A stretch of 64,000 bases of DNA, from NCBI GenBank assembly GCA_963740355.1, contig CAVUDW010000003.1:2048001-2112000 (forward strand), read 5' to 3'. Below are positions 1-64,000 of this stretch, one piece after another. The translations under genes and the position numbers were made by a program. This DNA comes from an uncultured Gemmatimonadaceae bacterium. Its GTDB lineage: Bacteria; Gemmatimonadota; Gemmatimonadetes; Gemmatimonadales; Gemmatimonadaceae. Positions within the stretch are counted from its first letter, which is position 1, and every line of letters starts with the position of its first letter. Below the pieces are notes generated by a model that had not been told where the DNA came from, did not search any database, and saw only the letters and a list, made by a program, of their open reading frames with translations.

Positions 1-1
1 A

Positions 2-3000
2 ATTCCGGAGCTGCGCACCGCAGCCAACGACGCGCAACGGCTGGCCACCTTGCTGGCCGAGCAACACAGCTACGATGTCACCACGCTGATCGACGCCGAT
101 GCCTCACGGGCACGCCTGACGGAATTGCTGACGAAGGAGCTGCCCGCGCGCGTCGGTGTCGACGACCGCGTGCTCTTCTACTTCGCCGGCCATGGTGTGG
201 CGCGCGACAGTGACGAAGGCCCGAACGGCTACCTGCTTCCAGCGGACGCGCGACGCGGTGACGAGTCCACGTACCTCAACATGCCGCTGGTGCACGACGC
301 GCTGCTTGGACTCAGCTGCCGCCACATGCTGGTCGTGCTCGACTCCTGCTTTTCCGGCGCATTCCGGTGGTCGGGCACACGCGACGCCGAGGAAGTGGTG
401 GAGGTGGTGCATCAGGAGAAGTATGACCGGTTCGTGAAGGACCCCGCCTGGCAGGTGATCACCTCCGCCTCGCAAGACCAAAAGGCCATCGACCAACTCT
501 CGGCAGGCGCACTCGGGAGCCGTGATGGCGATGGCGCACATTCCCCATTCGCGCTCGCCCTGTTCGATGGATTGAGCGGCAAGGGCGATGTCATTCCGCG
601 CGAGGGTGGCGACGGGTTGGTGACGGCCACCGAGCTCTATCTCTATCTCGACGAGACACTGCAGAGCGCGGCACTGGCCGCAGGCAAGACGCAGACGCCA
701 CGACTGTGGCCGCTGAAGAAGCACGACAAGGGCGAGTTCGTCTTCTTCGTTCCAGGCCGCGATCTCTCGCTGCCCCCGGCGCCACCGCTCACCTTCGACA
801 ACAATCCGTGGCGCGGCCTCGCATCGCACGACGCCACCAATGCGACGCTGTTCTTTGGGCGTGATGCAGAAACGGAAGCGCTGCGAAAGAAGGTCGAAGC
901 CAATCCACTGACCGTGGTGCTGGGTGCATCCGGCACAGGAAAGTCTTCGCTGGTGAAGGCCGGCGTCGTCCCTCGCCTCACGGCCGGCGGCTGGCTGGTG
1001 TTGCCGATTGTGCGCCCGGGGTCAACACCGCTGATCGCGCTTGCACAGGCACTGTCGGTTGACGGTCAGGGCTCGGCCGGCGCCGCCACTCCGGAGAGCG
1101 TCACTGCCGTGATGCAGCGACTCCTCGATGCACAGGGCGACAAGAAAGTCGTGCTGGTGATCGATCAGTTCGAGGAACTGATCACCCTCGTGCCCTCCGG
1201 CGCCGAGCGCGATCGCACGCTGGCGCTGCTCGCCAGTCTCGCCGATGCGCACGCCGATCGCTTGCGCATCGTCGTCACGATCCGCACCGACTTCGAGCCC
1301 AATTTCGACCGCTCCGCCTTCGGCGATCGGTGGCGAGAGGGCCGCTACAACGTGCCACCGATGTCGCGGCAGAATCTCCGCGACGTGATCGAGAAGCCGG
1401 CCGCCGCGCGAGTGTTGTACTTCGACCCATCCAGCCTCGTGGACACGCTGCTGGACGAGGTGGTGACGACGCCGGGCGCGTTGCCACTGCTCTCCTTTGC
1501 GTTGAGCGAGATGTACATCGCCTACGTAAAGCGCCAGAGCAGCGATCGTGCCATCACACGCGCCGACTACGATGGCCTTGGTGGAGTCGCTGGCGCACTT
1601 CGCTCGCGCGCCGAATCCGAGTACGCCGCGCTCGACGCGGCACATCGCGCCACGCTGCGTCGCGTCATGCTGCGCCTGGTGACCGGTGAAGGTGGTGGCC
1701 TCGCACGGCGGCGAGTGATGGATGCCGAACTCGATTTTGCCGACATGGACGAACATGCCCGCGCCGCCAACGTGGTGCAGCGCCTCACCGCCGCACGACT
1801 GCTCGTCGAAGGGAAGGAACCGGATGGCGAGGCATTCGTCGAACCGGCGCACGATGCACTGGTCCGTGGCTGGGGACGCCTGATGGAATGGGTGCGCGAA
1901 GAGAACGAAGCGAAATTCGCGCTCTCGCAGCAGCAACGGCTCACGCGATCGGCCACCGAATGGGAGCGAGCCGACGCCACCTCGAAATCCGGCCTGTTGT
2001 GGAGCGACTCGTCGCGCAGCGCCCAGCTGGCGCCGCTGGTTCGGAAGAAGGCCCCGTGGCTCAATCGTCGAGAGCTGGCTTTCGCGCAGCGCAGCATCCG
2101 GGGGCGGCGGATCACGATGGCAACCGTCGCCGGCGCGCTGCTCACCATCACCGCGGCCGGAATCGTCGCCATCGTGGGCGGCCTGCGAGCCAGTGCACGA
2201 GCCGAGCAGGTTCGCATCGGGGCAATCGTCCGCACGGCCACCTCGATGGTGACCGAGGATCCGATGATCGCCGGCCTGCTGCTCGGCAGCATCGACAGCG
2301 CCGCCGTCGAGAAGGCTGATGCCGCCACCCGTCTCGCGATGCTCGGCGCCGCACTCGAGCTGCGTCGCGGGCCTCGCGTCCTGGCCACCTTCAACGCCGA
2401 CGATGAAGTCGTCGCGGCGCGGATCAGCCCCGATGGCCGATCGGTGGCGACCGCCGTGATCGACAATGAAGTGCGGATCTGGCGCGCCGATGGCACCGGG
2501 TCACCGCTGGTGCTGCGGCAGCCGAACATGCCGGTGACGGCGATCGAGTTTTCGCCGAGCAGTGATCGTCTGGCCGTCGGCGATGCAAACGGCGCGATCC
2601 GCATCTGGCCACGAACCGGCCCCGGCGCTCCAGTCACGCTGCCGGGCGATGCGACGCCCGTCTTGCGGATGCAGTTCAGCCGAGACGGCAGACGCCTGCT
2701 GGTGACGTACGATGTCGGTGCGGCGAAGATCTGGACGACCGACGGCTCGGGCTCGCCAACCGAGATCCAGTCGAAGAAGATCAAGTACCTCGTCGCCGGC
2801 GTGTCGCCTGAGACCGGCAAGGACATGCTCACCCCAGCGTTCGTGGGCGTGGACGAGGCGCTGTTCGCCGATGGCGATCGACAGGTCGTGACGATCATGC
2901 GCGACAGCAGCGTGCAATTCTGGCCCAGCGTCGGTGTGGCCGAGCCGACGCGCACGGTACGACTGCCGCGACGCGAGGAACCGACGCGGATCGCGGTCAG

Positions 3001-4684
3001 CCCGGACGGCAAACGCGTCGCCGTCGGCGGTCGGAACGCGCAACTCTTCGTGCTCGATCTGGGCGTCAAGTCGCGCAGCCTGCGGCTCTCCGGCGCCACC
3101 GGCGACATCGCGGCGCTCGGCTGGAGCCCCGACGGCGCGATGTTGGTGAGTACTGCCACCGACACCGGCATGCTGGTGTGGAATACGACCTCGGGCGAAC
3201 GCATCCGCCGATTCCGGCACAACGGCGAGGCGATGCAATCGGCCGATTTCAGCCCGGACGGTCGCTCGATCATCACGACCTCGCCGTATTCGTTTCAGGC
3301 TACCATCTGGTCGCTCGACAGCGCGGTCGTCGCGCTCCCAGGCCAGACGAACGAGCTGGTGGCGGCAGACTTCGCCCCTGATTCGCGTCGCGTCCTCACG
3401 GCCGCGAAAGACGGCAGCGTGCGGCTCTGGTCGCTACCAGACCCACCCATCTACTCCGAACGCGGTGGCATCGAAAGCGAACATCCCGAAGGAGGCAACA
3501 TCGCGGCGGTGGCATTCTCGCCGGACGAAAGAACGATCGCGATGAGTACGCTGGACGGTCTTATGTATCAAAAGCGGCTTGATAGTGTCTCGATGAAGCG
3601 TATGATCGACTCTGCGCCAGGGACGCTGCGGACGCTGGCATTTTCGCCTGATGGACGCCGCCTGCGCGGTCTCCTGTACGACGGAACGCGGCGACTCTGG
3701 ACGCTCGGCACAATCCCGTCCCGTGCGGACGTCCCGACGAGCTCGACCGCATTTGCGATCACCACGGAGTTCGCCGCCGACGGTCGGCACGCACTCTCCA
3801 TCACCGATCAGGGCAGCGCGCTGGTGTGGGATGTCGACACGAAATCACCGCCGATGACGCTGCAGCTTCTCCCCGCCGATTCCATCTGCGCCGGTCAGGA
3901 CGGCGACGACGATTGCGCCGATCCGTTGGATAGCTGCGCCGCGCTGTCGCGCGATGGTCAGTTCGCGGCGGCATGCCTGCGCGCGGGTCCGGCCGCGATC
4001 TACCGCGTGCCGACGACGACGCCATTCCGCACGATCACGACACCCCGATCGAGCCGGTCCACAGCCGTGGCATTCAATTCCGACGCCAGCCGGATCGCGG
4101 TCGGCTACGGCAACGGCAGCATTCGGCTCTTCACGGTCGCCGGCGCAGATACCGGCCGCCTGATCGCAGGACATCGGCAGGCGGTAAAGCTGCTCGACTT
4201 CTCCCCCGATGGTCAGCGACTGCTCTCGGCCGCCAAGGACGGCACGGTCCGCGTCTGGGACACCGCGACGGGCACCTCGCTCGTCACCATCCGACCCAAA
4301 GGCCTGGTGATTCAGGTCGCGAAGTTCACGCGCGACGGGACACGCATCGTCACGCTCGGCGCCGGCGAAGTGGATGGTCGGCTGTGGAACGCTGATGGGT
4401 CGGGCGGCTTCGTCTCGATGCCGGCCGGGCGAGGCGAAGTCCGCGAGCTGTATCCCAGCGCCAGTGGCAGATGGCTGCTGGCCACCAGTGCCGAGCAGAC
4501 CGCCCAGCTCTATCCACTCGATCCGAATGATGCGATCGCCGCATTTCGAAATGCCCGCACCTGCATGACAGTGGCCGAACGCCAGCGGTACCTCACCGAG
4601 TCCGCGCCAGACGCGACAACCCGATATCGAGCGTGCGAGACAAGTCGACGTGGTACTGATACGACGACAACGCCTGCGCGATGA
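2..4684 (+). CDS. Caspase-like (peptidase C14) + nSTAND1-type P-loop NTPase + transmembrane helix + WD40 repeat protein; 5' end lies outside the window
   Basis: Frame is open from base 2 (IPELRTAANDAQRLATLL, typical C14 N-terminal helix). Catalytic FYFAGHG and LDSCFSG; NPWRGL pre-ATPase motif; Walker A GASGTGKSS; Walker B VLVIDQFEE; PGALPLLSFAL and HDALVRGWGRL winged-helix motifs; hydrophobic helix near 2111-2185; many FSPDG...VRxW WD40 blades. Confidence 0.93.
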   Translation: MPELRTAANDAQRLATLLAEQHSYDVTTLIDADASRARLTELLTKELPARVGVDDRVLFYFAGHGVARDSDEGPNGYLLPADARRGDESTYLNMPLVHDALLGLSCRHMLVVLDSCFSGAFRWSGTRDAEEVVEVVHQEKYDRFVKDPAWQVITSASQDQKAIDQLSAGALGSRDGDGAHSPFALALFDGLSGKGDVIPREGGDGLVTATELYLYLDETLQSAALAAGKTQTPRLWPLKKHDKGEFVFFVPGRDLSLPPAPPLTFDNNPWRGLASHDATNATLFFGRDAETEALRKKVEANPLTVVLGASGTGKSSLVKAGVVPRLTAGGWLVLPIVRPGSTPLIALAQALSVDGQGSAGAATPESVTAVMQRLLDAQGDKKVVLVIDQFEELITLVPSGAERDRTLALLASLADAHADRLRIVVTIRTDFEPNFDRSAFGDRWREGRYNVPPMSRQNLRDVIEKPAAARVLYFDPSSLVDTLLDEVVTTPGALPLLSFALSEMYIAYVKRQSSDRAITRADYDGLGGVAGALRSRAESEYAALDAAHRATLRRVMLRLVTGEGGGLARRRVMDAELDFADMDEHARAANVVQRLTAARLLVEGKEPDGEAFVEPAHDALVRGWGRLMEWVREENEAKFALSQQQRLTRSATEWERADATSKSGLLWSDSSRSAQLAPLVRKKAPWLNRRELAFAQRSIRGRRITMATVAGALLTITAAGIVAIVGGLRASARAEQVRIGAIVRTATSMVTEDPMIAGLLLGSIDSAAVEKADAATRLAMLGAALELRRGPRVLATFNADDEVVAARISPDGRSVATAVIDNEVRIWRADGTGSPLVLRQPNMPVTAIEFSPSSDRLAVGDANGAIRIWPRTGPGAPVTLPGDATPVLRMQFSRDGRRLLVTYDVGAAKIWTTDGSGSPTEIQSKKIKYLVAGVSPETGKDMLTPAFVGVDEALFADGDRQVVTIMRDSSVQFWPSVGVAEPTRTVRLPRREEPTRIAVSPDGKRVAVGGRNAQLFVLDLGVKSRSLRLSGATGDIAALGWSPDGAMLVSTATDTGMLVWNTTSGERIRRFRHNGEAMQSADFSPDGRSIITTSPYSFQATIWSLDSAVVALPGQTNELVAADFAPDSRRVLTAAKDGSVRLWSLPDPPIYSERGGIESEHPEGGNIAAVAFSPDERTIAMSTLDGLMYQKRLDSVSMKRMIDSAPGTLRTLAFSPDGRRLRGLLYDGTRRLWTLGTIPSRADVPTSSTAFAITTEFAADGRHALSITDQGSALVWDVDTKSPPMTLQLLPADSICAGQDGDDDCADPLDSCAALSRDGQFAAACLRAGPAAIYRVPTTTPFRTITTPRSSRSTAVAFNSDASRIAVGYGNGSIRLFTVAGADTGRLIAGHRQAVKLLDFSPDGQRLLSAAKDGTVRVWDTATGTSLVTIRPKGLVIQVAKFTRDGTRIVTLGAGEVDGRLWNADGSGGFVSMPAGRGEVRELYPSASGRWLLATSAEQTAQLYPLDPNDAIAAFRNARTCMTVAERQRYLTESAPDATTRYRACETSRRGTDTTTTPAR

Positions 4685-4747
4685 GCCGGTCGAAGCAAAT
4701 GCCTGCTGCTCTGGTTCGCGCTACATCCGCGCCGTATCCTTGAGCCT

Positions 4748-7669
4748 GTGACCACGCCCAACCTCCCTGGTGATCCGAAGCCGGTGAACGGGCCGCCTCT
4801 CTCCGGCGTGATCGCCAACCGCTACCGGATCGAACGGCAGATCGGCGAGGGCGGGATGGCGACGGTCTACCTCGCCCACGACCTCACACGCGGGGTATCG
4901 GTCGCACTGAAGGCGCCCAAGGCCGAGTTGGTGATGCAGCTCGGCGCGGCACGCTTTGCGCGCGAAATCCAGATCTCGACCAAGCTGCAGCACCCGCACA
5001 TCGTCCCCGTGCTGGACGCTGGTTTCGCCTCGGAGTCGGTGCCGTTCTACGTCATGCCGTTCATCGACGGCGAGACGCTCGAGCAGAAGCTGGAGCGAAC
5101 CGGCGCCCTCCCCATCGACGAAGCGATCACCATCGCCACCGAAGTGCTGGACGGGCTGATCTACGCGCACAAGCAAGGCTTCGTGCACCGCGACGTAAAG
5201 CCATCGAATGTTCTGATCGCAAACGGGCATGCGATGTTGGCTGACTTCGGCATCGCGCGCGCCGTCGAGACGACCGACAACCGCAAGCTGACCGAGTCGG
5301 GCTTTGCGCTCGGCACCGCCGAGTACATGAGTCCCGAGCAGGCGGCCGGCGATGCGCAGCTCGACGGTCGCAGCGATCAGTACAGCCTCGGTTGCGTGCT
5401 CTATGAAATGCTGGTCGGCGGACCACCGTTCAGCGCGCCGACGGCACGCGCCGTGATGGCTCGGCACTTCGTGGATCCCGTGCCGAGCATTCGCACGGTG
5501 CGCGACACCGTGCCGGAGAAGCTCGAGCAGGCGGTGATGACTGCCCTGTCGAAGATTCCGGTCGATCGATTCGCGGACGCCGCAGCCTTCAAGGCAGCGC
5601 TGAAGGACCCGACGCTGCGCGACGCGACGGCGGCGAGACCGACCACCGCGGCACTGGCAAGGCGCAAGCGAACACGCGTCGTGGGTGGCGTACTCGCGGC
5701 GGTAGCCGTGATCGCGGCACTCACTCTCTGGCGTATGGGTGGAAGTGCCAGTGCGGTGCTCGATCCGAATCGGGTCATGGTCTACCCGTTCGTGACGCCT
5801 GCCGGCTACAGCGGTGCACAAGCGGTGGGCGAAGACGTTGCCACCATCATCGGCAACGCACTCGATGCGGCCGAGCCATTGCGTTGGGTGGACGGGTGGT
5901 CGATGCTCGCCGCGAAGGATCGCGAGAATATCCGGCTGCTCGAAGCGGATGACGCGCGCCGGCTGGCACGTGAGAAACGCTGCGCCACGTTCATCACCGG
6001 GAGGCTCGTGCCGAGCGGTGATTCCGTGAAGGTGTACCTCACGCTGAATGATGTCAGCGGTGACTCGGTACTGGCGCAGGGCGAAGCCACCGGCAGCGCA
6101 AAGGACCCATGGCGCCAGGGCCTTCGCGCCATGAGCGGCATCCTGCCGAAGCTGATCCCGGGCGGCACCAGAGACGTTTCGGCGGACTGGAAGGATCGCA
6201 GCCCTGGTGCGGTCGCCAGCTTCCTCCTTGGCGAAGCAGCATTCCGTCGCGTGCAGATGACGGATGCGCTGACGCGCTTCCGCAAGGCAATCGAGCTCGA
6301 TTCGACCTTTGCGCTGGCGGCGTTGCGTGGCGCACAGGCGGCATCCTGGAATCACCGGAGCGCTGAAGCTGCGTCGATGGTGTCTGTTGCACTCACGCAG
6401 CCGTTACCACCACGCTATCACCAGCTTGCGGTCGGAATCGCGGCGTATCTCGCCGGGCACGCCGATTCTGCGATCGTTCACCTGCATGCAGCGACAGCGG
6501 CCGATCCGGATATGACCGTCGCCTGGATGCAGCTGGGTGAGGTGTACACACACCTGCTGCCGTTGGCTGGCAATACCGACTCACTGGCAGACCTCGCATT
6601 TTCGCGGGCACGGATGCTCGACACCAATGCGGCGAGCGCACTGCTGCATCCGATCGAGATACGCCTTCGTCGCGCCGACACGGTCGCGGCGCAGGCGCTT
6701 CTGGCACGCTTCCGCGCCGCAAACCCTGATGCGCCCCTTCTTGCGCCGCTCACGATCGCCGAGACCTGCGTGACCAAGGGCGCGACGGCGGTAGACTGGA
6801 ACGGCGAGGCCGCGCGGCAACCGCTCTACCTTCTCGCAGCATCGAAGACACTCGCCGGTGGTGGCGCGCAGCTCGAGTGCGCGGTCGCAGGCTTCCGCGC
6901 GATTCTGGCCATCGATACGGCGGCGACGGATGAAGCCGATGCCCGGCGATTCGCCGCCATGCTCGGCCTGCAGGCAATTCACCTCGCCCGTGGTCAGCCG
7001 GCGTTGGCATCTGCCACCATCGATGCATTCGTCGCCCGCTGGGGTGCAGGGTCATCGCTGTTCCTGCTCGATGGAGCATTCGAGCCCGCGCTGCTCGCTC
7101 GGGCTAGCGCGGTCGCCGCATCGGATGCCGCGACGTACGGTGTGAACTACACCAACTTGCCGTACGCGCGGCGACTCTGGGAGTTGGGGATACTCGAGAT
7201 GCGGACGGGCAGCGTGGACGTGGCCGCAGCGGCCGCCGCAGAACTTCGCCGCCGCGGTGCCGACCCCGACTCCAGCTATGCGCTCGCACGCGCAATGTCG
7301 CTCGAGGCGTTCGTCCAGCTCGCGCGCAGCACCACGAGAGCCGATTCAGCGAATGCCGAGCAGCGTTTCGTCGCGCTGCTCGAGCGCGGCCCGGACGGGG
7401 AGTCCTATCAGTGGGATGAGGCCGCACCGATGGCGGCAGAACGACTCACGCTGGCACGGTTGCTCCAGGCCCGAGGTGCGTACGAGCAGGCAATCGGTGT
7501 CGCCGAAGTGTTCGACTCGCGTTGGCCGCTGGTCTACGTGCAATTCCTGCCAGCCAGTCTCGAACTGCGGGCGGCGGCAGCGAAGTCGCTTGGCAATTCC
7601 GCGCGCGAGTCGCATTATCTAACTCGCCTCGCTGCACTGCGAAGTCAGGTGAAGGCTACCGGAGGCTGA
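4748..7669 (+). CDS. Membrane-anchored Hanks-type Ser/Thr protein kinase with TPR-like helical C-terminal region
   Basis: GEGGMATVY, VALK, HRDVKPSN, DFG and GTAEYMSPEQ motifs; TM segment VVGGVLAAVAVIAALTLW after RRKRTR; TPR-like FRKAIELDSTFALA. GTG start approximate. Confidence 0.93.
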   Translation: MTTPNLPGDPKPVNGPPLSGVIANRYRIERQIGEGGMATVYLAHDLTRGVSVALKAPKAELVMQLGAARFAREIQISTKLQHPHIVPVLDAGFASESVPFYVMPFIDGETLEQKLERTGALPIDEAITIATEVLDGLIYAHKQGFVHRDVKPSNVLIANGHAMLADFGIARAVETTDNRKLTESGFALGTAEYMSPEQAAGDAQLDGRSDQYSLGCVLYEMLVGGPPFSAPTARAVMARHFVDPVPSIRTVRDTVPEKLEQAVMTALSKIPVDRFADAAAFKAALKDPTLRDATAARPTTAALARRKRTRVVGGVLAAVAVIAALTLWRMGGSASAVLDPNRVMVYPFVTPAGYSGAQAVGEDVATIIGNALDAAEPLRWVDGWSMLAAKDRENIRLLEADDARRLAREKRCATFITGRLVPSGDSVKVYLTLNDVSGDSVLAQGEATGSAKDPWRQGLRAMSGILPKLIPGGTRDVSADWKDRSPGAVASFLLGEAAFRRVQMTDALTRFRKAIELDSTFALAALRGAQAASWNHRSAEAASMVSVALTQPLPPRYHQLAVGIAAYLAGHADSAIVHLHAATAADPDMTVAWMQLGEVYTHLLPLAGNTDSLADLAFSRARMLDTNAASALLHPIEIRLRRADTVAAQALLARFRAANPDAPLLAPLTIAETCVTKGATAVDWNGEAARQPLYLLAASKTLAGGGAQLECAVAGFRAILAIDTAATDEADARRFAAMLGLQAIHLARGQPALASATIDAFVARWGAGSSLFLLDGAFEPALLARASAVAASDAATYGVNYTNLPYARRLWELGILEMRTGSVDVAAAAAAELRRRGADPDSSYALARAMSLEAFVQLARSTTRADSANAEQRFVALLERGPDGESYQWDEAAPMAAERLTLARLLQARGAYEQAIGVAEVFDSRWPLVYVQFLPASLELRAAAAKSLGNSARESHYLTRLAALRSQVKATGG

Positions 7670-7697
7670 GCCTCCATTCCCGTCCGAGGGTAGTTCG

Positions 7698-8027
7698 ATG
7701 ACCAAAGGTCGCGAAGGTGATGTCGTTGCGCCGACATCGAGTAAGGGTCGTGATGGCGACATCGTGGCGCCGGTCTCAGGCAAGGGACGCGAGGGAGACA
7801 TCGTCGCGCCGGTCTCAGGCAAGGGTCGCGAGGGAGACATCGTCGCGCCGGTGTCAGGCAAGGGTCGCGAAGGAGACATTGTCGCACCGGTCTCGGGCAA
7901 GGGTCGCGAAGGGGACATCGTCGCGCCGGTCTCAGGCAAGGGACGCGAAGGCGACATCGTCGCACCGGTCTCGGGCAAGGGTCGCTCCGGTGGGGAACCG
8001 GTGAAGAAGGACCCGCGCGACCGATAG
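7698..8027 (+). CDS. 109-aa tandem-repeat peptide, 7 x 13-aa KGR(E/D)GD(I/V)VAP(V/T)S(G/S) plus an eighth KGR
   Basis: ATG preceded by GAGGG; 28 bp after the kinase stop and 31 bp before the next caspase start, same strand. Units 3-7 are identical in protein and differ in DNA only at synonymous third positions. Confidence 0.8.
   Translation: MTKGREGDVVAPTSSKGRDGDIVAPVSGKGREGDIVAPVSGKGREGDIVAPVSGKGREGDIVAPVSGKGREGDIVAPVSGKGREGDIVAPVSGKGRSGGEPVKKDPRDR
7704..7985 (+). repeat. 39-bp coding tandem repeat, 7 full units plus a partial unit
   Basis: Units start at 7704, 7743, 7782, 7821, 7860, 7899 and 7938, partial at 7977; consensus AAGGGTCGCGARGGNGACATCGTCGCRCCGGTCTCRGGC. Confidence 0.97.
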
Positions 8028-8058
8028 GTCCCCCACGATTTCACAACACAGCACAACC

Positions 8059-9636
8059 ATGACGATGCCCGAGTCTTCTGTCGACGGCGTCCGCCGCGCC
8101 GTGGTCATTGGCGTCGACAACTACACCAAGAAGCCGCTCGACGGGTGCGTTGCCGACGCGACGATGATGGCCGAGGTACTGCAGCAGCGGTTCGCGTTCG
8201 ACAAGGCGAATATCTCGCTCCTGCTGAACGATGCCGCGCGCCGCGATGCCGTGCTTGCGGAGCTCGACCAGCTCGTCGATCTCACCACGGCGAACGATGT
8301 CGCGTTCATCTTTTACGCCGGCCATGGTTCACAGTCGGTGAATAGCGACAACACCGAATCGAGTGGCTACGACAGCACCTTCAACGTCTGCGACAATCCG
8401 CGCGAGGACATTCTCGACGACGAGATCGCGGCGCGCCTCGCTGCCCTCGGCGAGAAGTCGCCCTGGACGGTGATGATCGTTGACGCCTGCAATTCAGGCA
8501 CGCTCACCCGCAGCGCAGACGCCGGGCCGAAAGAACGCTGGACGCCGCCGGTCGACCGCACAGCCCTGCCGGCCGCTGCGCAGCAGGCGCTCACGACGCG
8601 AAGTCCCGTCGCTGCAACACCGGAGTCGTACGTTCTCCTGACGGCCTGCCGTGATGGCGAGATCGCGCAGGAGACGGTCATCCCCGGCGACCAGACCATC
8701 CACCACGGGGCGTTCACGTTTGCACTCGTTCACGAGTTGCAGCGCGCAATCGGTGGCGACACCTGGCGCGACGTATTCGATCGGGTGTCACGGGCGGTCA
8801 GCACAGTGCACAAGGAGCAGCACCCGCAGATCGATGGCAATCTCGATCGCGAAATCTTCGGCCTCCGGCAACTGCCACCGATGCCGTTCGTGGCCATCAC
8901 TGATCGCGCCAGTACCTCCGCCGTGCTCGCCGCCGGCTCGCTGCACGGTGTCAGCATCGGCAGCGTGTACACGATCTACGCCGATGGGACCAAGGATGTC
9001 ACCGGCGCAGCGTCGCTTGGCACGGTCGAAGTGACACTGGTGAAGGGCACCACGTCTCGTGCACGCGTCGTCTCTGAGACGGCACCTGGTGCGATCGTGA
9101 TCGGCTCACGCGCTGTACAATCACAACGCCGAACAGTCGACGATGCGCTTGCGCTCACCAATACCGATCCGAAGAGCCGCATGCAGGGTGCCGTCACCCT
9201 CGAGATCCTTCGTCGTGACGTCGACGGTGCGTGGGCCGTCGCCATGGACGACGTGTCGTTCGGCATGCCCGTCTTCGACTCCGGCGATCGCATCGCATTT
9301 CGCATGACGAACACACTCGATGAGCCAGTGTTCGTGAACCTCTTTGACTTCGACCCGACGGGTACGGTGTCAGTCAAGACGAAAGGCTGGGCGAATCAGC
9401 TGAAGGCAAAGGGGGTGTTCGAGATCGGTACGGACACCCGCAAGATCTCGATGCGCTGGGATGCGGATGACGCGGTGGAGTCGTTCAAGCTGTTTGCATC
9501 CGTCGCGCAGGTGGACCTCTCCTGGCTCCTGCAGCTCGACCAGCCGGGGCGCGGCACTGAGGAGGTGTCATCGCTTGCGGTCGACGACTGGTGCTCGCAC
9601 GTGAAGTCAATCCGCATCCGTCGGAAACTCGCATGA
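8059..9636 (+). CDS. Caspase-like protease (peptidase C14, meta/orthocaspase type) with C-terminal Ig-like (DUF4384-like) domain
   Basis: RRAVVIGVDNY..LDGCVADA, FYAGHGS (His), VDACNSG (Cys), LLTACRDGEIAQE, HGAFTFAL, QHPQIDG; C-terminal GDRIAFRMTN...VFVNLFDFDPTG...ESFKLFAS. Confidence 0.92.
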   Translation: MTMPESSVDGVRRAVVIGVDNYTKKPLDGCVADATMMAEVLQQRFAFDKANISLLLNDAARRDAVLAELDQLVDLTTANDVAFIFYAGHGSQSVNSDNTESSGYDSTFNVCDNPREDILDDEIAARLAALGEKSPWTVMIVDACNSGTLTRSADAGPKERWTPPVDRTALPAAAQQALTTRSPVAATPESYVLLTACRDGEIAQETVIPGDQTIHHGAFTFALVHELQRAIGGDTWRDVFDRVSRAVSTVHKEQHPQIDGNLDREIFGLRQLPPMPFVAITDRASTSAVLAAGSLHGVSIGSVYTIYADGTKDVTGAASLGTVEVTLVKGTTSRARVVSETAPGAIVIGSRAVQSQRRTVDDALALTNTDPKSRMQGAVTLEILRRDVDGAWAVAMDDVSFGMPVFDSGDRIAFRMTNTLDEPVFVNLFDFDPTGTVSVKTKGWANQLKAKGVFEIGTDTRKISMRWDADDAVESFKLFASVAQVDLSWLLQLDQPGRGTEEVSSLAVDDWCSHVKSIRIRRKLA

Positions 9637-11555
9637 CACCCCGGGTCTACGCCCTCCTGGTGGGCATCAACGACTACGTCGCCGTGCCCAAGCTGCATGG
9701 CTGCGTCGCGGACATCTCGGCCGTGGAAGCACTGCTGTCCTCACGCATCCCGAAGGACGCGCTCGACATGCAGGTCTTGCATGACGACAATGCGACCCGC
9801 GCCGGCATCATCGACGGATTCCGGACTCACCTGCGAAAGGCCGCGGCGGACGACATCGCGGTGTTCTACTTCTGTGGCCACGGATCGCAGGAGAATTGCC
9901 CGCCGGAGTGGCTCCCGCTCGAGCCAACGAGCAAGAACCAGACGATCGTGCCGGTGGACGCCCGAACCGGCGACGTGTTCGACATCGCGGACAAGGAGTT
10001 GAGTGCGCTGATCCACGAAGTGGCAGCAGGTGGTGCACAGGTGGTGACGATCTTCGACTCGTGTCACTCCGGTGGCGTGACACGTGATATCGACGACACG
10101 ACGCTCGGGCATGAGAGCCCCGTGCGCATGACTGCCGCCAGCACCGGGCGGACGCGAACACTCGCCGACTATCTCGATCTCGCACGCACCCTGTACGACC
10201 CGACGCGCATCGCCGCCGAGGGGCCACCCGATCCCAGTCATATCGCGATCTCGGCCTGTCAGTACGACCAGACGGCGAAGGAATTCCCGATACAGCCACC
10301 GCGCCGCGGTGCGTTCACGCAGGCGTTCGAAGAGGCAGCGAGTTCGCTCGGCCCGTCTGCGAGCTACATCGATCTCGTCACAGCGGTCCGCACGAGAGTG
10401 CGTGATCGCGCCACGGACCAGATGCCGAGCCTCTCAGTGATTGGCAAGGCCGACGGTGCCTCGATCTTCATGGCAGGGCATGTCGGGCGGCGGGACCTCA
10501 CCTTGGACATCGATTCGACCGGAGCATGGTGGTTGTCGTCGGGATCGATCACCGGTATTCCGCCAACTGAAAGCGGCAACGTCACCTCCGTCGCCATTTT
10601 CCCGCGAGGCGCCTTCGACTCGCCTGCCGCGACACCTGCGCCGATTGCGACAGCGACCATCGATCTCGTCACCGCCGATCGTGCACGTTTGAAGTTGGGC
10701 AGCAATTCAGCACCGCTTGATGCCGCACAGCAGTACCTCGGTACAATTTCTGGTATGGGTACGCCGCCCCTCAATGTCGTCGTTACTGGGGCGGTGGCCG
10801 AGCAGACTGCGGCAGTCACGACGGTCCTGGCCGGGCGCAGTGGGCTGTTCGCCGTGAATGCGACGGCGACATCGAGCTTGCCGACGGTCACCGTTCGTGT
10901 CGATGCGACAACAGCCACGATCCACGACGCCGATGGCGCGCCATTGCCGAACCAGCAGTTCACGCTCGAAGCCGCGGGGCTGCAGTCGCTCGCCAACGCC
11001 TGTGATCATCTCGCGAAGTGGTACGGCACGCGCGATCGCACGCCGATCGCATCGACGCTCAACGGCAGGGTGACGATCGACGTCGTGCCCGTCGCGCCCG
11101 GTGAGACGACGGTTCCTCCTGATCGCGCTGCTGTCGCTCCCACCAATGGCACGGTCGTGCTGCGCTACACGGGTGACCAGCCGCCGGTGGTGCAGTTCCG
11201 GCTCAAGAACACGTCGGGAGTGCGGTTGTATGTCGCACTCCTCGACCTCACCGATTCGTATGGATGCTCGGTGAAGTTCAGCGATTGGATTCCCGCCGGC
11301 GGCACGGCGCTCGCCGGTGGCGGCAAGACGTACAAGATGAGCTTTGCCGCGTGGCGGGATCCGTCGTTCACGGTCACGACCGACATCATGAAGCTCTTCG
11401 CCGCCACCAGTGATTTCAGCACGACGCAGCTCGTGCTCGAATCGCTGTTGAAGCCGAAGGTGGTGGGCGGGACGCGGGAAGCGGTGGAGGAGGAAGAGGA
11501 GCCGGACACGTCCTTTTGGGGGACGACGGCGGTTGTCGTGGAGACGCGGCGGTAG
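9633..11555 (+). CDS. Caspase-like protease (peptidase C14) with C-terminal Ig-like (DUF4384-like) domain
   Basis: ATG overlaps the upstream stop (ATGA at 9633-9636); YALLVGINDY..LHGCVAD, FYFCGHGS, FDSCHSGG, ISACQYDQTAKE, RGAFTQA; C-terminal FRLKNTS..LYVALLDL...DIMKLFAAT. Confidence 0.92.
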   Translation: MTPRVYALLVGINDYVAVPKLHGCVADISAVEALLSSRIPKDALDMQVLHDDNATRAGIIDGFRTHLRKAAADDIAVFYFCGHGSQENCPPEWLPLEPTSKNQTIVPVDARTGDVFDIADKELSALIHEVAAGGAQVVTIFDSCHSGGVTRDIDDTTLGHESPVRMTAASTGRTRTLADYLDLARTLYDPTRIAAEGPPDPSHIAISACQYDQTAKEFPIQPPRRGAFTQAFEEAASSLGPSASYIDLVTAVRTRVRDRATDQMPSLSVIGKADGASIFMAGHVGRRDLTLDIDSTGAWWLSSGSITGIPPTESGNVTSVAIFPRGAFDSPAATPAPIATATIDLVTADRARLKLGSNSAPLDAAQQYLGTISGMGTPPLNVVVTGAVAEQTAAVTTVLAGRSGLFAVNATATSSLPTVTVRVDATTATIHDADGAPLPNQQFTLEAAGLQSLANACDHLAKWYGTRDRTPIASTLNGRVTIDVVPVAPGETTVPPDRAAVAPTNGTVVLRYTGDQPPVVQFRLKNTSGVRLYVALLDLTDSYGCSVKFSDWIPAGGTALAGGGKTYKMSFAAWRDPSFTVTTDIMKLFAATSDFSTTQLVLESLLKPKVVGGTREAVEEEEEPDTSFWGTTAVVVETRR

Positions 11556-11568
11556 GGCGGGCGCAGAA

Positions 11569-13587
11569 TCAGCGTGGTCTTTCGACTAACTGTGGTTGCG
11601 CGCGACCTGCTGCCTGCAGACCGTTGCCGAGTGCGCCGAAGACGTTGGAGCCCCAGCACCAGGCCTTGCCGCTCGCGCTGAAGGCGCAGGCGTGGCGAAA
11701 GCCGACGCTGATCGACGTAAAGTTACCTGCTGGTTGATTTGGGATCAGCTTCGGTGCGAACTCGACTCCGAGCGCGTCGCTTCCGCTCTGCCGCCATTGG
11801 TTGCTGCCCCAGCAGTACGCCGCACCCGAGGATTCCAGTGCGCATGTGTGTGAGGAGACGGCGTCTCCGCCTGCTACCACGTACGCGAGTGGCGACGAGG
11901 AAGCAACAGTAGTTGGCGTCGTGACGAATCCGACGTTCGAGTTGATGCCAAGCTGGCCACTTGAATTGTCGCCCCAGCACTGCGCCACACCGTTCGCTCG
12001 AAGTCCACATGTATGCTTATAGCCTGCACTGACCGACACATACGGGCCGCCCAAAACTGTGTCCGTCAATGCGTCAGTGCTCTGCAACGTACCGAGTCCG
12101 AGTTGCCCACGGTCATTGGCGCCCCAACAGAAAGTCCGTCCCGCTACCGTGACGGCACATGTGTGAAATCCGCCGGCGGCGATCGATCGAAATGTTGTAT
12201 CCGGATAGATCGGAATGGGAGTCGTCGAGTTCACACGGCGCGCGTCGCCGAGCTGCCCTGTCGAGTCACGCCCCCAACAGAACGCCTTGCCTGCCGCCGT
12301 CAACGCGCACGCATGGTTGGCACCCGCAGAGATCGAGTCGAAACGTTCGCTGCGCACGGTCACGAGGCGCGGCGTAGTGCCGCCACCCGGCGACGAACCG
12401 TTGCCGATCTGGCCGTACGTGTCCGATCCCCAGCAATAGGTCGAACGATCGGTCGTGATTCCGCACGCGAAGTTGCCGCCGAGCGAAATTGTCTTGAAAG
12501 AGAGTGTATTCGTCGAGTCGTGCTTCGGTGAAAGTGAGCAGGCGAAGCGAACGGGTGAGGGGGCTTCGAAGGAATCGAAACAGAGGCTATCCCCAGCAGT
12601 CGCAAGCTGCCCGAGATCTCCCTTGCCCCAGCAATAGAGACGTCCGGTGACCGTCGTTCCGCAGGAGAAGTCGCCCCCTGCTCGGACCGTGACCAGGTCG
12701 CGTTCGAGCACCGTGAGCGTGATCGAGGCGGTCCGGAATCCAGAGGCCGCCGAGATCGTAACAGCGCCCGCACTCCGGGTAATCACGCGTCCCGATGTAT
12801 CGACAGTCGCAACCGTGTTGTCCGAGGTCGTCCAGACGAACTTCCGCCCCGCGACTGCACGATCGTCGTACCCGCGTGCCGTCGCCTTGACGATCACCGT
12901 ATCCGAGGCGAGGACCTGCGTCACGGGCGTGGTCAAGGCGATGTCCTTGATCACCGGAAGGACGGTGACAGTCCCGGAGCCGGCCGCGGAAATTGCCGAC
13001 GCGGTCAGGCCCGCAACGCCTGGCGCCACCGCGTGGACAGTGCCGGTCGAATCGACGGTCGCCACGGTTGGGGCGAGCGAGGTCCAGACGAAGCGTGTCC
13101 CGGCAACTGCCTTCGCACTGTCGTCGAAAGCCGTCGCCACGAATCGAAGGGAGTCCGCACGGACGATCGGGTCATCCACGATGATCGTGTCGCTCCGCGG
13201 CGTGACGGTGACCCGTTGTGCGGCGCGAGCGATCACAATCGTGGCGTATCCCTTCACGCGCGCACTGGCCGCAATGCGCACCGTGCCGAGATTGACCGGC
13301 CGGACCACACCCGCCTCGTTGACCACCGCGACCGAGGAGTCCTCGGTGAGCCAGATCACCCGCCCGCCGGTGATCGTCTGGAAGTCGGTGCCGACGATGC
13401 GTGCTGACAGCTGCCGCTGGTCGGTCGGGCGCAATGTGTCCGCCACGAAGATCGTATCCACTTCCGGCGTCACGTCGACGCGCAGAACGCTGGAGCCGGT
13501 CAGGCCTGGATCAATCGGGCCAGTATCCGCATCACAACCTGCAAGTGTCAGCGCGAGGCCGAGGGAGAGGAGAGCGCCGCGAGTCAT
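11569..13587 (-). CDS. Lipoprotein with Ig-like (Big_2) domains and an RCC1-repeat beta-propeller
   Basis: Lipobox LAGC after a hydrophobic leader (MTRGALLSLGLALTLAGC); WTSxxxxVATVDxxG Ig repeats; repeated ISAGxxHxCxxxxxGxxxCWGxNxxGQLG. Confidence 0.9.
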   Translation of the reverse strand: MTRGALLSLGLALTLAGCDADTGPIDPGLTGSSVLRVDVTPEVDTIFVADTLRPTDQRQLSARIVGTDFQTITGGRVIWLTEDSSVAVVNEAGVVRPVNLGTVRIAASARVKGYATIVIARAAQRVTVTPRSDTIIVDDPIVRADSLRFVATAFDDSAKAVAGTRFVWTSLAPTVATVDSTGTVHAVAPGVAGLTASAISAAGSGTVTVLPVIKDIALTTPVTQVLASDTVIVKATARGYDDRAVAGRKFVWTTSDNTVATVDTSGRVITRSAGAVTISAASGFRTASITLTVLERDLVTVRAGGDFSCGTTVTGRLYCWGKGDLGQLATAGDSLCFDSFEAPSPVRFACSLSPKHDSTNTLSFKTISLGGNFACGITTDRSTYCWGSDTYGQIGNGSSPGGGTTPRLVTVRSERFDSISAGANHACALTAAGKAFCWGRDSTGQLGDARRVNSTTPIPIYPDTTFRSIAAGGFHTCAVTVAGRTFCWGANDRGQLGLGTLQSTDALTDTVLGGPYVSVSAGYKHTCGLRANGVAQCWGDNSSGQLGINSNVGFVTTPTTVASSSPLAYVVAGGDAVSSHTCALESSGAAYCWGSNQWRQSGSDALGVEFAPKLIPNQPAGNFTSISVGFRHACAFSASGKAWCWGSNVFGALGNGLQAAGRAQPQLVERPR

Positions 13588-13889
13588 CGATTTTCCGAGG
13601 GGAGAGTCCGTTCCGATCAGCTGAGCTGAGCCGACGCAAAGGTTCGATACGAGTCGAAGCCTTTGCACGGATCAGACCGGAACGCCGATCGGCGCGGCAC
13701 GTCCACCCCCTCCTCTACAGCGACGCTGCTTTGAGCGCCACACTGTCCGCGGCTCGTCTCGGATTGTGGCAGCTTCGCTACGAAAGTGCAGCGCACTCAA
13801 AGGATGGCTGCATCCCTACTAGGAATATTCTGCTAATATATCAAAACATCGTGCGTGACATATCACGCCGGAATCCTCTGCGAGGCCCG

Positions 13890-14252
13890 CTACGCTGGCG
13901 ATATCTCCCCCATCGAGAAATACACCGCCTTCCCATTGCTCCGCGCCAACTCCACCATCTCGTCCGCCCCCGCACTCGCCCCACCAATCCGCAGGCACCC
14001 GTCACACTTCGCCACCAGCCGACGCGAAATGGGGTGAAAGATCTCGTTGAACACGGGATCCCCGATCCCGGTCGAGCCACCATGCTCGATCAGCGGCAAT
14101 GCAAACCACTCGCCCATCACCGGGAGATGGCCGGCTCGAAAGAGCTGCAGCGACGCCTCGGTCATCGCCTCGACGTTCTTCGCGATCAGGGTCGGATCGT
14201 CATTCGTGCCCGAGCGATAGGGGCCGGCGACGAGGATCATCTGGACAGGCAT
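13890..14252 (-). CDS. Small DUF4406-like protein (nucleoside deoxyribosyltransferase-like fold)
   Basis: ILVAGPYRSG N-terminal strand-loop and CDGCLRIGGASAGADEMV motif; ATG at 14252. Confidence 0.65.
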   Translation of the reverse strand: MPVQMILVAGPYRSGTNDDPTLIAKNVEAMTEASLQLFRAGHLPVMGEWFALPLIEHGGSTGIGDPVFNEIFHPISRRLVAKCDGCLRIGGASAGADEMVELARSNGKAVYFSMGEISPA

Positions 14253-14378
14253 GCGTGCTCGGTTGAAGGAGTGAAGCGGCCGCACCGCGCGTGGCTCTAA
14301 GGGAGCGCGAGGCAGAAGGCGTCAGGACGCACACTGGACGTGCTCGTGCCCGACGCACCGTACTACGGCACCAGTCAG

Positions 14379-14768
14379 TCACACCGTCAGCTCGATCCGG
14401 TTGCCGTCAGGATCGAGCGCGACACTCTCGTAATAGCCGTCGCCGGTGCGCCGCGGCCCGTCGAGAATCGGATAGCCGTCCGCGCGCAACCGCGTCGTCA
14501 TCGCATCGACCGCCGATTCGGCCCCAAGCGCGATCGCGAAATGGGCGAGACCATGGCGCTGCGCCCCCGGCTCGGCGGACACCAGCGACAGGGTGCTGGT
14601 CGTCATCACCTCGAGCCGCGCCCCATCGCCGAACGACAGGAACCGCGACTCGAAGCCCTTCTTCTCGTTGCAGTACAACTCGCCGACCACCGCGCCGAAA
14701 TACTTCGCGTAGAACGCCGTGCACCGATCGAGGTCGGTCGTCCAGACAGCCAGATGATCGATGCGCAT
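14379..14768 (-). CDS. VOC/glyoxalase family protein
   Basis: MRIDHLAVWT..DL...FY, ARLEVM, GLAHFAIAL, PRRTGDGYYESVALDPDGNRIEL. Confidence 0.92.
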   Translation of the reverse strand: MRIDHLAVWTTDLDRCTAFYAKYFGAVVGELYCNEKKGFESRFLSFGDGARLEVMTTSTLSLVSAEPGAQRHGLAHFAIALGAESAVDAMTTRLRADGYPILDGPRRTGDGYYESVALDPDGNRIELTV

Positions 14769-14800
14769 CGCAGGCGGCTCCGTGCAAGGGTCGTGGTGCG

Positions 14801-17800
14801 TCAAATCTCGAGGTGGTCACCCTCGCGCGCCACCATCTCATACAACACTGGCATCAGGAAGACGCTGATCAGCAACCGCGAGAACAGGCCGCCGATGATC
14901 ACCAGCGCAAAGGGCCGCTGCGAATCGGTGCCGACACCGGTGGCCAGTGCCGCCGGCAACAGGCCGAACGCCGCCACCAGCGCAGTCATCATGATCGGGC
15001 GCAGGCGCAGCAGCGCCGCCTCGCGCGTGGCTTGCACAATCCCCGTCCCAGCCAGGCGGAGCTCGTTGGCGCACGAGATGTAGACCACGGCCGTCTGCAC
15101 CGAGACACCGAACAGGGCCAGGAATCCAATGCCCGACGACACCGAGAAGGGTGTGCCGGTCACGATCAGTGCCACCATCCCGCCGATCGGCCCCGACAGG
15201 ATCACGCCCAGCAGCGTGATGACCGGGAACTTCACGTTGTGATAAAGCCCGAACAGCAACAGGAAGATCAGCGCGATCGTGATCGGCAGCACTACCTGCA
15301 ACTGGCTCCGCGACGCCTCGTACTCTTCGTATTCCCCGCCCCACGCCGCGCGATACCCGATCGGGAAACTCACCACCTTGTTCACCTCACGCTGCGCCTG
15401 TTGCACGGCACCAGCCAGGTCACGCCCCTCCACCGAATACTGGATGCCGATGTAGCGACTGCTGTTCTGCCGATAAATGAACGAGGCGCCGTTGCTGATC
15501 TGCAGTGTTGCCACCTCGCGCAGCGGCACCTGGCTCCCCGACGGCGTCGCCACCAGGATGTTGCCGATCGCTTCCGGCGACTGCCTGAACTGCGGCTGCA
15601 AGCGCACCACCAGATCGAAGGTCTGCTCGCCCTGCACCACCTGCGTCGCCGCCGCACCTCCCACCGCAGCCTCGATCAAGCCGTTCACCGTCGCTGCGCT
15701 GAGCCCGAATCGGGCCATCTTCTCGCGGTCGAGCTGGATGGTGAGTGCCGGCTGCCCGAACTCCTGCACCAACGTCACGTGCGTGATGCCCGGCACCTTC
15801 TCCAGCACATGCTTGACCTCCATCCCCTTCGCCTCGAGTGTGCCGAGGTCGGTGCCGAAAACCTTCACGTCCAGCGCGCTCTTGAGGCCTGTCTCCGCTT
15901 CGTCGACCGCGTCTTCGGCGGGCTGCGTGAAGTTGAACTGGATGCCGGGGAAGACCTGCAGCTTCTCGTTCACCCGCGCAATCAGCGCCGCCTTCGTCCG
16001 ATACGCGCCGGTCCACTCCGAGTACGGCTTCAGCCCGACATAAAACTCGGCATTGAAAAATCCCGTCGGATCGGTGCCGGCGTCGTCACGACCATGCTCC
16101 GATGCGACAGTCGTCACTTCGGGGAACGTCGCCAGGATTCGCCGCACCTCGGGCACGATCTTCGCGCTCTCCTCGAACGAGATGGTGTACGGCATGGTCG
16201 CGCGCACCCACATCGCCCCTTCATCGAGCTTCGGCATGAACTCGCCGCCTACGCGAAACGTCAGCGCCGCGGCAATCACGAACAGCGCCGTGCTCACGCC
16301 AACCACCGTGCGGCGATGCGCCAGGCTCCAGTCGAGCAGCGTCTCGTAGCGATCGCGAAGCCAGTCGAAGGCCAGGTTGCGCCGCTCCTTCACGCCACCG
16401 CGCAGCAGCCAGGTGCACAACACCGGCACCACGGTCAGGGTCAGCAGCAACGCACCAAGCAGCGCGAAGATCGTGGTATCCGCCATCGGCGCGAACAACT
16501 TGCCCGATGGACCGTTCAGCACATAGATCGGCAGGAACCCGGCCACGATCACCGCCACCGCATACACGATCGGCCGATCGACCTCCGACGCGGCCCCGAT
16601 GATCACCTCCTTCAACGAATACTGCGTGCCCTGTCGCCGCGCGATCTGTCGGTGGATGTTTTCCACCATCACCACCGCGCCGTCCACGAGGATGCCGAAG
16701 TCGATCGCGCCAATCGACAGCAGGTTGGCCGGGATGTGCCGCAGGTCGAGGCAGATGAACGCGAAGCAGAGCGACAGCGGAATCGTCAGCGCCACGATCA
16801 AGCCAGCCCGCACGTCCATCAGGAAGAACACCAGCACCACGATCACCAGCACGATGCCGCGGACCAGGTTGTCCTCGACAGTCTTGGTCGTGAGGGCGAT
16901 CAGGTCTCGACGATCATAGTATGTCCGGATCTTGACATCCTTCGGCAGCACATGGTCGTTGAGGTCACGCGTCGTGGCCTCGACATGCTCCAGCACCACC
17001 TGCGCCTGCTCACCCACCCGCAGCAGGATGATCCCTTCCACGGCATCGTTGCGGGTGTTAAAGCCGAACTGGCCGAGTCGCGGCGCCTGCCCGATCTCCA
17101 CGCGTCCTACGTCCTTCACCAGAATCGGAATGCCGTTCTTGGTCGTGATCACGACGTTGCCGATATCCGCCAGCGTCGCGACACGCCCCAGACCGCGCAC
17201 GTAGAAGAACTGCCCGCCCTGCGTGTAGAACCCACCACCCGCGTTGTCATTGTTGTCGCCGAGTGCCGACGTCACGTCGGACACCGACAATCCGGCGCCG
17301 GCCAGCTTCGATGGATCGATCAGGACCTGATACTCCATCGTCTCGCCGCCCAACCCACCCAGGTCAGCGACACCGGGTACCGCCTTGTAAGCCTTCGACA
17401 GGATCCAGTCGTTGATGACCTTCAGTTCCATCGCCGATCGATCCGGACTTTCGAGCACGTAGCGGTAGACGAGACCCGAGGGCGAGAACAACGGCTCGAC
17501 GCCCGCCGACACACCGTCTGGCAGCGCCACATCGGGGATGTGCTCGAAGGCCCGCTGTCGTGCGAAGTACGGGTCGGTGCCATCCTGGAACGTCAGCACC
17601 ACATGCGACAGGCCGTAGAGCGATACCGAGCGCACGACCTTCACCCGTTCGATCCCATTCGTCTCGCGCTCGATCGGCAGCGTCACCAGTCGTTCGACTT
17701 CCTCCGCCGCATGTCCGGGCCACGCGGTCGTGATCGACACCAATGGCGGCGAGAGGTCTGGATACGCATCCACCGGCAACCGACGGAACGACCAGATGCC

Positions 17801-17977
17801 AACGGCCAGCAACGTGAGGGTAAAGATCGCCGTCAGGAATCGCTGGTTGAGCGCGGCCCGCACGATCTTGTTGGCGAACGAGGGCGGTCCGACATGTGTG
17901 TTCTCGCGCGACGCCTCAGCGGCATCGAGTTCGGCGTGCCCAGATGGGCCAGCTGACGAATCGTCGGCGGCACTCAT
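14801..17977 (-). CDS. CzcA/CusA-family heavy-metal efflux RND permease
   Basis: LPVDAYPD, AEEVERLVTLPIE, ANLLSIGAIDFGILVDGAVVMVEN, EFMPKLDEG, RLRPIMMTALVA; 1058 aa. Confidence 0.96.
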   Translation of the reverse strand: MSAADDSSAGPSGHAELDAAEASRENTHVGPPSFANKIVRAALNQRFLTAIFTLTLLAVGIWSFRRLPVDAYPDLSPPLVSITTAWPGHAAEEVERLVTLPIERETNGIERVKVVRSVSLYGLSHVVLTFQDGTDPYFARQRAFEHIPDVALPDGVSAGVEPLFSPSGLVYRYVLESPDRSAMELKVINDWILSKAYKAVPGVADLGGLGGETMEYQVLIDPSKLAGAGLSVSDVTSALGDNNDNAGGGFYTQGGQFFYVRGLGRVATLADIGNVVITTKNGIPILVKDVGRVEIGQAPRLGQFGFNTRNDAVEGIILLRVGEQAQVVLEHVEATTRDLNDHVLPKDVKIRTYYDRRDLIALTTKTVEDNLVRGIVLVIVVLVFFLMDVRAGLIVALTIPLSLCFAFICLDLRHIPANLLSIGAIDFGILVDGAVVMVENIHRQIARRQGTQYSLKEVIIGAASEVDRPIVYAVAVIVAGFLPIYVLNGPSGKLFAPMADTTIFALLGALLLTLTVVPVLCTWLLRGGVKERRNLAFDWLRDRYETLLDWSLAHRRTVVGVSTALFVIAAALTFRVGGEFMPKLDEGAMWVRATMPYTISFEESAKIVPEVRRILATFPEVTTVASEHGRDDAGTDPTGFFNAEFYVGLKPYSEWTGAYRTKAALIARVNEKLQVFPGIQFNFTQPAEDAVDEAETGLKSALDVKVFGTDLGTLEAKGMEVKHVLEKVPGITHVTLVQEFGQPALTIQLDREKMARFGLSAATVNGLIEAAVGGAAATQVVQGEQTFDLVVRLQPQFRQSPEAIGNILVATPSGSQVPLREVATLQISNGASFIYRQNSSRYIGIQYSVEGRDLAGAVQQAQREVNKVVSFPIGYRAAWGGEYEEYEASRSQLQVVLPITIALIFLLLFGLYHNVKFPVITLLGVILSGPIGGMVALIVTGTPFSVSSGIGFLALFGVSVQTAVVYISCANELRLAGTGIVQATREAALLRLRPIMMTALVAAFGLLPAALATGVGTDSQRPFALVIIGGLFSRLLISVFLMPVLYEMVAREGDHLEI

Positions 17978-19152
17978 TGATGCTCCGCGAACTGCACGAA
18001 CAGCGCGCCGTCGGCCAGCACGCGCTCGCCGGCCTTCACGCCACTCGCGACCTCGACACCACCGTCGACGCTGGCACCGATCGTGATGCGCCGGCGCGAG
18101 AAGCTCGAGTCACTGTTGGCGATGAACACGAACGGCAGGTTGTCGTCGTCGCGCAGGATCGCCGACGCCGGCAAGACCAGTCCCGTACGCGATCGCGCGC
18201 CATGCAAACGCACCCGCACGAACATGTCGCGCTTCAGCAACTGCCCCGGATTGGCGGCGAGGATGCGCACCGTGGTGGCACGCGTTCCCGGATCGACGAT
18301 CGGTGCCACGAAGTCCACATGTCCCTTGACCGGCGTGGCAGAGACGTCCGTCAACACGTCCACCGCCACACCATTGCGCACAGCCCCGATATCGTCGCCG
18401 TAGACACTCGCCAGCACCCACATCGACGACAGATCGGCAATCGTGAAGGCCGGCGTCGTACCAGCCTGCAACAGCTGGCCCGGGGTGATCAGCTTCTCCA
18501 CCACCTGGCCGCTGATCGGCGCCCGAATCGACCCTTCGATCAGCGGCACGGTCTTGCCTTCGTGAATCGCGGTGATCGTCGACTGCTCGATGCCCAGCGA
18601 ACGCAGTTGCTGCGCAGCGGCGTCACGGTCGGCATTGGCAGCGGCCGCATCGGTGCGCGATTGATCGAGGTCGCTACGCGCCAGGGCGTCATTCGCAAAC
18701 AGCTGCTCGTTGCGATCGAGGATGCGCGTGGCATTGCGCAGCATCGCTTCTGCCTTGCGATAGTCGGCCACAGCGGTCGCGAAGTCCGGCGATGACACGG
18801 TCGCCAACACCTGTCCGGCACCCACCCGCGTGCCGAGTTGCGCCACCAATCGCACCACCGGCCCGGAGATCGGCGAAATGACCTGCGTGCTGCGGTCACC
18901 GTTGAAGGCGACGGTTCCGGTGGCCTCGACCATCGGCGTGAAGGTGGTGTCGGCCACCGTGATCACCTGTAGCCGCGCGCGCTGCGCCGCCGTCACGCGG
19001 AAGGTCGAAGGATGCACCGCGGTGTCGCTGGCGTTGGCGGCCACGGTCGTCGCAGGCGAGGACTCGTCACCACCCTTGCACGCCACCACCATCGTGCCCA
19101 GGCCTGCCAGCGTCACGAGGCGACGCATCGTGAGCAATCCGAGATCAGTCAT
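17974..19152 (-). CDS. RND efflux periplasmic adaptor (CzcB-like)
   Basis: Lipoprotein-like VVAC, ISPISGPVVRL, IRAPISGQVVE, FTIADLSSMWV, VDPGTRATTVR, GVKAGERV; 4-bp overlap with the permease start. Confidence 0.94.
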   Translation of the reverse strand: MTDLGLLTMRRLVTLAGLGTMVVACKGGDESSPATTVAANASDTAVHPSTFRVTAAQRARLQVITVADTTFTPMVEATGTVAFNGDRSTQVISPISGPVVRLVAQLGTRVGAGQVLATVSSPDFATAVADYRKAEAMLRNATRILDRNEQLFANDALARSDLDQSRTDAAAANADRDAAAQQLRSLGIEQSTITAIHEGKTVPLIEGSIRAPISGQVVEKLITPGQLLQAGTTPAFTIADLSSMWVLASVYGDDIGAVRNGVAVDVLTDVSATPVKGHVDFVAPIVDPGTRATTVRILAANPGQLLKRDMFVRVRLHGARSRTGLVLPASAILRDDDNLPFVFIANSDSSFSRRRITIGASVDGGVEVASGVKAGERVLADGALFVQFAEHQ

Positions 19153-20479
19153 GTGGCACTCCGGCCGTCAATGAAGAGAGAGTCGTGCCGGCAGCGCGTT
19201 CGAGATCGGTGCGGGACGAATTGGCAGCGGCCAGCGCATCGGCGAACTGGCTCTGCGCGCTGAGCAGTGTGCGGCGCGCATCGAGGACCTCGAGGGCCGA
19301 CAGGCCGCCCAGCGCATAACTCACGGTCGAGATGCGATACGCCTCACGCGCCGATGGCAGCAGGCGATCACGCAGGAACACCACCTGTCGCTGCGCCGCC
19401 TCGGCAGTGGCATAGGCGACGCGCACATCCTGCGCGACAGCCGCGCGCGCATCGCGATAGGTCGCCGCCAGTTCCAGCTCGCGATGGTGCGTCTCGGCGA
19501 AGTCACCCTTGGTGTGATTCCAGAACAGCAATGGAATCGGCACCGAGAATCCGACCGAATAGCTGATCCCTTCGCCGGCCGCCGCATCCTTGCCGGCACC
19601 GAGTGTCAGGTCAGGCAGGAAGGCGTTCTCGCGAACCAGCGAGCTGCTCGCCTTTGCACCGCGCTGCTGCGCCTCGATCGCTCGCAACTCAGGTCGTGAC
19701 CTGAGTGCTGCGTCTTCCACTGCGTCGAGCGGCGGCAGGCCTGCGGGTTCGGCAAGTGTGTCGGCGGTGACCAGCGCGCCACCCAGTGTACGGCCGATGA
19801 TCCGGTTGAGCGCGGCGTCGGCATTGGCGATGTCACGACGGCTGGCAATGAGGTCGTTCTCGGCCTGTGCCAGATCCACCTGCGCCTTGATCACATCCAG
19901 TCGCGGCACAGTGCCGGCGTCGAAGCGTGCCTGCGTGCGCTTGAGGAATTCCGTCGCCAGCTCGCGTGACTGATTCAGGTCGCGCTGGTGTCGATGCACC
20001 ACCAGCACCGAGTCATACAGCCTACCTGCTGCGGACGCGAGTTGTTGAATCGTGAGCGCATACGACTCCTGCGAGACTGCGACGTTGGCCGAGCCGATGC
20101 GTCCGGCGAGCCGGATCTTGTCGGGGAACGGAATGCCGCCGCTGAGCAGCAGTGGGCGAGCAGGTGCACCGCCGAGGTGGCGAAGACTCGTCACCGAGTC
20201 ATACGAGCCGGTGAAGACCGGGTCCGGAATCGCCATGCCAGAGACGCGTTGCGCACGCGCCTGTGCCAGTTGCTCGCGGGCAATCTCGATCTGTGGATTG
20301 GCGCGAATCGCCAGTGCGATCGCCTGCTGTCGCGAAATCACGAGCGTATCGACTACGCGTGAATCGCTGACTGGTGCAAGGCCGGAGCGCGGTGGCGCCG
20401 GCGGTGTCTGTGCGGACGACGCGCCGGACGGGAGCCAAAGCCCCAGCGCCAGCGCGAGCATCCCGACGGATGTTCGCAT
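19145..20479 (-). CDS. TolC/CzcC-family outer-membrane efflux protein
   Basis: Signal peptide, AIRANPQI, RFDAGTVPRLDV, ALRSRPEL, SYALGGLSALEVLDARRTL; first gene of the RND trio. Confidence 0.93.
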   Translation of the reverse strand: MRTSVGMLALALGLWLPSGASSAQTPPAPPRSGLAPVSDSRVVDTLVISRQQAIALAIRANPQIEIAREQLAQARAQRVSGMAIPDPVFTGSYDSVTSLRHLGGAPARPLLLSGGIPFPDKIRLAGRIGSANVAVSQESYALTIQQLASAAGRLYDSVLVVHRHQRDLNQSRELATEFLKRTQARFDAGTVPRLDVIKAQVDLAQAENDLIASRRDIANADAALNRIIGRTLGGALVTADTLAEPAGLPPLDAVEDAALRSRPELRAIEAQQRGAKASSSLVRENAFLPDLTLGAGKDAAAGEGISYSVGFSVPIPLLFWNHTKGDFAETHHRELELAATYRDARAAVAQDVRVAYATAEAAQRQVVFLRDRLLPSAREAYRISTVSYALGGLSALEVLDARRTLLSAQSQFADALAAANSSRTDLERAAGTTLSSLTAGVPHD

Positions 20480-20563
20480 GACCTGTCTCTCTGATGTCTG
20501 ATGCCAGCGACGCGTACACGCGTGCGGCGAGGCGACGATCTCCGGTGTGGAGATTGCGCGTGA

Positions 20564-20914
20564 TCAGCTCAGGACAGGCGGCGCTCGACTGCTGTTGGAG
20601 GCGGGTGGCCCGCGGGTCGAGACCATGCCGACGTATTCCACCGCTGGTGATCGCGGTGCAGCGTGGGCGGGAGGATCGACGTCACGCTCGACCACCGTGG
20701 CCTGCAATGCACGCACGCCGCAGACGACGCAGGTGCGTTCGTTGTGGGCGGCCGAATGGCGATTGCCGCGACGTTCGGTGTGGGCAGCAGGTCGGCGACC
20801 GTCATGATCGAGCGCTGGCGCCACTGCGACTCCCACCTGCAACACGAGCACCAGCACCGCCAGACATCGGCGCTGCCATTGGGCTGCTCTGTTGAGGAAG
20901 TCGCGGAGGGTCAT
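20564..20914 (-). CDS. DUF2946-like leader protein (TM + His/CXXC + C-terminal RAPP)
   Basis: Hydrophobic N-terminal helix, HDG..H..H..HNERTCVVC, C-terminal RGPP...RAPPVLS; 84 bp upstream of the tolC start, same strand. Confidence 0.78.
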   Translation of the reverse strand: MTLRDFLNRAAQWQRRCLAVLVLVLQVGVAVAPALDHDGRRPAAHTERRGNRHSAAHNERTCVVCGVRALQATVVERDVDPPAHAAPRSPAVEYVGMVSTRGPPASNSSRAPPVLS

Positions 20915-21019
20915 CTGTGGTGATAGTACGCGCGCTGTACCGGGATCGCTTGTGATCGGTACCCGAAGATCGGGTCGATGATCGGAAACCCCGACGCAGA
21001 CGTGATATTGTAGAGCCTG

Positions 21020-21592
21020 CTACTTCAACATTCGCAGCAGCGAGGTGCCCTGCCGGTCGCGAATGTCTGCAATTCGCCAGCTTCCCCGCTCCCGGCGCAG
21101 CACATACGTCACGGTGTATCGGCGGATCCCGTCGAAGAAACGCACCGGCACCAGCATCCGCGCGCCTGACGGCTGACCCGCGCCGACGGTGAACCGAGTC
21201 GGATAATCCTGGCTGTCGGTGAACGGATCGCCGTCGAGGTCGGGGACTTCGTCGGGATCGACCGGCTTGGCGAAGTAGTGGGCGAAGCTCGCCGCCAGCG
21301 ATGCAGTCAGCCAGCGGCGCTTCTTGTTCACCGACGTGCTGTCGAAACCCGCCTGCGACGCCAGGTGCTCCGTCACCAGTTGGCGCACGACGCCGGATGG
21401 CGTGACGGAGTCCGCAAGCTGCGGCGCAACGACCGGTGCCGGCGCGTCGCGCGATGCATCAGCCACGGACGCGCCGACGTCGACAGCCCACAACAGCATG
21501 CCGAGGAGCAGCCATGCGGCGCGCCGCCGCGACACACCGCGCGAAACCAGGCCGTCGTGAATCCGTCCTGTCGCCTCGTACCTGTCGTTCAT
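21020..21592 (-). CDS. Exported hypothetical protein (DUF3828/YbjP-like)
   Basis: Signal-like SRRRAAWLLLGMLLWAV; WLTASL, LDGDPFTDSQD and GSWRIADI motifs. Start uncertain. Confidence 0.6.
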   Translation of the reverse strand: MNDRYEATGRIHDGLVSRGVSRRRAAWLLLGMLLWAVDVGASVADASRDAPAPVVAPQLADSVTPSGVVRQLVTEHLASQAGFDSTSVNKKRRWLTASLAASFAHYFAKPVDPDEVPDLDGDPFTDSQDYPTRFTVGAGQPSGARMLVPVRFFDGIRRYTVTYVLRRERGSWRIADIRDRQGTSLLRMLK

Positions 21593-21638
21593 GCCCGGCC
21601 TCTGGATTCGATGTCCACCCGAAGTGAGAATACGCACC

Positions 21639-22313
21639 ATGCCAGACGCAGATCCGATGAGCGAGTTTCGCGACCGAGCGGTTGCCGCCATGCGCGCCGC
21701 GATGGGGCTGGGTTCTGCACCGCTGGGCATCTTCCGCAAAAGTATGGAGATGAACTACGAGAAGTGGCATGACGGCGTCGGCTACGACCTCGATGCCCTG
21801 CGGCAGGTGCCAGTTGAAGATCATGCGGCGCTCTATTCCTGCCTCGTGCCGCCACAAGGCTGGCGCGACGTGGAGGCGTTGGCCGCGATGCACACCACGC
21901 ATGCCGATGACGCGTTGCGCACCGCGGCCACCGAGTCACCGATCAATGAAGTGAGGTTGTGGGTCGCGAACGTCGCGCCACATCTCGTCGACGGCTCGAC
22001 ACGCCTCGCACTGCTTCGCCGTGCGATCGAAACCGCCACCTTCGCCGACGGCATGGTGAGTGCGCTCGATCAGATCGAGCCTGCCGATCGCGATGCGTTG
22101 GGTGCGGATCTCCTGCGCGGCCTGCTCACGCGCGACGGGACACTGGCCTATCACTTCGCCGCGACGCTGGCGTTCATGCACGGCATCATCCCGTCGCGCG
22201 ACGACACGTCGCTTCGGCCCCTGTTCCTGCAGTTCAACACACCGGATGTCGAGGCGCGCCGCGGTGCGTATCGTGAACTGTGCGAAAGGATCGGCGTGGA
22301 GTACGATCAGTGA
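21639..22313 (+). CDS. Hypothetical alpha-helical protein
   Basis: Fills the gap between flanking genes; ordinary globular composition (SMEMNYEKWHDGVGYDLDAL, GWRDVEAL). No family recognised. Confidence 0.65.
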   Translation: MPDADPMSEFRDRAVAAMRAAMGLGSAPLGIFRKSMEMNYEKWHDGVGYDLDALRQVPVEDHAALYSCLVPPQGWRDVEALAAMHTTHADDALRTAATESPINEVRLWVANVAPHLVDGSTRLALLRRAIETATFADGMVSALDQIEPADRDALGADLLRGLLTRDGTLAYHFAATLAFMHGIIPSRDDTSLRPLFLQFNTPDVEARRGAYRELCERIGVEYDQ

Positions 22314-22351
22314 TCGTCTCGCTCAGCGTGCGGGCAGCGAACTCGACGCGC

Positions 22352-22864
22352 TCAATCGCCGCGCTGCACCCACCGATACCGGCCCGCGCGAAACGAAATC
22401 GCTCCACCACCGGATTCCGATCGTGTGATCACCACCACATCGGGGCGCCCGCGCTGTGACTCGACTCGCCACTGATCGGCCCAGTCGAAGCTGTCGCCGC
22501 CATTGCCGAAGTCCCTTCCGGCGCCCACCAGAAACTCGGCACCGGCTCGGCGATGGATGAAGAGAATGCCTTCCTTCCCGCCTGCCGTGCGTTTCACGAA
22601 TACGGCTACGTCGCTGCGTCCATCACCGTCAAAGTCGCCGGTATGCAGGCTGGGTGTGAGCCGGTCGCTCATCGCCACTTCACGCGTGCGTACCGCCGCG
22701 GCCCACCGCGCTGTCGCCCACGTCGGCAGTGTGTCACCCGACACACTGACAATTGGTGCCGCAAACACTACCGGCTCGACTTCCAGTACAACGGAAGTCG
22801 AGCCGACGAGTGATAGCGCGAACAACGCCACGGTCACGACAGGTGTCATGACCAGTGCCATCAT
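22352..22864 (-). CDS. Exported hypothetical protein with one FG-GAP-like motif
   Basis: Hydrophobic N-terminus, GDFDGDGRSDVA motif, start overlaps the upstream peptidase stop. Confidence 0.65.
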   Translation of the reverse strand: MMALVMTPVVTVALFALSLVGSTSVVLEVEPVVFAAPIVSVSGDTLPTWATARWAAAVRTREVAMSDRLTPSLHTGDFDGDGRSDVAVFVKRTAGGKEGILFIHRRAGAEFLVGAGRDFGNGGDSFDWADQWRVESQRGRPDVVVITRSESGGGAISFRAGRYRWVQRGD

Positions 22865-25137
22865 GGCACCGGCTTGGCGCCGGTGGCCTGCTCCAGCAAC
22901 TGCGCCGCGCGCGCGATCAAGTCGCTTTCGCGCAGCAGTGCCGCGGCAAGCTTGTTGACCTGCTCATCGGCCAGCTTCCAGTCGCGCTGCTCGATCGCTT
23001 CGCGAACGCCGGGCATCGTCTTCACGCCGTAGCCCGTGTAGTAACCTGGCGCATACAGCGAGTGTTGGTACCACGGCCGCTTCGGCAGGCCTTCCGGAAT
23101 CAACATCACCTGGTCACTCTGGCGCAGCAGTGCGTTCACCTGTGCCAACGCCGCCGCGCTGGCTGCACTCCCCTGCAGGCCACCATACGCCTTCTCGTAA
23201 CGCTCAGCGACACGTGCGAGTGAATCAGTCGCGTTCTGGATCGGCGCGAAGTTGAGATATGGCACCGGCGCCTTGGCCGTCGGTGCCTGCAACGGATTGC
23301 GCGGATCGTTGGTGATCGTGTAGGCGCCTTCCGCCACGCGACGATTCAGTTCCTCGATCTCCTTCGCTGTGGTCTCGCGCAGCTTCGTCACTTCGCCGAG
23401 GTAGCGCGTGGCGGTTGCGGAGAGACTGCCGAATTCTGCCGGCAGCAGGTCCGCGTTGGCGACGCGCATCACCATCATGCCAGCCACCTGCGCCAGTGCC
23501 TTGCCGTAGACGAATGAGGTGTCGCTGAAGCGCGTGTACCAGCTGAAGCTGTCGTAGATCGAGTGGTAGATGCCACCACCATCTTCGCCACCGAAGCCGA
23601 TGTTGAGCGTCGGGACACCGGCGTGCTGCAGGAAGGGGGTGAAGTCCGAGCCAGAGCCAAGGGCCTCGATGCGGAGATCACGCTGCGAACGGGCGTCGGC
23701 GTTGCCATTCAGTACTTCAGCCATGCGCTGGCGCTGCAGCACGGTCACGTTCGATTCCGGATCGGTCACTTCACCAGCAACCTCCGTCACGAAGCGTTCC
23801 ATGGCGTGTGAACCCGCAGCGCCGAGTGTGCCACGACCGTTGCCATCGGTGTTGAGATAGAACACACCCTTCGCGCGCATGTCGGCCATGTGTTCTTCCA
23901 CCCACTCGGTCGATCCGAGCAGCGATGGCTCTTCGCCGTCCCAGGCCATGTAGATGATCGTGCGCTTCGGCTTCCAGCCCTGCTTCACCAACTCGCCCAG
24001 CGCACGGGCTTCCTCGAGTTCGGCCACCAAGCCCGAGATCGGGTCTTCGGCGCCATTCACCCAGCCGTCGTGGTGATTGCCGCGCATCACCCATTCGTCG
24101 GGGAACGTCGAGCCCTTGAGCGTCGCGATCACGTTGTAGAGCGGCGTCTGCTTCCAGTCGAACTCGAGATGCAGGTGGACACGCGCCGAACCAGGTCCGA
24201 GGCGATAGGTGATCGGCAAGCCACCACGCCACGACGGCGGTGCAACCGGGCCGGTGAGCGCGGCCAGCAGCGGCTGCGCATCGGCGTACGAAATCGGCAT
24301 CACCGGGATCTTCATGATCGTGATCGCGTCCTTGCGATCGAGACGCTTGGCACCCGGCGACGCACCGACGCCTGGCGTGAGCGGATCGCCCGGATAGGTC
24401 GGCATGTCGAGCACACTGCCACGCTGCACGCCATCCTTCGGGCGATACGGACCGTTCGGATACGTCTCACCTTCGGCATAGCCGTCATCACGCGGATCGG
24501 AGTAGATCAACGCACCGACCGCACCATGTTCGTAGGCCACCTTCGGCTTGATGCCGCGCCATGATCCGCCGTAACGCGCGATCACGATCGCACCCTTGAC
24601 CGAGATACCGCGGCGTTCGAGTTCGTCGTAGTCGGCGGGCACGCCGTAGTTCACGTAGACGAGCGGCGCCGTGACATCGCCCTCGCCTGAATAGGCGTTG
24701 TACGTCGGCAGCTGTTCAGCGCGCTGGTTGGTGGTCGGATCCTCCTTCAGGATCGGCTCTTCCAGCTTGGCCGTGAATCGCGTTGGCCCGACCATCTCCA
24801 GCACGCGAATGCGCGGCGTCGGGAAGAGCACATCGAAACGTTCGATGCGCGCGTCCCAGCCGTACGACTGGAATTGCGCGCGCAACCATTCGGCGTTGTC
24901 CTTGCCGTACGGCGAGCCGAGGTGATGCGGGCGGGCCGCGAGGCGGCGCATCGCTTCACGCATGCGCGACGGCTCGGGAAGCGCGCGGAACTTGGCTTCC
25001 CATTCACGCTGGGTCTTGGCCGTGGCGGCCGTGAAGCCGCGGATGGGCGGATCGTCGAGGCGTGGCGCAGCGGCCAGCGAAAGCGCGAAGAGCGCGGCCG
25101 GAAGGGCGAGCGAGGAAACACGACCAGGAAGCGGCAT
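22861..25137 (-). CDS. Glutamate carboxypeptidase II-like M28 peptidase (PA and transferrin-receptor-like dimerisation domains)
   Basis: Signal peptide; LVYVNYGVPADY, VQRGSV, PGDPLTPG, GNHHDGWVNGAEDP, WDGEE, YLNTD, LGSGSD, YHSIYD. Confidence 0.95.
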   Translation of the reverse strand: MPLPGRVSSLALPAALFALSLAAAPRLDDPPIRGFTAATAKTQREWEAKFRALPEPSRMREAMRRLAARPHHLGSPYGKDNAEWLRAQFQSYGWDARIERFDVLFPTPRIRVLEMVGPTRFTAKLEEPILKEDPTTNQRAEQLPTYNAYSGEGDVTAPLVYVNYGVPADYDELERRGISVKGAIVIARYGGSWRGIKPKVAYEHGAVGALIYSDPRDDGYAEGETYPNGPYRPKDGVQRGSVLDMPTYPGDPLTPGVGASPGAKRLDRKDAITIMKIPVMPISYADAQPLLAALTGPVAPPSWRGGLPITYRLGPGSARVHLHLEFDWKQTPLYNVIATLKGSTFPDEWVMRGNHHDGWVNGAEDPISGLVAELEEARALGELVKQGWKPKRTIIYMAWDGEEPSLLGSTEWVEEHMADMRAKGVFYLNTDGNGRGTLGAAGSHAMERFVTEVAGEVTDPESNVTVLQRQRMAEVLNGNADARSQRDLRIEALGSGSDFTPFLQHAGVPTLNIGFGGEDGGGIYHSIYDSFSWYTRFSDTSFVYGKALAQVAGMMVMRVANADLLPAEFGSLSATATRYLGEVTKLRETTAKEIEELNRRVAEGAYTITNDPRNPLQAPTAKAPVPYLNFAPIQNATDSLARVAERYEKAYGGLQGSAASAAALAQVNALLRQSDQVMLIPEGLPKRPWYQHSLYAPGYYTGYGVKTMPGVREAIEQRDWKLADEQVNKLAAALLRESDLIARAAQLLEQATGAKPVP

Positions 25138-25267
25138 GTCGGTGCGAGGGCGGCGGGAGTTCGGGAGGGCCTGCGGCAGCGTGTTGGCTGCTCGCTCTCC
25201 AATGGTGGCGCTCCGGCAGCCGATCGACAACGGAGGGTCTCGTGGGGCGCGCTTGGCGATCCGCCAC

Positions 25268-25422
25268 CGATCAAGGGGTCAGAGATCTTGATCGTTCGCC
25301 GATCAAGATCTCTGACCCCTTGATCGGCGGCTAAGTGCATGTCCGCCAACAGCTTGCGGCGAAACAACCCCGATCAAGATCTCTGACCCCTTGATCGATC
25401 AAGATCTCCGACCCCTTGATCG
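25268..25422. repeat. Cluster of four 27-bp REP-like palindromic units
   Basis: CGATCAAGGGGTCAGAGATCTTGATCG at 25268-25294; reverse-complement copies at 25300-25326, 25371-25397 and 25396-25422 (one mismatch). Confidence 0.92.
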
Positions 25423-25514
25423 GTGGCTAAACCCTTGCCCAGCAATGGCTTATCGCAAGAATTCGCTGTACAGCCACGCGCTGGGTCAGACACCGCCCTA
25501 CCCGTGCGCCGCGC

Positions 25515-26723
25515 TCAGAAACTGTACGCCGCGCCCAGCCCAAGCGTCACGTGCGAGCGCTTCGCGTTGAACACATCGCGATTCGATCTGTCGAGTCGCA
25601 CTTCCGGACGGAGCAGCACATTCGGCACGCTCTTGATGTTCAGCGTCGCGGTGGCGCTGGACAGCTGATGCCGCCCGCCGCCGACCAGCCCGTACGCACT
25701 CCCCGTCCGGAACCCGTTGGCATCGTTGAAGTAGTCGCCGCGCAACGCGACGCCCATCGTCCGCGTCGCATCGATCACAAGCCACGCGCCGGCCGCAGTC
25801 CAGGTGGCGGCCTGACTGGCATCAGGCAACGCACCGTTACGCGCCTCGCGCCCGATGTCGCCCTGGAGATACGCGGTCACCTTGCCGAGCTTCTGGCTCG
25901 CCAGCACCTCGAGGCCGCTGCGCTTGGCGCGTGTGTCGTCCGGCTCTTCCGCGCCGGTGAACCCTGCGAACGCAATCGACGTCGATGACGTCGGCGCAAT
26001 GCCGAGCCGCGCCATGTACGACAAGGCACCGTTGACGTCCGTCACCTGGTCCCAGCCGTTCAGGACACGCACCTGCGCATCGATGTAGCGATTGAATCGA
26101 TGCTCCACGCTGAGACCAGTCTGCGTGAAGTTCTCCGCATAGATGAACTGATTCGCGATCGAGAGGTTCGGGTTGAGCGGCGTCTCGATCAGTTCCAGGC
26201 CGAGGAACGTCGCCATCCGACCGAACTTGAATTGCACCCCTTCGCCGTTTGACGTCGGCACATTCAACGTGCCGAACAGTTGGTAGACATCGCCGTTCGG
26301 CCCCAGGCTGAAGCCGCTCGATTGCAGCACCGAGGCGTTCTGCCCGAAGATCACGTCCGCGTGGAAACCCGCATCGAGCCTGGCTGCATCGAACGGCCGA
26401 TCGAGCGAAAGCTTCAGCGCATTGAGCGCGAACTGGTTGTTGGTCCGCTCGTAGAGGCGGCCCGCGATCGCGCGACCATTCGGGTTGCTGGAATGATTGA
26501 ACGCCGATTCGACATACCCGGAGAGCTTGAGGCCGAAGGGCACCGTGGGCGCAGCCGCGTCGGCTGGCACCGGCGCCACCGGCCTGACCACAGCGCCGCG
26601 GCTGCTGTCGCCACGCACCACACTGTCGACCGGACCCTTCATCGCCAGCAGGGTCTGGCACTCGGCAACCTGGCTCGCCACGGCGAGTGACACGAACGGA
26701 ACCAGCAGGTGAAGAGCCTTCAT
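25515..26723 (-). CDS. Outer-membrane beta-barrel porin (bbp2/OmpL-like)
   Basis: Signal peptide MKALHLLVPF; KLSGYVES, GRMATFLGLELIE, NGWD, LRPEVRLD; C-terminal aromatic AAYSF. Confidence 0.85.
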   Translation of the reverse strand: MKALHLLVPFVSLAVASQVAECQTLLAMKGPVDSVVRGDSSRGAVVRPVAPVPADAAAPTVPFGLKLSGYVESAFNHSSNPNGRAIAGRLYERTNNQFALNALKLSLDRPFDAARLDAGFHADVIFGQNASVLQSSGFSLGPNGDVYQLFGTLNVPTSNGEGVQFKFGRMATFLGLELIETPLNPNLSIANQFIYAENFTQTGLSVEHRFNRYIDAQVRVLNGWDQVTDVNGALSYMARLGIAPTSSTSIAFAGFTGAEEPDDTRAKRSGLEVLASQKLGKVTAYLQGDIGREARNGALPDASQAATWTAAGAWLVIDATRTMGVALRGDYFNDANGFRTGSAYGLVGGGRHQLSSATATLNIKSVPNVLLRPEVRLDRSNRDVFNAKRSHVTLGLGAAYSF

Positions 26724-27174
26724 GGTCAACACGCACTCCGGTACAGTGGTCGGAAAGCGCGACGACTCACTCCGGTGCGCTGCTGGCGCGGGCGCGACCT
26801 GACCTGACCTGCATGGTCGCCGCATTACGCCGTACCGGGATCCCGCATCGTCGCGGAGACTTCGCATCCGCCACGATCGCCCCTACGAGCTCGACCATAG
26901 CGTTACCGGGCAGTCTCGGCACGGCCGGGCTCGTTGTTGATATATCTGACGAAACTCGTCCCGCGAACAGGGACGTCATCGTGCGAAGCGCGATGCATCG
27001 ACCCGCGCTCAAAAAATCCGGCCAACGAAAGACCCGTGCACTTTCAGCACAGTTTTACGCACAAAGTGCCGCTTGACTTCTTGGAATGGCTTCAACGCTT
27101 GCCGATTCGTGCAGAAATTGCAGAATTCAGGGCGCACGCAAACGCGGGCACACTCCATCAGCCTGGACGGCGCC

Positions 27175-27567
27175 ATGAAGCTCATCACCACGATCATCCG
27201 ACCGGAACGACTCAGTGATGTGAAAGAGGCCCTCTTCCGCGTCGGCGTCACGGGCATCACCCTCAGCCGCGTCAGCGGACATGGCGGCGAAGCCGAAATC
27301 GTCGAGAACTTCCGCGGCTCCTCCGTCGTGATGGAATTCCACGACAAGGTGAAGATCGAAATGGCCGTCTCCGAACCATTCGTCGAGGTCACCTGCGCCG
27401 CCATCGTCTCGGCCGCCCGCACCGGCGAAGTCGGCGACGGGAAGATCTTCATCCAGGCGCTCGAGCGCGTCATCCGGATCCGAACCGGCGAGGAGAACGT
27501 GGCCGCCCTCACCCCGATCACCGCCGAAGACGTCCAGCTACTCGCCCAGGTCTCCGTCTTCGCCTGA
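27175..27567 (+). CDS. P-II family nitrogen regulatory protein (GlnB/GlnK-like)
   Basis: MKLITTIIRPERLSDVKEAL, KVKIEMAV, ARTGEVGDGKIFI, VIRIRTGE. Confidence 0.95.
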   Translation: MKLITTIIRPERLSDVKEALFRVGVTGITLSRVSGHGGEAEIVENFRGSSVVMEFHDKVKIEMAVSEPFVEVTCAAIVSAARTGEVGDGKIFIQALERVIRIRTGEENVAALTPITAEDVQLLAQVSVFA

Positions 27568-27741
27568 CGAATCGCCGGGGAAGGTCGAGACACACCGGAA
27601 ACGGGGAGCCGCCCCGAGCCGCGGTGACCCCGCCGGGGTACAAAGTCACCGTATCGTGATACAGCACCCGATCGTCGTGACGATACCTATATATTCGTAG
27701 GCCCCTCGTCGCGCGGCACGCCGTCCTTTTCCCCGCTCTGC

Positions 27742-28515
27742 ATGGCCCGATATCGCCCCCTGATCGCCGTCACCACCCAGACGCTGCAGTCGATCGACGG
27801 GATTCCCGCCGGCCTGCCCCAGTCGGTGGTGATGAACCAGCGCTACTACGTGGCGGTCTCCCTGGTCGGAGCCGTGCCCTGCCTGGTTCCGCTGCTCGAT
27901 GACGACGAAGACACGCTCCGTGAGCTCTACGAGCGCGTGGACGGAATCCTCGTCCCCGGCGGCGTCGACATGGACCCGAGCACCTACGGCGAAGCTCCGC
28001 ACCCCCGGCTCGGCAATGTCGATCCGTCACGCGACCGCACGGAATTGCTGATGGCCAAGTGGGCCGTCGAAGACAAGAAGCCCTACCTGGGCCTCTGCCG
28101 TGGCGCACAGGTGCTGAACGTGGCGCAAGGCGGCTCGCTCTGGCAGGATCTGGACGCCGAATACGACGGCGCCATCAAGCACGACTACTTCCCCAACAGC
28201 GGCTTCGAACGCGATCACCTCGCCCACGAGGTAACCATCGCGCCAGGATCGCGCCTTCGTCATGCCATTGAGATCGAAAAGTTCTCGGTCAACTCAATGC
28301 ATCATCAAGGCGTGAAGACGCTCGGTCGCGGACTCGCGGCCACCGCCATCGCCCCCGACGGCCTGATCGAGGCCGTCGAACTCGACGACGACAACGCCTT
28401 CATCGTCGGCGTGCAGTGGCACCCGGAAGTCTTCGAATTGACGGATCCGCATACGCGACACCTCTTCAAGGAGTTCGTGGACGCGTCCGCCGACTGGCGC
28501 CGCGCGAAGGGCTGA
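27742..28515 (+). CDS. Gamma-glutamyl-gamma-aminobutyrate hydrolase family (peptidase C26, PuuD-like)
   Basis: DGILVPGGVDMDP, RDRTE, LGLCRGAQVLNVAQGG, VNSMHHQG, GVQWHPE. Confidence 0.93.
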   Translation: MARYRPLIAVTTQTLQSIDGIPAGLPQSVVMNQRYYVAVSLVGAVPCLVPLLDDDEDTLRELYERVDGILVPGGVDMDPSTYGEAPHPRLGNVDPSRDRTELLMAKWAVEDKKPYLGLCRGAQVLNVAQGGSLWQDLDAEYDGAIKHDYFPNSGFERDHLAHEVTIAPGSRLRHAIEIEKFSVNSMHHQGVKTLGRGLAATAIAPDGLIEAVELDDDNAFIVGVQWHPEVFELTDPHTRHLFKEFVDASADWRRAKG

Positions 28516-28572
28516 GCGCCGGGCGAGGATCGTGACCCTGGCCCGCCCACCTGTCTGGGCCAGGGAACTGCG

Positions 28573-30051
28573 ATGTCGATTGCCATCACCCGTGACACAT
28601 TCACCGACGCCGACTACGCCCGCTTCGGTGATCGGCTCGCCACACAAGTGGCGCATCTCACGCGCATCTGCGACCAGCCAGGCTTCGGCGACGGGCCAGT
28701 CAGCATTGGCGCAGAGCTGGAGCTTCCGCTCGTCGGTGCCGACTGGCGGCCGAACCCGTGCAATCGCGCCATCCTGGCGGAGTTGAACGATCCGCGTGCC
28801 ACGGTCGAGATCGCGCAGTACAACCTCGAGTTGAACCTCACGCCGGTCGCGGCCGCTGGTCGGCCCTTCGCCGCGCTCGGCGAGGAGATCGCGGCCCTGC
28901 TCCGCACGCTGGGCCCGATCGCAGCTCGACACGGCGCGCGTGTCGTGCCGGTGGGCATCCTGCCCTCGGTGCTGCCGGAGAATGTGACGCACGCGGCCAT
29001 GACCGACCTGCCGCGATACCGGGCGCTCGAGCGCGCTGTCACGCGGCTCCGGTGCGGGCCTGCTCACATTCGCATTCAGGGCGACGAGCCGCTCTCGATC
29101 GAGGATGACGGCGTGATGATGGAAGGCGCCAACACCTCCTTGCAGGTGCACCTGCGGGTGCCAGCCAGCCAATTCGCGGATACCTACAACGCGGCACAGC
29201 TGGCGACGCTCGTGACTGTCGCCATCTCAGGCAATTCCCCGGTGTTCCTCGACCACCTGCTCTGGGATGAGACACGCATCGCCGTCTTCAAGCAGAGCGT
29301 CGACGCCCGCAACGCGGACGAGCTGACGTGGCACCGACCGGCGCGCGTCGCGTTCGGTCACGGCTGGGTGCGCAAGGGAGCGCCCGAACTCTTCGCGGAT
29401 GCCGTGCGACTGCACCAACCGCTTTTCCCGGTGTGTGACGAGGATCACGTCGATGATCCCGATGAGACGTCGCCACGCCTCGCGGAGCTTCGACTGCACC
29501 AAGGGACCGTGTGGCGCTGGAATCGAGCGATCTACGATCCCAGTGGCGGCACACACCTGCGCATCGAGTTTCGCGCCCTGCCGAGTGGTCCGACTATCCC
29601 CGACATGATGGCGAATGCGGCCTTCCTGCTCGGGCTCACCGTTGGTCTTCGCGACGACGTGGAGGCCTACATTCACGGCATACCCTTCACGCACGCGGAA
29701 ACGAGCTTCTATCGCGCAGCGCGAGATGGCATGAATGCGACACTGCTCTGGCCGGCGCTTCGCGGTGTGTCGCCGCAGGAGCGGTCAGTCTGCGAGCTCG
29801 CTGCATCACTGCTTCCGGTCGCCGAACGGGGCCTCGTCGCGCTGGGAGTCGATGCGTCGGAGCGCACGGCCTGCCTCGGTGTCATCGCCGATCGACTCAC
29901 GACCGCGCAAACCGGGGCGCGATGGCAACGCACCGCGTTGCAGCGCCTGCGCCGTTCCGCCTCGCGACGGGACGCGCTGTCACTGCTCGTCTCGGAATAC
30001 GCGTACCGCGCCGATACGCAGGCCGCCGTGCATACCTGGCCTGCCATCTGA
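28573..30051 (+). CDS. Glutamate--cysteine ligase family 2 (GCS2)-like carboxylate-amine ligase
   Basis: IGAELELPLV, EIAQYNLELN, TSLQVHL, SGNSP, WDETRIAVFKQSVD, GTVWRWNR, HLRIEFRALPSGPT. Confidence 0.88.
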   Translation: MSIAITRDTFTDADYARFGDRLATQVAHLTRICDQPGFGDGPVSIGAELELPLVGADWRPNPCNRAILAELNDPRATVEIAQYNLELNLTPVAAAGRPFAALGEEIAALLRTLGPIAARHGARVVPVGILPSVLPENVTHAAMTDLPRYRALERAVTRLRCGPAHIRIQGDEPLSIEDDGVMMEGANTSLQVHLRVPASQFADTYNAAQLATLVTVAISGNSPVFLDHLLWDETRIAVFKQSVDARNADELTWHRPARVAFGHGWVRKGAPELFADAVRLHQPLFPVCDEDHVDDPDETSPRLAELRLHQGTVWRWNRAIYDPSGGTHLRIEFRALPSGPTIPDMMANAAFLLGLTVGLRDDVEAYIHGIPFTHAETSFYRAARDGMNATLLWPALRGVSPQERSVCELAASLLPVAERGLVALGVDASERTACLGVIADRLTTAQTGARWQRTALQRLRRSASRRDALSLLVSEYAYRADTQAAVHTWPAI

Positions 30052-30117
30052 CCGCATGATCCGCGCGCCAGCCACGCGCGCACACGAACCGCTCCTTCGC
30101 CAACGGCGCGCTGGCAC

Positions 30118-31032
30118 TCAGCGCACCGACGCCATCGCTCCTCGCAACACGGCCGCACTCTTCTCCAGCGCATCACGCTCCTCGGGTGCCAGCGATGGTG
30201 GCACGACATCCACGGCCCCACCGGCATCGAGCACCGTCGGCAGCGAGAACGCCACGTCGGTATAGCCGAGTGCTCCCACCTGAACACGCGACACCGTTTC
30301 GACGCGCCGTTCGCCGCGCAGCAGGGTGCGCAGCAACGCAGCCGTCACCAGTCCGATCGCGTGATTCGTCGCCCCCTTTCGCTTCAGGATCTCGAAGCCG
30401 GCGCGTTTTACCGTCTCCGCAATCTGTGCCTCGCGCTCCGGCTTCCATCCCGGCCACTCCCGCAGCGGAATGCCGCCGACATGTGCTGACGACCAGAGCA
30501 CCACCTCCGAGTCGCCATGCTCTCCGATCACCTGCGCGTGTACGGACCGCGCATCGACATCGATCTCGGCACCGATCGTCTGTCGCAGCCGCGCCGTATC
30601 GAGCATCGTCCCGGTTCCGATCACCCGTTCCGGTGGCAGGCCCGAACTTTCGGCCACGACCTGCGTCAGGACGTCCACCGGATTGGTGACCACGATCACG
30701 ATGCCGCGATAGTCGCGCAGCGCCGCCCCGATGTCGCGCAGGATCGAGACATTGCCCTTCAACAGCTCCAAGCGAGAACCGGTCGGCATCGCACTGTGCC
30801 CGGCGGCGATCACCAGGGCATCGGTGTCGAGCAGCCCTTCGCGCGGCACGGCGCGGACAGTCGCCGAGGGATAGAACGGCGCACCGTGAGCCAGGTCCAT
30901 GGCCTCGCCCTCGGCCAGCTCCGCGCGTTGGTCGGACAACAGCAACTCGTTGGCAAATCCCGCCTGCAGCACCGAGATCGCAACGCTCGACCCGACCCAT
31001 CCCGTACCAAGAATTCCGACGGAGCTTGGCAT
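30118..31032 (-). CDS. L-lactate/malate dehydrogenase family protein
   Basis: VGILGTGWVG, AEGEAMDLAHG, VTNPVD, GTGTMLDTARLR, GEHGDS, KGATNHAIG. Confidence 0.93.
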   Translation of the reverse strand: MPSSVGILGTGWVGSSVAISVLQAGFANELLLSDQRAELAEGEAMDLAHGAPFYPSATVRAVPREGLLDTDALVIAAGHSAMPTGSRLELLKGNVSILRDIGAALRDYRGIVIVVTNPVDVLTQVVAESSGLPPERVIGTGTMLDTARLRQTIGAEIDVDARSVHAQVIGEHGDSEVVLWSSAHVGGIPLREWPGWKPEREAQIAETVKRAGFEILKRKGATNHAIGLVTAALLRTLLRGERRVETVSRVQVGALGYTDVAFSLPTVLDAGGAVDVVPPSLAPEERDALEKSAAVLRGAMASVR

Positions 31033-31179
31033 GTCAGCGCCACGCCTGAACGCACACCGCTCGCACCGCCCACTGCGGCAGTCGCAACTCGTCGCGACCC
31101 ACAGCACGTGTCGCGTTCGTCATCACCTGTCTCGACATGCATTACACTCCGCTGTATCCGTCCACATGAGACTTCGCCG

Positions 31180-32274
31180 ATGATTCCGATGTTCGCTGTT
31201 CTCTTCGCCACCGCGATGCACCTCGCGCCGCCGACACCGTCACGCGCGCTGCTGGTGCTCGAGAAGGCGCAGAACACGCTCGTGATACTCGATCCGGTCA
31301 CGCTGACGATCGTGGCGCGCATTCCCGCCGGCAATGATCCGCACGAGGTCGCCGTGTCGAGTGACGGACGCGTCGCGTATGTCTCAAACTACCATGCAGC
31401 GAACGGCGAGGGTGGCTCACAGATCACCGTGATCGATCTCGTTGCACAAAAGCCACTCACACCAATCGATCTCGGTGGTTTGCGCGCACCACATGGCCTC
31501 GATTTCGCGGCCGGCAAGCTCTGGTTCAGCGTGGAGGATTCGAAGGCCGTTGGTCGGTACGATCCCGTCGCGCGTCGCGTCGATTGGGTCACCGGCACGG
31601 GGCAGGAGCGCACGCACATGGTCGTCGTGTCCCGCGACGGGAAGCGTGTCTTCAGCACCAACGTCAATTCACCGAGCGTCAGCATCATCGAGCCGCCACT
31701 CGCTCGTCCCACCGGCGTGCGTCCGCCACCAGGCGGCGTTGGTGCGCGCCCGCCGGCGCCGGCTGGTCCGCCATCGGCTGGTCTACCGCCGGCAGGTCCA
31801 CCCGCCGGTGGTAATCGCCCGACAGCGGAATGGCAGCTGACGAACATCGCGGTGGGTCGCGGCGCCGAAGGGTTGGACCTCACCCCGGATGGTCGCGAGC
31901 TGTGGGTTGCGAACGCGCAGGATCACACGATCTCCGTGATCGACGTCGCCACCAAGGCGGTCGTCGCCACGCTGGCATCCACCACATCAGCCAACCGGCT
32001 CAAGATCACGCCCGATGGTCGCTTCGCATTCGTGTCGGATCTCGGCGGCAACGAGATGCTGGTGATCAACATCAGGACGCGCGCGGCACACACGCGGATT
32101 GCGATGGGCGGCAACTCCGAGGGCATCGTGATGACGCCTGACGGTCAGCACGCCTACACCACACTCAATTCCCGCGACGCGGTGGCACGGATCGACCTCC
32201 GCACGATGACGGTGACTGGCGAGGTGAAGACGGGGCGCGGTCCGGACGGCCTGGCCTGGGTCGTGCGCCGCTGA
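31180..32274 (+). CDS. Exported YVTN/YncE-type beta-propeller protein
   Basis: Signal peptide; PHEVAVSSDGRVAYVSN, AEGLDLTPDGRELWVAN and SEGIVMTPDG..AY blades. Confidence 0.88.
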   Translation: MIPMFAVLFATAMHLAPPTPSRALLVLEKAQNTLVILDPVTLTIVARIPAGNDPHEVAVSSDGRVAYVSNYHAANGEGGSQITVIDLVAQKPLTPIDLGGLRAPHGLDFAAGKLWFSVEDSKAVGRYDPVARRVDWVTGTGQERTHMVVVSRDGKRVFSTNVNSPSVSIIEPPLARPTGVRPPPGGVGARPPAPAGPPSAGLPPAGPPAGGNRPTAEWQLTNIAVGRGAEGLDLTPDGRELWVANAQDHTISVIDVATKAVVATLASTTSANRLKITPDGRFAFVSDLGGNEMLVINIRTRAAHTRIAMGGNSEGIVMTPDGQHAYTTLNSRDAVARIDLRTMTVTGEVKTGRGPDGLAWVVRR

Positions 32275-33670
32275 CGCCGAGCCGAGGCGGTGTGGCAGCA
32301 CACATCACCGCCTCGATCTCATCTGCCGAATACGGCAGTCCCTTCGTCAACACCTCGGCACCGTTCGCCGTGATGAGGATCATGTCCTCGAGGTACAGCC
32401 CCACGCCATCCACCGTCAGGATCGGCTCGAACGCGATCACCTGCCCGACGCGCAACGTGTCGACATTGCCCTCGGCACTGGCCAATCCGACGCCGTGAAT
32501 CTCCCAGAACCGGCCGCCATCGGGAGAGAGTGCGAGGTCGGCTGTCTTGCGCGCGAAGTCCGACGAAAGGCGAGGGCGACGCTTCGCGATATCACTCCGC
32601 CATACCGCGAACACCTCGCTTGCGGTGCGCCCCGGCTTCATCTCACCGAGGGCCGCGTCGTAGGCGCGCACGAACAGCTCCCACGCTTCACGCTGATCGG
32701 CGGTGAATCGACCTGACACCGGTGCGGTCCGACCGACATCGCCTTCGTAGTGCGCCTGCTTGCAGCCAATGTCGACCCGCGCCAGTTCACCGGCCAGCAT
32801 CACGCGATCACGAAACGACGCGTCGCCCAGTGACAGCAGCGCCGCCTCGATGGATGAGTTCTCGCCGGTCATCAGCCAGGGCCAGAACGATACCCCGCTC
32901 GCGCCACGGCGAACACATTCCGCGAGAACTTCGACTTCTGCATCCCGCTGGCGTCGTCCGGGGCGAAGCGCGCGCATCCCAACCATCAGCGCCGCCGCGC
33001 TACTCGCTGCGACGGCCCGCAAGGCCGCGATCTCGCCAGCGTCCTTCACTTCGCGCATGTCATCTTCGTCTGGGCCAGGCAGCAGCTGCGCGGTGGGCCA
33101 CCGGGTATGCAACATCTGCTGCCAGAGCCCAGCGGCATCCATGCCGGCGATCACTGGCGGCCGAATGCTGTTGGCAGCACTCTCGAACGGGCCGCGGAGG
33201 ATCAACGCCGGATTCTCCGCGATGCGACGGTCGAGAAATCCTTCGAGCTCGCGCCATGACACGACATGGTCGATGCCGAGTTGTGCCGCCGTTTCCGCAC
33301 CTGGCGTGACGTAGCCGTACGGGGGGCGCATGATGGCACCGAAGCCCGGCAGTCGGCCTGCATCAGGCACGAACAGCCACGTTTCGCGGCGGTCGAAATC
33401 CAACGCCAACACCGAGCCGACGGCGTTCGGCAGGCCTGTCAGATAGAGGAAGGTTGGATCCTGCCGCAACCCGTCTTCACTTGCACCCATCACTGACGGT
33501 GTCGAACGCACGAGATAGATCCCGATGCCGGCCATCTCCATCGCGCGTGCACGCCGCGCGGCCAGCGTGGCCACGGGCACGATCGGTGTCGCCTGCCCAT
33601 CGACCGGTATCGTCGCCAGCGCAGCGCCAAGCGAAAGGCACAGCCATCGAGCGACGCGAATGACGTGCAT
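32165..33670 (-). CDS. Xaa-Pro aminopeptidase (M24B) family protein, exported
   Basis: RQDPTFLYLTG, REVKDAGEI; metal ligands in RVDIGC...GDVGRT, HGVGL, FEP and LEDMIL; ATG overlaps the upstream stop. Confidence 0.9.
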   Translation of the reverse strand: MHVIRVARWLCLSLGAALATIPVDGQATPIVPVATLAARRARAMEMAGIGIYLVRSTPSVMGASEDGLRQDPTFLYLTGLPNAVGSVLALDFDRRETWLFVPDAGRLPGFGAIMRPPYGYVTPGAETAAQLGIDHVVSWRELEGFLDRRIAENPALILRGPFESAANSIRPPVIAGMDAAGLWQQMLHTRWPTAQLLPGPDEDDMREVKDAGEIAALRAVAASSAAALMVGMRALRPGRRQRDAEVEVLAECVRRGASGVSFWPWLMTGENSSIEAALLSLGDASFRDRVMLAGELARVDIGCKQAHYEGDVGRTAPVSGRFTADQREAWELFVRAYDAALGEMKPGRTASEVFAVWRSDIAKRRPRLSSDFARKTADLALSPDGGRFWEIHGVGLASAEGNVDTLRVGQVIAFEPILTVDGVGLYLEDMILITANGAEVLTKGLPYSADEIEAVMCAATPPRLGVSGARPRPGRPDRAPSSPRQSPSSCGGRSVPPRRGN

Positions 33671-35370
33671 CACAGGTTTCGCCGCTTCAGCTCATCAACC
33701 GCAAACGCGCAGGCGCGCGCCGTCATGGCCATGTAGGTCAGCGACGGATTCTGGCAGCTGCTGGACGTCATGAACGCTCCATCGGTGACGAAGAGGTTCG
33801 GGATGTCCCACGCCTGATTGTGACCGTTGAGCACTGAGGTCTTCGGATCTCGCCCCATGCGCGCGGTGCCCATCTCGTGATTGGCGCCGCCAGGCGTGCT
33901 TGGCCCGCGCGTGGAAGGGCGGATGTTCTTCGCGCCAGCCGCGTCGAGCAGTTCGGAGGCCGTGACGTTCATGTCCCGATGGATCGCGAGTTCGTTGTCA
34001 CTCCACTGCGCCTCGATGTGCAGCGACGGCACACCCCACTTGTCCTTCAGTGTGGGGTGGAGCGTGGCGCGATTGGATTCGCGTGGCAGCATCTCGCCGT
34101 ACCCGTTGAACGTCATGTTCCACGGGCCCAGTTGTGTCAGCCGTTCCTTGAAGGCGAGACCGAGGCCCGACGCCCGCGTCGCGGCGTCCCAGCCGCTGCG
34201 ACCCGCGCCCCCCTGAAAGCCGTAGCCGCGCACGAAGTCAGGCTGGCGCGAGGTCACATTGCGGAAGCGCGGGACATAGATGCCGTTCGGCCGCTCGCCA
34301 ATCACACGTCGATCCGTGAAGCCCTCGATCTCGCCGGACGCACCGCCCCACTTGATGTGATCCATGATGTTCCGGCCCACCTGGTCACTGGAGTTCGCGA
34401 GACCATTCGGGAACTGCGGTGTGGCCGAGTTGAGCAACAGGCGCGCGCTCTCGATCGATGAAGCGCAGAGGAAGACGACCTTCGCCGAGTATCGATGTTC
34501 GACACCCGTCTTGGCGTCGATCACGCGTACGCCCGTGACGCGCTTGCGCACCGGATCGAGCACCAGCGAACGCACCACGCTGAACGGTCGCAGCGTCATC
34601 CGTCCGGTCGCCTGCGCTGCCGGCAGCGTGGAATTGACGGCGCTGAAATACGAGCGCGTCGAGCAGCCACGCTGGCATGGTCCGCAGTAGTGACAAGGTG
34701 CGCGACCTTCGTGCAGTGCGGTGAGTACGGCCACGCGGCCGATGGTCATCACGCGGTCGCGACCATATCGGGCAGCGATCTTCTCGCGCACGTGCTGCTC
34801 GACACAGTTCAGCGCCATCGCCGGCAGGAACTGGCCATCGGGCAACTGCGCGAGTTGCTCCGCCTGCCCAGAGACACCGATGAACCGTTCGACGTGATCG
34901 TACCATGGTGCGATGTCGGCGTAGCGAATCGGCCAATCGACGGCGATGCCTTCGCGTGCATTGGCCTCGAAATCGAGATCGCTCATCCGGTAGACTTGCC
35001 GGCCCCAGATGGTGGACTTGCCACCCACCTGACGCGCGCGAAACCAATCGAAGCGTTTCGCCCCGTCGGGCGTGCTGTACGGATTATCGATGTCATCCGT
35101 CCAGAACCGGCTGCTCAGTTCATCGAAGCTCACCGATCGCTGCTGCACCGGCTGGCGCGACTCCACGGCGCGGCGATCGCCCAGCCCACGAAACGGCATC
35201 TCGAAAGGCGGGACATGCTCGCGCGCATCGGCCTCCGGTGTCACCGATCGTCCTGCCTCCAGCACCAGCGTGCGCAGGCCAAGTCGCGTCAACTCCTTGG
35301 CTGCCCAGCCGCCCGTCATGCCCGAGCCGACCACGATGGCATCGAACGTGGTCGCGATGTCGCGGCTCAT
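33670..35370 (-). CDS. GMC oxidoreductase flavoprotein (glycoside 3-dehydrogenase-like)
   Basis: DAIVVGSGMTGGWAAKEL, VGGKSTIWGRQ, DWPIRY, CHYCGPCQRGC, HEMGTARMG, QNPSLTYMA. Confidence 0.93.
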   Translation of the reverse strand: MSRDIATTFDAIVVGSGMTGGWAAKELTRLGLRTLVLEAGRSVTPEADAREHVPPFEMPFRGLGDRRAVESRQPVQQRSVSFDELSSRFWTDDIDNPYSTPDGAKRFDWFRARQVGGKSTIWGRQVYRMSDLDFEANAREGIAVDWPIRYADIAPWYDHVERFIGVSGQAEQLAQLPDGQFLPAMALNCVEQHVREKIAARYGRDRVMTIGRVAVLTALHEGRAPCHYCGPCQRGCSTRSYFSAVNSTLPAAQATGRMTLRPFSVVRSLVLDPVRKRVTGVRVIDAKTGVEHRYSAKVVFLCASSIESARLLLNSATPQFPNGLANSSDQVGRNIMDHIKWGGASGEIEGFTDRRVIGERPNGIYVPRFRNVTSRQPDFVRGYGFQGGAGRSGWDAATRASGLGLAFKERLTQLGPWNMTFNGYGEMLPRESNRATLHPTLKDKWGVPSLHIEAQWSDNELAIHRDMNVTASELLDAAGAKNIRPSTRGPSTPGGANHEMGTARMGRDPKTSVLNGHNQAWDIPNLFVTDGAFMTSSSCQNPSLTYMAMTARACAFAVDELKRRNL

Positions 35371-35942
35371 CCGGTCACCAGTGCATTACCATCGTAACGC
35401 ATCGGCATCGGCCAGCTGTGCAGCGTCTGCTGCATGCCGACTTCCGAGGTGCAGTACCCCCACACGGTGAGATACTTGAGCATCGCGAACCAATGCTCGT
35501 TGGCAGTTACGGCATTCGTGCGGCGAAGTTCGCTCACGTCACCGTCAAACACTTCCAGCAGCGCCAGCTGATCAGCCGCGGAAGCATCCACGAATGATTT
35601 CTGAAAGCGCGCCAGGCTCCTTGCGTCGAGCTCTCGCAGTCCGGCGCGAAACCGATCGCGATCGGCAGCCGGATACCAACCAGCCAGCATTCGATCGATG
35701 AACGAGCTCACATCGGCGTCCGTCGCACCCGGCGTGTCACTCTTCGGAATGATGAACTCGGCCGCCACCGTCACTGCGCTGAGCGCCGCCTGGTCGAGTG
35801 CGCCGGACGCCGATACGCTGCCCTGCTCCGCAGACCGATGCACGTCCTGGCCGATCGCGATCAGGTCGTGCGCCGACAGTCGGTTGAGTGCGCTCAAGCC
35901 ACCGGTTGCGACCATCCACCCAAGCAGTTCACGTCGGTCCAC
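35367..35942 (-). CDS. Gluconate 2-dehydrogenase subunit 3-like Tat partner subunit
   Basis: DRRELL twin-arginine leader, IIPKSDTPGA, F..LK.LTVWGYCTSEVG. Confidence 0.88.
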   Translation of the reverse strand: MDRRELLGWMVATGGLSALNRLSAHDLIAIGQDVHRSAEQGSVSASGALDQAALSAVTVAAEFIIPKSDTPGATDADVSSFIDRMLAGWYPAADRDRFRAGLRELDARSLARFQKSFVDASAADQLALLEVFDGDVSELRRTNAVTANEHWFAMLKYLTVWGYCTSEVGMQQTLHSWPMPMRYDGNALVTG

Positions 35943-35945
35943 AGC

Positions 35946-37676
35946 TCACGCCTCACCTTTGGGATACACTGTCCTTCCGCCCGTCACCGTGCGCACCACC
36001 TTGATGTCCTTGATCGTCTCGGGTGGCACATCGTGCGGATCCTTCTCGAGAATCACGAAGTCCGCCAGCTTGCCGGCCGTGATCGATCCCTTCACGTGTT
36101 CCTCGTACGACGCATAGGCTCCGTTCTGTGTTGCGACGGTCAAGGCCTGGTCGATGGTGATCCGTTGGTTCGCGCCCCACACATGTCCGCGGAAATCCTT
36201 GCGCGTGACCATCGACTGGAGCGCCATCAGCGGCTCGAACGGCCCCGGCCCGTAGTCACTCGCGCCCGGCACCTTGATGCCGGCATCGAGAAACGACTTG
36301 TGCGCGAACATCGACTGCATCTTCTCGTCGCCGTACTTCTCCCACTTCTCGCCGTGGTAGTAGATGTAGGTCCAGAAGGGCGTCGGGATCGATCCCGTCT
36401 TCACCAGCCGCGCGATCAGGCCAGGATTGATCAGCGAACAGTGCTCCACGCGGTGCCGGCGATCCGGATGTGGCCACCGCGCCAGCGCCCGTTCGTAGGC
36501 CGTCAGCACCATGTCGATCGTCACATCGCCGTTGGCATGAATGCCAACCTGCCAGTTCTTGCTGTGTGCATCATCCACGGCATCGTGAATTTCCTGCTGC
36601 GACATGGTCAGGATGCCATAGTCGCTGGTGCCAAGAAACGGGGTGCTCATCCGCATCGTCCGCTCGGAGGCCGAGCCGTCGGCGGCATACTTCACGCCAC
36701 CAATCCGCACCCACTCATCGCCGAACCCTGTGTACACGCCAGCGTCGCGCAGCAACGGGAACGCCTTGCCGCGCACCATCAGGTACGCGCGATGGCGGAG
36801 CTCACCCGCCGCGCGCACGTCCTCGTAGGCGCGAATGTTCTCCACCGACGCACTCAGGTCGTGCACGGTGGTCAGTCCCGCCGCCGTGTAGAGCGACGAG
36901 ATGTGGGCCATGCCCTTCCGATTTCGCTCCAGCTGCTGCGCAGGCGTGAACACTTCCCGCTGCCCGACGTTCTCGAAGACATCCGTCGCCAGCTCGGCCA
37001 CCCAGCCATTCGGCGTGCCGTCGGCATCACGAAAGAAGCGACCACCGGTGGGATCGGGCGTGTCCTTGGTGACTTTCGCCAACTCGAAGGCCTTCGAGTT
37101 GTACCATCCCGTGTGGCCTCCGCGGTGGTGCACACCAACGGGGTTGTTCGGTGCCACGTCATCGAGGTCTCGTCGATGCAGCGGCCGGCCATCGGTGAGC
37201 TTGGTGTCGTCGAACATGTACGCGTCGACCCAGTATCCCGGCGGCGTCGTTGCAACCTTCGCTGCGATGGCCGCCTTCAGCGCACCGATGCTGCGCAGGT
37301 TGGCGTCGACATCGTACAACTCCGTCACGCCGCCGGGATGGTTGTGCGCATCGATGAAGCCGGGCACCACGGTCATTCGTGCGGCGTCGATGACGCGTGT
37401 GCGTCGCGTGGCGAGGTTGCGCACATCGGCCGTGCTGCCCACGGCGAGGAATCGCCCATCACGCACGGCGAACGCCTGCGCGCGCGGGTTGGCGGGGTCG
37501 CTGGTGAGCACACGGGCATTGATCACGATCAGGTCCGCATCGATGCCGAACCCCTTCTGCGGCATCGGCGGCAAGGGAGCCGGCCTGGCCTGCCCTCGGC
37601 TTCCAGCGGGAACCACTGCCGCGCCAGCCATCAGCGCGCTCAATCGAAGAAATTCCTTGCGGCTGATCTGGGACAT
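35946..37676 (-). CDS. Amidohydrolase_3 (YtcJ-like) metal-dependent hydrolase, probably Tat-exported
   Basis: SRKEFL leader; VPGFIDAHNH, KYAADGS, IHANGD, HRVEH, ASD, KGSITAGKLADFVIL. Confidence 0.92.
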   Translation of the reverse strand: MSQISRKEFLRLSALMAGAAVVPAGSRGQARPAPLPPMPQKGFGIDADLIVINARVLTSDPANPRAQAFAVRDGRFLAVGSTADVRNLATRRTRVIDAARMTVVPGFIDAHNHPGGVTELYDVDANLRSIGALKAAIAAKVATTPPGYWVDAYMFDDTKLTDGRPLHRRDLDDVAPNNPVGVHHRGGHTGWYNSKAFELAKVTKDTPDPTGGRFFRDADGTPNGWVAELATDVFENVGQREVFTPAQQLERNRKGMAHISSLYTAAGLTTVHDLSASVENIRAYEDVRAAGELRHRAYLMVRGKAFPLLRDAGVYTGFGDEWVRIGGVKYAADGSASERTMRMSTPFLGTSDYGILTMSQQEIHDAVDDAHSKNWQVGIHANGDVTIDMVLTAYERALARWPHPDRRHRVEHCSLINPGLIARLVKTGSIPTPFWTYIYYHGEKWEKYGDEKMQSMFAHKSFLDAGIKVPGASDYGPGPFEPLMALQSMVTRKDFRGHVWGANQRITIDQALTVATQNGAYASYEEHVKGSITAGKLADFVILEKDPHDVPPETIKDIKVVRTVTGGRTVYPKGEA

Positions 37677-37793
37677 GGGCGCGATCACTCCTGTTCAACG
37701 GGTATCGAGACGACTCGACGGCCACACGTGCGAGATACTATCGTGAGGTAGACGATTGTGCGCAGCACCCTTCGATGTGACTGTTCTCCCCCG

Positions 37794-39893
37794 ATGGCCG
37801 ACCCCACGCACGACTTTCTCAACCCCGAGCTCAGCCTCCTCGCCTTTCAGCGACGCGTCCTGGCGCTGGCCGAGGATCCGCACCTCCCCCTGCTCGAGCG
37901 GCTGCGGTTTCTCGGGATCGTCACCAGCAACATCGACGAGTTGTACATGGTGCGCATGGCCGAACTGCGCCAGGCGGCGGCCGATGCCATGGGCGACGCG
38001 CGTTCGCACGACCGCGACGGGCATACCGCACGTTCCCTCCTCGAAGCGGTCGAAACCGAGATTGCTGAGATCCTGGCGGCACAATCCGCCTGCGCGACCC
38101 GCTGCCTGGCAAGCGCCGCGGCGCACGGCGTGCACCTGCTGACATGGAACGACCTCTCGACGCCGGAACGCGAGGCACTGCACCAGAGCTATCTGGACGA
38201 AATCCAGCCGGACCTGATGCCGATGGCGATCACGCTCAGCCCTGGTGTGCCCTTGCCGCACCTGCCGCACCTCGGGCTGTTCGTCGCCATCGTCTACCGG
38301 GCCGCCGGAAGCGCACGAACACATCTCGCCGAGCATGAACTGCCGTCGGATGTGCCACGCATCCTGCCAGTGCCAGGACGCGACGGGTGCGTGATCCTGC
38401 TGGAAGAAGTGCTCCGGGCCAACGTGCAGTCGCTGTACCCGAACGCGGTCGTAGAAGGCGCATTCCTCTTTCGCGTGACACGCGGCGGCGATCTCTATCT
38501 CGAAGATGATGCGGCAGGCGGCCTGCTCGATGCCGTGGCCGCGGCGACTGCACGACGGCCACACAACCCAGCGGTGCGCGTGGAAGTCGAGAGCCAGATG
38601 CCGGACACGGTGCGTGATCTGATCCTCGACAATCTCCAGCGCGATGCACTGGGACGCGAGCTGCCACTCACCGTGAACGCCGCGCAAGCGATCGAGGGAT
38701 TGCTCGACCAGCGTTGCCTGCAGGCACTGCCGCTGCCTCGCGATCCGTCACTCGAGTTTCCTTCGCATGTGGCGCGCACCGGGATCTGGGGCGATCAGTC
38801 GCTGCTGGATGCGATTCGCGACGTCGAGCGACTGGTGCATCATCCCTTCGAGTCCTTCGACGACACGGTCGTGCGCTTCTTTCAGGAAGCGGCCGCCGAT
38901 CCTGACGTGACGTCGATCGCCAGCACGCTGTACCGAGTCGGCAACCCATCGCCGATCGTGGATGCGTTGCTGCTGGCCGCACGCTCCGGCAAGCAGGTGT
39001 TCGTGCTGGTCGAGCTGCAGGCGCGTTTCGACGAGGAACACAACGTGTTGTGGGCCCGCGCGCTGGAGCGCGCCGGTGGACGTGTCGTGTACGGACTGCC
39101 GGGACTCAAGGTGCACGCCAAGGTGGCGTTGGTCGAACGCACCGAAGGAGACCGGACGGCGCGCTACGCGCACATCGGCACCGGCAACTACAACCCGCGA
39201 TCGGGGCGACAGTACACGGACCTCAGTCTGTTCACATCGCGTGCGGCACTCACCAGCGATGTGGCGTCACTCTTCGACTCGTTGCGCGCCTCGACCTACC
39301 CCACGGCGCCGATGGCCGGTGGGTTGCTGGTCGCGCCACACCTGCTGCTGTCGGCGTTGCTGGCGCGCATCGATCGCGAAGCGGAGCATGCGCGCGCTGG
39401 CGTGCCGGCGTCGATCACGATGAAGGTGAATGGCTTGTCCGATCGCGAGGTGGTGCAGGCGCTCTATCGTGCATCGCAGGCCGGCGTGCGGATCGACCTG
39501 GTGGTGCGCGGGATCTGCACCCTGCGGCCGGGCGTGCCGGGGATGTCGGAGCAGGCGCGGGTGGTGTCGGTGGTGGGGCGCTGGCTGGAGCACTCGCGCA
39601 TCTATCGGTTCGGGAACGCCGGCGAACCGGAGTACCTGATCGGCTCGTCGGACCTGCGGCCTCGCAACCTGAGACGCCGCGTCGAGGTGCTGGCACCAGT
39701 GATCGACCCCGGCCACCAGCGGCGGCTGGATGAGATCCTCTCGCGGTATCTGGACGACGCCACCGGCTGGGATCTCGACGCCAACGGGGGATACACCCCG
39801 CGGTCTGGTGCCGAGCCTGGCGCCCAGGCGCGATTCGCCGCCGACTTCCCAGAGCACTCGCGCGTCGGCGAACTTCGAGACGCGCAACGCTGA
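37794..39893 (+). CDS. ppk1: Polyphosphate kinase 1
   Basis: ELSLLAFQRRVL, PLLERLRFLGI..SNIDE, HHPFESF, VELQARFDEEHN, KVHAK, HIGTGNYN, LEHSRIY, SSD..RNL.RRVE. Confidence 0.97.
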   Translation: MADPTHDFLNPELSLLAFQRRVLALAEDPHLPLLERLRFLGIVTSNIDELYMVRMAELRQAAADAMGDARSHDRDGHTARSLLEAVETEIAEILAAQSACATRCLASAAAHGVHLLTWNDLSTPEREALHQSYLDEIQPDLMPMAITLSPGVPLPHLPHLGLFVAIVYRAAGSARTHLAEHELPSDVPRILPVPGRDGCVILLEEVLRANVQSLYPNAVVEGAFLFRVTRGGDLYLEDDAAGGLLDAVAAATARRPHNPAVRVEVESQMPDTVRDLILDNLQRDALGRELPLTVNAAQAIEGLLDQRCLQALPLPRDPSLEFPSHVARTGIWGDQSLLDAIRDVERLVHHPFESFDDTVVRFFQEAAADPDVTSIASTLYRVGNPSPIVDALLLAARSGKQVFVLVELQARFDEEHNVLWARALERAGGRVVYGLPGLKVHAKVALVERTEGDRTARYAHIGTGNYNPRSGRQYTDLSLFTSRAALTSDVASLFDSLRASTYPTAPMAGGLLVAPHLLLSALLARIDREAEHARAGVPASITMKVNGLSDREVVQALYRASQAGVRIDLVVRGICTLRPGVPGMSEQARVVSVVGRWLEHSRIYRFGNAGEPEYLIGSSDLRPRNLRRRVEVLAPVIDPGHQRRLDEILSRYLDDATGWDLDANGGYTPRSGAEPGAQARFAADFPEHSRVGELRDAQR

Positions 39894-39911
39894 CGGCGGA
39901 GAGGATCCGCA

Positions 39912-40373
39912 GTGACTGTCCAGACGAAACGACTGGTGCTGCTGTACGGACTCCTCGGGGGCGTGCTGATCGCGCTTCTCAACCTGGTGGAGTACCGGTA
40001 CCTCGTCGTCACCCACTCGATCGAGATCTACGGCGTGCTGGTGGCCGTGATCTTCGTGGTGCTCGGCATCTGGCTCGGCCTGACCCTCACTGGTCGCAAG
40101 GAGCGCATCGTGGTGCGCGAGGTCCTGGTGCCGGTAGAGGCGGCGCCGTTCGTGCCCGATCCGGCGAAACGCGAGGCGATGGGTGTCACGCGCCGTGAAC
40201 TCGAGATTCTGGAGCTGATGGCGGCCGGCCTGAGCAACAAGGAAATCGCGGCCAGGATCTTCGTCAGCGAGAACACCGTCAAGACGCACTCCAGCCGGCT
40301 GTTCGAGAAACTCGGGGCCCGGCGCCGAACGCAGGCAATTCAGGTCGGAAAAGCGTCAGGTCTGCTGCCGTGA
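39912..40373 (+). CDS. Membrane-anchored LuxR-family HTH regulator (two N-terminal TM helices, no receiver domain)
   Basis: Two hydrophobic helices, then TRRELEILELMAAGLSNKEIA..FVSENTVKTH..LF.KL. Confidence 0.92.
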   Translation: MTVQTKRLVLLYGLLGGVLIALLNLVEYRYLVVTHSIEIYGVLVAVIFVVLGIWLGLTLTGRKERIVVREVLVPVEAAPFVPDPAKREAMGVTRRELEILELMAAGLSNKEIAARIFVSENTVKTHSSRLFEKLGARRRTQAIQVGKASGLLP

Positions 40374-40386
40374 TCCCGCTCGAGGG

Positions 40387-40468
40387 TCATCCGAAGGGAT
40401 GATTCTGGCACATTTCGCGGAAATCATACCAATGGGTGACTCCGCTCGCCCGCCCTGACCCGTAGCAT
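40387..40468 (+). promoter_or_regulatory. Two 16-bp dyads (candidate LuxR-type operators) and a candidate -10 element
   Basis: TCATCCGAAGGGATGA (40387-40402, perfect 6-bp arms), TCATACCAATGGGTGA (40424-40439), TAGCAT at 40463-40468. Confidence 0.55.
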
Positions 40469-40500
40469 GGCGCTCACATCCCCACACAAGGAGCAGTGAC

Positions 40501-41073
40501 ATGAAGCGGATCGTCCTCACTTTTGGCCTCATCTCCGGCGCCATCCTCTCGGCGCTGCTGACGCTGACCATGGCCATCGGCACACGGCTTGGCACCGACA
40601 CCGGAATGCTCGAGGGCACCACCGGCATGCTGGTCGGCTACACGACCATGCTGCTGAGTTTTCTCCTCGTCTACTTCGGCGTCCGGACCTATCGGGATAC
40701 GCAGGGCGGCGGATCGGTGCGGTTCTGGCCTGCCTTCCGGGTCGGCTTCATGATTTCCCTCATCGCCTCGGTCTGCTACGCCGCGACCTGGCAGGTGGTG
40801 TACCGGACGATGCTGCCCGATTTCGCGGAGAAGTACGCCGCCTCGACCCTCAAGAAGGCTGCGGCTGATGGGGCGACGCCGGCGGAGCTCGAGGCGCAGC
40901 GCAAGCAGATGGACGACTTTCAGACGCTCTACAAGAACCCCTTTGCGAACTTCGGCATGACGTTGCTGGAGCCGTTGCCGGTCGCGCTGCTCGTGTCGCT
41001 GATCAGCGCCGGCGTCCTGTCCCGCCGGCGGCGCGACGCGGGACTGTCCACTCTAGGCAACGCGGTGTCCTGA
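40501..41073 (+). CDS. DUF4199-like membrane protein
   Basis: AAGGAG RBS; four hydrophobic helices; GY.TMLL....VYFGVRTYRD..GGG.V.F..AF..G..I.LIAS..Y pattern. Confidence 0.82.
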   Translation: MKRIVLTFGLISGAILSALLTLTMAIGTRLGTDTGMLEGTTGMLVGYTTMLLSFLLVYFGVRTYRDTQGGGSVRFWPAFRVGFMISLIASVCYAATWQVVYRTMLPDFAEKYAASTLKKAAADGATPAELEAQRKQMDDFQTLYKNPFANFGMTLLEPLPVALLVSLISAGVLSRRRRDAGLSTLGNAVS

Positions 41074-41198
41074 AAGCGGGAATCCGAGCGCGGCCTTGGA
41101 GACGTAAGTCGTTATACGGCAACACGATCAGGCTCGGTACGGCTTATGCAAGAGTAGTCCTCGACAGGACCGTTCCTGTCTTTACCCGGAGTGGCACC

Positions 41199-42896
41199 AT
41201 GATGCGTCGATCGTTAGCGGTGTTTGCGGCTCTCTCGCTGGTCGGCATTGCACAGCCGACCTCGGTCGCCGCGCAGGAGAGCCGCCCGTCAGGCGAGTAC
41301 ACCGATGAAATGGATCGGTACTCGGCCGACCAGCTGGACAACCTGGTCGGCCCGATCGCCCTCTACCCCGACGCGCTGCTGGCGCAGGTCCTGGTGGCGT
41401 CGACCTTCCCCGACCAGATCGAGGAGGCCGCGCGTTTCGTGCGGGCCAATGGCACCGACGACATCGACGACCAGTCGTGGGACGTGAGCGTGAAGGCGGT
41501 GGCCCACTACCCGTCGGCCCTCAACATGATGGCCGACAAGTCCGACTGGACGACGGCGCTCGGTCGTGCCTATGCCACGCAGTCGAGCAATGTGATGGCA
41601 GCCGTGCAGCGCATGCGCGCGATGGCGGACAGCCAGGGCAACCTGCGCTCGACGTCGCAGCAGTCGGTGTCGCGCGATGACGACGACTATTACGTCATCG
41701 CTCCGGCACAGCCGCGCGTGATCTACGTGCCGGTGTACGATCCGTACTACATCTACACGCAGCCGGTCTTCGGCCTCAATTATTCGAGTCGCTACTGGTC
41801 GTTCGGCATCGGCTTCCCGATCGGTGGCTGGCTGTCATACGACTGCAACTGGCGCACCCGTGCGGTCTACTACAACGGCTGGGATGTCGGCTATTACGGC
41901 TACGCCGGTGGCTGGCGCGCCCGTTCGCGCCCGTACATCCAGATCACGAACGTGTACGTCAATCCGCGCTACCGGAACGTGTACATCAATCGTGACGTGA
42001 TCCATCGTCGCGTGGAGTACCGCAACGTGGACCGCTATCCTGGCGTGCATCGGGATACGCGCTTCGGCAGCCGTGACGCGAACTATCGCGATGGCCGCGA
42101 CCGCGGCCGCTATGACTCGCGTCGCGATGTGCCGGTGCGCGGTGGGTATGTCGGTGGTGTGCGGAACGTGCCGGATCGCGGGGGTCGGTACGACGGTCGC
42201 CAGGACAACGACCGTCGGGACAACGACCGTCGGGACAACAACCGTCAGGACAACACCGGTGGCGACCGCGGGAACAACGATCGTCGCGGCAACGCCGGCG
42301 GCATGAGCAACAACTCCGGCAACGGATCGTGGAACACCGGTCGCGACTCGCGTTCGTCCTCGGACAACGGTGGTCGCACGGTGGGTGATGGTCGCGGCGG
42401 CAGCGTCGGTGGCAGTCGTGCTGATGACGGCGGTCGCACCATCGGCGACGGTCGCGGTGGCAGCATCGGCGGCAATCGGACGGATGCCAATGGCAACTGG
42501 AATCGCGATCGCGGGCAGGACACGCCGCGCGCAATTCCGCAGAGGGCGCCGCAGCAGAACGACAATGGTGGTCGCACCATCGGTGATGGTCGCGGTGGCA
42601 GCATCGGCGGTAATCGCAGTGACGATGGCGGCGGCTGGAATCGCGGCCGCGGGCAGGATACACCGCGCGCCGTTCCGCAGCAGAACGACAATCGCGGCGG
42701 CTGGGGCCGCGATCGTGGTGCGCAGTCACAGCCGGCCCGTGCGCCTCGTGAGCAGCGCAACGAGCAGCCGATGGTGAACCCGCGTCGTGCGGAACCACAG
42801 GGCAACGACGGCGGAGGTCGTGGCAATGGCGGCGGCCGTGGCAATGATGGTGGACGTGGCGGTCAGCGCGGTGGCCGCGAGCGCCCACGGGTGTAA
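41199..42896 (+). CDS. Exported DUF3300 protein with a long Gly/Arg/Asp/Asn-rich disordered tail
   Basis: Signal peptide; QLDNLVGPIALYPDALLAQVLVASTFP, WDVSVKA, IAPAQPRVIYVPVYDP. Confidence 0.9.
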   Translation: MMRRSLAVFAALSLVGIAQPTSVAAQESRPSGEYTDEMDRYSADQLDNLVGPIALYPDALLAQVLVASTFPDQIEEAARFVRANGTDDIDDQSWDVSVKAVAHYPSALNMMADKSDWTTALGRAYATQSSNVMAAVQRMRAMADSQGNLRSTSQQSVSRDDDDYYVIAPAQPRVIYVPVYDPYYIYTQPVFGLNYSSRYWSFGIGFPIGGWLSYDCNWRTRAVYYNGWDVGYYGYAGGWRARSRPYIQITNVYVNPRYRNVYINRDVIHRRVEYRNVDRYPGVHRDTRFGSRDANYRDGRDRGRYDSRRDVPVRGGYVGGVRNVPDRGGRYDGRQDNDRRDNDRRDNNRQDNTGGDRGNNDRRGNAGGMSNNSGNGSWNTGRDSRSSSDNGGRTVGDGRGGSVGGSRADDGGRTIGDGRGGSIGGNRTDANGNWNRDRGQDTPRAIPQRAPQQNDNGGRTIGDGRGGSIGGNRSDDGGGWNRGRGQDTPRAVPQQNDNRGGWGRDRGAQSQPARAPREQRNEQPMVNPRRAEPQGNDGGGRGNGGGRGNDGGRGGQRGGRERPRV

Positions 42897-42939
42897 GCCT
42901 TCGCCTGACACGCAACCGCTGGCGAACACTTGATCTGTT

Positions 42940-42984
42940 CAGGACGGGGTGCCGCGCGATCGCGCGGCACCCCGTCCTGCTTTC
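42940..42984 (+). terminator. Probable intrinsic terminator (40-bp perfect palindrome)
   Basis: CAGGACGGGGTGCCGCGCGA|TCGCGCGGCACCCCGTCCTG at 42940-42979, then CTTTC; 43 bp after the DUF3300 stop. U-tract is weak. Confidence 0.65.
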
Positions 42985-43009
42985 TCCTGCACGGAATACG
43001 GCGCGCTTC

Positions 43010-45097
43010 ATGGCGAGGGAGCCGTCTGCCCAGCACATTGGGGAGGTGAGCAATGCGATCTCCCTGACAACGGCCCGCAGCCTCGCGCCTGCGGCCTTTC
43101 GACGCTGGGTGCTGGGCGCAATTTCGCTCGTGGTCTTCGGGTATCTGTTGGTGACGCTGCTGGACGTGCGCGATCGCGGCTGGTCGGCAGCACTTCTCGA
43201 CCGCAACGCGCTGATGGTCGCGGTGTCGCTTGGCGCGCTGGTGATCGCGCTGCGCGGACATGAAGTCACGGCCTGCACCATGACGATCATTGCCAGCTGG
43301 CTCGAGGTCGAGACGGCGCTCCGGCTCGACCCGCACTTCCCCTCGGCCGGCATGCTGGTCCTGCCGGTGCTGGTGATCGGGATTGGACTCCTGCTCGGCA
43401 CGCGCGTCGCCTTCGTTGCGATGCTGGTCACGATCGCGACCACGATCGGGATGAGCGTGACGTCGCCAGGGCTGCAAGCCGACCCGATCACGACCGCAAG
43501 CCTGTACTGGTTCACCATGCACGCGTTCTCGATGTTCGCGGTCTGGGTGACGCTTGCACTCAGTCTCTCCGGCTTCGAGCGGGTGTATCTGGCGATGCTC
43601 GAGAACCGGCAGGACCTGGCCGACACGATCCAATTCGCCGCGGACGGCATTCTTGTGATCGATCGCCGAAACGTCGTGACGCTCACGAACCCAGCGGCGC
43701 AGTCGCTGCTTGGCTTGCCGCTCGACCAGATCGTGGCGCATCCCCTAGACAGCGTCCTCGCCGCGACAGGCGGCCAGCGCGAGCAGCTCGACGCGCTCGC
43801 ACGCGAGACGGGACCGACGCCGATCGAGTTGACGCTCGCGTACCCCGACGGCGCAGCGGTTCACATCGAGGCGACCTGGCGCGCGATGGAAGGCGGCCGT
43901 CGGCAATTGCTGCTGCGCGACATCTCACCGCGGGTCCGGGCCGAGGAAGCACGACGCGCGATGGAAGTCCAGCTGGCGCACGCGCAACGCCTCGATGCAG
44001 TGGGCCGACTGGCCGGCGGATTGTCACACGACTTCAACAACATCCTCACGGCGGTCAGTGGGTCCGCCGAGATGCTGCGGTATGAGAAGGATCCGACCGA
44101 GCGTGATGAACTGCTCGACGAGATCATTGCAGCGCGGGATCGCGGCGCGGCGCTGACGCGGCAACTGCTGGCCTTTGCGCGCCGCGAAGTCACCTCACCA
44201 CGCGTGATCGACCTCGGCGAGCATGTGCGCGGCCTCGAGCGATTGCTGCAGCGGGTGGCCGGTGACCGGCAACGGCTCCGTTTTGTGCTCGCAGAGGATT
44301 GTCGCGTGCGCGTGGATCCAGGGCAGCTGGAGCAGGCGCTCGTGAATCTGGTGGCGAACGCGCGCGATGCGATGCCCGATGGCGGCTGGTGCGCCATGAC
44401 CGTGGAGCAGGGCACCGGTGCCATGGGCGAACGCCGCGTGCTGCTGCACGTGGACGATGAAGGCATCGGTATGTCGGACGAGATCGCGCTGCGCGCCTTC
44501 GAGCCATTCTTCACCACCAAGGCACGCGGGCAGGGTACAGGCCTCGGTCTCGCGTCGGTACATGGCATGGCGGAGCAGAGCGCGGGCAGCGCGCGCCTGA
44601 TGTCGCAGCCGGGACGTGGCACCCGAGTGACGCTCGACCTGCCCTACGTTGACGAGGCGACCACGCAGCCGATCGTGGCTTCCATCACACCGGCCACGCA
44701 CACTGGCGCGCGGACCGTGTTGGTTGCGGAGGACGACAGCGGCACCCGCCGCATCGTCGAGCGTGTGCTGCAACACGCCGGTTTCGAGGTGACATCGGTG
44801 ACTGACGGCACCGAGGCGATGGCCTGCATCGAGGCGGCGAGCACGCCATTCGACGTGGTGCTCACCGACGTCATGATGCCAGGCTTCACCGGCCCTGAAA
44901 TCGCCGATCGCGTGCGTCTTCTGCACCCCGGCACTCCCGTGCTGTTGATGACCGGTTATGCAGAGGAGCAGCTTGGCGAACTGATTGGCGGTGCGTTCGA
45001 ACGTGATGTGATCACGAAGCCGTTCTCCGGTAGCGAACTGGTGGCGCGCATCGCGACACTGCTGCAGGGCCAGCCACCGGCAAGCTCGACGACCTGA
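43010..45097 (+). CDS. Hybrid sensor histidine kinase (TM region, PAS, HisKA, HATPase, REC)
   Basis: GRLAGGLSHDFNNILT, QALVNLVANARDAM, DEGIGM, FEPFFTTK, GTGLGL, VLVAEDD, LTDVMMP, KPF. Start may be the GTG at 43046. Confidence 0.95.
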   Translation: MAREPSAQHIGEVSNAISLTTARSLAPAAFRRWVLGAISLVVFGYLLVTLLDVRDRGWSAALLDRNALMVAVSLGALVIALRGHEVTACTMTIIASWLEVETALRLDPHFPSAGMLVLPVLVIGIGLLLGTRVAFVAMLVTIATTIGMSVTSPGLQADPITTASLYWFTMHAFSMFAVWVTLALSLSGFERVYLAMLENRQDLADTIQFAADGILVIDRRNVVTLTNPAAQSLLGLPLDQIVAHPLDSVLAATGGQREQLDALARETGPTPIELTLAYPDGAAVHIEATWRAMEGGRRQLLLRDISPRVRAEEARRAMEVQLAHAQRLDAVGRLAGGLSHDFNNILTAVSGSAEMLRYEKDPTERDELLDEIIAARDRGAALTRQLLAFARREVTSPRVIDLGEHVRGLERLLQRVAGDRQRLRFVLAEDCRVRVDPGQLEQALVNLVANARDAMPDGGWCAMTVEQGTGAMGERRVLLHVDDEGIGMSDEIALRAFEPFFTTKARGQGTGLGLASVHGMAEQSAGSARLMSQPGRGTRVTLDLPYVDEATTQPIVASITPATHTGARTVLVAEDDSGTRRIVERVLQHAGFEVTSVTDGTEAMACIEAASTPFDVVLTDVMMPGFTGPEIADRVRLLHPGTPVLLMTGYAEEQLGELIGGAFERDVITKPFSGSELVARIATLLQGQPPASSTT

Positions 45098-45102
45098 CGC
45101 GG

Positions 45103-45561
45103 TCAGCGCCCGCGCAGTGCTCGCGTCAGTGCCCGGTCGAGCGCATTGGAGAAGGCCTGCTTGTCACGTGCGCTGTAGCTGGCATGGCCCCCCGTCTCGA
45201 CGCCCGTGCTGCGGAGCCCTTCCATGAAGTTGCGCACGGAGAGTCGTTCACCGATCGTTTCTGCCGTGTACTCCTCGCCGCGCGGATCGATCACGATCAC
45301 GCCGTTCGGCACGAGGATCGCTGCCAGCGGGATGTCGGCCGTGACCGCCACGTCACCCGTGACTGCATTGTCCGCGATGTAGCGGTCGGCGACATCCGGT
45401 CCACCTTCGACGCGCACCGCGCGCAGTAGCAGATAGCCCACCGGGAGTTGCAGCCGCATGTTGGCGACGAGAATCGTCTCCAGCGACAGCCGTTCCGAGG
45501 CGCGGTAACAGACTTCCTTCACATCTCGCGGCGCCGCATCGGCGTCGAGCCAGAGTTTCAT
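45103..45561 (-). CDS. YaiI/YqxD (UPF0178) family protein
   Basis: MKLWLDADAAP, DVADRYI, VTADIPLA, DPRGEEY, LRSTGVETGG. Confidence 0.92.
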   Translation of the reverse strand: MKLWLDADAAPRDVKEVCYRASERLSLETILVANMRLQLPVGYLLLRAVRVEGGPDVADRYIADNAVTGDVAVTADIPLAAILVPNGVIVIDPRGEEYTAETIGERLSVRNFMEGLRSTGVETGGHASYSARDKQAFSNALDRALTRALRGR

Positions 45562-45562
45562 C

Positions 45563-47236
45563 CTACGACGGTGTCACGGTGCCGAGCACCGTCACCGCAG
45601 CGTCGAACACCACACGTTGTGGAGCGGCCCGCAATGGGAGGTCCACATCCAGCGTGAGCGATTCCTGCGCTGGAACGGCGAGCAGGCGCCGTGTGGTGCG
45701 CCCTGCGGCGTCGGTGACATCCACCGAGAGTGTGAGGCGATAGGGCGGCACACGCGTCCCCTGTCGGACCGTCACGACCAGTCGCTTCCGCGCGGCATCC
45801 CATTTCCACGAAGGCGTCAGTTCCGCGACACCGGGGCGTCGCATCCACTGCTCGAAGAACCAGTCCAGCGGCCGGCCGGCGGTCTTCTCGAACGCCGCCT
45901 GCAGGTCGCTGGTCATCGCAGTGCCGTGACGGTGCGCCGCATAATAGGAGCGGATCGCTCCAAAAAACGCCGAGTCGCCGATTTCACGACGCAGCATGTG
46001 CAGCACGAAGCCCGCCTTCTGGTAGACATTCGAGTTCAGCACCCGTGACACGTCGTCGAGCTGCTCGTTGATCACCGGCGACTGGAACGTGATCGGCGCC
46101 CTCAGCACCTGCGCCCGCATCGCCACAAGGTCGCCGCGGAAGGCACTGTCGCCGTGTGCATGCTCCGTCCAGAGTGCCGCGAAGTAGGTCGCGAAGCCCT
46201 CGGATAGCCACACATGCGGCCACTCGCGTTCCGTGACGGCATCGCCGAACCACTGGTGCGCCGTCTCGTGGGCAATCAGGCTCTCGCTCGGGCTTCCGGG
46301 ACGAAACAGCTGCTCGGCGTAGAAGATCGAGGCCGCATTCTCCATCCCGCCGTAGCGCGTGGACGACGACACGTGTGCCAGCTTCTCGTAGGGAAACGGG
46401 CCAGCGAGGCGCGAGAAGAGTGCGACGATCTCGCCCGCGCGCGTGAAGTTCCCCGGCAACACTGCCCGCTGCGCCGGACTGACCCAAACTGACTGCCGCA
46501 CACAGCCCGGCAACTCCCCCAGACCGCAGGCCGTCTCACCCAGTTCGAGCACGGCGAAGGGCGCCACACCGATCACCATCACCGCAGTGTAGATCGGACG
46601 TGCCGTACGCCAGCGCGTGCGCACCATGCGGACTGCCGTGGTCCCGCTCTCAGGCGTCTCCTCGAGCAGCTCGCCATTCGCAATCACGCGGTGCGTGGCC
46701 GGTGCCAGGACGTCCCATTCCACCAGCGCCTTGTCACTCGGGTGATCCACCACCGCCAACCACTGTCTGGCACGATTCGGGAAGTTGTCGCCGAAGGCGG
46801 TCCACGCGCGCACCGAATCACGTCGGATGATCAACCCATCTGCCGGATGGCCGCGATAGTAGACCGCCACATTCACGGTGTCATTACCGCCAGCCGGCAG
46901 CGCCACCTGCACGCTGTCACCCGATCGGGTGTAGCGCGCCTCCCGCGCATTGACGCGCACCGAGTCGACAGTCATCGCGGCGACGAGGTCGAGCGACAGT
47001 GTGCCGACGTTGCTCGCGCGTCGCGCCGTCGTCGTAGCGACGAAACGAATCGTGTCAGGCATTCCTGCGATCGAGGGGAATTCGACGCGGAACGCGTATT
47101 GCAGCACATCGATGCCAGCCCGACTGCTGCCGGTGCGACTGGCGGGCTGCTGTCCGCCCACCGGCTGGACCAGCGCGGAAGACGCCAGCAGCAGGAGGCT
47201 GGCGAGGGTCGTCTGAAGCACGTTGCCTGTTTGCAT
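45563..47236 (-). CDS. M1 family zinc aminopeptidase, exported
   Basis: Signal peptide; GGMEN, HETAHQWFG, WLSEGFATY, YQKAGFVLHMLR. Confidence 0.94.
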   Translation of the reverse strand: MQTGNVLQTTLASLLLLASSALVQPVGGQQPASRTGSSRAGIDVLQYAFRVEFPSIAGMPDTIRFVATTTARRASNVGTLSLDLVAAMTVDSVRVNAREARYTRSGDSVQVALPAGGNDTVNVAVYYRGHPADGLIIRRDSVRAWTAFGDNFPNRARQWLAVVDHPSDKALVEWDVLAPATHRVIANGELLEETPESGTTAVRMVRTRWRTARPIYTAVMVIGVAPFAVLELGETACGLGELPGCVRQSVWVSPAQRAVLPGNFTRAGEIVALFSRLAGPFPYEKLAHVSSSTRYGGMENAASIFYAEQLFRPGSPSESLIAHETAHQWFGDAVTEREWPHVWLSEGFATYFAALWTEHAHGDSAFRGDLVAMRAQVLRAPITFQSPVINEQLDDVSRVLNSNVYQKAGFVLHMLRREIGDSAFFGAIRSYYAAHRHGTAMTSDLQAAFEKTAGRPLDWFFEQWMRRPGVAELTPSWKWDAARKRLVVTVRQGTRVPPYRLTLSVDVTDAAGRTTRRLLAVPAQESLTLDVDLPLRAAPQRVVFDAAVTVLGTVTPS

Positions 47237-47488
47237 GCCGAGAAACCTGTCCACTGGGGACAACGGCGCAATCCGGTTGTGTCAGATCAGGCGTGTGCCG
47301 CATCTCCCCGGTGTCCTCCGGCGGCGGCCCGCGGTGGGCAGCAGTGGCACCTGCTCGTGCGTCGTGCATGACCGATGTTGCGGCGCGGCTGTTGTCTGGC
47401 GGCGGCTGCACGACCGTTGATGCAGGATGGCTGTTGTCGGCCTTTGCTCCACCCGGTACGATCTGCTTCATCACACTTCTCCACTCCC

Positions 47489-48757
47489 ATGTCACTCCCC
47501 CGCTCGTTCCATTCCGCCCTGCTGGCCGCGGCCGTTGCCGGTATCGCGCCGACGCTCGGTGCCCAGCTGGCCACTGCCCCCGTCCTGCCGCTCGGCCGGA
47601 CGCAGGACGGCACGCTCTCGCGCACCGACCCCACGCTCAACGAGAAGGGGCGTTTCCAGATCTTTCGCCTCGACGTCAAGGCTGGCCAGCGCTACTCGAT
47701 CGTGATGCGCGCCGACGACTTCGACTCGTATCTCTCGGTGGCGCGCCAGGTGAATGGCCTCACCGACTATCTGGCGTCGGATGACGACGGCGCCGGCAAC
47801 TCCAACGCGCGCCTCAAGTGGACGCCCAAGGTCGCGGGCACCTACTACCTGGTCGCCCAGTCGCTGAAGGAGGATGGACTCGGCAATTTCACCGTGCGCC
47901 TCGACACGCTGCCGGCCGTGATCATCACCCCACCGAAGATGATCGCGATGGGCGAGCCGATGTCGGGCGAGCTGACGGAGACGGATCCCGCGATCGACGA
48001 GAAGGGGGCGTACTACGACCTCTACAAGATCACGGCGCGGAAGGGACAGAAGCTGGTGATCGAGATGTCTGCCGCGGACATGGACTCGTATGTGGGCATC
48101 GGTCGGATGATCGGCGATTCGCTGAACATCGAGGAGACGGATGACGACGGCGGCGGCGACAAGAACGCGCGCCTGCGCTTCACCGTGAAGGAAGACGGCA
48201 CCTACATCATCCGCGCCCAGGCCCTCGAGGCCAACAGCACGGGCAGCTATACGCTCAAGGTCACCGAGCGCGTCACGCGGCCGGCGACCATCACCAACCT
48301 CGCCGCCAATACGCCGGTCAGCGGTGCGCTGTCGGACAGCGACGAGGAAGCCGATGACGGATCGTTCTTCGATCTCTATCGCATCACCGCCCGTGCTGGC
48401 GAGACGGTCACGTTCACCATGCGCTCGACCGACTTCGACAGCTACCTCGTGCTGGGGCAGATGATCGACGGCGAGTGGAGCCAGATCGCGTTCGACGACG
48501 ATGGGGCGGGTGGCAACAACTCGCGCCTCTCGCACACCTTCGAGGCAGCAGGTGAGTACCTGATTCGGGCCAACACGGTGGGCGCGGGCAAGACCGGGTC
48601 GTACACGCTGCGTGCCGATCGGGCCGCCGGTGGTGCCGCTCCGGCCCGTCGCCGACCGGCCAGCGAGGATGCGGCAAGCGCGGGGAGTGGCAAGGGTGAT
48701 AATCTCATAGCCTCACCCGCTGCGACCGCACCACCGCGCGCCACCCGCCGGCCCTAA
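47489..48757 (+). CDS. Exported protein with three PPC (pre-peptidase C-terminal)-like domains
   Basis: Signal peptide; three repeats of GxLxxxD...D.Y...GQ...I.M...DFDSYL....DDDG.G..N.RL.....G.Y.I.A. Confidence 0.85.
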   Translation: MSLPRSFHSALLAAAVAGIAPTLGAQLATAPVLPLGRTQDGTLSRTDPTLNEKGRFQIFRLDVKAGQRYSIVMRADDFDSYLSVARQVNGLTDYLASDDDGAGNSNARLKWTPKVAGTYYLVAQSLKEDGLGNFTVRLDTLPAVIITPPKMIAMGEPMSGELTETDPAIDEKGAYYDLYKITARKGQKLVIEMSAADMDSYVGIGRMIGDSLNIEETDDDGGGDKNARLRFTVKEDGTYIIRAQALEANSTGSYTLKVTERVTRPATITNLAANTPVSGALSDSDEEADDGSFFDLYRITARAGETVTFTMRSTDFDSYLVLGQMIDGEWSQIAFDDDGAGGNNSRLSHTFEAAGEYLIRANTVGAGKTGSYTLRADRAAGGAAPARRRPASEDAASAGSGKGDNLIASPAATAPPRATRRP

Positions 48758-48771
48758 CCGTCTTTCGCTCC

Positions 48772-50463
48772 ATGCCGCCAGAGATCACCACGTACGACGC
48801 CATCGTCATCGGTTCGGGAATCTCTGGCGGCTGGGCCGCGAAGGAGCTGTGCGAAAAGGGGCTGAAGACGCTGGTGCTGGAACGCGGGCGCAGCGTGGAG
48901 CACATCAAGGACTACCCCACGATGAACACCATGCCGTGGGAGTTTCCACATCGGGGGGAGCAACCACGGGCGCTCATCGACGCCAACCCGTTGATCTCGA
49001 AATCCTCCGGATACGGCGAGGACACGGCGCATTTCTTCGTGAAGGACGCCGATCATCCGTACGAGCAGGCGAAGCCGTTCGACTGGATTCGCGGCTACCA
49101 GGTCGGCGGCAAGTCGATCCTCTGGGGGCGTGCCTGCCAGCGCTGGAGTGAACACGAGTTCGTGGCGCCGGAAAAGCTTGGCTACGGCATCAAGTGGCCC
49201 ATCGGCTACGACGACGTGAAGGACTGGTACACGCACGTCGAGCGATTCATCGGCGTCTGCGGCACGGCCGACGGCCTCGAGGCAATGCCGGACGGTGACT
49301 ACCTGCCGCCGTTCGAGTTCAACTGCGCCGAGACCCACCTGCGCGACGCGCTGAAGAAGCACTACGGCAACCGCCATGTGGTGCAGGGGCGATGGGCCCA
49401 CCTCTCGAAGCCGAAGCCGATCCACATCGAGCAGGGCCGCGGCACCTGCCAGGCTCGCAATCTCTGCATGCGGGGGTGCCCGTACGGCGGCTATTTCAGC
49501 TCCAACGCCTCCACGCTGCCATGGGCGAAGAAGACGGGGAACCTGACCATCCGTCCTGATTCCGTCGTGCATTCGATCATCTACGACGAGGCGAAGGGCA
49601 AGGCCACCGGCGTGCGTGTGATCGATGCACACAGCAAGCAGGTGCTCGAATTTTCGGCGCGGATCATCTTCCTCAATGCATCGGCGCTGAACTCGAACCT
49701 GATCCTGCTCAATTCGACCTCACCGCGGTTCCCGAGTGGACTCGGCAACGATCACGACATCCTCGGCCGATACGTCGCGCACCACAATTATCGGGCGAAG
49801 GCGAACGGCAAGTTGCCCGGATTCGAGGACCAGTACTTCTACGGCAAGAACCCGACTGAGTGCATCCTCGTCAACTTCCGCAACCTCGGCAAGCAGGACA
49901 CGGATTTCGTCGGCGGCTACACCACCTTCACCGGTGGCTATCGCACCCGCGGTGAGGCGAGCGCCACGCGGATCGGCGGCGATTTCAAGGACGCCGAGGC
50001 CAAGCCGGGGCCGTGGTGGATCTACATGTACATGCAGGGCGAGACGATCCCGAAGCGCGAGAATCACGTGCGCCTGCACGAGACGCTGACCGACCAGTGG
50101 GGCATTCCGCGACTCGTCACCTCGGTTGGCTATGACGACAACGACGAGCGGATGATCAAGGATTGGCTGGCGCAAGCCACTGAGATGCTTGGCGTTGCAG
50201 GCTGCACCGACATCACGGCCTACGACAACCATCAGGCCCCCGGCCTCGATATCCACGAGATGGGCGGATGCCGCATGGGGAGCGATCCCAAGACGTCGAT
50301 GCTGAACGAGTGGAACCAGTTGCACGCGGTGAAGAACGTCTTCGTGACCGACGGCGCCTGCATGACCTCGACCGGCAACCAGAGCCCCTCGATCCTGTAC
50401 ATGGCGCTCACCGCTCGTGCCGTGAATCACGCGGTGGGCGAAATGGCGAAGCAGAACCTCTGA
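48772..50463 (+). CDS. GMC oxidoreductase flavoprotein (glycoside 3-dehydrogenase-like)
   Basis: DAIVIGSGISGGWAAKEL, WIRGYQVGGKSILWGR, CQARNLCMRGCPYG, IHEMGGCRMG, QSPSILYMA. Confidence 0.93.
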   Translation: MPPEITTYDAIVIGSGISGGWAAKELCEKGLKTLVLERGRSVEHIKDYPTMNTMPWEFPHRGEQPRALIDANPLISKSSGYGEDTAHFFVKDADHPYEQAKPFDWIRGYQVGGKSILWGRACQRWSEHEFVAPEKLGYGIKWPIGYDDVKDWYTHVERFIGVCGTADGLEAMPDGDYLPPFEFNCAETHLRDALKKHYGNRHVVQGRWAHLSKPKPIHIEQGRGTCQARNLCMRGCPYGGYFSSNASTLPWAKKTGNLTIRPDSVVHSIIYDEAKGKATGVRVIDAHSKQVLEFSARIIFLNASALNSNLILLNSTSPRFPSGLGNDHDILGRYVAHHNYRAKANGKLPGFEDQYFYGKNPTECILVNFRNLGKQDTDFVGGYTTFTGGYRTRGEASATRIGGDFKDAEAKPGPWWIYMYMQGETIPKRENHVRLHETLTDQWGIPRLVTSVGYDDNDERMIKDWLAQATEMLGVAGCTDITAYDNHQAPGLDIHEMGGCRMGSDPKTSMLNEWNQLHAVKNVFVTDGACMTSTGNQSPSILYMALTARAVNHAVGEMAKQNL

Positions 50464-50477
50464 CCAGGCGACCCACG

Positions 50478-51056
50478 ATGACTGCGATGAATCGTCGAGA
50501 TGCGGTGAAGACCGCCGGGCTGCTGCTGGGTGGTGCCGTTGCGGTGTCGAGCGGGTTGTTGTCCGCCTGCAGCAGCGAGAAGAAGGCTGCGCCGTCCGTG
50601 CCTGATGCCGTGCCCACCGTGAAGAAGGCGTCGCTGGTGCTCACGGCGGCAGATCAAGCACTGATGGAGGCGGTCGCGGACACGATCCTGCCCGACACGC
50701 CAGCGTCGCCAGGAGCGAAGGCCGCGGGTGCGGGTGCCGCGATCAACCTGCTGCTCAGCGACTGTTATGAACCGCCCGCGCACAAACGCGCGATCGACGG
50801 CCTGGCAGTGCTCCGTCAGCGCAGCGCGACCTTCGCCTCGCTGCCGCAGCCCGCTCGCGGAGCGTTGCTGCGCACGATCGACGCGGAAGCGAAGCAGGCC
50901 GGCGACACCCACTGGTTCCACCTGCTCCACGAGCTCTCGCTGAAGGCGTATTTCTCGTCCGAGATCGGCATGACCAAGGCCCTCCGATACGTCCGCGAAC
51001 CCGGTCACTTCAAGGGCTGCGTGAAGCTCACGCCCGGCCAGCCGGCATGGGCGTGA
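50478..51056 (+). CDS. Gluconate 2-dehydrogenase subunit 3-like Tat lipoprotein
   Basis: NRRDAVK twin-arginine leader, LSAC lipobox, ADTILPDTPASPGA, YFSSEIG. Confidence 0.88.
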   Translation: MTAMNRRDAVKTAGLLLGGAVAVSSGLLSACSSEKKAAPSVPDAVPTVKKASLVLTAADQALMEAVADTILPDTPASPGAKAAGAGAAINLLLSDCYEPPAHKRAIDGLAVLRQRSATFASLPQPARGALLRTIDAEAKQAGDTHWFHLLHELSLKAYFSSEIGMTKALRYVREPGHFKGCVKLTPGQPAWA

Positions 51057-51066
51057 ACACGCTCCG

Positions 51067-51345
51067 CTTGCAGTTGCCGTTCCCCAAGCCTTGCAAGATG
51101 TTTCGGTGAACGGCGATGCGTACCACGCTGTTGAACTCTCTGCGCCTCCGCGCCACTGCGTTTCGGTCTGGCTGTTGTCGTTTCGTTCTGGCCGTCGCCG
51201 TTTTGCGGGCCGTTGGCCGTTTTGCGGCCGTTGCAGTATCGCGCTTTGCTGTTTTGCGTCAAGGCAGTTGAACATGCCGTTGCCCTGCTGTTCCGCGGCA
51301 GTTCTGTTCTGCGGCTGTGCCGTTCTGCGTTAATGCAGTTGCAGT
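51067..51345. repeat. Intergenic low-complexity GC(A/C/T)GTT repeat tract with one CTCCGCG-type REP-like unit
   Basis: Many GCAGTT/GCCGTT/GCTGTT hexamers on one strand; CTCTGCGCCTCCGCGCCACTGCG at 51138-51160. Confidence 0.6.
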
Positions 51346-51388
51346 AGCCGAAGGCGAAGATATGTGACTTCCGTTCAGGAGAACGTTC

Positions 51389-52495
51389 GTGTCCAAGGTC
51401 AAGGTCGGCATCATCGGGTCGCGCTTTCAGGCCGACTGCATCGCAGCCTCGGTTCGGATGATGCCGGAGGAGGCCGAGGTGGTCGCCGTCGCGTCGCCGT
51501 CACCAGGGAATGCGAAGGCGTTCGCGGAACGGCACCAGATCCCGGCGTTCTACAGCGACTACCGCGAGATGTTGAAGGATCCCGCCATCGAGATGGTGTC
51601 GATCACCGCGCCGAACCGGCTCCACGCACAGATGACCGTCGACGCAGCAAAGGCGGGGAAACATGTCGTCTGCGAAAAGCCACTCTGCGTGACCCTCGAA
51701 GAGGCGGACATCATGCTCGACGCCTGCCAGAAAGCCGGCGTCCTGCTGATGTACGCCGAAGAACTCTTCTTCGCCCCGAAGTACGTCAAGGCAAAGCAGA
51801 TGGCGGATGAAGGGGCCTTCGGGCGGGTGCACCTCGTCAAGCAGAGCGAGAAACACTCCGGCCCGCACTCCGACTGGTTCTGGGATGTGAACCAGTCCGG
51901 CGGGGGCGCACTGATGGACCTTGGCTGCCACGGGATCGCATTCTGCTGGTGGTTCCTCGGCAAGCCGAAGGTCAAGAGCGTGTATGCACAGCTCTCGACA
52001 CAGGTGCACGGTCACAAGACGCAGGGCGATGACGAGGCCCTCTGCATCATCGAGTTCGAGGGTGGTGCAACTGGGGTGGTCGAGAACTCGTGGACCAAGC
52101 CCGGTGGCATGGACGACACGATCGAGATCTTCGGCGACAAGGGGCAGTGTTATGCCGACATGCTGATGGGCAATGCGTTGCCGACCTACTCCGAAGTCGG
52201 CTTCGGCTACGCCGTCGAGAAGGCCGACACCACCACCGGCTGGACCTGGCCCGTCTTCGAGGAGCACTGGAACTACGGCTTCCCACAGGAGATGCGTCAC
52301 TTCGCTCGCTGCGTGCGCGGCAAGGAAACGCCAATCGCCGACGGCGAGACGGGACGTGTGGTGCAGGAGGTGTTGTACGCTGCGTACGCCTCCGCAGGGC
52401 TTGGCCGAAAGATTCAGATGCCGTTCCGACCCACCGGAATCGCGAAGCCGATCGATCTCTGGCTGAACCCTGCGCTGGCGCAGGCCGCGCTCTGA
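51389..52495 (+). CDS. Gfo/Idh/MocA family NAD(P)-dependent oxidoreductase
   Basis: CAGGAG RBS and GTG start; VKVGIIG, ITAPNRLH, GKHVVCEKP, SGGGALMDLGCH. Confidence 0.94.
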   Translation: MSKVKVGIIGSRFQADCIAASVRMMPEEAEVVAVASPSPGNAKAFAERHQIPAFYSDYREMLKDPAIEMVSITAPNRLHAQMTVDAAKAGKHVVCEKPLCVTLEEADIMLDACQKAGVLLMYAEELFFAPKYVKAKQMADEGAFGRVHLVKQSEKHSGPHSDWFWDVNQSGGGALMDLGCHGIAFCWWFLGKPKVKSVYAQLSTQVHGHKTQGDDEALCIIEFEGGATGVVENSWTKPGGMDDTIEIFGDKGQCYADMLMGNALPTYSEVGFGYAVEKADTTTGWTWPVFEEHWNYGFPQEMRHFARCVRGKETPIADGETGRVVQEVLYAAYASAGLGRKIQMPFRPTGIAKPIDLWLNPALAQAAL

Positions 52496-52518
52496 TTCCG
52501 ACGTCACCGCAGACCATC

Positions 52519-53310
52519 GTGCCAGCGCCGATCCGCATCTTCGCGACGCCGGAGCAGATCGGCGTTCATGTCGCGGACCACATCCTCGACGCCATCGGCC
52601 GCGCCGAGCGCGAGGCTCGACGCTTCCTGCTCGGCCTGCCCACAGGTCGCACACCACGTCCGATCTATCGCGCGATGGCTGGCCGTCTCGCAGCCTCGCC
52701 GCAAAGCATGGCGCACGTCACGCTGGTCATGATGGACGAGTACCTGCTCGAGACGCCCGAGGGGTTTGTGTTTGCGATGGCCGAGGGCGCGCCGTCCTGT
52801 CACGCCTTCACGCGGGTCGAGATCGTGGGGCAGTTGAACGCAGCGTTGCCGCCGCAGCAACAGTTGCAGGCGACGAACGTCTGGTTTCCCGATCCGCGCG
52901 ATCCCGCATCCTACGACGATCGCATCGCCTCCGCCGGCGGCATCGACTTCTTTCTGGTGGCCTCCGGCGCCGGCGACGGCCATGTCGCGTTCAATCCGCC
53001 GGGGAGCACCATCGACAGTCGTTCGCGCGTCATCACGCTCAGCGAACAGACGCGTCGCGACAACCTGGAGACCTTTCCCGGCCTCGGCACACTCGACAAC
53101 GTGCCGCGCTACGGCGTCTCGGTGGGCATCAGCACCATCATTGCGGCGCGCGCCGCTGTGATGGTGGCGTGGGGCGCTGGGAAACGGGAGACCGTCTCAC
53201 GCATGCGCGCAGCCAGCCGCTACGATGCCAGCTGGCCCGCCACACTCATTCACGAGTGCGCGGCGGCGGAGATCGTCGTCGACACAGACGCGGCAGGCGA
53301 AGCCGCATGA
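52519..53310 (+). CDS. Glucosamine-6-phosphate deaminase (NagB)-like sugar-phosphate isomerase/deaminase
   Basis: LGLPTGRTP, MDEY, GGID, DGHVAFN, TRRDN, VP...SVGI.TI, WPAT. GTG start chosen after the upstream stop. Confidence 0.85.
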   Translation: MPAPIRIFATPEQIGVHVADHILDAIGRAEREARRFLLGLPTGRTPRPIYRAMAGRLAASPQSMAHVTLVMMDEYLLETPEGFVFAMAEGAPSCHAFTRVEIVGQLNAALPPQQQLQATNVWFPDPRDPASYDDRIASAGGIDFFLVASGAGDGHVAFNPPGSTIDSRSRVITLSEQTRRDNLETFPGLGTLDNVPRYGVSVGISTIIAARAAVMVAWGAGKRETVSRMRAASRYDASWPATLIHECAAAEIVVDTDAAGEAA

Positions 53311-54842
53311 GCGATCTGCCACACGACGGCGCAGCGCCACAGACGGAAGCGTGCTTCGAGACGCGGACGGCGCGAATCCTGATTGTCGGTGGTGGCTTCG
53401 CGGGGATCGGCATGGCGATCCGACTTCGTCAGCAAGGAATCGACGACTTCGTGATCCTCGAGCGGGCGCGTGATGCCGGTGGCACCTGGCGCGACAACAG
53501 CTATCCGGGGTGCGCCTGCGATGTGCAGTCGTCGCTCTACTCGTTCTCGTTCGCGCCGAATCCGGAGTGGAGCCGCGTCTACGCACCGCAACCGGAGATC
53601 TGGGACTACCTCCGGCGCGTCGTGCGCGAGTACGACATCGGTCGCCATTTCGTGTACGGCGAAAACGTCACCGGTGCCGAGTGGGACGACCTGATGCAGC
53701 AATGGGTCGTGACGTCCACCAGCGGTGAATGGACGGCCGATGCAATGGTGCTGGCGAGCGGCGGCTTGAGTGATCCGATCATCCCAGCCATTCCCGGACT
53801 CGACACGTTCGAAGGACCGGTGTTTCACTCGGCGCGCTGGGATCACGACTGCTCGCTCGAGGGAAAGCGCGTCGCGGTGATCGGTACTGGCGCGTCAGCG
53901 ATCCAGTTCGTGCCGCAGATCCAGCCTCGCGTCGCGCACCTCGATCTGTATCAGCGCACACCTGCCTGGATCCTGCCACGCCACGACACGGCCATTCCGG
54001 AGTGGCGCAAATCGCTCTACCGATCGGTGCCGGCCGCACAGCGGCTGCAGCGCGCTGCACTCTACGCCCTGCGTGAAATGCTGCTGCTGCCGTTCCGGAA
54101 GCCGGCGCTGGGCAAGGTCGTCGAAGCTCGCGCATTGCAACACATGCGCGCGCAGATCCCGGACGAGTCGCTGCGTGCCAAGCTCGTGCCGCGGTATCGC
54201 ATCGGGTGCAAGCGCATCCTGGTGTCGGATGATTTCTATCCGGCGATCGCCCAGCCGAACGTGACGCTGGTGACCGATGCGATCGCGAGCATCACGCCGA
54301 ATGGCGTGACGACCGCCGATTGTGTGCATCATATGGCAGATGTGATCATCCTCGGCACCGGCTTCCACACCACCGACCCACCACTCGCGCCGCTGGTGCG
54401 TGGTCGGACCGAGAAAACACTGGCTGAGGTCTGGGCCGGGAGCCCTCGCGCCTACATGGGCACCACGGAAACTGGTTTCCCGAACCTGTTCTTCCTGCTC
54501 GGCCCGAACACCGCACTCGGGCACAGTTCCGTGGTGCTGATGATCGAGGCGCAGATCGAGCATGTGCTCGGCGTGCTGGCGTTGACCGAGAAGCGTGATG
54601 CCGGCGCGGCGGAACCCGAGTCTGCCGCACAGAAACGTTTCGTGGCCGCGCTCGACGAGCGCATGGCGTCGACCGTCTGGATGCGGGGCGGCTGTTCGAG
54701 TTGGTACCTCGACGCCACCGGTCGCAACTCGACGTTGTGGCCGGACGGCGTCGGCAAGTTCTCGCGCACCGTGTCACGCGTGCGAGCCGCCGACTATCGA
54801 TTCACGCCGCGGCGCGTCACAACCGCCGAGGTGCGGACGTGA
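53307..54842 (+). CDS. Baeyer-Villiger-type flavin monooxygenase
   Basis: GGGFAG, GGTWRDNSYPGCACDV, BVMO fingerprint FEGPVFHSARWD, second Rossmann GTGASAIQ, GCKR; ATGA overlap with the upstream gene. Confidence 0.93.
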   Translation: MSDLPHDGAAPQTEACFETRTARILIVGGGFAGIGMAIRLRQQGIDDFVILERARDAGGTWRDNSYPGCACDVQSSLYSFSFAPNPEWSRVYAPQPEIWDYLRRVVREYDIGRHFVYGENVTGAEWDDLMQQWVVTSTSGEWTADAMVLASGGLSDPIIPAIPGLDTFEGPVFHSARWDHDCSLEGKRVAVIGTGASAIQFVPQIQPRVAHLDLYQRTPAWILPRHDTAIPEWRKSLYRSVPAAQRLQRAALYALREMLLLPFRKPALGKVVEARALQHMRAQIPDESLRAKLVPRYRIGCKRILVSDDFYPAIAQPNVTLVTDAIASITPNGVTTADCVHHMADVIILGTGFHTTDPPLAPLVRGRTEKTLAEVWAGSPRAYMGTTETGFPNLFFLLGPNTALGHSSVVLMIEAQIEHVLGVLALTEKRDAGAAEPESAAQKRFVAALDERMASTVWMRGGCSSWYLDATGRNSTLWPDGVGKFSRTVSRVRAADYRFTPRRVTTAEVRT

Positions 54843-55960
54843 GCGATCAAGGCTTCCGGCGCGAAGTGCCGTCGAGACGCGAGCGGATCGAAGGGCGCAT
54901 CGCCAGGCTGCTCTCCGGATTGCCGGGCCACTGGCTGCTGCGCCTGATCGGTGAGTCGCCACGTGTCGTCGACGGGCTCACGCTCGATGCACATGTGCAG
55001 TTCATTCTTGCCGCGCGCCGCCGAAGGCCGCAGCATTTGCTTTGCGAGCCGACCGTGGAGGCAGGACGCAATCGCTATCGCCGAGAGATTCAGGCGGCGT
55101 CAGTGAGCTCCGGAGCGCGGCCGACGCGCGTGAAGTCCGTGTCGTTGTTGACGATCGAAGGTGCGGAGGGACCCTTGCCGGCGCGACACTACACACCATT
55201 GGGCGACGATCGCACGGCTGCCAAACCACTGCTGTTGTTCCTGCACGGCGGTGGCTTCGTGATTGGCGATCTCGACACCCATGACGAGCCGTGTCGGTTG
55301 CTCTGCGCGCACGGCGACATGCATGTGCTGAGCGTTGCGTACCGCCTGGCACCAGAGCATCCCTTCCCGGCGCCGGTCGACGATGCCTGCGCCGCGTTGC
55401 GCTGGGCCCAGATGCACGCGGCGACGCTGGGCGCGAATGCGCTGCAGGTATGCGTTGGAGGAGACAGTGCTGGAGGAAACCTTGCCGCGGTTGCCGCGCT
55501 GACGGTCGCGCAGGAAGGGCATCCTGTCTTGGCGCAACTGCTGATTTATCCGACCACCGACTTTGCGTCCGAGCTGCCGTCACGTCGACTGTTTGCGAAT
55601 GGCTATGTGCTCTCGGCGGGCGACATGGATGCGTTCTTCGTGCACTACCTCGGTGGTGATCCCGCCATGCGCCGCGACGCACGCACCAGTCCTGCATTTT
55701 CACCTGATCTCGCGAACTCACCGCCAACCCTGATCACGACGGCAGACTTCGACCCGCTGCGGGATGAAGGCGAGAGTTACGCGCAGGCGCTCCGTGATGC
55801 CGGCGTAGAGGTGCGCACAAAACGTGTCGCCGGCATGCCACATGGGTACCTGCACATGACGACCGTCGTGCCAATGGCGCGCGCGGCTACCGTCGATACT
55901 GCGCGGCTGTTCAAGGCGCTGATCAGCGACGCCGCCCGGCGAACGCGCACCAGCGCCTGA
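54839..55960 (+). CDS. HSL-family alpha/beta-hydrolase esterase/lipase
   Basis: HGGGF, YRLAPEHPFPA, GDSAGG, DPLRDEG, HGY; GTGA overlap with the BVMO stop. Confidence 0.94.
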   Translation: MSDQGFRREVPSRRERIEGRIARLLSGLPGHWLLRLIGESPRVVDGLTLDAHVQFILAARRRRPQHLLCEPTVEAGRNRYRREIQAASVSSGARPTRVKSVSLLTIEGAEGPLPARHYTPLGDDRTAAKPLLLFLHGGGFVIGDLDTHDEPCRLLCAHGDMHVLSVAYRLAPEHPFPAPVDDACAALRWAQMHAATLGANALQVCVGGDSAGGNLAAVAALTVAQEGHPVLAQLLIYPTTDFASELPSRRLFANGYVLSAGDMDAFFVHYLGGDPAMRRDARTSPAFSPDLANSPPTLITTADFDPLRDEGESYAQALRDAGVEVRTKRVAGMPHGYLHMTTVVPMARAATVDTARLFKALISDAARRTRTSA

Positions 55961-55982
55961 ACCCGTTCCGCCCGCGCGCTGA

Positions 55983-57392
55983 TTACCGCAGCGTGCCCGG
56001 CATCTCGGCCAACGAATAGGCGAGGATTGCCATCGCGGCGATCGACCGACGCAAGTCTTTCTCGTTGACCACGTTCAACATGTCACCACTGGTGTGGTGA
56101 TACCAGAAGTACTTCGAGGCATCGACGTCGAGGGCGAAGCCGGGCACGCCCAGCTCGAGAATCGGGCCGACGTCGGCTTCGCCGTCGCCTGGTGCGATCT
56201 TCGGCGCGCCGGCAATCCGGGTCAGCGCTGCCAGCAATGCCGCACGCCGCGCGCCGGCCGGAGTGCCTTGGAAGCGGAATCCCTTCGGCGCAAAGATCCC
56301 GTTGTCGCTTTCGATGGCCGCAAAGTGCTGCGCGAGTTCTGCGCGATGAGCGTCGCGGTACCCTGCGCCACCACGACCGCCATTCTCCTCGTTCGTCCAG
56401 AGTACGACGCGGATCGTGCGACGCGGCGTCAGGCCAAGCGTCTTGAGCAACTTCACCGCTTCCCAGGCCGCGACGCTGCCAGCGCCATCGTCCATTGCGC
56501 CCTGCCCTACATCCCACGAGTCGATGTGGCCGCCAATGACGACGACTTCATCCGGCTTTTCACGGCCACGCAGTTCCGCCACCGCGTTTCGTGACGGCGC
56601 GTCCGGGAGCATCTGCGCACTCATCACCAGCTTCACCGTGACCTTCTCGCCGCGCGCCGCGATCCGGTCCAGCATCTCGGCATCCTCGATGCTGAGGGCA
56701 GCGGCAGGAATCTTCTTCGTGACGGTATCGTACCGCATGCCGCCGGTGTGCGGCGATTGAATCGAGAACGTGGCGACGGAGCGGATCAGCGTCGCGACCG
56801 CGCCAACCTTGGCGGCGGCCGTTGCGCCGTACCCGCGGTACTGGACTGCCACACCGTAGCCGGCGAACGGCTCAGAGTCGGTGGGGAACGGCACATTGAA
56901 CAGCACGATCTTCCCCACCGCTTCCGCCTTGCGGCGCTCCAGCTCGTCGAACGAATGCACCACCAGCACTTCACCCGTGATGCCGTCGGGCCCTGTGCCA
57001 ACGCTGCCGCCCAGGCCGAGCATGTGCAGTGGTGCCTCGCGTGGCGTGATCAGCGCCGCCGACTCCGCGCCTCGCACCCAGTGTGGCACCATCACTGGCT
57101 CGCCACGCACATTGGCGAACCCATCACGCTGCATCTCGGCGAGGATCCAGTCGATGGCGCGCTCGAGTGAGGCGGAGCCGCTCAGCCGGTGGCCGAAGCC
57201 ATCGACCAACGCCCCAAGTCGACGGTACGGCATCGAGTCGGCGAGGGCCGCGGCGGTGATGCGGCGAGCCGCAGGGGCGAGCCGCGCGATGTCGGCGGCC
57301 GTCTGGGCGGACGCGGGCGACGTGGCGGCCATCGACATGGCGATGACCGTGAGAGCAAGCGTCGAAACAGTGGCAGGAACGAAACGGCGCAT
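55983..57392 (-). CDS. M28 family peptidase (carboxypeptidase Q-like), exported
   Basis: FGHRLSGS, VPHWVRG, SPHTG, GGHIDSWDVGQGAMDD, NEE, ESD, YFWYHHT. Confidence 0.93.
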   Translation of the reverse strand: MRRFVPATVSTLALTVIAMSMAATSPASAQTAADIARLAPAARRITAAALADSMPYRRLGALVDGFGHRLSGSASLERAIDWILAEMQRDGFANVRGEPVMVPHWVRGAESAALITPREAPLHMLGLGGSVGTGPDGITGEVLVVHSFDELERRKAEAVGKIVLFNVPFPTDSEPFAGYGVAVQYRGYGATAAAKVGAVATLIRSVATFSIQSPHTGGMRYDTVTKKIPAAALSIEDAEMLDRIAARGEKVTVKLVMSAQMLPDAPSRNAVAELRGREKPDEVVVIGGHIDSWDVGQGAMDDGAGSVAAWEAVKLLKTLGLTPRRTIRVVLWTNEENGGRGGAGYRDAHRAELAQHFAAIESDNGIFAPKGFRFQGTPAGARRAALLAALTRIAGAPKIAPGDGEADVGPILELGVPGFALDVDASKYFWYHHTSGDMLNVVNEKDLRRSIAAMAILAYSLAEMPGTLR

Positions 57393-57617
57393 TGAAAGCG
57401 TGTCGGAGAAGTGCATCGGGCTATTGACGCGGATACGACCGCGGCCAGCATTGGCTGGGTGCTGCGATCGTGCCGGCCCGGAAAGGACGAACCCAGATGC
57501 GATAATGGATACGCAGAAGCGGAAACCTGACCTGTCAGGTTTCCCCTTGCACATGACAGTACGTTGAAAAATGTAGTGTTTCGCGAGTGGTGTGCTCCCT
57601 TCACCGCGGGGAAGGAC

Positions 57618-58214
57618 ATGGACGATCAGGAGCAGGCAGGCGCTCAGGTCTCGCGTCGGGAGTTCGTGGCAGGGTTCGCCGTGCTGGGTGCCGTCTGGAT
57701 GGTGGCAGGCGCCGCATGTACGCGAGAATCGAGTTGGGGCGGCGACTCGACGAAGCTGGTGCACTTCTCCCCGGGCGATGCCGCGCAGATCGATGCCATC
57801 ACGGCCCGCATCCTCCCCTCCGACGACACTCCCGGCGCGCGTGAAGCCGGTGTGGTCTACTTCGTCGACCAGTCGCTGAAAGGCTTCGCCAAGGATCAGG
57901 CCCCGATCTTTGCCGAGGGCCTGAAGTCACTCGGTGAGGCGGTGACGAAGAAACATGGCAGCGCTGCCACCTTCGCATCGCTGACAGCGGAACAGCAGGA
58001 TGCGATGCTGAAGGAGATCGAGAAGACGCCGTTCTTCGGCGCAATCCGATTCGCGACGCTGGCCGGATTCCTGTCGCTACCCAAGTACGGCGGCAACAAG
58101 GACTACGTCGGCTGGAAGATGATCGGGCAGGAGGTGGTGATGGAGCACAAGGCGCCATTCGGCTGGTACGATCGCCCGGAAAACCAGAAGGCGCTGCTTG
58201 GACGGGTACTCTGA
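57618..58214 (+). CDS. Gluconate 2-dehydrogenase subunit 3-like Tat partner subunit
   Basis: SRREFV leader, RILPSDDTPGAREAGVVYFVD, PKYGGNKDYVGWKMIG. Confidence 0.92.
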   Translation: MDDQEQAGAQVSRREFVAGFAVLGAVWMVAGAACTRESSWGGDSTKLVHFSPGDAAQIDAITARILPSDDTPGAREAGVVYFVDQSLKGFAKDQAPIFAEGLKSLGEAVTKKHGSAATFASLTAEQQDAMLKEIEKTPFFGAIRFATLAGFLSLPKYGGNKDYVGWKMIGQEVVMEHKAPFGWYDRPENQKALLGRVL

Positions 58215-59890
58215 TGCAGATGCCCACCACCCAGGCTGAACCGAAGCAGCCGTCGTACGCCACGAGCACTCCCGTTGACTTCGTGGTAATCGGTTCCGGT
58301 ATTGCTGGCGGTTCAGTGGCGCGTGAATTGACGCGCAATGGTTTTGAAGTCGTGTTGCTCGAGCAGGGTCGCAAGGTGGGCCCGGAGGACATGGAGCACG
58401 ATGAACTCGGTGCCTTCATGTGGCCGCGCTGGACCAACGATCCTGCGGTGTCGCCCCAGACGTATCGCAAGACCGAGGCGGACAAGCCTGAGCAACGCAA
58501 CTTCGCGCAGTACGCTCGCGCCGTCGGCGGCACCACCTTGCACTTCACGGGCAATTTCTGGCGCTTTCGCCCGATCGACTTTCACGAGAAGAGTGCGCGC
58601 GGCGGTGTCGCGGGTGCGGATCTCGCAGACTGGCCGATCACCTACGACGAACTCGAGCCGTACTACACGCAGGTGGAATACGCGGTCGGTGTGTCGGGCG
58701 AAGTCGGCAACGACCCGCGCGAACCGAAACGATCGAAGCCGTTTCCGTTGCCGCCGCTGAACGTGACGGGTCCAGGCGTGTTGCTCGAAGTCGGCGCGAA
58801 GAAACTCGGTTGGAGCTCGAAGGCCGCACCGATGGCGCTCCTGTCGCAGCCATACAAAGGCCGGCAGCCCTGTCACAATTGCGGCTTCTGCCTTGGCTTC
58901 CCGTGTGAATGGGGCGCGAAGTCCGGCGCCAACTGGACCATGGTGCCAGAAGCGCTGGCCAGTGGCAAGTGTGAGCTGCGCGCCAACAGTTACGTGCGAA
59001 AGATCGAGACCGACGACAGCGGTCGGGTCACCGGCGTGATCTATTTCGACAAGGACAAGAAGGAGATCGTGCAGAAGGCGAAGGCGGTCGTACTCTGCGC
59101 CAACGGTGCGGAAACGCCACGCCTCCTCTTCAACTCGAAGACGAATCGTTTTCCCGACGGCCTCGCCAACTCGAGTGGTGTGCTGGGCAAGCACCTGATG
59201 TGCAACGGCAATGTGTCGACGCAGGGCGAGTTCGAGCACGAGGTGAATGCGCACAAGGGCCCAGTGGTCACGCGCATCACGCAGGAGCCGTACGAGCTGG
59301 ACCCGAAGCTGAACCTGATTGGCGGCGGCGGCTTCGACTTCCGCATGTCGGTGCCGGCGCTGGTCTGGACCCTTGGTATGCCGGAAGATGGACCGATGTG
59401 GGGGAGCGGCTTCAAGAAGCGCATGCGCCCCTGGTTCCGGAACACCGTCGAAAGTCTTGGCCATACGACGCAGTTGCCAGTCGCCACCAACGCCGTCACG
59501 ATCGATCCGGAGCTCAAGGATGCGTGGGGCGTGCCCGCGATGCGTGTCACGTTCAAGGAGCACGAACATGACATGCGCCTCTACAAGCATTTCCAGGCGC
59601 TGGGGCGCGAGTTGATGACCGCCGCAGGTGCGACGAAAGTGCACCAGGGTGAACTCAACGACACACCAGGCAGCGCAGTGCACTTGCTCGGCACGGCACG
59701 AATGGGCAATGACCCGAAGACTTCGGTCGTCGACAAGTATCACCGAGCGCACGACGTGAAGAATCTCTTCATCGTCGACGGCAGCAGTTTCGTGACCAGT
59801 GGTCGCGGGCAGCCGACGATGACCATCCAGGCGCTGGCGTTCCGTGCGGCCGATCACATCGCAGATTTCGCTCGCAAGGGCGAAATCTGA
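58214..59890 (+). CDS. GMC oxidoreductase flavoprotein, tandem copy 1
   Basis: [66 protein letters not shown] coupling. Confidence 0.94.
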   Translation: MQMPTTQAEPKQPSYATSTPVDFVVIGSGIAGGSVARELTRNGFEVVLLEQGRKVGPEDMEHDELGAFMWPRWTNDPAVSPQTYRKTEADKPEQRNFAQYARAVGGTTLHFTGNFWRFRPIDFHEKSARGGVAGADLADWPITYDELEPYYTQVEYAVGVSGEVGNDPREPKRSKPFPLPPLNVTGPGVLLEVGAKKLGWSSKAAPMALLSQPYKGRQPCHNCGFCLGFPCEWGAKSGANWTMVPEALASGKCELRANSYVRKIETDDSGRVTGVIYFDKDKKEIVQKAKAVVLCANGAETPRLLFNSKTNRFPDGLANSSGVLGKHLMCNGNVSTQGEFEHEVNAHKGPVVTRITQEPYELDPKLNLIGGGGFDFRMSVPALVWTLGMPEDGPMWGSGFKKRMRPWFRNTVESLGHTTQLPVATNAVTIDPELKDAWGVPAMRVTFKEHEHDMRLYKHFQALGRELMTAAGATKVHQGELNDTPGSAVHLLGTARMGNDPKTSVVDKYHRAHDVKNLFIVDGSSFVTSGRGQPTMTIQALAFRAADHIADFARKGEI

Positions 59891-61566
59891 TGCAGGCACC
59901 GGCACAAACTTCGGCACCTGCCACCAAGACCTACCCCACTGACACTCCCGTCGATTTCGTCGTCATCGGCTCGGGAGTGTCCGGTGCGTCCGTAGCGCGG
60001 GAACTCGGACGCAAGGGATTTGACGTCGTGATGCTCGAGCAGGGCCGGACCGTTGGCCCTGACGATATGGAGCACGATGAGTTGGGCGCATTTCGCTGGC
60101 CGCGGTGGACGAATGACCCGTCGCTGTCGCCGCAGACCTTCCGCACCAGTGAGGACCAGAAGGCGGAAGTGCGTCCATTCGTGAAGTATGCGCGGGCGGT
60201 CGGCGGCACCACACTGCACTTCACCGGCAACTACTGGCGCTTCCGGCCGATCGACTTTCACGAGTTCTCGACGCACGGAGGTGTCGCCGGTGCCGCGATG
60301 GCGGATTGGCCGATCACCTACGACGAACTGGAGCCGTACTACACGGCTGTCGAATATGCGGTGGGTGTCTCCGGCGAGGTCGGTGACGATCCGCGGGAGC
60401 CGCGACGCTCGAAGCCGTACCCCTTGCCCCCGCTGAACGTGACGGGGCCCGGCGTGTTGCTGGAAGTTGGCGCGAAAAAACTCGGCTGGGCCTGCAAGGC
60501 GGCACCGATGGCGATCCTGTCGCGCGAATACCAAGGCCGTCAGCCGTGTCACAACTGCGGCTTCTGCCTTGGCTTCCCCTGTGAGTGGGGTGCCAAGTCC
60601 GGTGCCAACTGGACGATGGTTCCGCAGGCGCTGGCCACCGGCCGCGTCGAGCTGCGGAGCCACAGCTACGTGCGAAAGATCGAGACCGACGACAGTGGCC
60701 GCGCCAACGGCGTGATCTATTTCGACAAGGACAAGAAGGAAGTCGTTCAGAAAGCCAAGGCCGTGGTGTTGTGCGCCAACGGCGCCGAGACACCGCGGTT
60801 GCTGCTGATGTCGAAGTCGAATCGCTTTCCCGATGGCCTTGCCAACTCGAGTGGCGTGGTGGGCAAGCACTTCATGTTCAATGGTGGCGGCAGCGCCAGC
60901 GGGACGTTCGAGCACGAGGTGCATGCGCACAAGGGACCGGTGGTCACGCGCATCTCACTCGAGCACTACGAGCTGGATCCCAAGCTCGGGCTGCATGGCG
61001 GTGGTGGCTTCGATTTCCGCATCTCGAATCCCGCGCTGATGCGCACGAACGGCATGCCCGACGATGGACCAACCTGGGGCAGCGACTTCAAGAGGCGGAT
61101 GCGCAGCTGGTTCCTCAACTCCGTCGATGCCGCGGGTCACACGACGTCGCTGCCGGTGCCGACCAACTCGGTGTCGCTCGACCCGGAGCTGAAGGACGCG
61201 TGGGGACTTCCCGCCATGCGCGTGACCTTCCAGGAGCACGACGAGGACCTGAAGCTCTACAAGTATTTTCAGGAGCGGGCCGTCGAATTGATGACCGCTG
61301 CCGGGGCGACGAAGGTCTACCCGACCCCGATACGCACCGCACCTCGCCAGACGGTGCACCTGCTTGGCACCGCCCGCATGGGCAATGATCCGACGTCGTC
61401 GGTGGTGGACAAGTACCATCGCGCCCACGATGTGAAGAACCTCTTCATCGTGGACGGCAGCAGCTTCGTGACCAGCGGTCGCGGGCAGCCGACGATGACG
61501 ATTCATGCACTCGCGTTTCGTGCCGCGGATCACATCGCGGACTTCGCACGGAAGGGCGAGATCTGA
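59890..61566 (+). CDS. GMC oxidoreductase flavoprotein, tandem copy 2
   Basis: Same motifs and same length (558 aa) as copy 1; TGATG coupling. Confidence 0.94.
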
Positions 61567-61576
61567 ACGAACGGCA

Positions 61577-61608
61577 GGCTGAGAGGCGATCCAGATCGTA
61601 TCTCAGCC
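61577..61608. terminator. Hairpin between convergent genes, possible terminator
   Basis: GGCTGAGA...TCTCAGCC arms with inner CGAT/ATCG pairing, 10 bp after the GMC stop; no strong U-tract. Confidence 0.4.
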
Positions 61609-61649
61609 CGCACTTCACTTCCTGCCGGCGGCACTGGCGTTGCGCACGC

Positions 61650-62363
61650 TCAGCCGCGGCTCATCTCTAGCACCACCTGCCATTCGGCGGCTGTCACCGG
61701 CGCCACACTGAGCCGGCTGACCTTCAGCAGCGCGGTCTCGGCCAGCGCTGGATTGGCCTTGATCTCCGGCAGTGTCACCGGTCGCGGCAAGGCTTCGACG
61801 GCACGCACGTCGACCATGAACCAGGTCGGCGTCTCCGCGACCGACGCGGGATCGTAGTAGTCGTGCGACGGATCGAGCGCCGTGTGGTCGGGATACCCTT
61901 CACGCACGACTTCACAGATCCCGACGATGGCGGAGGGCTCTGCATTGGAGTGGTAGTAGAAGCAGAGATCCCCGAGCTTCATGGCATCGCGAAGGAAATT
62001 GCGCGCGCCAGTGTTGCGGACACTGTCCCAACTGGTGGTCTGGTTCGGCGCCGCCTGCAGGTGCTGGAATGAGAAGACATCCGGCTCCGACTTGATCAGC
62101 CAGTAGCGCCGTTCGCCGGCTTCGCGTGTGTAGACGTGCGCCCATCTCCCCAGCTCGTACGGCATCGACTGCGGGGCCTTCTTCGTAGCTGGCGATTTCT
62201 TCACTGGCGATTTCTTCGCTGGCGCGGCCTTCGCAGCAGCCTTCCTGACCGCCGGTGCCTGCGCCGCTGCCGTCCTTTTCGTTGGCGCCTTCGCGACAGC
62301 CTTCCTTGCTCCTGCCGACTTCTTCGCGGGCGCCTTGGCTCCCGCCTTCTTCTTCGCAGCCAT
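61650..62363 (-). CDS. EVE-domain protein with a histone H1-like Lys/Ala/Pro-rich N-terminal extension
   Basis: AAKKK/PAKK repeats, then YWLIKSEP..FS, W..VRN..ARNFLRD.MK.GD..FYYHSN, W.MVDV, SRLSV.PV...EW. Confidence 0.93.
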   Translation of the reverse strand: MAAKKKAGAKAPAKKSAGARKAVAKAPTKRTAAAQAPAVRKAAAKAAPAKKSPVKKSPATKKAPQSMPYELGRWAHVYTREAGERRYWLIKSEPDVFSFQHLQAAPNQTTSWDSVRNTGARNFLRDAMKLGDLCFYYHSNAEPSAIVGICEVVREGYPDHTALDPSHDYYDPASVAETPTWFMVDVRAVEALPRPVTLPEIKANPALAETALLKVSRLSVAPVTAAEWQVVLEMSRG

Positions 62364-62447
62364 CGTCAATCACGCCTCGAAATGGTCAGGTCACCAACGT
62401 ACTTGCCACCGCAAAGATAAAGCGCATTTCGCTTTACGTCCTGCATT

Positions 62448-62707
62448 CCCCGAAGCAGTTCCCCAAAGCAGTTCCCCAAAGCAGTTCCCCGAAGCAGTTC
62501 CCTCATGCAGTTGCAGTTGCTCTTGCTGTTCCCCGCGGCTCCGCGTCCCCCGCGGCTCCGCGAGTTTTACCGTGTGGACCGTTGGCGCAGCACGCACCGT
62601 CGTTGTCCGTGGAGCTGGACGCTCCGAATTGTCCACACTCCCTCACGCGGAGCCGCGGGGGACGCGGAGCCGCGGAGGAACTGCAAGGGAACTGCGCCAG
62701 GAACTGT
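62448..62707. repeat. Composite intergenic repeat: 13-bp tandem array plus a 30-bp perfect inverted repeat
   Basis: CCCC(G/A)AAGCAGTT x4 (62448-62499) plus one degenerate unit; CCGCGGCTCCGCGTCCCCCGCGGCTCCGCG (62533-62562) and its exact reverse complement (62646-62675); GGAACTG x3 follows. Confidence 0.9.
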
Positions 62708-62749
62708 GGCGATGTGCTACGTGCGATTCGTGCGCGTTATCTTTGGTGC

Positions 62750-63139
62750 ATGGAACAGGTGCCGACACACTACGACGCCCTTGGCGGAGCTGACGGGATC
62801 GCGCAGATCGTGACGCGGTTCTATGACTTGATGGACACTGCGCCAGAGGCGGTGCATGTACGGGCGCTGCACGCGACGAGCCTCAAGGTGTCGCGCGAGA
62901 AACTCACCCTGTTCCTCACCGGATGGACCGGCGGCCCGCAGGTCTACGTCGAGAAGTACGGGCATCCGATGCTACGGCAGCGGCACTTTCCGTTCGCCAT
63001 CGGCGCGGTGGAACGCGATGAGTGGATGTGGTGCATGGATCGCGCGTTGGTCGAACATGACATGGACCCCGATCTGCGCACCTACCTTCGGCAGCGGTTT
63101 TCCGCCCTCGCAGATCACATGCGAAACCAGCCAGGCTGA
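62750..63139 (+). CDS. Group II truncated hemoglobin
   Basis: YDALGG, V.RFYDLMD, FL.GWTGGP..Y....GHPMLRQRH.PF.IG..ERDEW..CM, ADHMRN. Confidence 0.93.
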   Translation: MEQVPTHYDALGGADGIAQIVTRFYDLMDTAPEAVHVRALHATSLKVSREKLTLFLTGWTGGPQVYVEKYGHPMLRQRHFPFAIGAVERDEWMWCMDRALVEHDMDPDLRTYLRQRFSALADHMRNQPG

Positions 63140-63158
63140 CGTTCCGCGCGCCGATCGC

Positions 63159-63998
63159 TCACCCGCCGATCGGCGATCCTGGCACTCGCGGAGTCATGCC
63201 GTGCAGAGCAAGCGCCGCTGCAATCTCATCCAGCGTCGCCGGATCGTCGATCGTCGGCGGCATCGTCCAGACATCGCCATCGGCGATCGACCGCATCGTC
63301 TTCCGCAGCACCTTCCCCGATCGCGTCTTCGGCAACCGCGCCACGACGATCGCCTGGCGGAAGTTGGCCACTGGCCCGACCTGTGCGCGCACCAACTGCA
63401 CCAGCTCTTCGATGATCGTCTCGTGCGCACGGACCACGCCGGCCTTCAGCACCACGAAGCCCAGCGGCAACTGCGTCTTGAGTGGATCGCGCACACCGAT
63501 CACGGCACACTCCGCTACATCTGGATGGCTGGCGAGTGCCTGCTCGATCGACCCGGTCGAGAGGTTGTGCCCAGCAACGATGATGATGTCGTCGACGCGA
63601 CCCATGATGAACAGGTAACCATCCTCGTCGATGTATCCGCCATCGCCGGTGAGGTAGTAGCCCGGATACCGCGACAGGTAGGTCTCGATGTAGCGCGCGT
63701 CATTCCGCCACAGCGTCGGCAGCGTGCCGGGTGGCAGCGGCAGCCGAATCACGACCGCGCCCTCCCTGTTCGGCGGTAGGACATTGCCATCCTCGTCGAG
63801 AATTTCCACCACGTACCCAGGCACCGGCTTGGTCGGTGACCCAGGCTTCACGGGGAATGCGCCAAGGCCCATGCAGTTGGCGGCGACGGCCCAGCCGGTT
63901 TCCGTCTGCCACCAGTGATCGATCACCGGCTTCTGCAGGAGCGCACGCGCCCAGTGATAGGTGTCGGGATCGAGCCGTTCGCCTGCGAGAAACAACGC
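63159..63998 (-). CDS. prpE: Propionyl-CoA synthetase-like acyl-CoA ligase, C-terminal part (5' end outside the window)
   Basis: FLAGERLDP, VIDHWWQTETG, LPLPPG, YLTGDGG, GRVDDII.VAGH.LSTG, LPKTRSGK. Confidence 0.85.
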   Translation of the reverse strand, partial: ALFLAGERLDPDTYHWARALLQKPVIDHWWQTETGWAVAANCMGLGAFPVKPGSPTKPVPGYVVEILDEDGNVLPPNREGAVVIRLPLPPGTLPTLWRNDARYIETYLSRYPGYYLTGDGGYIDEDGYLFIMGRVDDIIIVAGHNLSTGSIEQALASHPDVAECAVIGVRDPLKTQLPLGFVVLKAGVVRAHETIIEELVQLVRAQVGPVANFRQAIVVARLPKTRSGKVLRKTMRSIADGDVWTMPPTIDDPATLDEIAAALALHGMTPRVPGSPIGG

Positions 63999-64000
63999 CC

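Follow-up and report, generated by a model that had tools for sequence, protein, structure and literature searches.

Do five neighbouring genes for a caspase-STAND receptor, a membrane kinase, a repeat peptide and two further caspase-like proteases belong to one signalling system, and if so, to one of which kind? This question is raised by the first 11,555 positions of the window, a stretch of 64,000 nucleotides from an uncultured Gemmatimonadaceae bacterium, for which a first-pass annotation had proposed an undescribed proteolytic signalling or immunity operon. The host is a soil-type Gemmatimonadota bacterium.

Five genes and their products

The five genes (g1 to g5, Table 1) are co-directional on the + strand. 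In the list of open reading frames, g1 appears as 2..4684 with an open 5' end and g5 as 9591/9633..11555, the others as tabulated, and the spacing is as annotated: gaps of 63, 28 and 31 bp separate g1/g2, g2/g3 and g3/g4, and an ATGA overlap joins g4 and g5 (ATG 9633, TGA 9634-9636). It had been suspected that further genes lie upstream of base 1. In the genome itself, g1 starts with an ATG 67 nt 5' of that base, and because the next gene upstream, which is esterase-like, is divergent, the putative operon has no more genes upstream of g1. On the other side, a convergent RCC1/Big_2 gene (11569..13668, - strand) ends the unit downstream of g5. Esterase and RND pump genes flank the unit, an ordinary chromosomal setting and no defence island, and PADLOC gave generic domain-level matches and nothing more specific.

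Table 1. Coordinates of the five genes and their parts in the window.
Feature	Position	Strand	Evidence
g1, caspase-nSTAND1-TM-WD40 receptor, 1583 aa	1..4684	+	ORF, own-genome start, Pfam
g1 metacaspase-like (Peptidase_C14) domain	1..586	+	Pfam 59.8 bits on full N-terminus; motifs AGHG (His), LDSCFSG (Cys)
g1 nSTAND1 NTPase	806..1978	+	PF20703 E 7.4e-100; Walker A GASGTGKS, Walker B VLVIDQFEE
g1 sole predicted TM helix	2111..2167	+	hydropathy scan, mean Kyte-Doolittle 1.94 over 19 residues
g1 WD40 beta-propeller region	2402..4519	+	Pfam WD40/propeller matches, residues 801-1506
g2, Hanks-type Ser/Thr kinase with TM and ectodomain	4748..7669	+	Pfam, motifs, TM scan, structure model
g2 kinase domain	4823..5476	+	Pfam Pkinase 157.6 bits; motifs VALK, HRD, DFG, SPE
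g2 TM helix	5672..5728	+	single hydrophobic segment, residues 309-327
g2 CadC/TolB-N-like plus TPR ectodomain	5765..7666	+	predicted structure, pLDDT 83.8
g3, 109-aa repeat protein: 7 units of 13 aa (GKGREGDIVAPVS) and basic tail	7698..8027	+	TRF, translation
g3 repeat array, 7.3 copies of 39-bp unit	7703..7985	+	TRF
g4, metacaspase-like protease with C-terminal DUF4384-like region	8059..9636	+	Pfam, alignment, tree
g4 caspase domain	about 8092..8853	+	Peptidase_C14 97.4 bits
g5, metacaspase-like protease	9633..11555	+	Pfam, structure model, tree
g5 protease domain	9633..10484	+	Peptidase_C14 87.0 bits
g5 small beta domain, alpha/beta domain, then beta-sandwich	beta-sandwich 11040..11552	+	predicted structure

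The Pfam matches agree with the annotated domain make-up, i.e. nSTAND1 and WD40 in g1, Pkinase in g2, and Peptidase_C14 in g1, g4 and g5. The nSTAND1 domain of g1 scores 335.7 bits (cut-off 27.1), besides many WD40/beta-propeller matches. The only hydrophobic stretch of g1 covers residues 704-722 of P0001, and the WD40 propellers would lie outside the membrane, with the nSTAND1 ATPase and the protease in the cytoplasm. The model of the g2 ectodomain matches TPR proteins (Z 18.5), including peptide-binding TPR domains such as those of PEX5 and Sti1, and, over 282 aligned residues, CadC's periplasmic sensor domain (Z 16.5); ESM Atlas TPR clusters also match g2 (0.97).

That g3 encodes a pure-repeat peptide was borne out. 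The peptide, predicted to be cytoplasmic, is built of units of the form Gly-Arg-(Glu/Gly)-Gly...Pro. Among its five identical units, 7 nucleotide sites vary, every one a third codon position, and pairwise comparison gives 39 synonymous and 0 non-synonymous differences; selection on g3 acts at the peptide level. Positional homologues were found at 19 other loci, each downstream of a kinase gene. All 20 g3-type peptides have at least four GR/KR dipeptides, and every unit that could be delimited in them contains Arg and Pro; Ser or Thr occurs in the units of 13 of the 18 scorable peptides and in none of the units of the other 5.

The His-Gly/Cys dyad is indeed kept in all three caspase-like domains (AGHG...DSC in g1, AGHG...DAC in g4, CGHG...DSC in g5), and for g4 an alignment (A3) shows invariant His and Cys. 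The hydropathy scan found no hydrophobic segment in g3, g4 or g5, and g3 has no signal peptide. A DUF4384 domain in g4 could not be upheld, as the match of 18.9 bits is under the Pfam cut-off of 27. The g4 protein of the window does not carry DUF7379, an alpha/beta-hydrolase (PGAP1/lipase-like) that is present at the C-terminus of many g4 orthologues and often in members of the g5 clade. The g5 model (pLDDT 86.1, pTM 0.80) matches AtMC9 (Z 26.9) and GSU0716 (Z 25.5), its nearest structures are Arg/Lys-specific metacaspases and MALT1, and 227 representative clusters match the C-terminal part of g5. In all three proteases the residue two positions ahead of the catalytic Cys is an Asp, and another Asp stands in a C/T-x-x-D motif; by motif these correspond to Asp211 and Asp95 of TbMCA2, the proposed S1 pocket of that enzyme (PMC4357240), whose catalytic Cys is C213 according to the title of structure 4afr. 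Orthocaspases cleave after basic residues (PMC6426788). Because of the metacaspase fold and the Asp two positions before the catalytic Cys, g1, g4 and g5 look Arg/Lys-specific.

Distribution of the two modules

The two soluble proteases are not equivalent. In the tree, a g4 clade (16 rows) and a clade with g5 and all 17 STAND-adjacent proteins each have an SH-aLRT of 100. As far as sequence comparison can tell, the g4 clade is Gemmatimonadota-specific and linked to the kinase and peptide, and the g5 clade is cross-phylum, on the basis of 80 g5-family loci fetched with a g5-derived pattern that a g4-like clade outside Gemmatimonadota could escape. The genes accordingly group into a module A (g1 and g5) and a module B (g2-g3-g4), the latter being Gemmatimonadales-specific by the same comparisons.

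For module A, a caspase-nSTAND1 gene was found within about 10 kb (the fetched flank) of the g5-family gene at 22 of the 80 loci, labelled Cyanobacteriota (17/29), Chloroflexota (2/13), Planctomycetota (1/3), Gemmatimonadota (1/15) and Actinomycetota (1/13); at the other 58, some of them on short contigs, none was found in that flank. The caspase domain of g1 is 48-56% identical to those of cyanobacterial, Chloroflexota and Planctomycetota g1-like genes. The two gene types are directly adjacent, with confirmed domains, at L048, L060 and L073, they are neighbours in differing arrangements in the window and at L016, L029 and L041, and in the metagenomic protein P0061 (3279 aa) a g1-type caspase, nSTAND1, a g5-type caspase with its middle region, DUF7379 and WD40 are fused. 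Thus g5 is likely the cognate soluble partner of g1. The first-pass annotation had let the receptor caspase activate two soluble caspases, and of this the link to g5 gained support from the 22 loci and the fusion, but g4 and g5, being members of separate clades, cannot be treated alike.

Within the genus, 10 of 19 congeners have orthologues of g2, g4 and g5, the same ones for all three genes, and g1 occurs in 9 of the 10 with g5 and 0 of the 9 without it, all of these being related genomes and not independent events. The expected co-occurrence was thus seen, but a single fixed operon was not: g1 adjoins other cluster genes only in the window, in G015 (L016) and at L029, and no g1-type caspase-nSTAND1 gene precedes g2 at L013, L014, L015 (genomes G012, G009 and G006) and L033, where the upstream DNA was readable. 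In G004, G006, G009, G010, G012 and G013 the g1 orthologue is on another contig, and these g1 loci have no g2, g4 or g5 match. The gene is unlinked in most congeners and stands alone at the six fetched loci L021-L026, and likewise in G149, with unrelated neighbours of the solitary copies including Penicillinase_R and DUF2200. Since the esterase gene directly adjoins g2 in G012 and G006, the presence or absence of g1 at this site reflects an insertion or a deletion.

In case of module B, the order g2-g3-g4-g5 is kept in congeners wherever contigs permit, and the trio g2-g3-g4 occurs in two families of Gemmatimonadales, in most cases with DUF7379 on g4. In the family f2, a GR-repeat peptide follows 7 of 7 kinases with at least 43% ectodomain identity, and then a g4-like caspase with DUF7379 (4/7), TPR, TIR and caspase genes (1/7) or unknown ORFs (2/7). 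That no obvious death effector is encoded is therefore correct for the window but does not extend to its relatives, in many of which DUF7379 sits on g4, and at one locus of which the kinase and peptide are followed by genes for TPR, TIR and caspase proteins. No such repeat or caspase was found at 18 more distant kinase loci. Small Gly/Pro-rich ORFs of other kinds that come after more distant kinases are a non-repeat ORF ending in a GTPPPPPK-like motif (L115, L128), a related Pro-rich ORF (L116) and a peptide of DPIGPGGPPA x5 (L139). Kinases of the g2 type are present in 48 of 301 sampled Gemmatimonadota genomes (47 of 300 if the unpublished genome G088 is left out), and a caspase is absent at most of the loci examined. 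As 4 of 5 trio-bearing f2 genomes checked (95-98% complete) have no g1 orthologue, cross-talk between the modules is not obligatory.

A possible pathway and its alternatives

The five genes are likely a putative set for cell-death or defence signalling. We give an even chance to the reading that two associated modules, separable in evolution and both of the NTP-dependent conflict/membrane orthocaspase kind, make up the locus, with a mechanism that we infer as follows. The WD40 and TPR ectodomains would sense an envelope or extracellular cue, upon which nSTAND1 would oligomerise and the g1 protease be switched on by proximity, leading to processing or activation of the soluble Arg/Lys-specific proteases. 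With one Arg site per unit, g3 could be a multi-site substrate or pseudosubstrate that acts as buffer, inhibitor or released signal, and the g2 kinase might tune the protease pathway. The output would be limited proteolysis, with an attack on membrane lipids or NAD+ added where DUF7379 or TIR is present, and the cell would in the end undergo controlled growth arrest or death, for which defence or kin conflict is the most plausible setting.

What alternatives exist for such a composite pathway? It is rather unlikely that two or three independent systems stand side by side, i.e. a self-contained g1 sensor/effector and a kinase-controlled set g2-g3-g4(-g5), with no cross-activation. The solitary g1 orthologues, the variable site beside the esterase and the f2 genomes with a trio and no g1 would all suit this view, and single-protein effector-STAND-repeat sensors are the norm for the class (PMC10907252, PMC8195603); it is countered by the co-occurrence of g1 with g5 within the genus, by the varied arrangements in which both types are neighbours (window, L016, L029, L041), by their proximity at 17 of 29 cyanobacterial loci, and by their fusion in P0061. 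A role outside conflict and death, in which proteolysis and phosphorylation serve envelope-signal transduction in normal physiology (development, stress, surface remodelling), is quite unlikely. Metacaspases do have published non-death roles, the position is chromosomal and syntenic, with housekeeping neighbours and an esterase of 84-89% identity among congeners, the model of the g2 ectodomain is similar to the CadC sensor and TPR scaffolds, and g2-type kinases are widespread in the phylum, with no caspase at most examined loci. However, the cluster is patchy (10 of 19 congeners, and g5 orthologues in 0 of 21 sampled genomes of other genera), and g2, g4 and g5 of G012 and G006 are only 53-70% identical to those of the window, i.e. 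they evolve faster than the neighbouring esterase. Change is fastest in sensor parts, the WD40 region being the fastest-evolving part of g1 (58% identity to L029, versus 85% for the caspase and 79% for nSTAND1), effectors are swapped among loci (DUF7379, second caspase, TIR), and in G001 the locus appears to be a decayed copy, with g2 interrupted by in-frame stop codons and orthologues of g1 and g5 not found. Such patchiness, fast evolution, sensor change, effector swapping and decay are what accessory conflict systems typically show (Kaur 2020, PMC7159879).

A further alternative concerns g3, which might be the kinase's own partner instead of a protease substrate, for example by accepting phosphate, forming a proline-rich scaffold or serving as ligand for the TPR or WD40 domains; we regard this as possible, if doubtful. 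The peptide always directly follows the kinase gene, and since it does so even at the 2 of 7 f2 loci without a recognisable caspase, it may be chiefly a kinase partner. The Gly/Pro-rich ORFs after distant kinases, the Ser or Thr in the units of most scorable peptides and the PEX5- and Sti1-like TPR matches of g2 point in the same direction. Nevertheless, the units of 5 of the 18 scorable peptides lack Ser and Thr while every unit has Arg and Pro, the GR(E/G)G repeat turned up only in that subgroup of kinases whose loci are mostly caspase-bearing, and g3 has no export signal or membrane segment while TPR and WD40 domains are predicted outside the membrane.

Relation to known systems

The general class to which we assign the locus is already known, both from the nSTAND1-type NTP-dependent conflict systems (Kaur, Iyer, Burroughs, Aravind, eLife 2021, PMC8195603; Kaur et al. 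eLife 2020, PMC7159879) and from membrane orthocaspases. Like g1, the conflict systems have an effector (caspase) at the N-terminus, an nSTAND1 NTPase and, at the C-terminus, repeats that form superstructures, and they also share its spread over cyanobacteria, Chloroflexota, actinobacteria and planctomycetes. The caspase/alpha-beta-hydrolase pairing described for them (PMC7159879) resembles the DUF7379-bearing relatives of the cluster. In contrast to these systems, the cluster has no FGS/CLec domain, EAD adaptor, MoxR-vWA or EACC1 component, and the consulted sections of PMC8195603 and PMC7159879 make no mention of the membrane kinase and repeat-peptide genes or of a caspase-middle-DUF7379 fusion as STAND partner. 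The first-pass annotation knew of no described system with such a make-up; for the trio, our searches likewise found no earlier description in the literature, but the general logic has been published as a proposal made in silico.

The transmembrane orthocaspases of cyanobacteria (p20-(NACHT/AAA)-TM-WD40) are like g1 in having the protease inside, one TM helix and WD40 outside, and a review proposed, as an in-silico hypothesis, that a membrane orthocaspase with outside WD40 activates cytosolic ones (PMC7475262), as we propose here. That scheme had no tie to gene neighbourhoods, whereas the g5-type partner clade follows from adjacency and fusion; the host is moreover a member of Gemmatimonadota, and the kinase/peptide trio is added. 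A precedent for g3 is found in Microcystis, where the Arg/Lys-directed caspase homologue MaOC1 cuts a small antitoxin encoded beside it, of a ParE/ParD pair, at basic stretches, thereby releasing activity (PMC7935541). Unlike at the MaOC1 locus, the candidate substrate g3 is a pure tandem repeat without toxin partner in the window, and a kinase gene belongs to the set.

The Apaf-1 apoptosome combines a STAND ATPase and a WD40 sensor with a cascade from caspase-9 to caspase-3. This logic, also summarised in PMC7159879, recurs in the cluster as a STAND ATPase with WD40 sensor that is coupled to a caspase-fold protease, possibly with initiator and executioner tiers. No CARD or death-fold adaptor was detected in the cluster, unlike in the Apaf-1 system; in g1 the protease and the STAND protein are one polypeptide, the sensor would lie outside the membrane, and the proteases are metacaspase-like with a predicted basic P1, whereas Apaf-1 caspases are Asp-specific. 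What the locus would add to the known class is the trio of membrane kinase, repeat peptide and caspase.

The five-gene unit and its protein domains

The window (G000:C3:2048001-2112000 in its own assembly) begins within a set of five co-directional genes, named g1 to g5 in the table below, and the ORF calls agree with the first-pass annotation in the gaps of 63, 28 and 31 bp between g1, g2, g3 and g4 and in the single ATGA overlap between g4 and g5. The suspicion that further genes of the set lie upstream did not survive retrieval of the upstream DNA, in which g1 starts 67 nt before the window and the next gene upstream, 115 bp away, is a divergent esterase-like gene. Downstream of g5 lies a convergent RCC1/Big_2 gene. 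As the set is thus bounded by a divergent and a convergent gene, the unit consists of exactly five genes. Four promoter-like sites were found where 1.0 are expected, one of them at 7590-7618, immediately 5' of g3, and the number of terminator-like sites, 7 against 5.5 expected, does not exceed chance. The stop codon of the RCC1/Big_2 gene is 13 bp away from that of g5. Further upstream of the window, locus L002 (4324..9191) contains a minus-strand gene pair, whose products are a transglutaminase-like/DUF2126 protein of 1111 aa and a circularly permuted ATP-grasp protein of 488 aa.

Positions of the five genes, of their downstream neighbour and of an alternative effector set in another genome
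Feature	Position	Strand	Description
g1	2..4684	+	ORF; true ATG 67 nt before the window in the own assembly; caspase-nSTAND1-TM-WD40 receptor
g2	4748..7669	+	ORF; TM Ser/Thr kinase with TPR ectodomain
g3	7698..8027	+	ORF; repeat peptide
g4	8059..9636	+	ORF; soluble metacaspase-like protease
g5	9633..11555	+	ORF; soluble metacaspase-like protease
RCC1/Big_2 protein	11569..13668	-	699 aa; seven RCC1 repeats, two Big_2 domains
L112 alternative effector set	3740..11251 (G167:C3)		568-aa TPR protein, 546-aa protein with C-terminal TIR, 444-aa caspase, after kinase and GR-repeat peptide

Of the domain families listed by the annotation, Peptidase_C14, nSTAND1, WD40 and Pkinase were matched by Pfam in the expected genes. 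In g1, an N-terminal caspase effector is followed by an nSTAND1 domain (PF20703; 335.7 bits, E 7.4e-100, cut-off 27.1), whose translation contains the Walker A motif GASGTGKS and the Walker B motif VLVIDQFEE, and by a C-terminal repeat sensor region with Pfam matches to WD40/beta-propeller families, which is the architecture of the nSTAND1 class. The Pkinase domain of g2 (PF00069; 157.6 bits, E 5.2e-46) has the VALK, HRDVKPSN and DFG motifs of Hanks-type Ser/Thr kinases. One hydrophobic helix each in g1 and g2 separates a predicted cytoplasmic enzymatic part from the repeat domain, and the same helix scan found none in g3, g4 and g5. No credible Pfam match was obtained for g3. In the g2 ectodomain model (pLDDT 83.8), an alpha/beta domain plus helices is similar to CadC in its periplasmic domain (Z 16.5) and to TolB-N (Z 13.2). 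C-terminal to this part comes a TPR solenoid with matches to APC6 (Z 18.5) and PEX5 (Z 17.8), Z scores that are only moderately informative for helical repeats.

The claim that three C14 domains all retain the His-Gly/Cys dyad is borne out by motifs and Pfam scores alike. With a gathering cut-off of 21.4 bits for PF00656, g4 scored 97.4 bits (E 1.3e-27), g5 87.0 bits (E 2e-24) and the full N-terminus of g1, as read from the own genome, 59.8 bits. The dyad lies in AGHG/CGHG (His) and D-[SA]-C (Cys) motifs and is invariant in the protease alignments (H83 and C144 in A1, H89 and C144 in A3). Judged on the g5 model alone (pLDDT 86.1, pTM 0.80; Foldseek E 3.4e-14), the fold is that of the caspase-haemoglobinase group with metacaspases as nearest relatives: the metacaspase-like domain (residues 1-284) aligns with AtMC9 (8a53; Z 26.9, rmsd 3.3, 256 residues) and GSU0716 (3bij; Z 25.5), and next with MALT1, Yca1 and TbMCA2. 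Matches of the three small domains C-terminal to the g5 protease, among them a beta-sandwich at residues 470-640, are weak (Z 7.5-7.9). The DUF4384 domain that the annotation had listed among the expected families was seen in g4 only below threshold (PF14326; 18.9 bits, cut-off 27), and it is absent from the Pfam matches of g5; the ESM Atlas cluster nearest to the g5 C-terminus is named “DUF4384 domain-containing” (score 0.92), a family present on 17% of its members. In all three proteases an Asp occupies position -2 relative to the catalytic Cys, and a second Asp is part of a C/T-x-x-D motif; by motif alone, without structural superposition, the two match Asp211 and Asp95 of TbMCA2, described as proposed S1 pocket residues (PMC4357240). 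For orthocaspases, Arg/Lys specificity is described (PMC6426788), and the conserved Asp pair would be compatible with such a specificity in g1, g4 and g5.

The kinase, repeat peptide and caspase trio

Of 301 genomes sampled across the phylum, 48 have ectodomains of the g2 type (47 of 300 if the unpublished G088 is left out), and 25 such kinase loci outside the genus were examined. In all seven loci with at least 43% ectodomain identity, the kinase gene is followed by a small ORF of GR-containing repeats. What comes thereafter varies: a g4-like caspase with DUF7379 in four loci, genes for TPR, TIR and caspase proteins in one (L112), and unassignable ORFs in the remaining two (L113 and L121), which have neither mutual homology nor an informative Pfam match. 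Neither a GR repeat nor a caspase was found at any of the 18 more distant g2-type loci. One of these distant kinases (L139, G294:C172, 1482..3341; 32% ectodomain identity) has just 3' of it a 66-aa ORF with five copies of DPIGPGGPPA, i.e. a Gly/Pro repeat without Arg. Gly/Pro-rich small ORFs that are not repetitive occupy the peptide position in L115, L116 and L128, with a GTPPPPPK-like motif at the C-terminus in L115 and L128.

The repeat peptide g3 itself consists of seven units of 13 residues and a basic tail. Among the DNA sequences of its five identical units, seven positions vary, all of them third codon positions, which amounts to 39 synonymous and no non-synonymous pairwise differences; it follows that the g3 frame is translated and under constraint at the peptide level. 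The unit length in 20 collected peptides of this type ranges from 8 to 14 residues and varies between species. Every one of the 20 contains at least four GR/KR dipeptides, and Arg and Pro are present in every delimited unit; Ser and Thr are missing from the units of 5 of the 18 scorable peptides. These relatives were recovered solely by position, tblastn and TRF; of the 8000 candidates scored when 5.8 billion protein clusters were searched by a word-based method, none reached E <= 0.001. In the congener G015, 27- and 45-bp tandem repeats (up to 7.9 copies) are found about 2.7 kb 3' of g5 (L016 473..841, corresponding to L084 14577..14943).

The receptor, its candidate partner and the associated hydrolase

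Which of the two soluble proteases belongs to the receptor? When the last 364 residues of g5 were compared with 1.84 billion proteins, 227 representative clusters matched, and of 20 matches scanned, 18 carry Peptidase_C14 and 12 a C-terminal DUF7379 alpha/beta-hydrolase with PGAP1, LCAT or lipase-like sub-matches. A survey of the g5 family, with loci retrieved by a g5-derived pattern and one genome per species, yielded 80 loci from Gemmatimonadota, Cyanobacteriota, Chloroflexota, Actinomycetota, Planctomycetota, Acidobacteriota and others. The fetched flank contains a caspase-nSTAND1 gene at 22 of these loci (17 of 29 in cyanobacteria), with a caspase domain 48-56% identical to that of g1, and the two are immediate neighbours, with confirmed domains, in L048, L060 and L073. 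A metagenomic protein of 3279 aa (P0061) combines a g1-type caspase, nSTAND1, a g5-type caspase with its middle region, DUF7379 and WD40 in a single chain. A quick IQ-TREE maximum likelihood tree (71 proteins, with one short row dropped; LG+G4) unites the 16 kinase-linked g4 proteins, without exception, in one clade (SH-aLRT 100), and g5 lies inside a large clade with all 17 STAND-adjacent proteins (SH-aLRT 100). From the adjacency, the fusion and the tree it follows that g5 is the likely partner of g1, a conclusion that draws on loci gathered by the g5-derived pattern, and that g4 belongs with the kinase.

Within the genus, 10 of 19 congeners have a full-length g5 orthologue (51-60% identity), and the same 10 have g2-ectodomain orthologues. 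Nine of them also have a g1 orthologue (69-73% identity across the N-terminal 733 residues), which is found in none of the nine congeners without g5. Beyond the 10, G007 has a 37% identical g2 paralogue and G001 a g2 copy (G001:C271:2020-3797; 56-58% identity) whose frame is interrupted by TGA and TAG stop codons; as searches for g1 and g5 orthologues in G001 found none, the whole set may have decayed there. In the relatives sample, none of 21 genomes of other genera has a g1 or g5 orthologue, with one match of 30% identity, and among five trio-bearing genomes checked outside the genus, one has a g1 orthologue, which stands alone. The co-occurrence of g1, g2 and g5 at the genus level is suggestive, being a pattern among related genomes and no statistical proof. 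With respect to the neighbourhood, conservation holds for the g2-g3-g4-g5 order, which is kept where contigs permit (G012, G009, G006, G015), and for the joint presence of g1 and g5, but not for the position of g1, which mostly lies on other contigs. Apart from the window, G015 (L016) and the public locus L029 are the only places where g1 adjoins the g2-g5 set. The esterase gene directly abuts g2 in G012 (89% identity) and G006 (84%), and in six congeners (G004, G006, G009, G010, G012, G013) the g1 orthologue is on a separate contig with unrelated neighbours, among which no g2, g4 or g5 match was found.

DUF7379, for which no paper was found in the literature searched, accompanies both proteases in relatives: g4 of congeners often has an extension of about 487 residues with this domain (L013, L016), and it is also fused to g5-family proteins. 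The extension is missing from g4 in the window, L015, L017 and L029, and Pfam finds no alpha/beta-hydrolase domain in g4 or g5 of the window. The sole DUF7379 gene of the own genome lies 1.8 Mb from the cluster, beside a CHAT gene. In this locus (L108 5471..9292, G000:C3:227471-231292), the gene for a CHAT protein of 751 aa, which matches TCAD7 weakly, directly precedes that of a 515-aa DUF7362-DUF7379 alpha/beta-hydrolase; this is the caspase/alpha-beta-hydrolase pairing of ternary conflict systems. The hydrolase (7745..9292) was considered as a relocated g4 tail. This reading was rejected: the hydrolase is a paralogue, because it is only 36% identical to the g4 extension of G012, for which identities across the other Gemmatimonadota loci range from 46 to 90%, and its own adjoining CHAT/TCAD7 gene also speaks against a relocation.

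Proposed function and comparison with known systems

We read the locus as two associated modules, g1 with g5 and g2 with g3 and g4, for which the order of events, like function throughout, is inferred. The WD40 region of g1 evolves fast (58% identity to L029, compared with 85% for the caspase and 79% for the NTPase) and may sense something outside the cytoplasmic membrane. Oligomerization via nSTAND1 would then activate the g1 protease, with g5 as probable target or partner. The trio of g2, g3 and g4 would constitute a kinase-controlled protease unit, in which g3 is the likeliest substrate or pseudosubstrate because its Arg sites are regularly spaced; as a precedent, the orthocaspase MaOC1 is described to cut an antitoxin encoded beside it (PMC7935541). 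The output in relatives would include a lipase-like hydrolase or TIR, and in the own genome proteolysis alone would be left.

A farther-reading possibility, which we regard as rather unlikely, is that the kinase and the Arg/Pro repeat protein are a new “constant pair” that gates interchangeable death effectors, i.e. caspase-lipase, twin caspases, or TPR, TIR and caspase. The array of identical Arg sites in g3 would then be a buffer, as a stoichiometric pseudosubstrate that restrains the metacaspase-like proteases, or would be cut into peptides of 8-14 residues, and the restraint would be overridden by signalling of the kinase or the STAND receptor from outside the cell. Such a device would set a threshold in a way undescribed for bacterial caspase systems. 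The locus offers three handles on signalling by bacterial caspase-STAND proteins, which are widely catalogued: adjacency and fusion define a partner clade for membrane caspase-nSTAND1-WD40 receptors, g3 is a candidate natural substrate or regulator whose regular Arg spacing would yield an unmistakable cleavage ladder, and the kinase provides an input. Provided that the trio functions in the proposed way, it would reveal the means by which a bacterial metacaspase is restrained and released, and the principle of a “constant sensor, swappable effector” in conflict systems would reach the Gemmatimonadota, a phylum hardly examined for such systems.

How does the locus relate to known systems? The FGS-centred nSTAND1 systems (Kaur 2021) differ in their FGS/CLec and EAD domains, which are absent from g1-g5 (Pfam, E <= 0.01). 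The EACC1-caspase system (Kaur 2020, System 4) differs in its caspase model NF047832, for which g1, g4 and g5 reach 61.3, 52.5 and 36.6 bits at a cut-off of 140; EACC1 (PF19953) gave no match in the own genome and likewise none in control genomes, and the space from g1 to the divergent gene, where these systems have a 5' EACC1 gene, measures 115 bp. In comparison with the MoxR-vWA (VMAP) ternary systems, MoxR AAA+ and vWA are absent from the five genes and their immediate flanks. Caspase domains of VMAP systems are described as always having a neighbouring alpha/beta-hydrolase gene (Kaur et al. 2020, PMC7159879), a pairing that is missing in the window but present in relatives, with DUF7379 fused to g4 or g5-family proteins. 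PADLOC-DB v2 detected no complete named anti-phage system; there were generic domain-level matches only, of the “caspase” model PDLC02987 and of the PD-T4-6 and mad6 models to the g2 kinase domain, and no partner components.

The statement that no described system of this composition is known holds in part. The combination of orthocaspase, STAND, WD40 and kinase was not found in the literature searched, among the matches listed, but g1 belongs to the known nSTAND1 class, and a g1-like topology as well as a membrane-to-cytosol orthocaspase cascade are already in print as hypotheses (PMC8195603, PMC7475262). What appear, apart from related proteins that the source-data tables of PMC7159879 might list, to be undescribed in the literature searched are the trio of kinase, repeat peptide and caspase(-DUF7379), its TIR-type alternative, the caspase-middle-DUF7379 clade as partner of g1-type receptors, and the fusion protein P0061.

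Follow-up and report, generated by a model that had tools for sequence, protein, structure and literature searches.

A candidate arginine-specific metacaspase cascade with a possible peptide output in an uncultured Gemmatimonadaceae bacterium

The window analyzed here, a stretch of 64,000 nucleotides from an uncultured Gemmatimonadaceae bacterium, was found to carry at its 5′ end five genes encoding three caspases, a membrane kinase and a small repeat protein, as follows.

1 to 4684, forward strand: caspase A, a C14 protease followed by an nSTAND1 NTPase, a transmembrane (TM) helix and WD40 propellers (1583 aa)
347 to 382, forward strand: caspase A, from Cys139 (347 to 349) to Arg150 (380 to 382), the candidate activation site
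4748 to 7669, forward strand: Ser/Thr kinase, TM helix and 643-aa TPR-containing ectodomain (Pfam Pkinase and TPR)
7698 to 8027, forward strand: repeat peptide gene, 109 aa, with eight G-R sites spaced 13 residues
8059 to 9636, forward strand: caspase B, a soluble protein of C14 domain, beta-barrel and DUF4384-like Ig domain (525 aa)
8509 to 8511, forward strand: caspase B Arg151 (Cys+7), present in 19/19 homologs
9550 to 9552, forward strand: caspase B Arg498, in a disordered loop (496 to 505; pLDDT <50) ahead of the last strand, 19/19 homologs
9633 to 11555, forward strand: caspase C, a soluble paralog of B over its full length (640 aa)
10083 to 10085, forward strand: caspase C Arg151 (Cys+7), in a disordered loop (146 to 159; pLDDT <50), 71/71 homologs
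11475 to 11477, forward strand: caspase C Arg615, in a disordered loop (610 to 626; pLDDT <50) ahead of the last strand (629 to 639), 71/71 homologs

Caspase A, whose start codon was read from the genome at 68 bases upstream of the window, matched PF00656, nSTAND1 and WD40 in Pfam, which together fill its length (a weak CHAT score on its C14 domain fell below the cut-off), and has its TM helix at residues ~730 to 748; it is likely the sensor and initiator. The kinase ectodomain spans 5738 to 7666 and, with basic residues preceding the TM helix, is predicted to lie outside the cell, and the kinase is a candidate peptide receptor. PADLOC returned only generic caspase and kinase models for the locus, and the RNA listing for 7400 to 9400 had no entry. 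In many of its orthologs caspase B is joined to a DUF7379/PGAP1-like alpha/beta hydrolase; the window copy of B is free of this domain, and the Pfam scan detected no hydrolase effector with the caspases among the five genes.

Judged by sequence, A, B and C are three intact metacaspase-type proteases: Peptidase_C14 was matched at 97, 87 and 60 bits against a Pfam cut-off of 21.4, catalytic dyads were assigned at H87/C139 (A), H89/C144 (B) and H83/C144 (C), and the presumed S1 acidic residues, an Asp two positions before the Cys and another near the N-terminus, were invariant in the alignments. The predicted folds of B and C matched AtMC9 and GSU0716 (AtMC9 Z 26, rmsd 2.8 Å over 242 residues), and this caspase fold together with the Peptidase_C14 scores fits family C14B. 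Sequence and fold searches of the PDB recovered no solved full-length PCaspase-like relative. The Ig domain at the C-terminus of B and C appears to be bound to this protease type, as its profile matched 1,808 representatives and all 79 full-length proteins carrying it also had a C14 domain.

The first-pass annotation had placed five arginine motifs in the caspases and a further one in the repeat peptide, all of which were present in the sequence. When homologs were aligned, as it had proposed, each caspase Arg was found to be invariant, namely R150 of A (120/120), R151 and R498 of B (19/19, with 3/22 rows left out) and R151 and R615 of C (71/71, with 5/76 partial or frameshifted rows left out). 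Conservation fell off abruptly after the Arg; around R150 of A, for example, the P2 residue was Thr in 98/120 homologs and the sequence was variable from P1′ onward. Relative to their neighbors, R498 ranked first of the 35 Arg of B, and R615 first of the 36 Arg of C. Other Arg were also invariant (R12, R13, R115, R160, R237, R283, R351 and R411 in B; R56, R111, R165, R350 and R523 in C), and their equal invariance can be counted against reading a conserved Arg as a cut site. The post-Cys sites lie in the loop that separates the p20-like half from the p10-like half, directly behind the catalytic Cys; the Arg stands at Cys+11 in A and at Cys+7 in B and C. An Arg at Cys+7 was found in 260/275 C14 domains other than those of the A type and in 73/73 of a set recruited through the Ig domain only. 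We consider the post-Cys Arg very probably the activation cut. PCaspase is reportedly cut at R153 (Cys146+7), and MaOC1 at R219.

The pattern itself proved less telling than its placement. Across 2,435 long ORFs in this genome, [TG]R[DESG] has a frequency of 0.0028 per residue, which predicts 7.6 instances in A, B and C together; 15 are present, and the first-pass annotation had picked five of these. Taken by itself the pattern carries little weight, and position and conservation lift it above chance. In the tail loops of the Ig domain a related pattern, [TSVA]R[DGSAEN], was found in 54/67 representatives (22.8 in shuffled loops, 14.4 in other windows of sequence) and in 62/88 new representatives (39.9 in the control, with a maximum of 53 in 1000); these tests leave out 36/225 and 52/140 domains that could not be parsed, and any Arg whatever was common in the control windows (58.9/67 and 83.4/88).

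These data bear on the proposal that auto-activation and trans-activation, the release of the tail and the processing of the peptide all depend on one recognition code, [T/G]-R-[D/E/S/G] with acidic residues. That motif is enriched in the tail loops (32/67 versus 9.2 in shuffled loops; 37/88 versus 16.8), and the post-Cys and tail sites agree in their P2 and P1′ preferences (Thr, and D/G/A/E/S). However, the commonest tail P1′ residue is Ala (20/71 in C, 12/19 in B), which is outside the proposed residue set, and among the locus-weighted peptides P2 is Thr in only ~4/38 and the acidic run is absent. P2 thus differs between the caspase sites (Thr) and the peptide, where it is mostly Gly: Gly in the window peptide and G, S, T, D or E in its relatives. 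Moreover, related enzymes read P1 only. A strict code of this kind is thus quite improbable. What survives of it is an invariant Arg in variable, low-confidence loops of proteins with a metacaspase-type dyad and Asp; the motif around that Arg is degenerate and inherited family-wide. B and C are paralogs in which the two Arg sites align pairwise, so their four sites amount to two homologous pairs, and the caspase motif is ordinary homology across the family with no independent convergence on one code. Since characterized bacterial C14 proteases require little past a P1 Arg in an accessible loop, we regard the code as loose: (i) a P1 Arg in a flexible loop; (ii) a small or acidic P1′; and (iii) a preference for P2 Thr in the caspases only.

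The structure models also alter the picture of the tail site. The residues after the tail Arg make up the beta-strand that closes the Ig-like domain, which speaks against the release of a tail as first proposed; because the site precedes this last strand, the models make a nick in the Ig-domain loop likelier than tail release. That the tail Arg is cut at all is somewhat more probable than the opposite.

The repeat peptide gene has eight Arg sites, at 7710 to 7985, and cuts after each would yield seven 13-mers, of which five share one sequence. In the DNA these five units vary in seven columns, every one a third codon position, and a GAGG site lies upstream; this synonymous variation, the GAGG site and a position conserved in relatives indicate that the repeat is a real coding sequence, and a DNA-level repeat or array was ruled out by the same synonymous variation. 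No hydrophobic signal peptide was found in the product. The units of relatives are very divergent, and each retains one Arg followed by E, D or G, mostly with a Pro at +6 (logo of 38 ORFs that includes two spurious ones, L221 and L226, omits L016 and used a selection pattern that demanded Pro within +3 to +9). For the peptide, searches of the ESM Atlas yielded no usable match (best 0.81), and the kinase ectodomain matched generic TPR clusters only. The repeat protein is probably cut at its Arg. Alternatively, the conserved Arg may be binding residues: the tail Arg would act as an auto-inhibitory plug of an S1 pocket, in cis or in trans, or make a structural contact, and the peptide would serve intact as a scaffold or kinase substrate. 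In uncut AtMC4, Lys225 does occupy the acidic pocket, and many peptide units contain Ser or Thr; yet both Arg loops are disordered in the models and 8/27 consensus units are without Ser or Thr, which also makes it less likely that the peptide is a general substrate of kinases. We hold this alternative to be quite improbable.

The first-pass account of the locus had overlooked the association of the peptide gene with the kinase gene. Within one clade, an Arg-spaced, Pro-containing repeat ORF follows the kinase-TPR gene in 37/38 loci, near-duplicates included; the gene order kinase, repeat peptide, caspase B is conserved, with the peptide directly before B in most loci. To the extent of this survey, an Arg-spaced repeat gene after a membrane kinase-TPR gene is a new observation. 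At L016, L203, L207 and L208 the peptide adjoins the kinase even though caspase B does not lie next to it. Counter to the cascade reading, peptide and kinase occur in genome G153 with no PF00656 match, although the STAND gene there extends past the end of an 8.4-kb contig. Of the 39 kinase-domain matches in the genome of the window, only two have a downstream repeat-like ORF: the one studied here, with 8 units, and another with 3. In a sister kinase clade that is mostly caspase-free (caspase-profile matches in 2/20 genomes versus 7/9), a small Pro-tailed protein occupies the peptide position in 15/19 loci, and three of these proteins have an apparent signal or TM segment. Peptide distance correlated with ectodomain distance at a rho of 0.72 and with caspase B distance at 0.60 (partial 0.51 versus 0.16), Mantel values that are overstated by the relatedness of the loci. 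The ectodomain was tracked more closely than caspase B in six of seven shorter ectodomain segments; segment 300 to 450 tied (partial 0.32 versus 0.33), and the ectodomain tree was a quick tree without bootstrap. Prediction of a complex between the ectodomain and three peptide units, from a 21-row alignment, scored 0.01 against a mark of 0.32 and was weighed neither for nor against binding. In the juxtamembrane linker of the kinase, inspection by eye showed no conserved Arg site.

Taken together, we judge it about an even chance, on the sequence data, that the five genes encode a cascade of Arg-specific proteases whose output is a peptide. A signal would be sensed by the WD40 propellers of A and lead to nSTAND1 clustering; A would cut itself after R150 and then cut B and C after R151, activating both; the active enzymes would (i) add a further level of regulation by nicking the Ig-domain loop at R498/R615, and (ii) cut the repeat protein after each Arg, giving many copies of one short Pro-containing peptide. 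This peptide may most likely pair with the adjacent kinase, as a ligand of the TPR ectodomain after cell lysis or leakage. Because the peptide is without a signal peptide and the ectodomain is predicted to face outward, the two would meet only after membrane damage. That the repeat peptide is the kinase ligand is a tentative reading that we place somewhat below even, and counter to it, the 13-mer must cross the outer membrane of a neighboring cell.

The same cascade could instead use the repeat protein as an intracellular multivalent decoy or inhibitor, its eight Arg sites per molecule absorbing stray caspase activity and setting a threshold, as PCi does for PCaspase, with the kinase as a separate output. 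Peptide and caspases are both cytoplasmic, the peptide gene lies directly ahead of caspase B in most loci, PCi is itself both cleaved and inhibitory, and copy number ranges from 2 to 13 units across loci, with many units being Gly/Pro filler around one Arg. A decoy, however, has no need for an identical P′-side sequence in every copy or for a peptide that tracks the ectodomain more than caspase B, nor does it explain why the peptide remains with the kinase where B lies elsewhere or why the sister clade retains a Pro-rich small protein without caspases. We rate the decoy, the strongest of the competing readings, as rather unlikely.

The ligand reading extends to a speculative and rather doubtful scenario, a Gemmatimonadota danger-peptide circuit in which a STAND-triggered metacaspase cascade releases copies of a lineage-specific peptide that are sensed by a co-evolving TPR receptor kinase on neighboring cells; such a circuit may have arisen when an older pair of kinase and Pro-rich small protein was rewired with Arg spacers, in parallel to plant PROPEP-metacaspase-PEPR signaling. 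Apart from this scenario, the conserved Arg supply exact candidate activation sites for a large bacterial C14-Ig protease family, and the repeat peptide is a ready natural candidate substrate. If the peptide signals through the kinase, it would be a bacterial danger peptide set free by caspases and would supply an orphan class of Gemmatimonadota membrane kinases with a ligand; if the repeat protein is a decoy, it would be a new type of caspase brake.

When compared with known systems, the window proteins resemble the C14B metacaspases and orthocaspases (AtMC4, AtMC9, Yca1, TbMCA2, MaOC1 and GSU0716) in fold, His-Cys dyad and Asp before the Cys. C14B enzymes become active once a linker is cleaved behind a basic residue, and in MaOC1, according to a review, cleavage separates the p20 domain from the rest of the protein. 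The candidate Arg here stands at Cys+7 or Cys+11, whereas the cut residue of AtMC4 is far into a long linker (Cys139, Lys225), and the window proteins differ further in their additional barrel and Ig domains, which bring a second Arg loop, and in a STAND-WD40 fusion. The PCaspase cascade of Haliangium ochraceum comprises SAVED-CHAT, PCaspase, PCi, PCk and PCc-sigma, with PCaspase activated in trans by an initiator protease and PCi both cleaved and inhibitory (10.1101/2023.06.23.546230). Likeness to this cascade includes an initiator protease that would trans-activate a C14 executioner and an operon with a small, putatively cleavable protein and a Ser/Thr kinase, the latter detected here by the Pfam scan. 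In contrast, (i) the initiator here is a caspase-nSTAND1-TM-WD40 protein, with no SAVED-CHAT activator or sigma factor detected among the five genes in the Pfam scan (for A, among the best 25 of 50 families); (ii) in place of a CI-2-like fold, the small protein consists of unstructured repeats spaced by Arg; and (iii) the kinase carries both a TM helix and a TPR ectodomain.

The protease-effector modules (LcCaspase, EACC1 and Pepco) are alike in a STAND-linked caspase, Arg cutting and the presence of a hydrolase, which in many B orthologs takes the form of a DUF7379/PGAP1-like fusion; LcCaspase is STAND-linked, cuts R|G at conserved motifs and occurs with an alpha/beta-hydrolase (10.1101/2025.11.14.688446). 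The window copy of B differs in being free of a hydrolase, and the portion of the source consulted describes no repeat peptide or receptor kinase; the EACC1-associated caspase model NF047832 scored 74, 52 and 37 bits here, all below its cut-off of 140. The type IV Thoeris caspase, PsCaspase, is likewise an Arg-specific bacterial C14 protease, for which a P1 Arg in an accessible loop is nearly all that is needed, with small residues favored around the site (10.1101/2024.10.24.620036). It differs in its activator, a nucleotide made by a TIR protein; none of the five genes here encodes a TIR. In plants, AtMC4 releases Pep1 for PEPR1 from a cytoplasmic precursor at Arg69. The PEPR ectodomain is an LRR (abstract of PMC7663391). 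The system here is bacterial and operon-encoded, with a tandem polyprotein and a TPR instead of an LRR ectodomain, and no sequence relationship is expected. Nonetheless, a small precursor and a receptor kinase with a repeat domain of inferred outward topology were found side by side, and a presumably Arg-cut precursor with a membrane receptor kinase as its proposed sensor likens the locus, as a working analogy only, to PROPEP1, metacaspase 4 and PEPR1.

The three C14 proteases (caspases A, B and C) belong to a five-gene operon on the + strand, and the window starts within it.

Genes of the operon, in order, and the gene facing it
+ strand, first gene: caspase A, with C14, nSTAND1, transmembrane and WD40 regions
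+ strand, between caspase A and the repeat peptide: Ser/Thr kinase joined through a TM helix to a TPR ectodomain
+ strand, after the kinase: repeat peptide, 109 aa
+ strand, last two genes: caspases B and C, soluble
11569-13668, - strand, convergent with the operon: product presumably lipoprotein-like, with Ig-like and RCC1-like repeats

The gene order was seen again in several genomes, and the named relatives were mostly from Gemmatimonadota. An entire operon of 57-89% identity (locus L004) was found in a MAG titled Acidimicrobiia, reflecting either misbinning or transfer. A second caspase locus of the same genome (L003:6031-17038; G000:C3, about 1,190,000-1,201,000) encodes two apparently exported caspases, the first with an apparent frameshift near L003:9880 after which the Ig-like portion resumes in another frame; its neighbors carry several T/S/V-R-G motifs and, judging by sequence motifs, are presumably M48, Sel1, S8 and CHASE2-cyclase proteins.

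The [T/G]-R-[D/E/S/G] motifs listed by the first-pass annotation were all found by sequence inspection where it had placed them. As worded, the motif is degenerate (15 hits in the three caspases versus 7.6 expected), and it is position and conservation that carry weight. When homologs were aligned, as had been proposed, R150 of caspase A (Cys+11, counted from the catalytic Cys) was conserved in 120/120, with Thr at P2, the residue preceding it, in 98/120; after removal of 3 (B) and 5 (C) partial rows, R151 (Cys+7) and the tail arginine R498 of B were kept in 19/19, and R151 (Cys+7) and the tail arginine R615 of C in 71/71. Conservation in the caspase A alignment drops sharply C-terminal to R150, and the caspase C loop holding R151 (146-159) is predicted at pLDDT <50. 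The basic residue at Cys+7 is a family-wide feature: among 275 non-A C14 domains, part of them recruited by a pattern spanning Cys to P2, it was Arg in 260 and Lys in 7, and it was Arg in 73/73 of the set recruited solely through the C-terminal domain. Caspases B and C align as paralogs over their full length, and the two Arg sites of one coincide with those of the other (probability 100, 506 columns); therefore, the resemblance among the caspases is one of inheritance. The post-Cys loop joins the p20-like and p10-like halves, and caspases mature by cleavage of the loop between these halves; thus the likeness, though inherited, still indicates function. The same loops hold further near-invariant arginines that the first-pass annotation had left out (A R145, window 365-367, 118/120; B R160, window 8536-8538, 19/19; C R165, window 10125-10127, 71/71), which may be either second cut sites or structural residues.

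R498 and R615 each ranked first among the arginines of their protein for conservation over flanking residues, and in the predicted structures their loops (pLDDT <50) lie immediately N-terminal to the final strand of an Ig domain resembling DUF4384, a domain accompanied by C14 in 79/79 full-length proteins. Alignment-free counts were in agreement: [TSVA]R[DGSAEN] occurred in the tail loops of 54/67 representatives versus 22.8 after shuffling and 14.4 for other windows (36/225 domain hits unparsed), and in 62/88 new representatives versus 39.9 in the control (52/140 unparsed; the recruiting profile itself includes the Arg). Longer tail loops frequently held two such motifs. Other arginines of the B and C alignments are also invariant, which counts against the tail site; we consider a reading in which none of these arginines is cut less likely. 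The tail release proposed at first is doubtful: the segment after the tail Arg is a domain strand, often followed in orthologs by a fused DUF7379 hydrolase, so the data are better matched by a nick with a regulatory role or by an Arg plugging S1. Many B orthologs are ~500 residues longer than the window's short form (P0139, P0145, P0088; L007, L008, L014, L015, L018, L034), and the three with a domain scan or prior annotation contain a DUF7379/PGAP1-like hydrolase, their linkers adding further T/E-R-[D/S/G] motifs.

The repeat peptide is a real gene, since all 7 variable columns of its five identical units fall at third codon positions. An Arg-spaced repeat ORF lay 3' of the kinase in 34/34 loci recruited via caspase B or C, plus 3/4 additional close kinase loci (37/38 in total, including several near-duplicate pairs), and it adjoined the kinase even without an adjacent caspase B. 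The units (8 to about 15 residues) are highly divergent between loci but share one Arg, mostly followed by E/D/G, and Pro at +6 in ~31/38 weighted ORFs, a comparison that required Pro within +3 to +9, included two spurious ORFs (L221, L226) and omitted L016. The P2 residue is mostly Gly and the units have no acidic run, so the single recognition code once proposed across caspases and peptide fits the peptide poorly; one sequence-specific code for all cuts is among the less likely readings. Some repeat peptides have long Lys/Ala-rich, histone-like heads or tails (L010, L015, L034, L121, L123). In L140 and L141 a 7-residue Arg repeat ORF lies upstream of a B-like caspase, and the flank examined held no match to the window kinase's ectodomain. 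As an exception, genome G153 has the repeat peptide and no PF00656 match, its STAND gene leaving the contig on the expected caspase-domain side.

In the ectodomain tree the repeat-bearing loci formed one group (2 changes versus 15.5 with shuffled labels). Peptide distance correlated with ectodomain at rho 0.72 and with caspase B at 0.60 (22 loci), and with the kinase domain at 0.48 (19/22 loci with that sequence); partial correlations were 0.51 for the ectodomain versus 0.16 for caspase B, a gap retained in 6/7 shorter ectodomain segments. These loci are related and not independent, and the closer tracking of the ectodomain is suggestive only. Among the sister-group kinase loci, 0/19 had Arg repeats and 15/19 had a small protein with a Pro-rich tail (called lengths from 62 to about 155 aa), apparently helical and directly 3' of the kinase gene (among L210-L229); by eye, those of L225 and L228 are lipoprotein-like and that of L227 has a TM segment. 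Caspase B profile matches occurred in 7/9 genomes with the closest kinases versus 2/20 of the next-closest, and the kinase and Pro-tailed protein of mostly caspase-free genomes appear to be an undescribed pair.

As the best reading we infer a cascade, each cleavage and binding step included, whose chances we judge evenly balanced. Sensor A would self-activate by a cut after its post-Cys Arg and then activate B and C by cuts after theirs; the activated enzymes would make a nick in the loop of the Ig domain and process the polyprotein to numerous copies of one peptide, which would act on the kinase ectodomain once the membrane is damaged. The main rival, that the polyprotein is a decoy inhibitor setting a threshold, is less probable in our judgment, though more so than the strict-code and cleavage-free readings; the kinase-adjacent position and ectodomain tracking sit more easily with peptides acting on the kinase.

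Among described systems, PCaspase is trans-activated and has an inhibitor, PCi, and a kinase, PCk, alongside (10.1101/2023.06.23.546230); LcCaspase cleaves between Arg and Gly (10.1101/2025.11.14.688446); P1 Arg is the sole requirement of the type IV Thoeris caspase (10.1101/2024.10.24.620036); MaOC1 autoprocesses and prefers basic clusters (PMC5756287, PMC7935541); and caspase-STAND-WD40 proteins are mentioned (PMC13581612). For AtMC4, a Lys225 plug is described, as is Pep1 freed at Arg69, with PEPR1 (10.1101/2020.03.09.983940), whose ectodomain is LRR (PMC7663391). Neither a kinase - repeat peptide - caspase module nor an Ig-loop Arg appeared in the titles and abstracts searched; subscription papers or bioRxiv supplements may map such sites. 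The first-pass observation holds, and its interpretation is supported in part. In the caspases the Arg motif amounts to ordinary homology that yields useful predicted sites; what is new and testable at the locus is the Arg-repeat polyprotein linked to the kinase.

Follow-up and report, generated by a model that had tools for sequence, protein, structure and literature searches.

Gene organization of the kinase-caspase cluster

The window, i.e., the whole 64,000-nt stretch of Gemmatimonadaceae DNA that was analyzed, begins within a cluster of protease and kinase genes that are all encoded on the + strand. The first of these (1..4684), which starts 68 nt before the window and is 1583 aa in full, encodes a caspase (C14) - nSTAND1 NTPase - WD40 propeller protein. 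Pfam identified nSTAND1 (7e-100) and WD40 domains in this protein, its N-terminal Peptidase_C14 domain was seen in an extended ORF (L188:9933-12000), and the motifs FAGHG and DSCFSG are present. A counterpart occurs in G015 and a WD40 ORF lies upstream in G258; in G012 and G006, the interval from the esterase to the kinase gene contained no nSTAND/WD40 ORF. Within the cluster, this gene is optional and of a sensor type. Downstream, a 973-aa Ser/Thr protein kinase (4748..7669; Pkinase, 5e-46 by Pfam) displays the motifs VALK52, HRD147, DFG166, and SPE195 and possesses a long C-terminal helical region. Upstream of the repeat gene described below, kinases orthologous to it (952-995 aa) are encoded in G006, G009, G015, G258, G309, G331, and G449.

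Two further protease genes lie 3' of the kinase. Caspase 1 (8059..9636; 525 aa) is a metacaspase-like C14 protein (Peptidase_C14, 1.3e-27) with two beta-rich C-terminal domains (weak DUF4384 match, 0.0017), and represents a short form, a DUF7379 alpha/beta-hydrolase domain being present in many orthologues (long forms). Its residues His89 and Cys144 (motifs YAGHG/DACNSG) were invariant in 11 orthologues, and the top Foldseek matches to its AF2 model (pLDDT 77) were AtMC9, AtMC4, GSU0716, and MALT1 caspase-Ig3. Caspase 2 (9633..11555; Peptidase_C14, 2e-24) combines a C14 domain with about 360 aa of no known family and carries the motifs FCGHG and DSCHSG. When read from the ATG at 9633, it shares 4 nt with the stop end of the caspase 1 gene; the reading frame extends upstream to a GTG at 9591, and this Met is residue 15 of the ORF. 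Peptidase_C14 (Pfam) and the catalytic His and Cys were found in all three caspase domains. The initial annotation had placed the repeat ORF inside a caspase/kinase gene cluster, and the Pfam domains of the neighboring genes agree.

The C14 fold, His/Cys dyad, and D-x-C-x-S-G motif of the cluster caspases are shared with metacaspases/orthocaspases and the MALT1 paracaspase, and their top sequence or fold matches among solved structures were AtMC4, AtMC9, Yca1, TbMCA2, and MALT1 caspase-Ig3. Unlike those enzymes, however, the cluster proteases carry extra beta-rich C-terminal domains, with DUF7379 in the long forms, and are encoded in tandem with a kinase and a repeat gene. The Arg/Lys P1 specificity of metacaspases/orthocaspases and MALT1 is established. 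Among bacterial examples, excerpts of the respective reports describe a defense caspase with strict P1 Arg and small residues around the site (bioRxiv 10.1101/2024.10.24.620036) and an LcCaspase that cleaves its hydrolase at R|G (PMC12642450). From this homology and these published examples, we infer that cleavage after Arg/Lys by the cluster caspases is plausible. Outside the cluster, flanking genes vary among genomes (RCC1/RND efflux, rhodanese, M28 peptidase, T6SS IcmF), and the conserved neighbors of the repeat gene are kinase and caspase/CHAT/hydrolase genes only, with CHAT genes also occurring in the G003, G309, and G449 loci. No CRISPR or SAVED sensor was found in the annotated stretches of the loci.

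Between the kinase and caspase 1 genes lies the repeat mini-protein gene (P0001; 7698..8027), with the kinase stop 28 nt upstream and the caspase 1 start 31 nt downstream. A Shine-Dalgarno-like GAGGG (7686..7690), read from the sequence, is located 12 nt 5' of the ATG, so that the ribosome-binding site and operon-like spacing described initially both held. The 109-aa product consists of Met-Thr, seven units, and an eighth KGR that opens a non-repeat, basic tail (SGGEPVKKDPRDR). The seven units are 39 bp each, in register (7704..7976), and follow the pattern K-G-R-[E/D]-G-D-[I/V]-V-A-P-[V/T]-S-[G/S], with Arg-x5-Ala-Pro as the core. Tandem Repeats Finder reported the array at 7703-7985 (period 39, 7.3 copies, 85% matches, 0 indels), and its score of 377 was the top among 43 rows for the window. 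The first unit reads KGREGDVVAPTSS, the second KGRDGDIVAPVSG, and each of the remaining five (units 3-7) KGREGDIVAPVSG. The original counts of seven units and eight KGR motifs were both verified in the translation of this ORF, as was the claim that units 3-7 encode one peptide with seven silent codon differences, which are exactly GGA/GGT, GAG/GAA, GGA/GGG/GGC, ATC/ATT, GCG/GCA, GTC/GTG, and TCA/TCG. Cuts after the eight KGR motifs would yield MTKGR, two variant 13-mers, five identical EGDIVAPVSGKGR peptides, and the tail, in agreement with the product count given at the outset. The protein has no Cys or aromatic residues and at most 6 A/V/L/I/F/M/W/C in any 15 residues; its N-terminus lacks a hydrophobic stretch and unit 1 begins at residue 3, consistent with the initial reading that a signal or leader peptide is absent.

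We make no claim for two features near the gene: an intergenic hairpin (GGAGGC-UGA-GCCUCC) at the kinase stop scored z = -0.64, with 0 compensatory pairs among 9 sequences, and a sigma-70-like promoter match (7590-7618) was one of 3 found vs. 1.1 +/- 1.1 expected. Fragments from four DNA sequencing runs were short; the X1 pieces and one X2 piece (7588-7768) were identical to the window, and none spans the array.

Coding capacity and conservation of the repeat gene

The initial annotation had argued for selection at the protein level, and comparison of orthologous repeat genes bore this out. A single open frame (+0) was found in 13/13 of these genes, and 103 of the 140 distinct variants observed within arrays were synonymous (38.5 expected), the variation being concentrated at third codon positions of one frame. 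In G309, G449, and G331, the listed units encode identical peptides despite 15, 8, and 4 nucleotide variants, respectively, and the units of G309 and G331 include switches between AGY and TCN codons for Ser that leave the peptide unchanged. G258 contains two unit types, with 15/20 variants synonymous. In addition, an SD-like motif starts 8-12 nt 5' of the start codon in 17/17 complete family genes, and unit lengths are all multiples of 3, the peptide motif being kept over units of 8 to 27 aa even though the DNA can no longer be aligned. These results show that the repeat ORF is a real protein-coding gene under purifying selection on the peptide. The contrary reading, i.e., that the repeat is a DNA or RNA element such as a regulatory array or recombination-prone spacer that is open by chance, could draw on two observations: antisense frames are frequently open in this GC-rich DNA, and the exact sequences of 8 family members are absent from a 15-billion-protein collection, although the neighboring caspases are present in protein collections. 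However, it is hard to reconcile with the third-position bias in one frame, the Ser codon-family switches, the start codon and SD motif kept in 17/17 genes, and the conservation of the motif across units whose DNA is unalignable, and we regard it as extremely unlikely. GC content by codon position did not discriminate among frames at the repeat gene.

Homologous loci were then compared for gene order. The initial annotation had proposed a search for repeat ORFs with periodic Arg beside homologous caspase and kinase genes, and such ORFs were present at every homologous locus examined. The repeat ORF was directly 5' of a caspase gene in 20/20 loci (16 Gemmatimonadales-type genomes and 4 metagenome contigs). 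Within the genus, a caspase 1 orthologue was found in 11 of the 20 genomes searched, with the repeat ORF directly upstream in 11/11. The same arrangement occurs in L028 and 4/5 close metagenome loci, and in G258, G309, G331, and G449, which represent another genus and another family. Linkage of the repeat gene to caspase 1 is obligate. The gap between kinase and repeat gene was 23-52 nt in 16 of 17 genes, namely those in which a gap was found, and the upstream Ser/Thr kinase was confirmed by Pfam in 8 of the 20 loci; the next ORF, encoding Peptidase_C14, starts 23-99 nt downstream in 17/17 genes. The family as a whole covers three genera, two families, and one order, plus one MAG labeled otherwise in its record. 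At a cut-off of E≤1e-6, the A2 profile did not recover the G010 form with 8-residue units, so for units of that kind the counts by family and phylum are minimum values. A profile match in G575 was rejected as false, as it contains stops and no repeat ORF.

The units themselves differ considerably among species. Their length is 8, 12, 13, 14, or 27 aa (e.g., KGREGDIVAPVSG, KREGVAAP, and KGRTGDSPPPAA), and there are 3 to about 15 copies per protein. Every unit keeps Arg-x4-5-(Ala/Pro)-Pro, in which the Arg is periodic and invariant, preceded by Gly or Lys and followed by Glu, Ser, Gly, Asp, or Thr. Unit identity is 0.87-1.00 inside a gene vs. 0.33-0.61 between distant genes. Copy number differed between two contigs (L109 and L171; 5 vs. 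11 units) with flanks 99.7-99.8% identical, a difference that may be polymorphism or short-read collapse.

Searches for relatives outside these loci were negative. A protein homologue search at near lengths gave none at E≤0.01, a PDB profile search gave 0 matches at E≤1, and the best score in an Atlas search (0.81) was at chance level. A profile search of 1.84 billion representatives returned 105 matches, and those inspected were unrelated proteins with a 12-residue period, none of them kinase- or caspase-like by blastp. Pfam, PADLOC, and NCBIfam yielded sub-threshold noise only (Rossmann-like, 17.5 bits vs. a cut-off of 23; DiaA; rubredoxin; Lcl). Judged by these sequence searches, the repeat protein matches no known family. 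Since the exact sequences queried are absent from the searched protein collections and no relative was found, screens on predicted proteomes would miss the family.

Candidate roles of the arginine array

The AF2 monomer model of the window protein had a pLDDT of 48.9 and neither helix nor strand by DSSP. The repeat protein is thus predicted to be intrinsically disordered, and because of this predicted disorder, its Arg sites would be exposed. To judge from sequence and gene order, this unannotated small gene of soil and sediment bacteria (Gemmatimonadales) most likely encodes a many-sited bait or brake for arginine-cutting proteases. More specifically, we give about even chances to the proposal that the repeat protein is a multi-site Arg substrate or pseudosubstrate of the adjoining caspases, comparable to the PCi protein discussed below. 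The protein would be a disordered, net-basic array of a short linear motif, i.e., an Arg amid small residues followed, after 4-5 residues, by (Ala/Pro)-Pro, and would be co-expressed from one gene string with the Ser/Thr kinase and two or three metacaspase-like proteases. The Arg of every unit would be presented to the S1 pocket of an Arg-specific caspase, which amounts to eight such sites in 109 residues. While intact and abundant, the array would compete for active sites, buffering leaky protease and setting a threshold or delay; once the caspases were fully on, it would be chopped to peptides of 8-14 residues. Binding and cutting of the array by the caspases, a damping rather than a transmitting effect on the signal, and a role of the cluster in conflict or cell death are what we infer from this arrangement.

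The substrate proposal is supported by the repeat ORF being a real gene, by its conserved position and invariant periodic Arg, by the metacaspase-like neighbors with an intact dyad, and by the predicted disorder. Several observations weigh against it. The whole unit is constrained, including the spacer and the invariant Ala/Pro-Pro 6-7 residues past the Arg, which exceeds the known needs of a P1-driven protease, and a binding motif or a functional product would fit equally well. When the cluster's own proteins were scanned with the unit motif, 13/19 had 0 core-motif matches and the other six held 7 scattered matches; given that no consistent unit-like site was found, the array is no obvious mimic of a natural cleavage site. 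Furthermore, the peptides predicted to be released are hydrophilic and have no evident activity, and the range of the family is narrow. An additional layer of control suggested initially, in which the Ser before each GKGR would be phosphorylated by the adjacent kinase to gate cleavage, did not survive comparison, since that residue is not conserved: units of G015 (KREGVAAP), G013 (KREGAAAP), and the G003/L109/L171/L110 type (KGRGGDAAPQAV or KAV) have no Ser or Thr, and elsewhere its position shifts.

Constraint on the whole unit, together with the invariant Ala/Pro-Pro, is also what would be expected if the array were a multivalent docking motif for a repeat-type receptor of the cluster, acting as a scaffold or proximity activator rather than primarily as a substrate. 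Candidate receptors would be the C-terminal helical (TPR-like) region of the kinase, the WD40 propellers, and the beta-rich C-terminal domains of caspase 1. Consistent with this, the repeat gene directly follows the kinase gene at the short spacing given above, units are homogenized within species and divergent between them, as for co-evolving ligand-receptor pairs, and copy number is flexible, as in the pair of contigs with near-identical flanks. However, the kinase tail is assigned to TPR families only weakly (TPR_11, E 0.0074 in the window; TPR_19, 7.6e-6 in G015), and since the WD40/nSTAND gene is missing from some loci, it is not an obligatory partner of the array. We consider docking as the primary function to be unlikely. 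In a bolder form, unit peptides freed by the caspases would serve as intracellular kinase ligands, i.e., a peptide second messenger with many copies per precursor. RRNPP systems provide a precedent in that short peptides encoded by neighboring small genes are sensed there by TPR receptors. The corresponding circuit, an intracellular peptide amplifier in which a caspase cuts the precursor into many identical 8-14-residue messengers that bind the kinase at its helical repeat domain (or bind a different repeat domain within the cluster), converting proteolysis to phosphorylation through species-specific pairs, appears improbable to us. If true, this circuit would represent a counterpart of propeptide/TPR-receptor signaling that involves neither leader nor secretion, and the first multi-copy signaling propeptide processed by a bacterial caspase.

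Composition raises another possibility. Each of the 13 scored members carries a net positive charge (+3 to +39) and has a high content of Ala, Gly, Pro, and Lys, and several have Lys/Ala/Pro tracts, such as the KKAPKKAP run at the N-terminus of the G331 protein and the Lys-rich tails in G015, G009, and L110/L171. The protein could accordingly be a basic, disordered binder of nucleic acid, polyphosphate, or a membrane surface, with its link to the caspases reflecting co-regulation or its being an incidental victim. Yet the window protein, which has 17 acidic residues and a net charge of +3, is almost neutral, conservation applies to a specific Arg...Pro motif rather than to charge, and polyanion binding would leave the strict kinase-caspase position in 20 loci unexplained. 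On balance, such a role is quite improbable.

Relation to known protease partners and peptide precursors

Caspase-like proteases of bacteria are increasingly recognized as executioners in antiviral and cell-death programs, and the known ways in which they are restrained or coupled to effectors involve small dedicated partners, namely EACC1, Pepco, and PCi. According to excerpts of the report on PCi, this small protein shares a gene cluster with the kinase PCk, PCaspase, and a CHAT protease, is cleaved by PCaspase, and inhibits it; the same excerpts give the authors' prediction of a folded, CI-2-type (potato inhibitor I) inhibitor for which no homologues were found (bioRxiv 10.1101/2023.06.23.546230). 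In comparison with PCi as so described, the repeat protein is likewise clustered with a Ser/Thr kinase and a caspase-like protease, at some loci also with CHAT, but is a predicted-disordered tandem repeat with no CI-2 fold among the PDB profile results.

EACC1 and Pepco are, in the cited portions of their reports, encoded 5' of defense proteases, the small protein being the dedicated substrate of the protease (PMC7159879; PMC12642450). What characterizes EACC1 there is one transmembrane helix that is strongly conserved and bears a Gly patch (Kaur et al., 2020, PMC7159879); for Pepco, of about 117 aa, it is a stable, pore-forming beta-barrel oligomer with amphipathic helices (Evans et al., 2025, PMC12642450). 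With respect to these descriptions, the repeat gene is also small and directly upstream of a caspase-family gene, and STAND sensors and alpha/beta-hydrolase effectors are common to both kinds of loci (here, DUF7379 fused to caspase 1). Unlike EACC1, the repeat protein has no hydrophobic segment and gave no EACC1-type match in NCBIfam or Pfam; across 13 members there are at most 4-9 A/V/L/I/F/M/W/C per 15 residues, mostly Ala. Unlike Pepco, as described, its low-confidence AF2 monomer contains no helix or strand. Its cleavage would yield hydrophilic 8-14-mers, which makes a pore-forming role unlikely.

Outside bacteria, a comparison can be made with calpastatin, which has four repeated inhibitory domains. 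In the excerpt cited, calpastatin is an intrinsically disordered calpain inhibitor (PMC5358782), and by analogy only, the repeat protein would resemble it in being disordered and composed of repeated units, each proposed here to engage one cysteine protease molecule. In contrast, the protease clan differs and there is no sequence similarity. The repeat protein is a newly recognized variant among protease-coupled small proteins, and the family would add another solution to the control of these enzymes, i.e., Arg sites repeated in tandem along a disordered protein, their copy number being quick to change. Such fast change would be a simple means to tune a threshold or delay. The family would also offer a set of naturally co-varying motif/enzyme pairs with which the specificity of metacaspase-like enzymes in prokaryotes could be studied.

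Multi-copy precursors cut at basic sites include yeast alpha-factor with Kex2, animal neuropeptide precursors, fungal Kex2-processed RiPPs, and cyanobactin PatE, all of which pass through a secretory or export pathway, carry signal or leader sequences, and are matured by dedicated enzymes. The repeat protein resembles these precursors in its tandem, identical peptides bounded by basic sites, but its cassette has no signal or leader, export route, or maturation enzyme. The initial annotation had raised a RiPP-like or ligated product. In an extended form of this idea, the array would be an exported or RiPP-like multi-core precursor whose units are excised, possibly modified or ligated, and released as extracellular signals or antibiotics. 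Lanthionine formation needs Cys plus Ser/Thr in the core, and Cys is absent from 13/13 scored members. Moreover, genes for a modifying enzyme, a transporter, or a peptidase-exporter are not conserved next to the cassette, whose flanks vary from genome to genome, and the kinase has no lanthipeptide lyase or cyclase domains, its sub-threshold LanL/LanKC matches coming from the kinase domain alone. Considering these points, we find a RiPP-like precursor very unlikely, and that part of the initial annotation was set aside. What speaks for it is the tandem-core layout, with a basic site ahead of each unit, and the retrieval by the family profile of PRFGRS/PRPGRS-type multi-copy arrays, seemingly animal neuropeptide precursors, a resemblance that reflects convergence of layout only.

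The repeat ORF and its gene string

The highest-scoring of 43 tandem-repeat rows returned by TRF for the 64 kb (score 377) is an array at 7703-7985 with a period of 39, 7.3 copies, 85% matches and no indels. It is enclosed by an ORF at 7698-8027 (+) for a 109-residue product in which KGR occurs eight times, and GAGGG stands 12 nt ahead of its ATG. In the register from 7704, unit 1 reads KGREGDVVAPTSS, unit 2 reads KGRDGDIVAPVSG, units 3-7 are five identical copies of KGREGDIVAPVSG, and the eighth KGR opens the tail, SGGEPVKKDPRDR. Seven codons vary among units 3-7, all of the differences are silent, and in-register comparison returned the same seven positions that the initial annotation had named; its description of the array proved accurate in all details checked (TRF, translation, in-register units and spacing). 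Intergenic gaps of 28 nt on the upstream side and 31 nt on the downstream side separate the ORF from its neighbors.

Pfam annotation of the same-strand genes around it identified a 1583-aa caspase-nSTAND1 NTPase-WD40 protein (1-4684, starting 68 nt before the window), a 973-aa Ser/Thr kinase (4748-7669) with a long helical tail that gives only weak TPR matches, a 525-aa caspase with a weak DUF4384 match (caspase 1, 8059-9636) and a second caspase (from 9633) whose ATG overlaps the caspase 1 stop by 4 nt. The kinase has VALK, HRD, DFG and SPE motifs, and the His-Gly and Cys motifs are kept in all three caspase domains. By sequence, the closest solved relatives of caspase 1 are metacaspases, and the fold of its AF2 model (pLDDT 77) matches AtMC9, AtMC4, GSU0716, MALT1 caspase-Ig3, Yca1 and TbMCA2.

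A hairpin candidate, GGAGGC-UGA-GCCUCC, occurs at 7660-7690 with the kinase stop codon in its loop; an alternative pairing of its downstream CCUCC with the GAGGG Shine-Dalgarno (SD) motif of the repeat gene is also possible. Across nine intergenic regions from orthologous loci, three of its four predicted stem pairs are kept in eight or more and the remaining one in seven; no compensatory change was found in the nine, and folding gave a z-score of only -0.64. The 3' part of the kinase gene contains, about 80 nt ahead of the repeat ORF, a sigma-70-like match (7590-7618, +; TTGGCA-17-CATTAT, 9/12); with 3 such matches found where 1.1 are expected, it is not significant. Elsewhere, a 565-aa ORF at 41199-42896 (+), with a signal-peptide-like N-terminus, has a C-terminal Arg/Gly/Asp/Asn-rich low-complexity region made of several tandem repeats, including one of 138-bp period at 42432-42680; it is unrelated to the mini-protein.

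Distribution and linkage to caspase 1

With caspase 1 as query against 61 related genomes (full-length orthologues at E <= 1e-120), an orthologue was found in 11 of 20 genomes of the same genus and in none of 41 genomes of other genera; one further genome (G036) gave a partial match (1.5e-44) at a contig start. Six-frame reading revealed a small ORF of tandem Arg and Ala-Pro units just upstream of caspase 1 in 11/11 genomes, interrupted by contig ends in G003 and G013; the remaining part of the G003 gene lies at the end of another contig. A scan of one genome per species recovered the same genomes and a locus labelled Acidimicrobiia in its record (L028), which also has the repeat ORF. Among non-orthologous caspase loci of that scan, only 2 of 70, both from Phycisphaerae (L085 and L089), had an in-phase tandem repeat directly upstream, so the association is specific to this caspase lineage. 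Of five close metagenome loci, four (L108, L109, L110 and L171) have a complete repeat ORF; in the fifth (L111), only 444 nt of upstream sequence are present and no repeat ORF passed the filter.

A profile built from the family alignment (A2) matched 7 of 301 family genomes at 1e-6, including three of another genus (G258, G309 and G331), and 3 of 401 phylum genomes at 1e-5, including one of another family of the order (G449); both tallies are lower bounds, since the profile missed the 8-residue-unit form in genome G010. Another of the three phylum matches, G575, was a false match. All four new loci have the order kinase, repeat ORF, caspase (Pfam; the caspase with DUF7379 in three), followed by a CHAT protease or second caspase. 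Thus, the analogous repeat ORFs near homologous caspase and kinase genes that the initial annotation had proposed to look for do exist, in the 11 genus genomes, L028, four metagenome loci and these four genomes. The nSTAND-WD40 gene is present in the window's genome (G000) and G015, and a WD40 ORF is directly upstream in G258; no nSTAND/WD40 ORF was found between esterase and kinase in G012 or G006. This gene is optional; what stays constant is the trio of kinase, repeat ORF and caspase.

Coding status and conservation of the units

The frame proposed initially was the only open frame in 13/13 genes, and the wobble-sharing antisense frame had stops in 6/13. In 11 genes, the units depart from their own gene's consensus in 140 distinct ways; 103 of these were synonymous against 38.5 expected from uniform single-base change, with a binomial p of about 1e-29 that overstates the case because close relatives (G002/G004, L110/L171) contribute non-independent variants. 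The direction of the excess is nonetheless unambiguous, and in the other four non-wobble-sharing frames only 13-19 of the 140 were synonymous. The unit peptides listed remain identical despite 15 nucleotide variants in G309, 8 in G449 and 4 in G331, Ser AGY/TCN codon switches occur among the variants of G309 and G331, and 15 of 20 variants were synonymous in G258, which has two unit types. An SD-like motif stands 8-12 nt upstream of the start codon in 17/17 complete genes, the start being ATG except for GTG in G258. The repeat ORF is thus very likely translated, and the frame, synonymous-variant and SD evidence contradicts a purely non-coding reading and bears out the protein-level selection proposed from the window.

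The unit itself varies: KGREGDIVAPVSG in the window, KGRSDGVAPVTS in G002/G004, KGREDSVAPVTG in G012, KGRGGDAAPQAV or KAV in G003, L109, L171 and L110, KGRGRDTTAAPAPN in G009, KGREGGAVAPAPS in L028, a 27-residue double unit in G006, KREGVAAP in G015, KREGAAAP in G013, KREGSAAP in G010, TREGSAAP in G008, KGREGGTAPAKTT in G258, KGRTGDSPPPAA in G309, KGREGEIAPKSSS in G331 and GGREGATAPPPA in G449. In an alignment made without the later-found G309, the only invariant columns were the start Met and the unit Arg, Ala and Pro; G309 units have Pro-Pro where others have Ala-Pro. Arg-x4-[Ala/Pro]-Pro is the most frequent spacing; the window and L028 have x5 instead. The Lys before Arg is dispensable, being Thr in G008 and Gly in G449. 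Gating of each site by the kinase through a Ser, as suggested initially, is not conserved in the family, three unit types being without any Ser or Thr.

Unit identity was 0.87-1.00 within a gene versus 0.33-0.61 between distant genes of equal unit length, and the units appear to evolve in concert within each gene. The repeat genes of L109 (2070-2477) and L171 (1854-2477) encode 135 aa with 5 units and 207 aa with 11, respectively, although the two contigs share 99.7-99.8% identity in the flanks and the gene ends are the same; the difference reflects either copy-number polymorphism or a collapse of short reads. The repeat copy of G003 splits its assembly into two contigs. In the G331 member (L209, 4984-5349), an N-terminal Lys/Ala/Pro tract (AKKAAKKAVKKAPKKAPKKAP...), reminiscent of histone H1-like tails, precedes only three units and could be a polyanion-binding anchor in some species.

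A family predicted to be disordered and its proposed role

Modeled by AF2 with the family alignment, the mini-protein had a mean pLDDT of 48.9 and no secondary structure. All 13 members scored are net basic (+3 to +39), with no Cys, almost no aromatics and no hydrophobic segments. No family match was found in Pfam, PADLOC, NCBIfam, PDB or Atlas, and no homologue at near lengths among 5.8 billion clusters. Searched in full with HMMER, 1.84 billion representatives gave 105 profile matches, and those inspected are unrelated periodic proteins. PRFGRS/PRPGRS-type arrays among them include 12-residue arrays (e.g., LIPMARFGRS, LPYPRPGRS) in long proteins (P0005-P0007, P0009, P0011, P0018, P0019 and P0023) that we take to resemble animal multi-copy amidated-neuropeptide precursors; the shared layout, a basic site with Pro, is convergent, and they are not relatives. 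Exact look-up of eight members in a 15-billion-protein collection found none; for G000, G012, G006 and G015 the collection does contain the caspase of the same contig, so the repeat gene was evidently not called by the annotation behind it.

On the most economical reading, each unit would offer its Arg to the neighboring caspases, which are presumed to be Arg-specific. With eight exposed Gly-Arg-Glu/Gly sites, a disordered chain would be an excellent caspase substrate and, being produced together with the proteases from one gene string, would compete with their other targets. From sequence and analogy, we put at about an even chance that the repeat protein is a substrate or pseudosubstrate, a "brake or fuse", of these caspases. 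This is favored because the enzymes are homologous to metacaspases and MALT1, and because of published bacterial examples and the PCi precedent. LcCaspase cleaves an alpha/beta-hydrolase partner at conserved R|G sites (PMC12642450). In a Haliangium cluster, PCaspase is encoded together with a CHAT protease, the kinase PCk and the small protein PCi, which both inhibits PCaspase and is cleaved by it (bioRxiv 10.1101/2023.06.23.546230). Many orthologues of caspase 1 carry a fused DUF7379 alpha/beta-hydrolase-like domain. Since selection spans the entire unit and Ala/Pro-Pro is invariant, the unit is arguably more than a bare cleavage site; the same evidence would suit a less likely alternative in which a repeat domain of the cluster, the helical tail of the kinase being the most obvious candidate, binds the units, either intact or after release. 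No support was found for the RiPP-like product suggested initially or for an exported one.

Its gene position and its likely logic place the protein alongside EACC1, Pepco and PCi, small partners of defense proteases. It lacks, however, the structural features that define them: the transmembrane helix of EACC1 (PMC7159879), the beta-barrel of Pepco (PMC12642450) and the CI-2 fold of PCi (bioRxiv 10.1101/2023.06.23.546230), as it has no hydrophobic segment and its model is disordered, without secondary structure. Supplements aside, no description of such a protein was found in the literature on orthocaspase/metacaspase substrates, decoys, EACC1 or DUF4384. It is a new, lineage-restricted family of unusual architecture, with a role that is only proposed.

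Caspase 1 has a short form of 525-550 aa (G000, G002, G004, G006 and G013) and a long form of about 1007-1170 aa with the C-terminal DUF7379 domain (comparison loci for the forms: L189, 13912-16935; L192, 7441-10491; L194, 345-3389; L207, 5944-9309; L208, 1491-4997; L210, 5240-8746); the 638-aa G331 caspase is also without a DUF7379 match. Other small ORFs neighbor unrelated caspases. The Phycisphaerae repeats (L085, 1476-1654; L089, 3750-3836) have a 21-bp period and overlap the caspase start; read as putative coding sequence, one frame gives RAALLxS-type heptads, with no Pfam family match, and another periodic Arg. In five Thermoanaerobaculia loci (L070-L073 and L077), a conserved 131-134-aa ORF (…AASLLTR.CAASRLAKWNIRG…AYRDRIGRVR(T/S)YG…; no Pfam family for the one tested, L071) ends about 60-70 nt before the caspase. 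Finally, a secreted 138-174-aa protein precedes caspases of Bacteroidota, Balneolaceae and one Gemmatimonadales MAG (L046, 3189-3713; L049, 2213-2674; L051, 925-1425; L052, 3432-3848; L058, 3415-3837; L069, 351-815). Above-threshold Pfam matches were found in none of four tested; it has a signal peptide, an S/A-R-G-(A/T)...EN-I-K-like motif and a conserved C-terminal domain, (N/D)-(Y/W)-T-x-Y...Y-(V/I/N)-(D/N)-G, and may be another caspase-coupled small protein.
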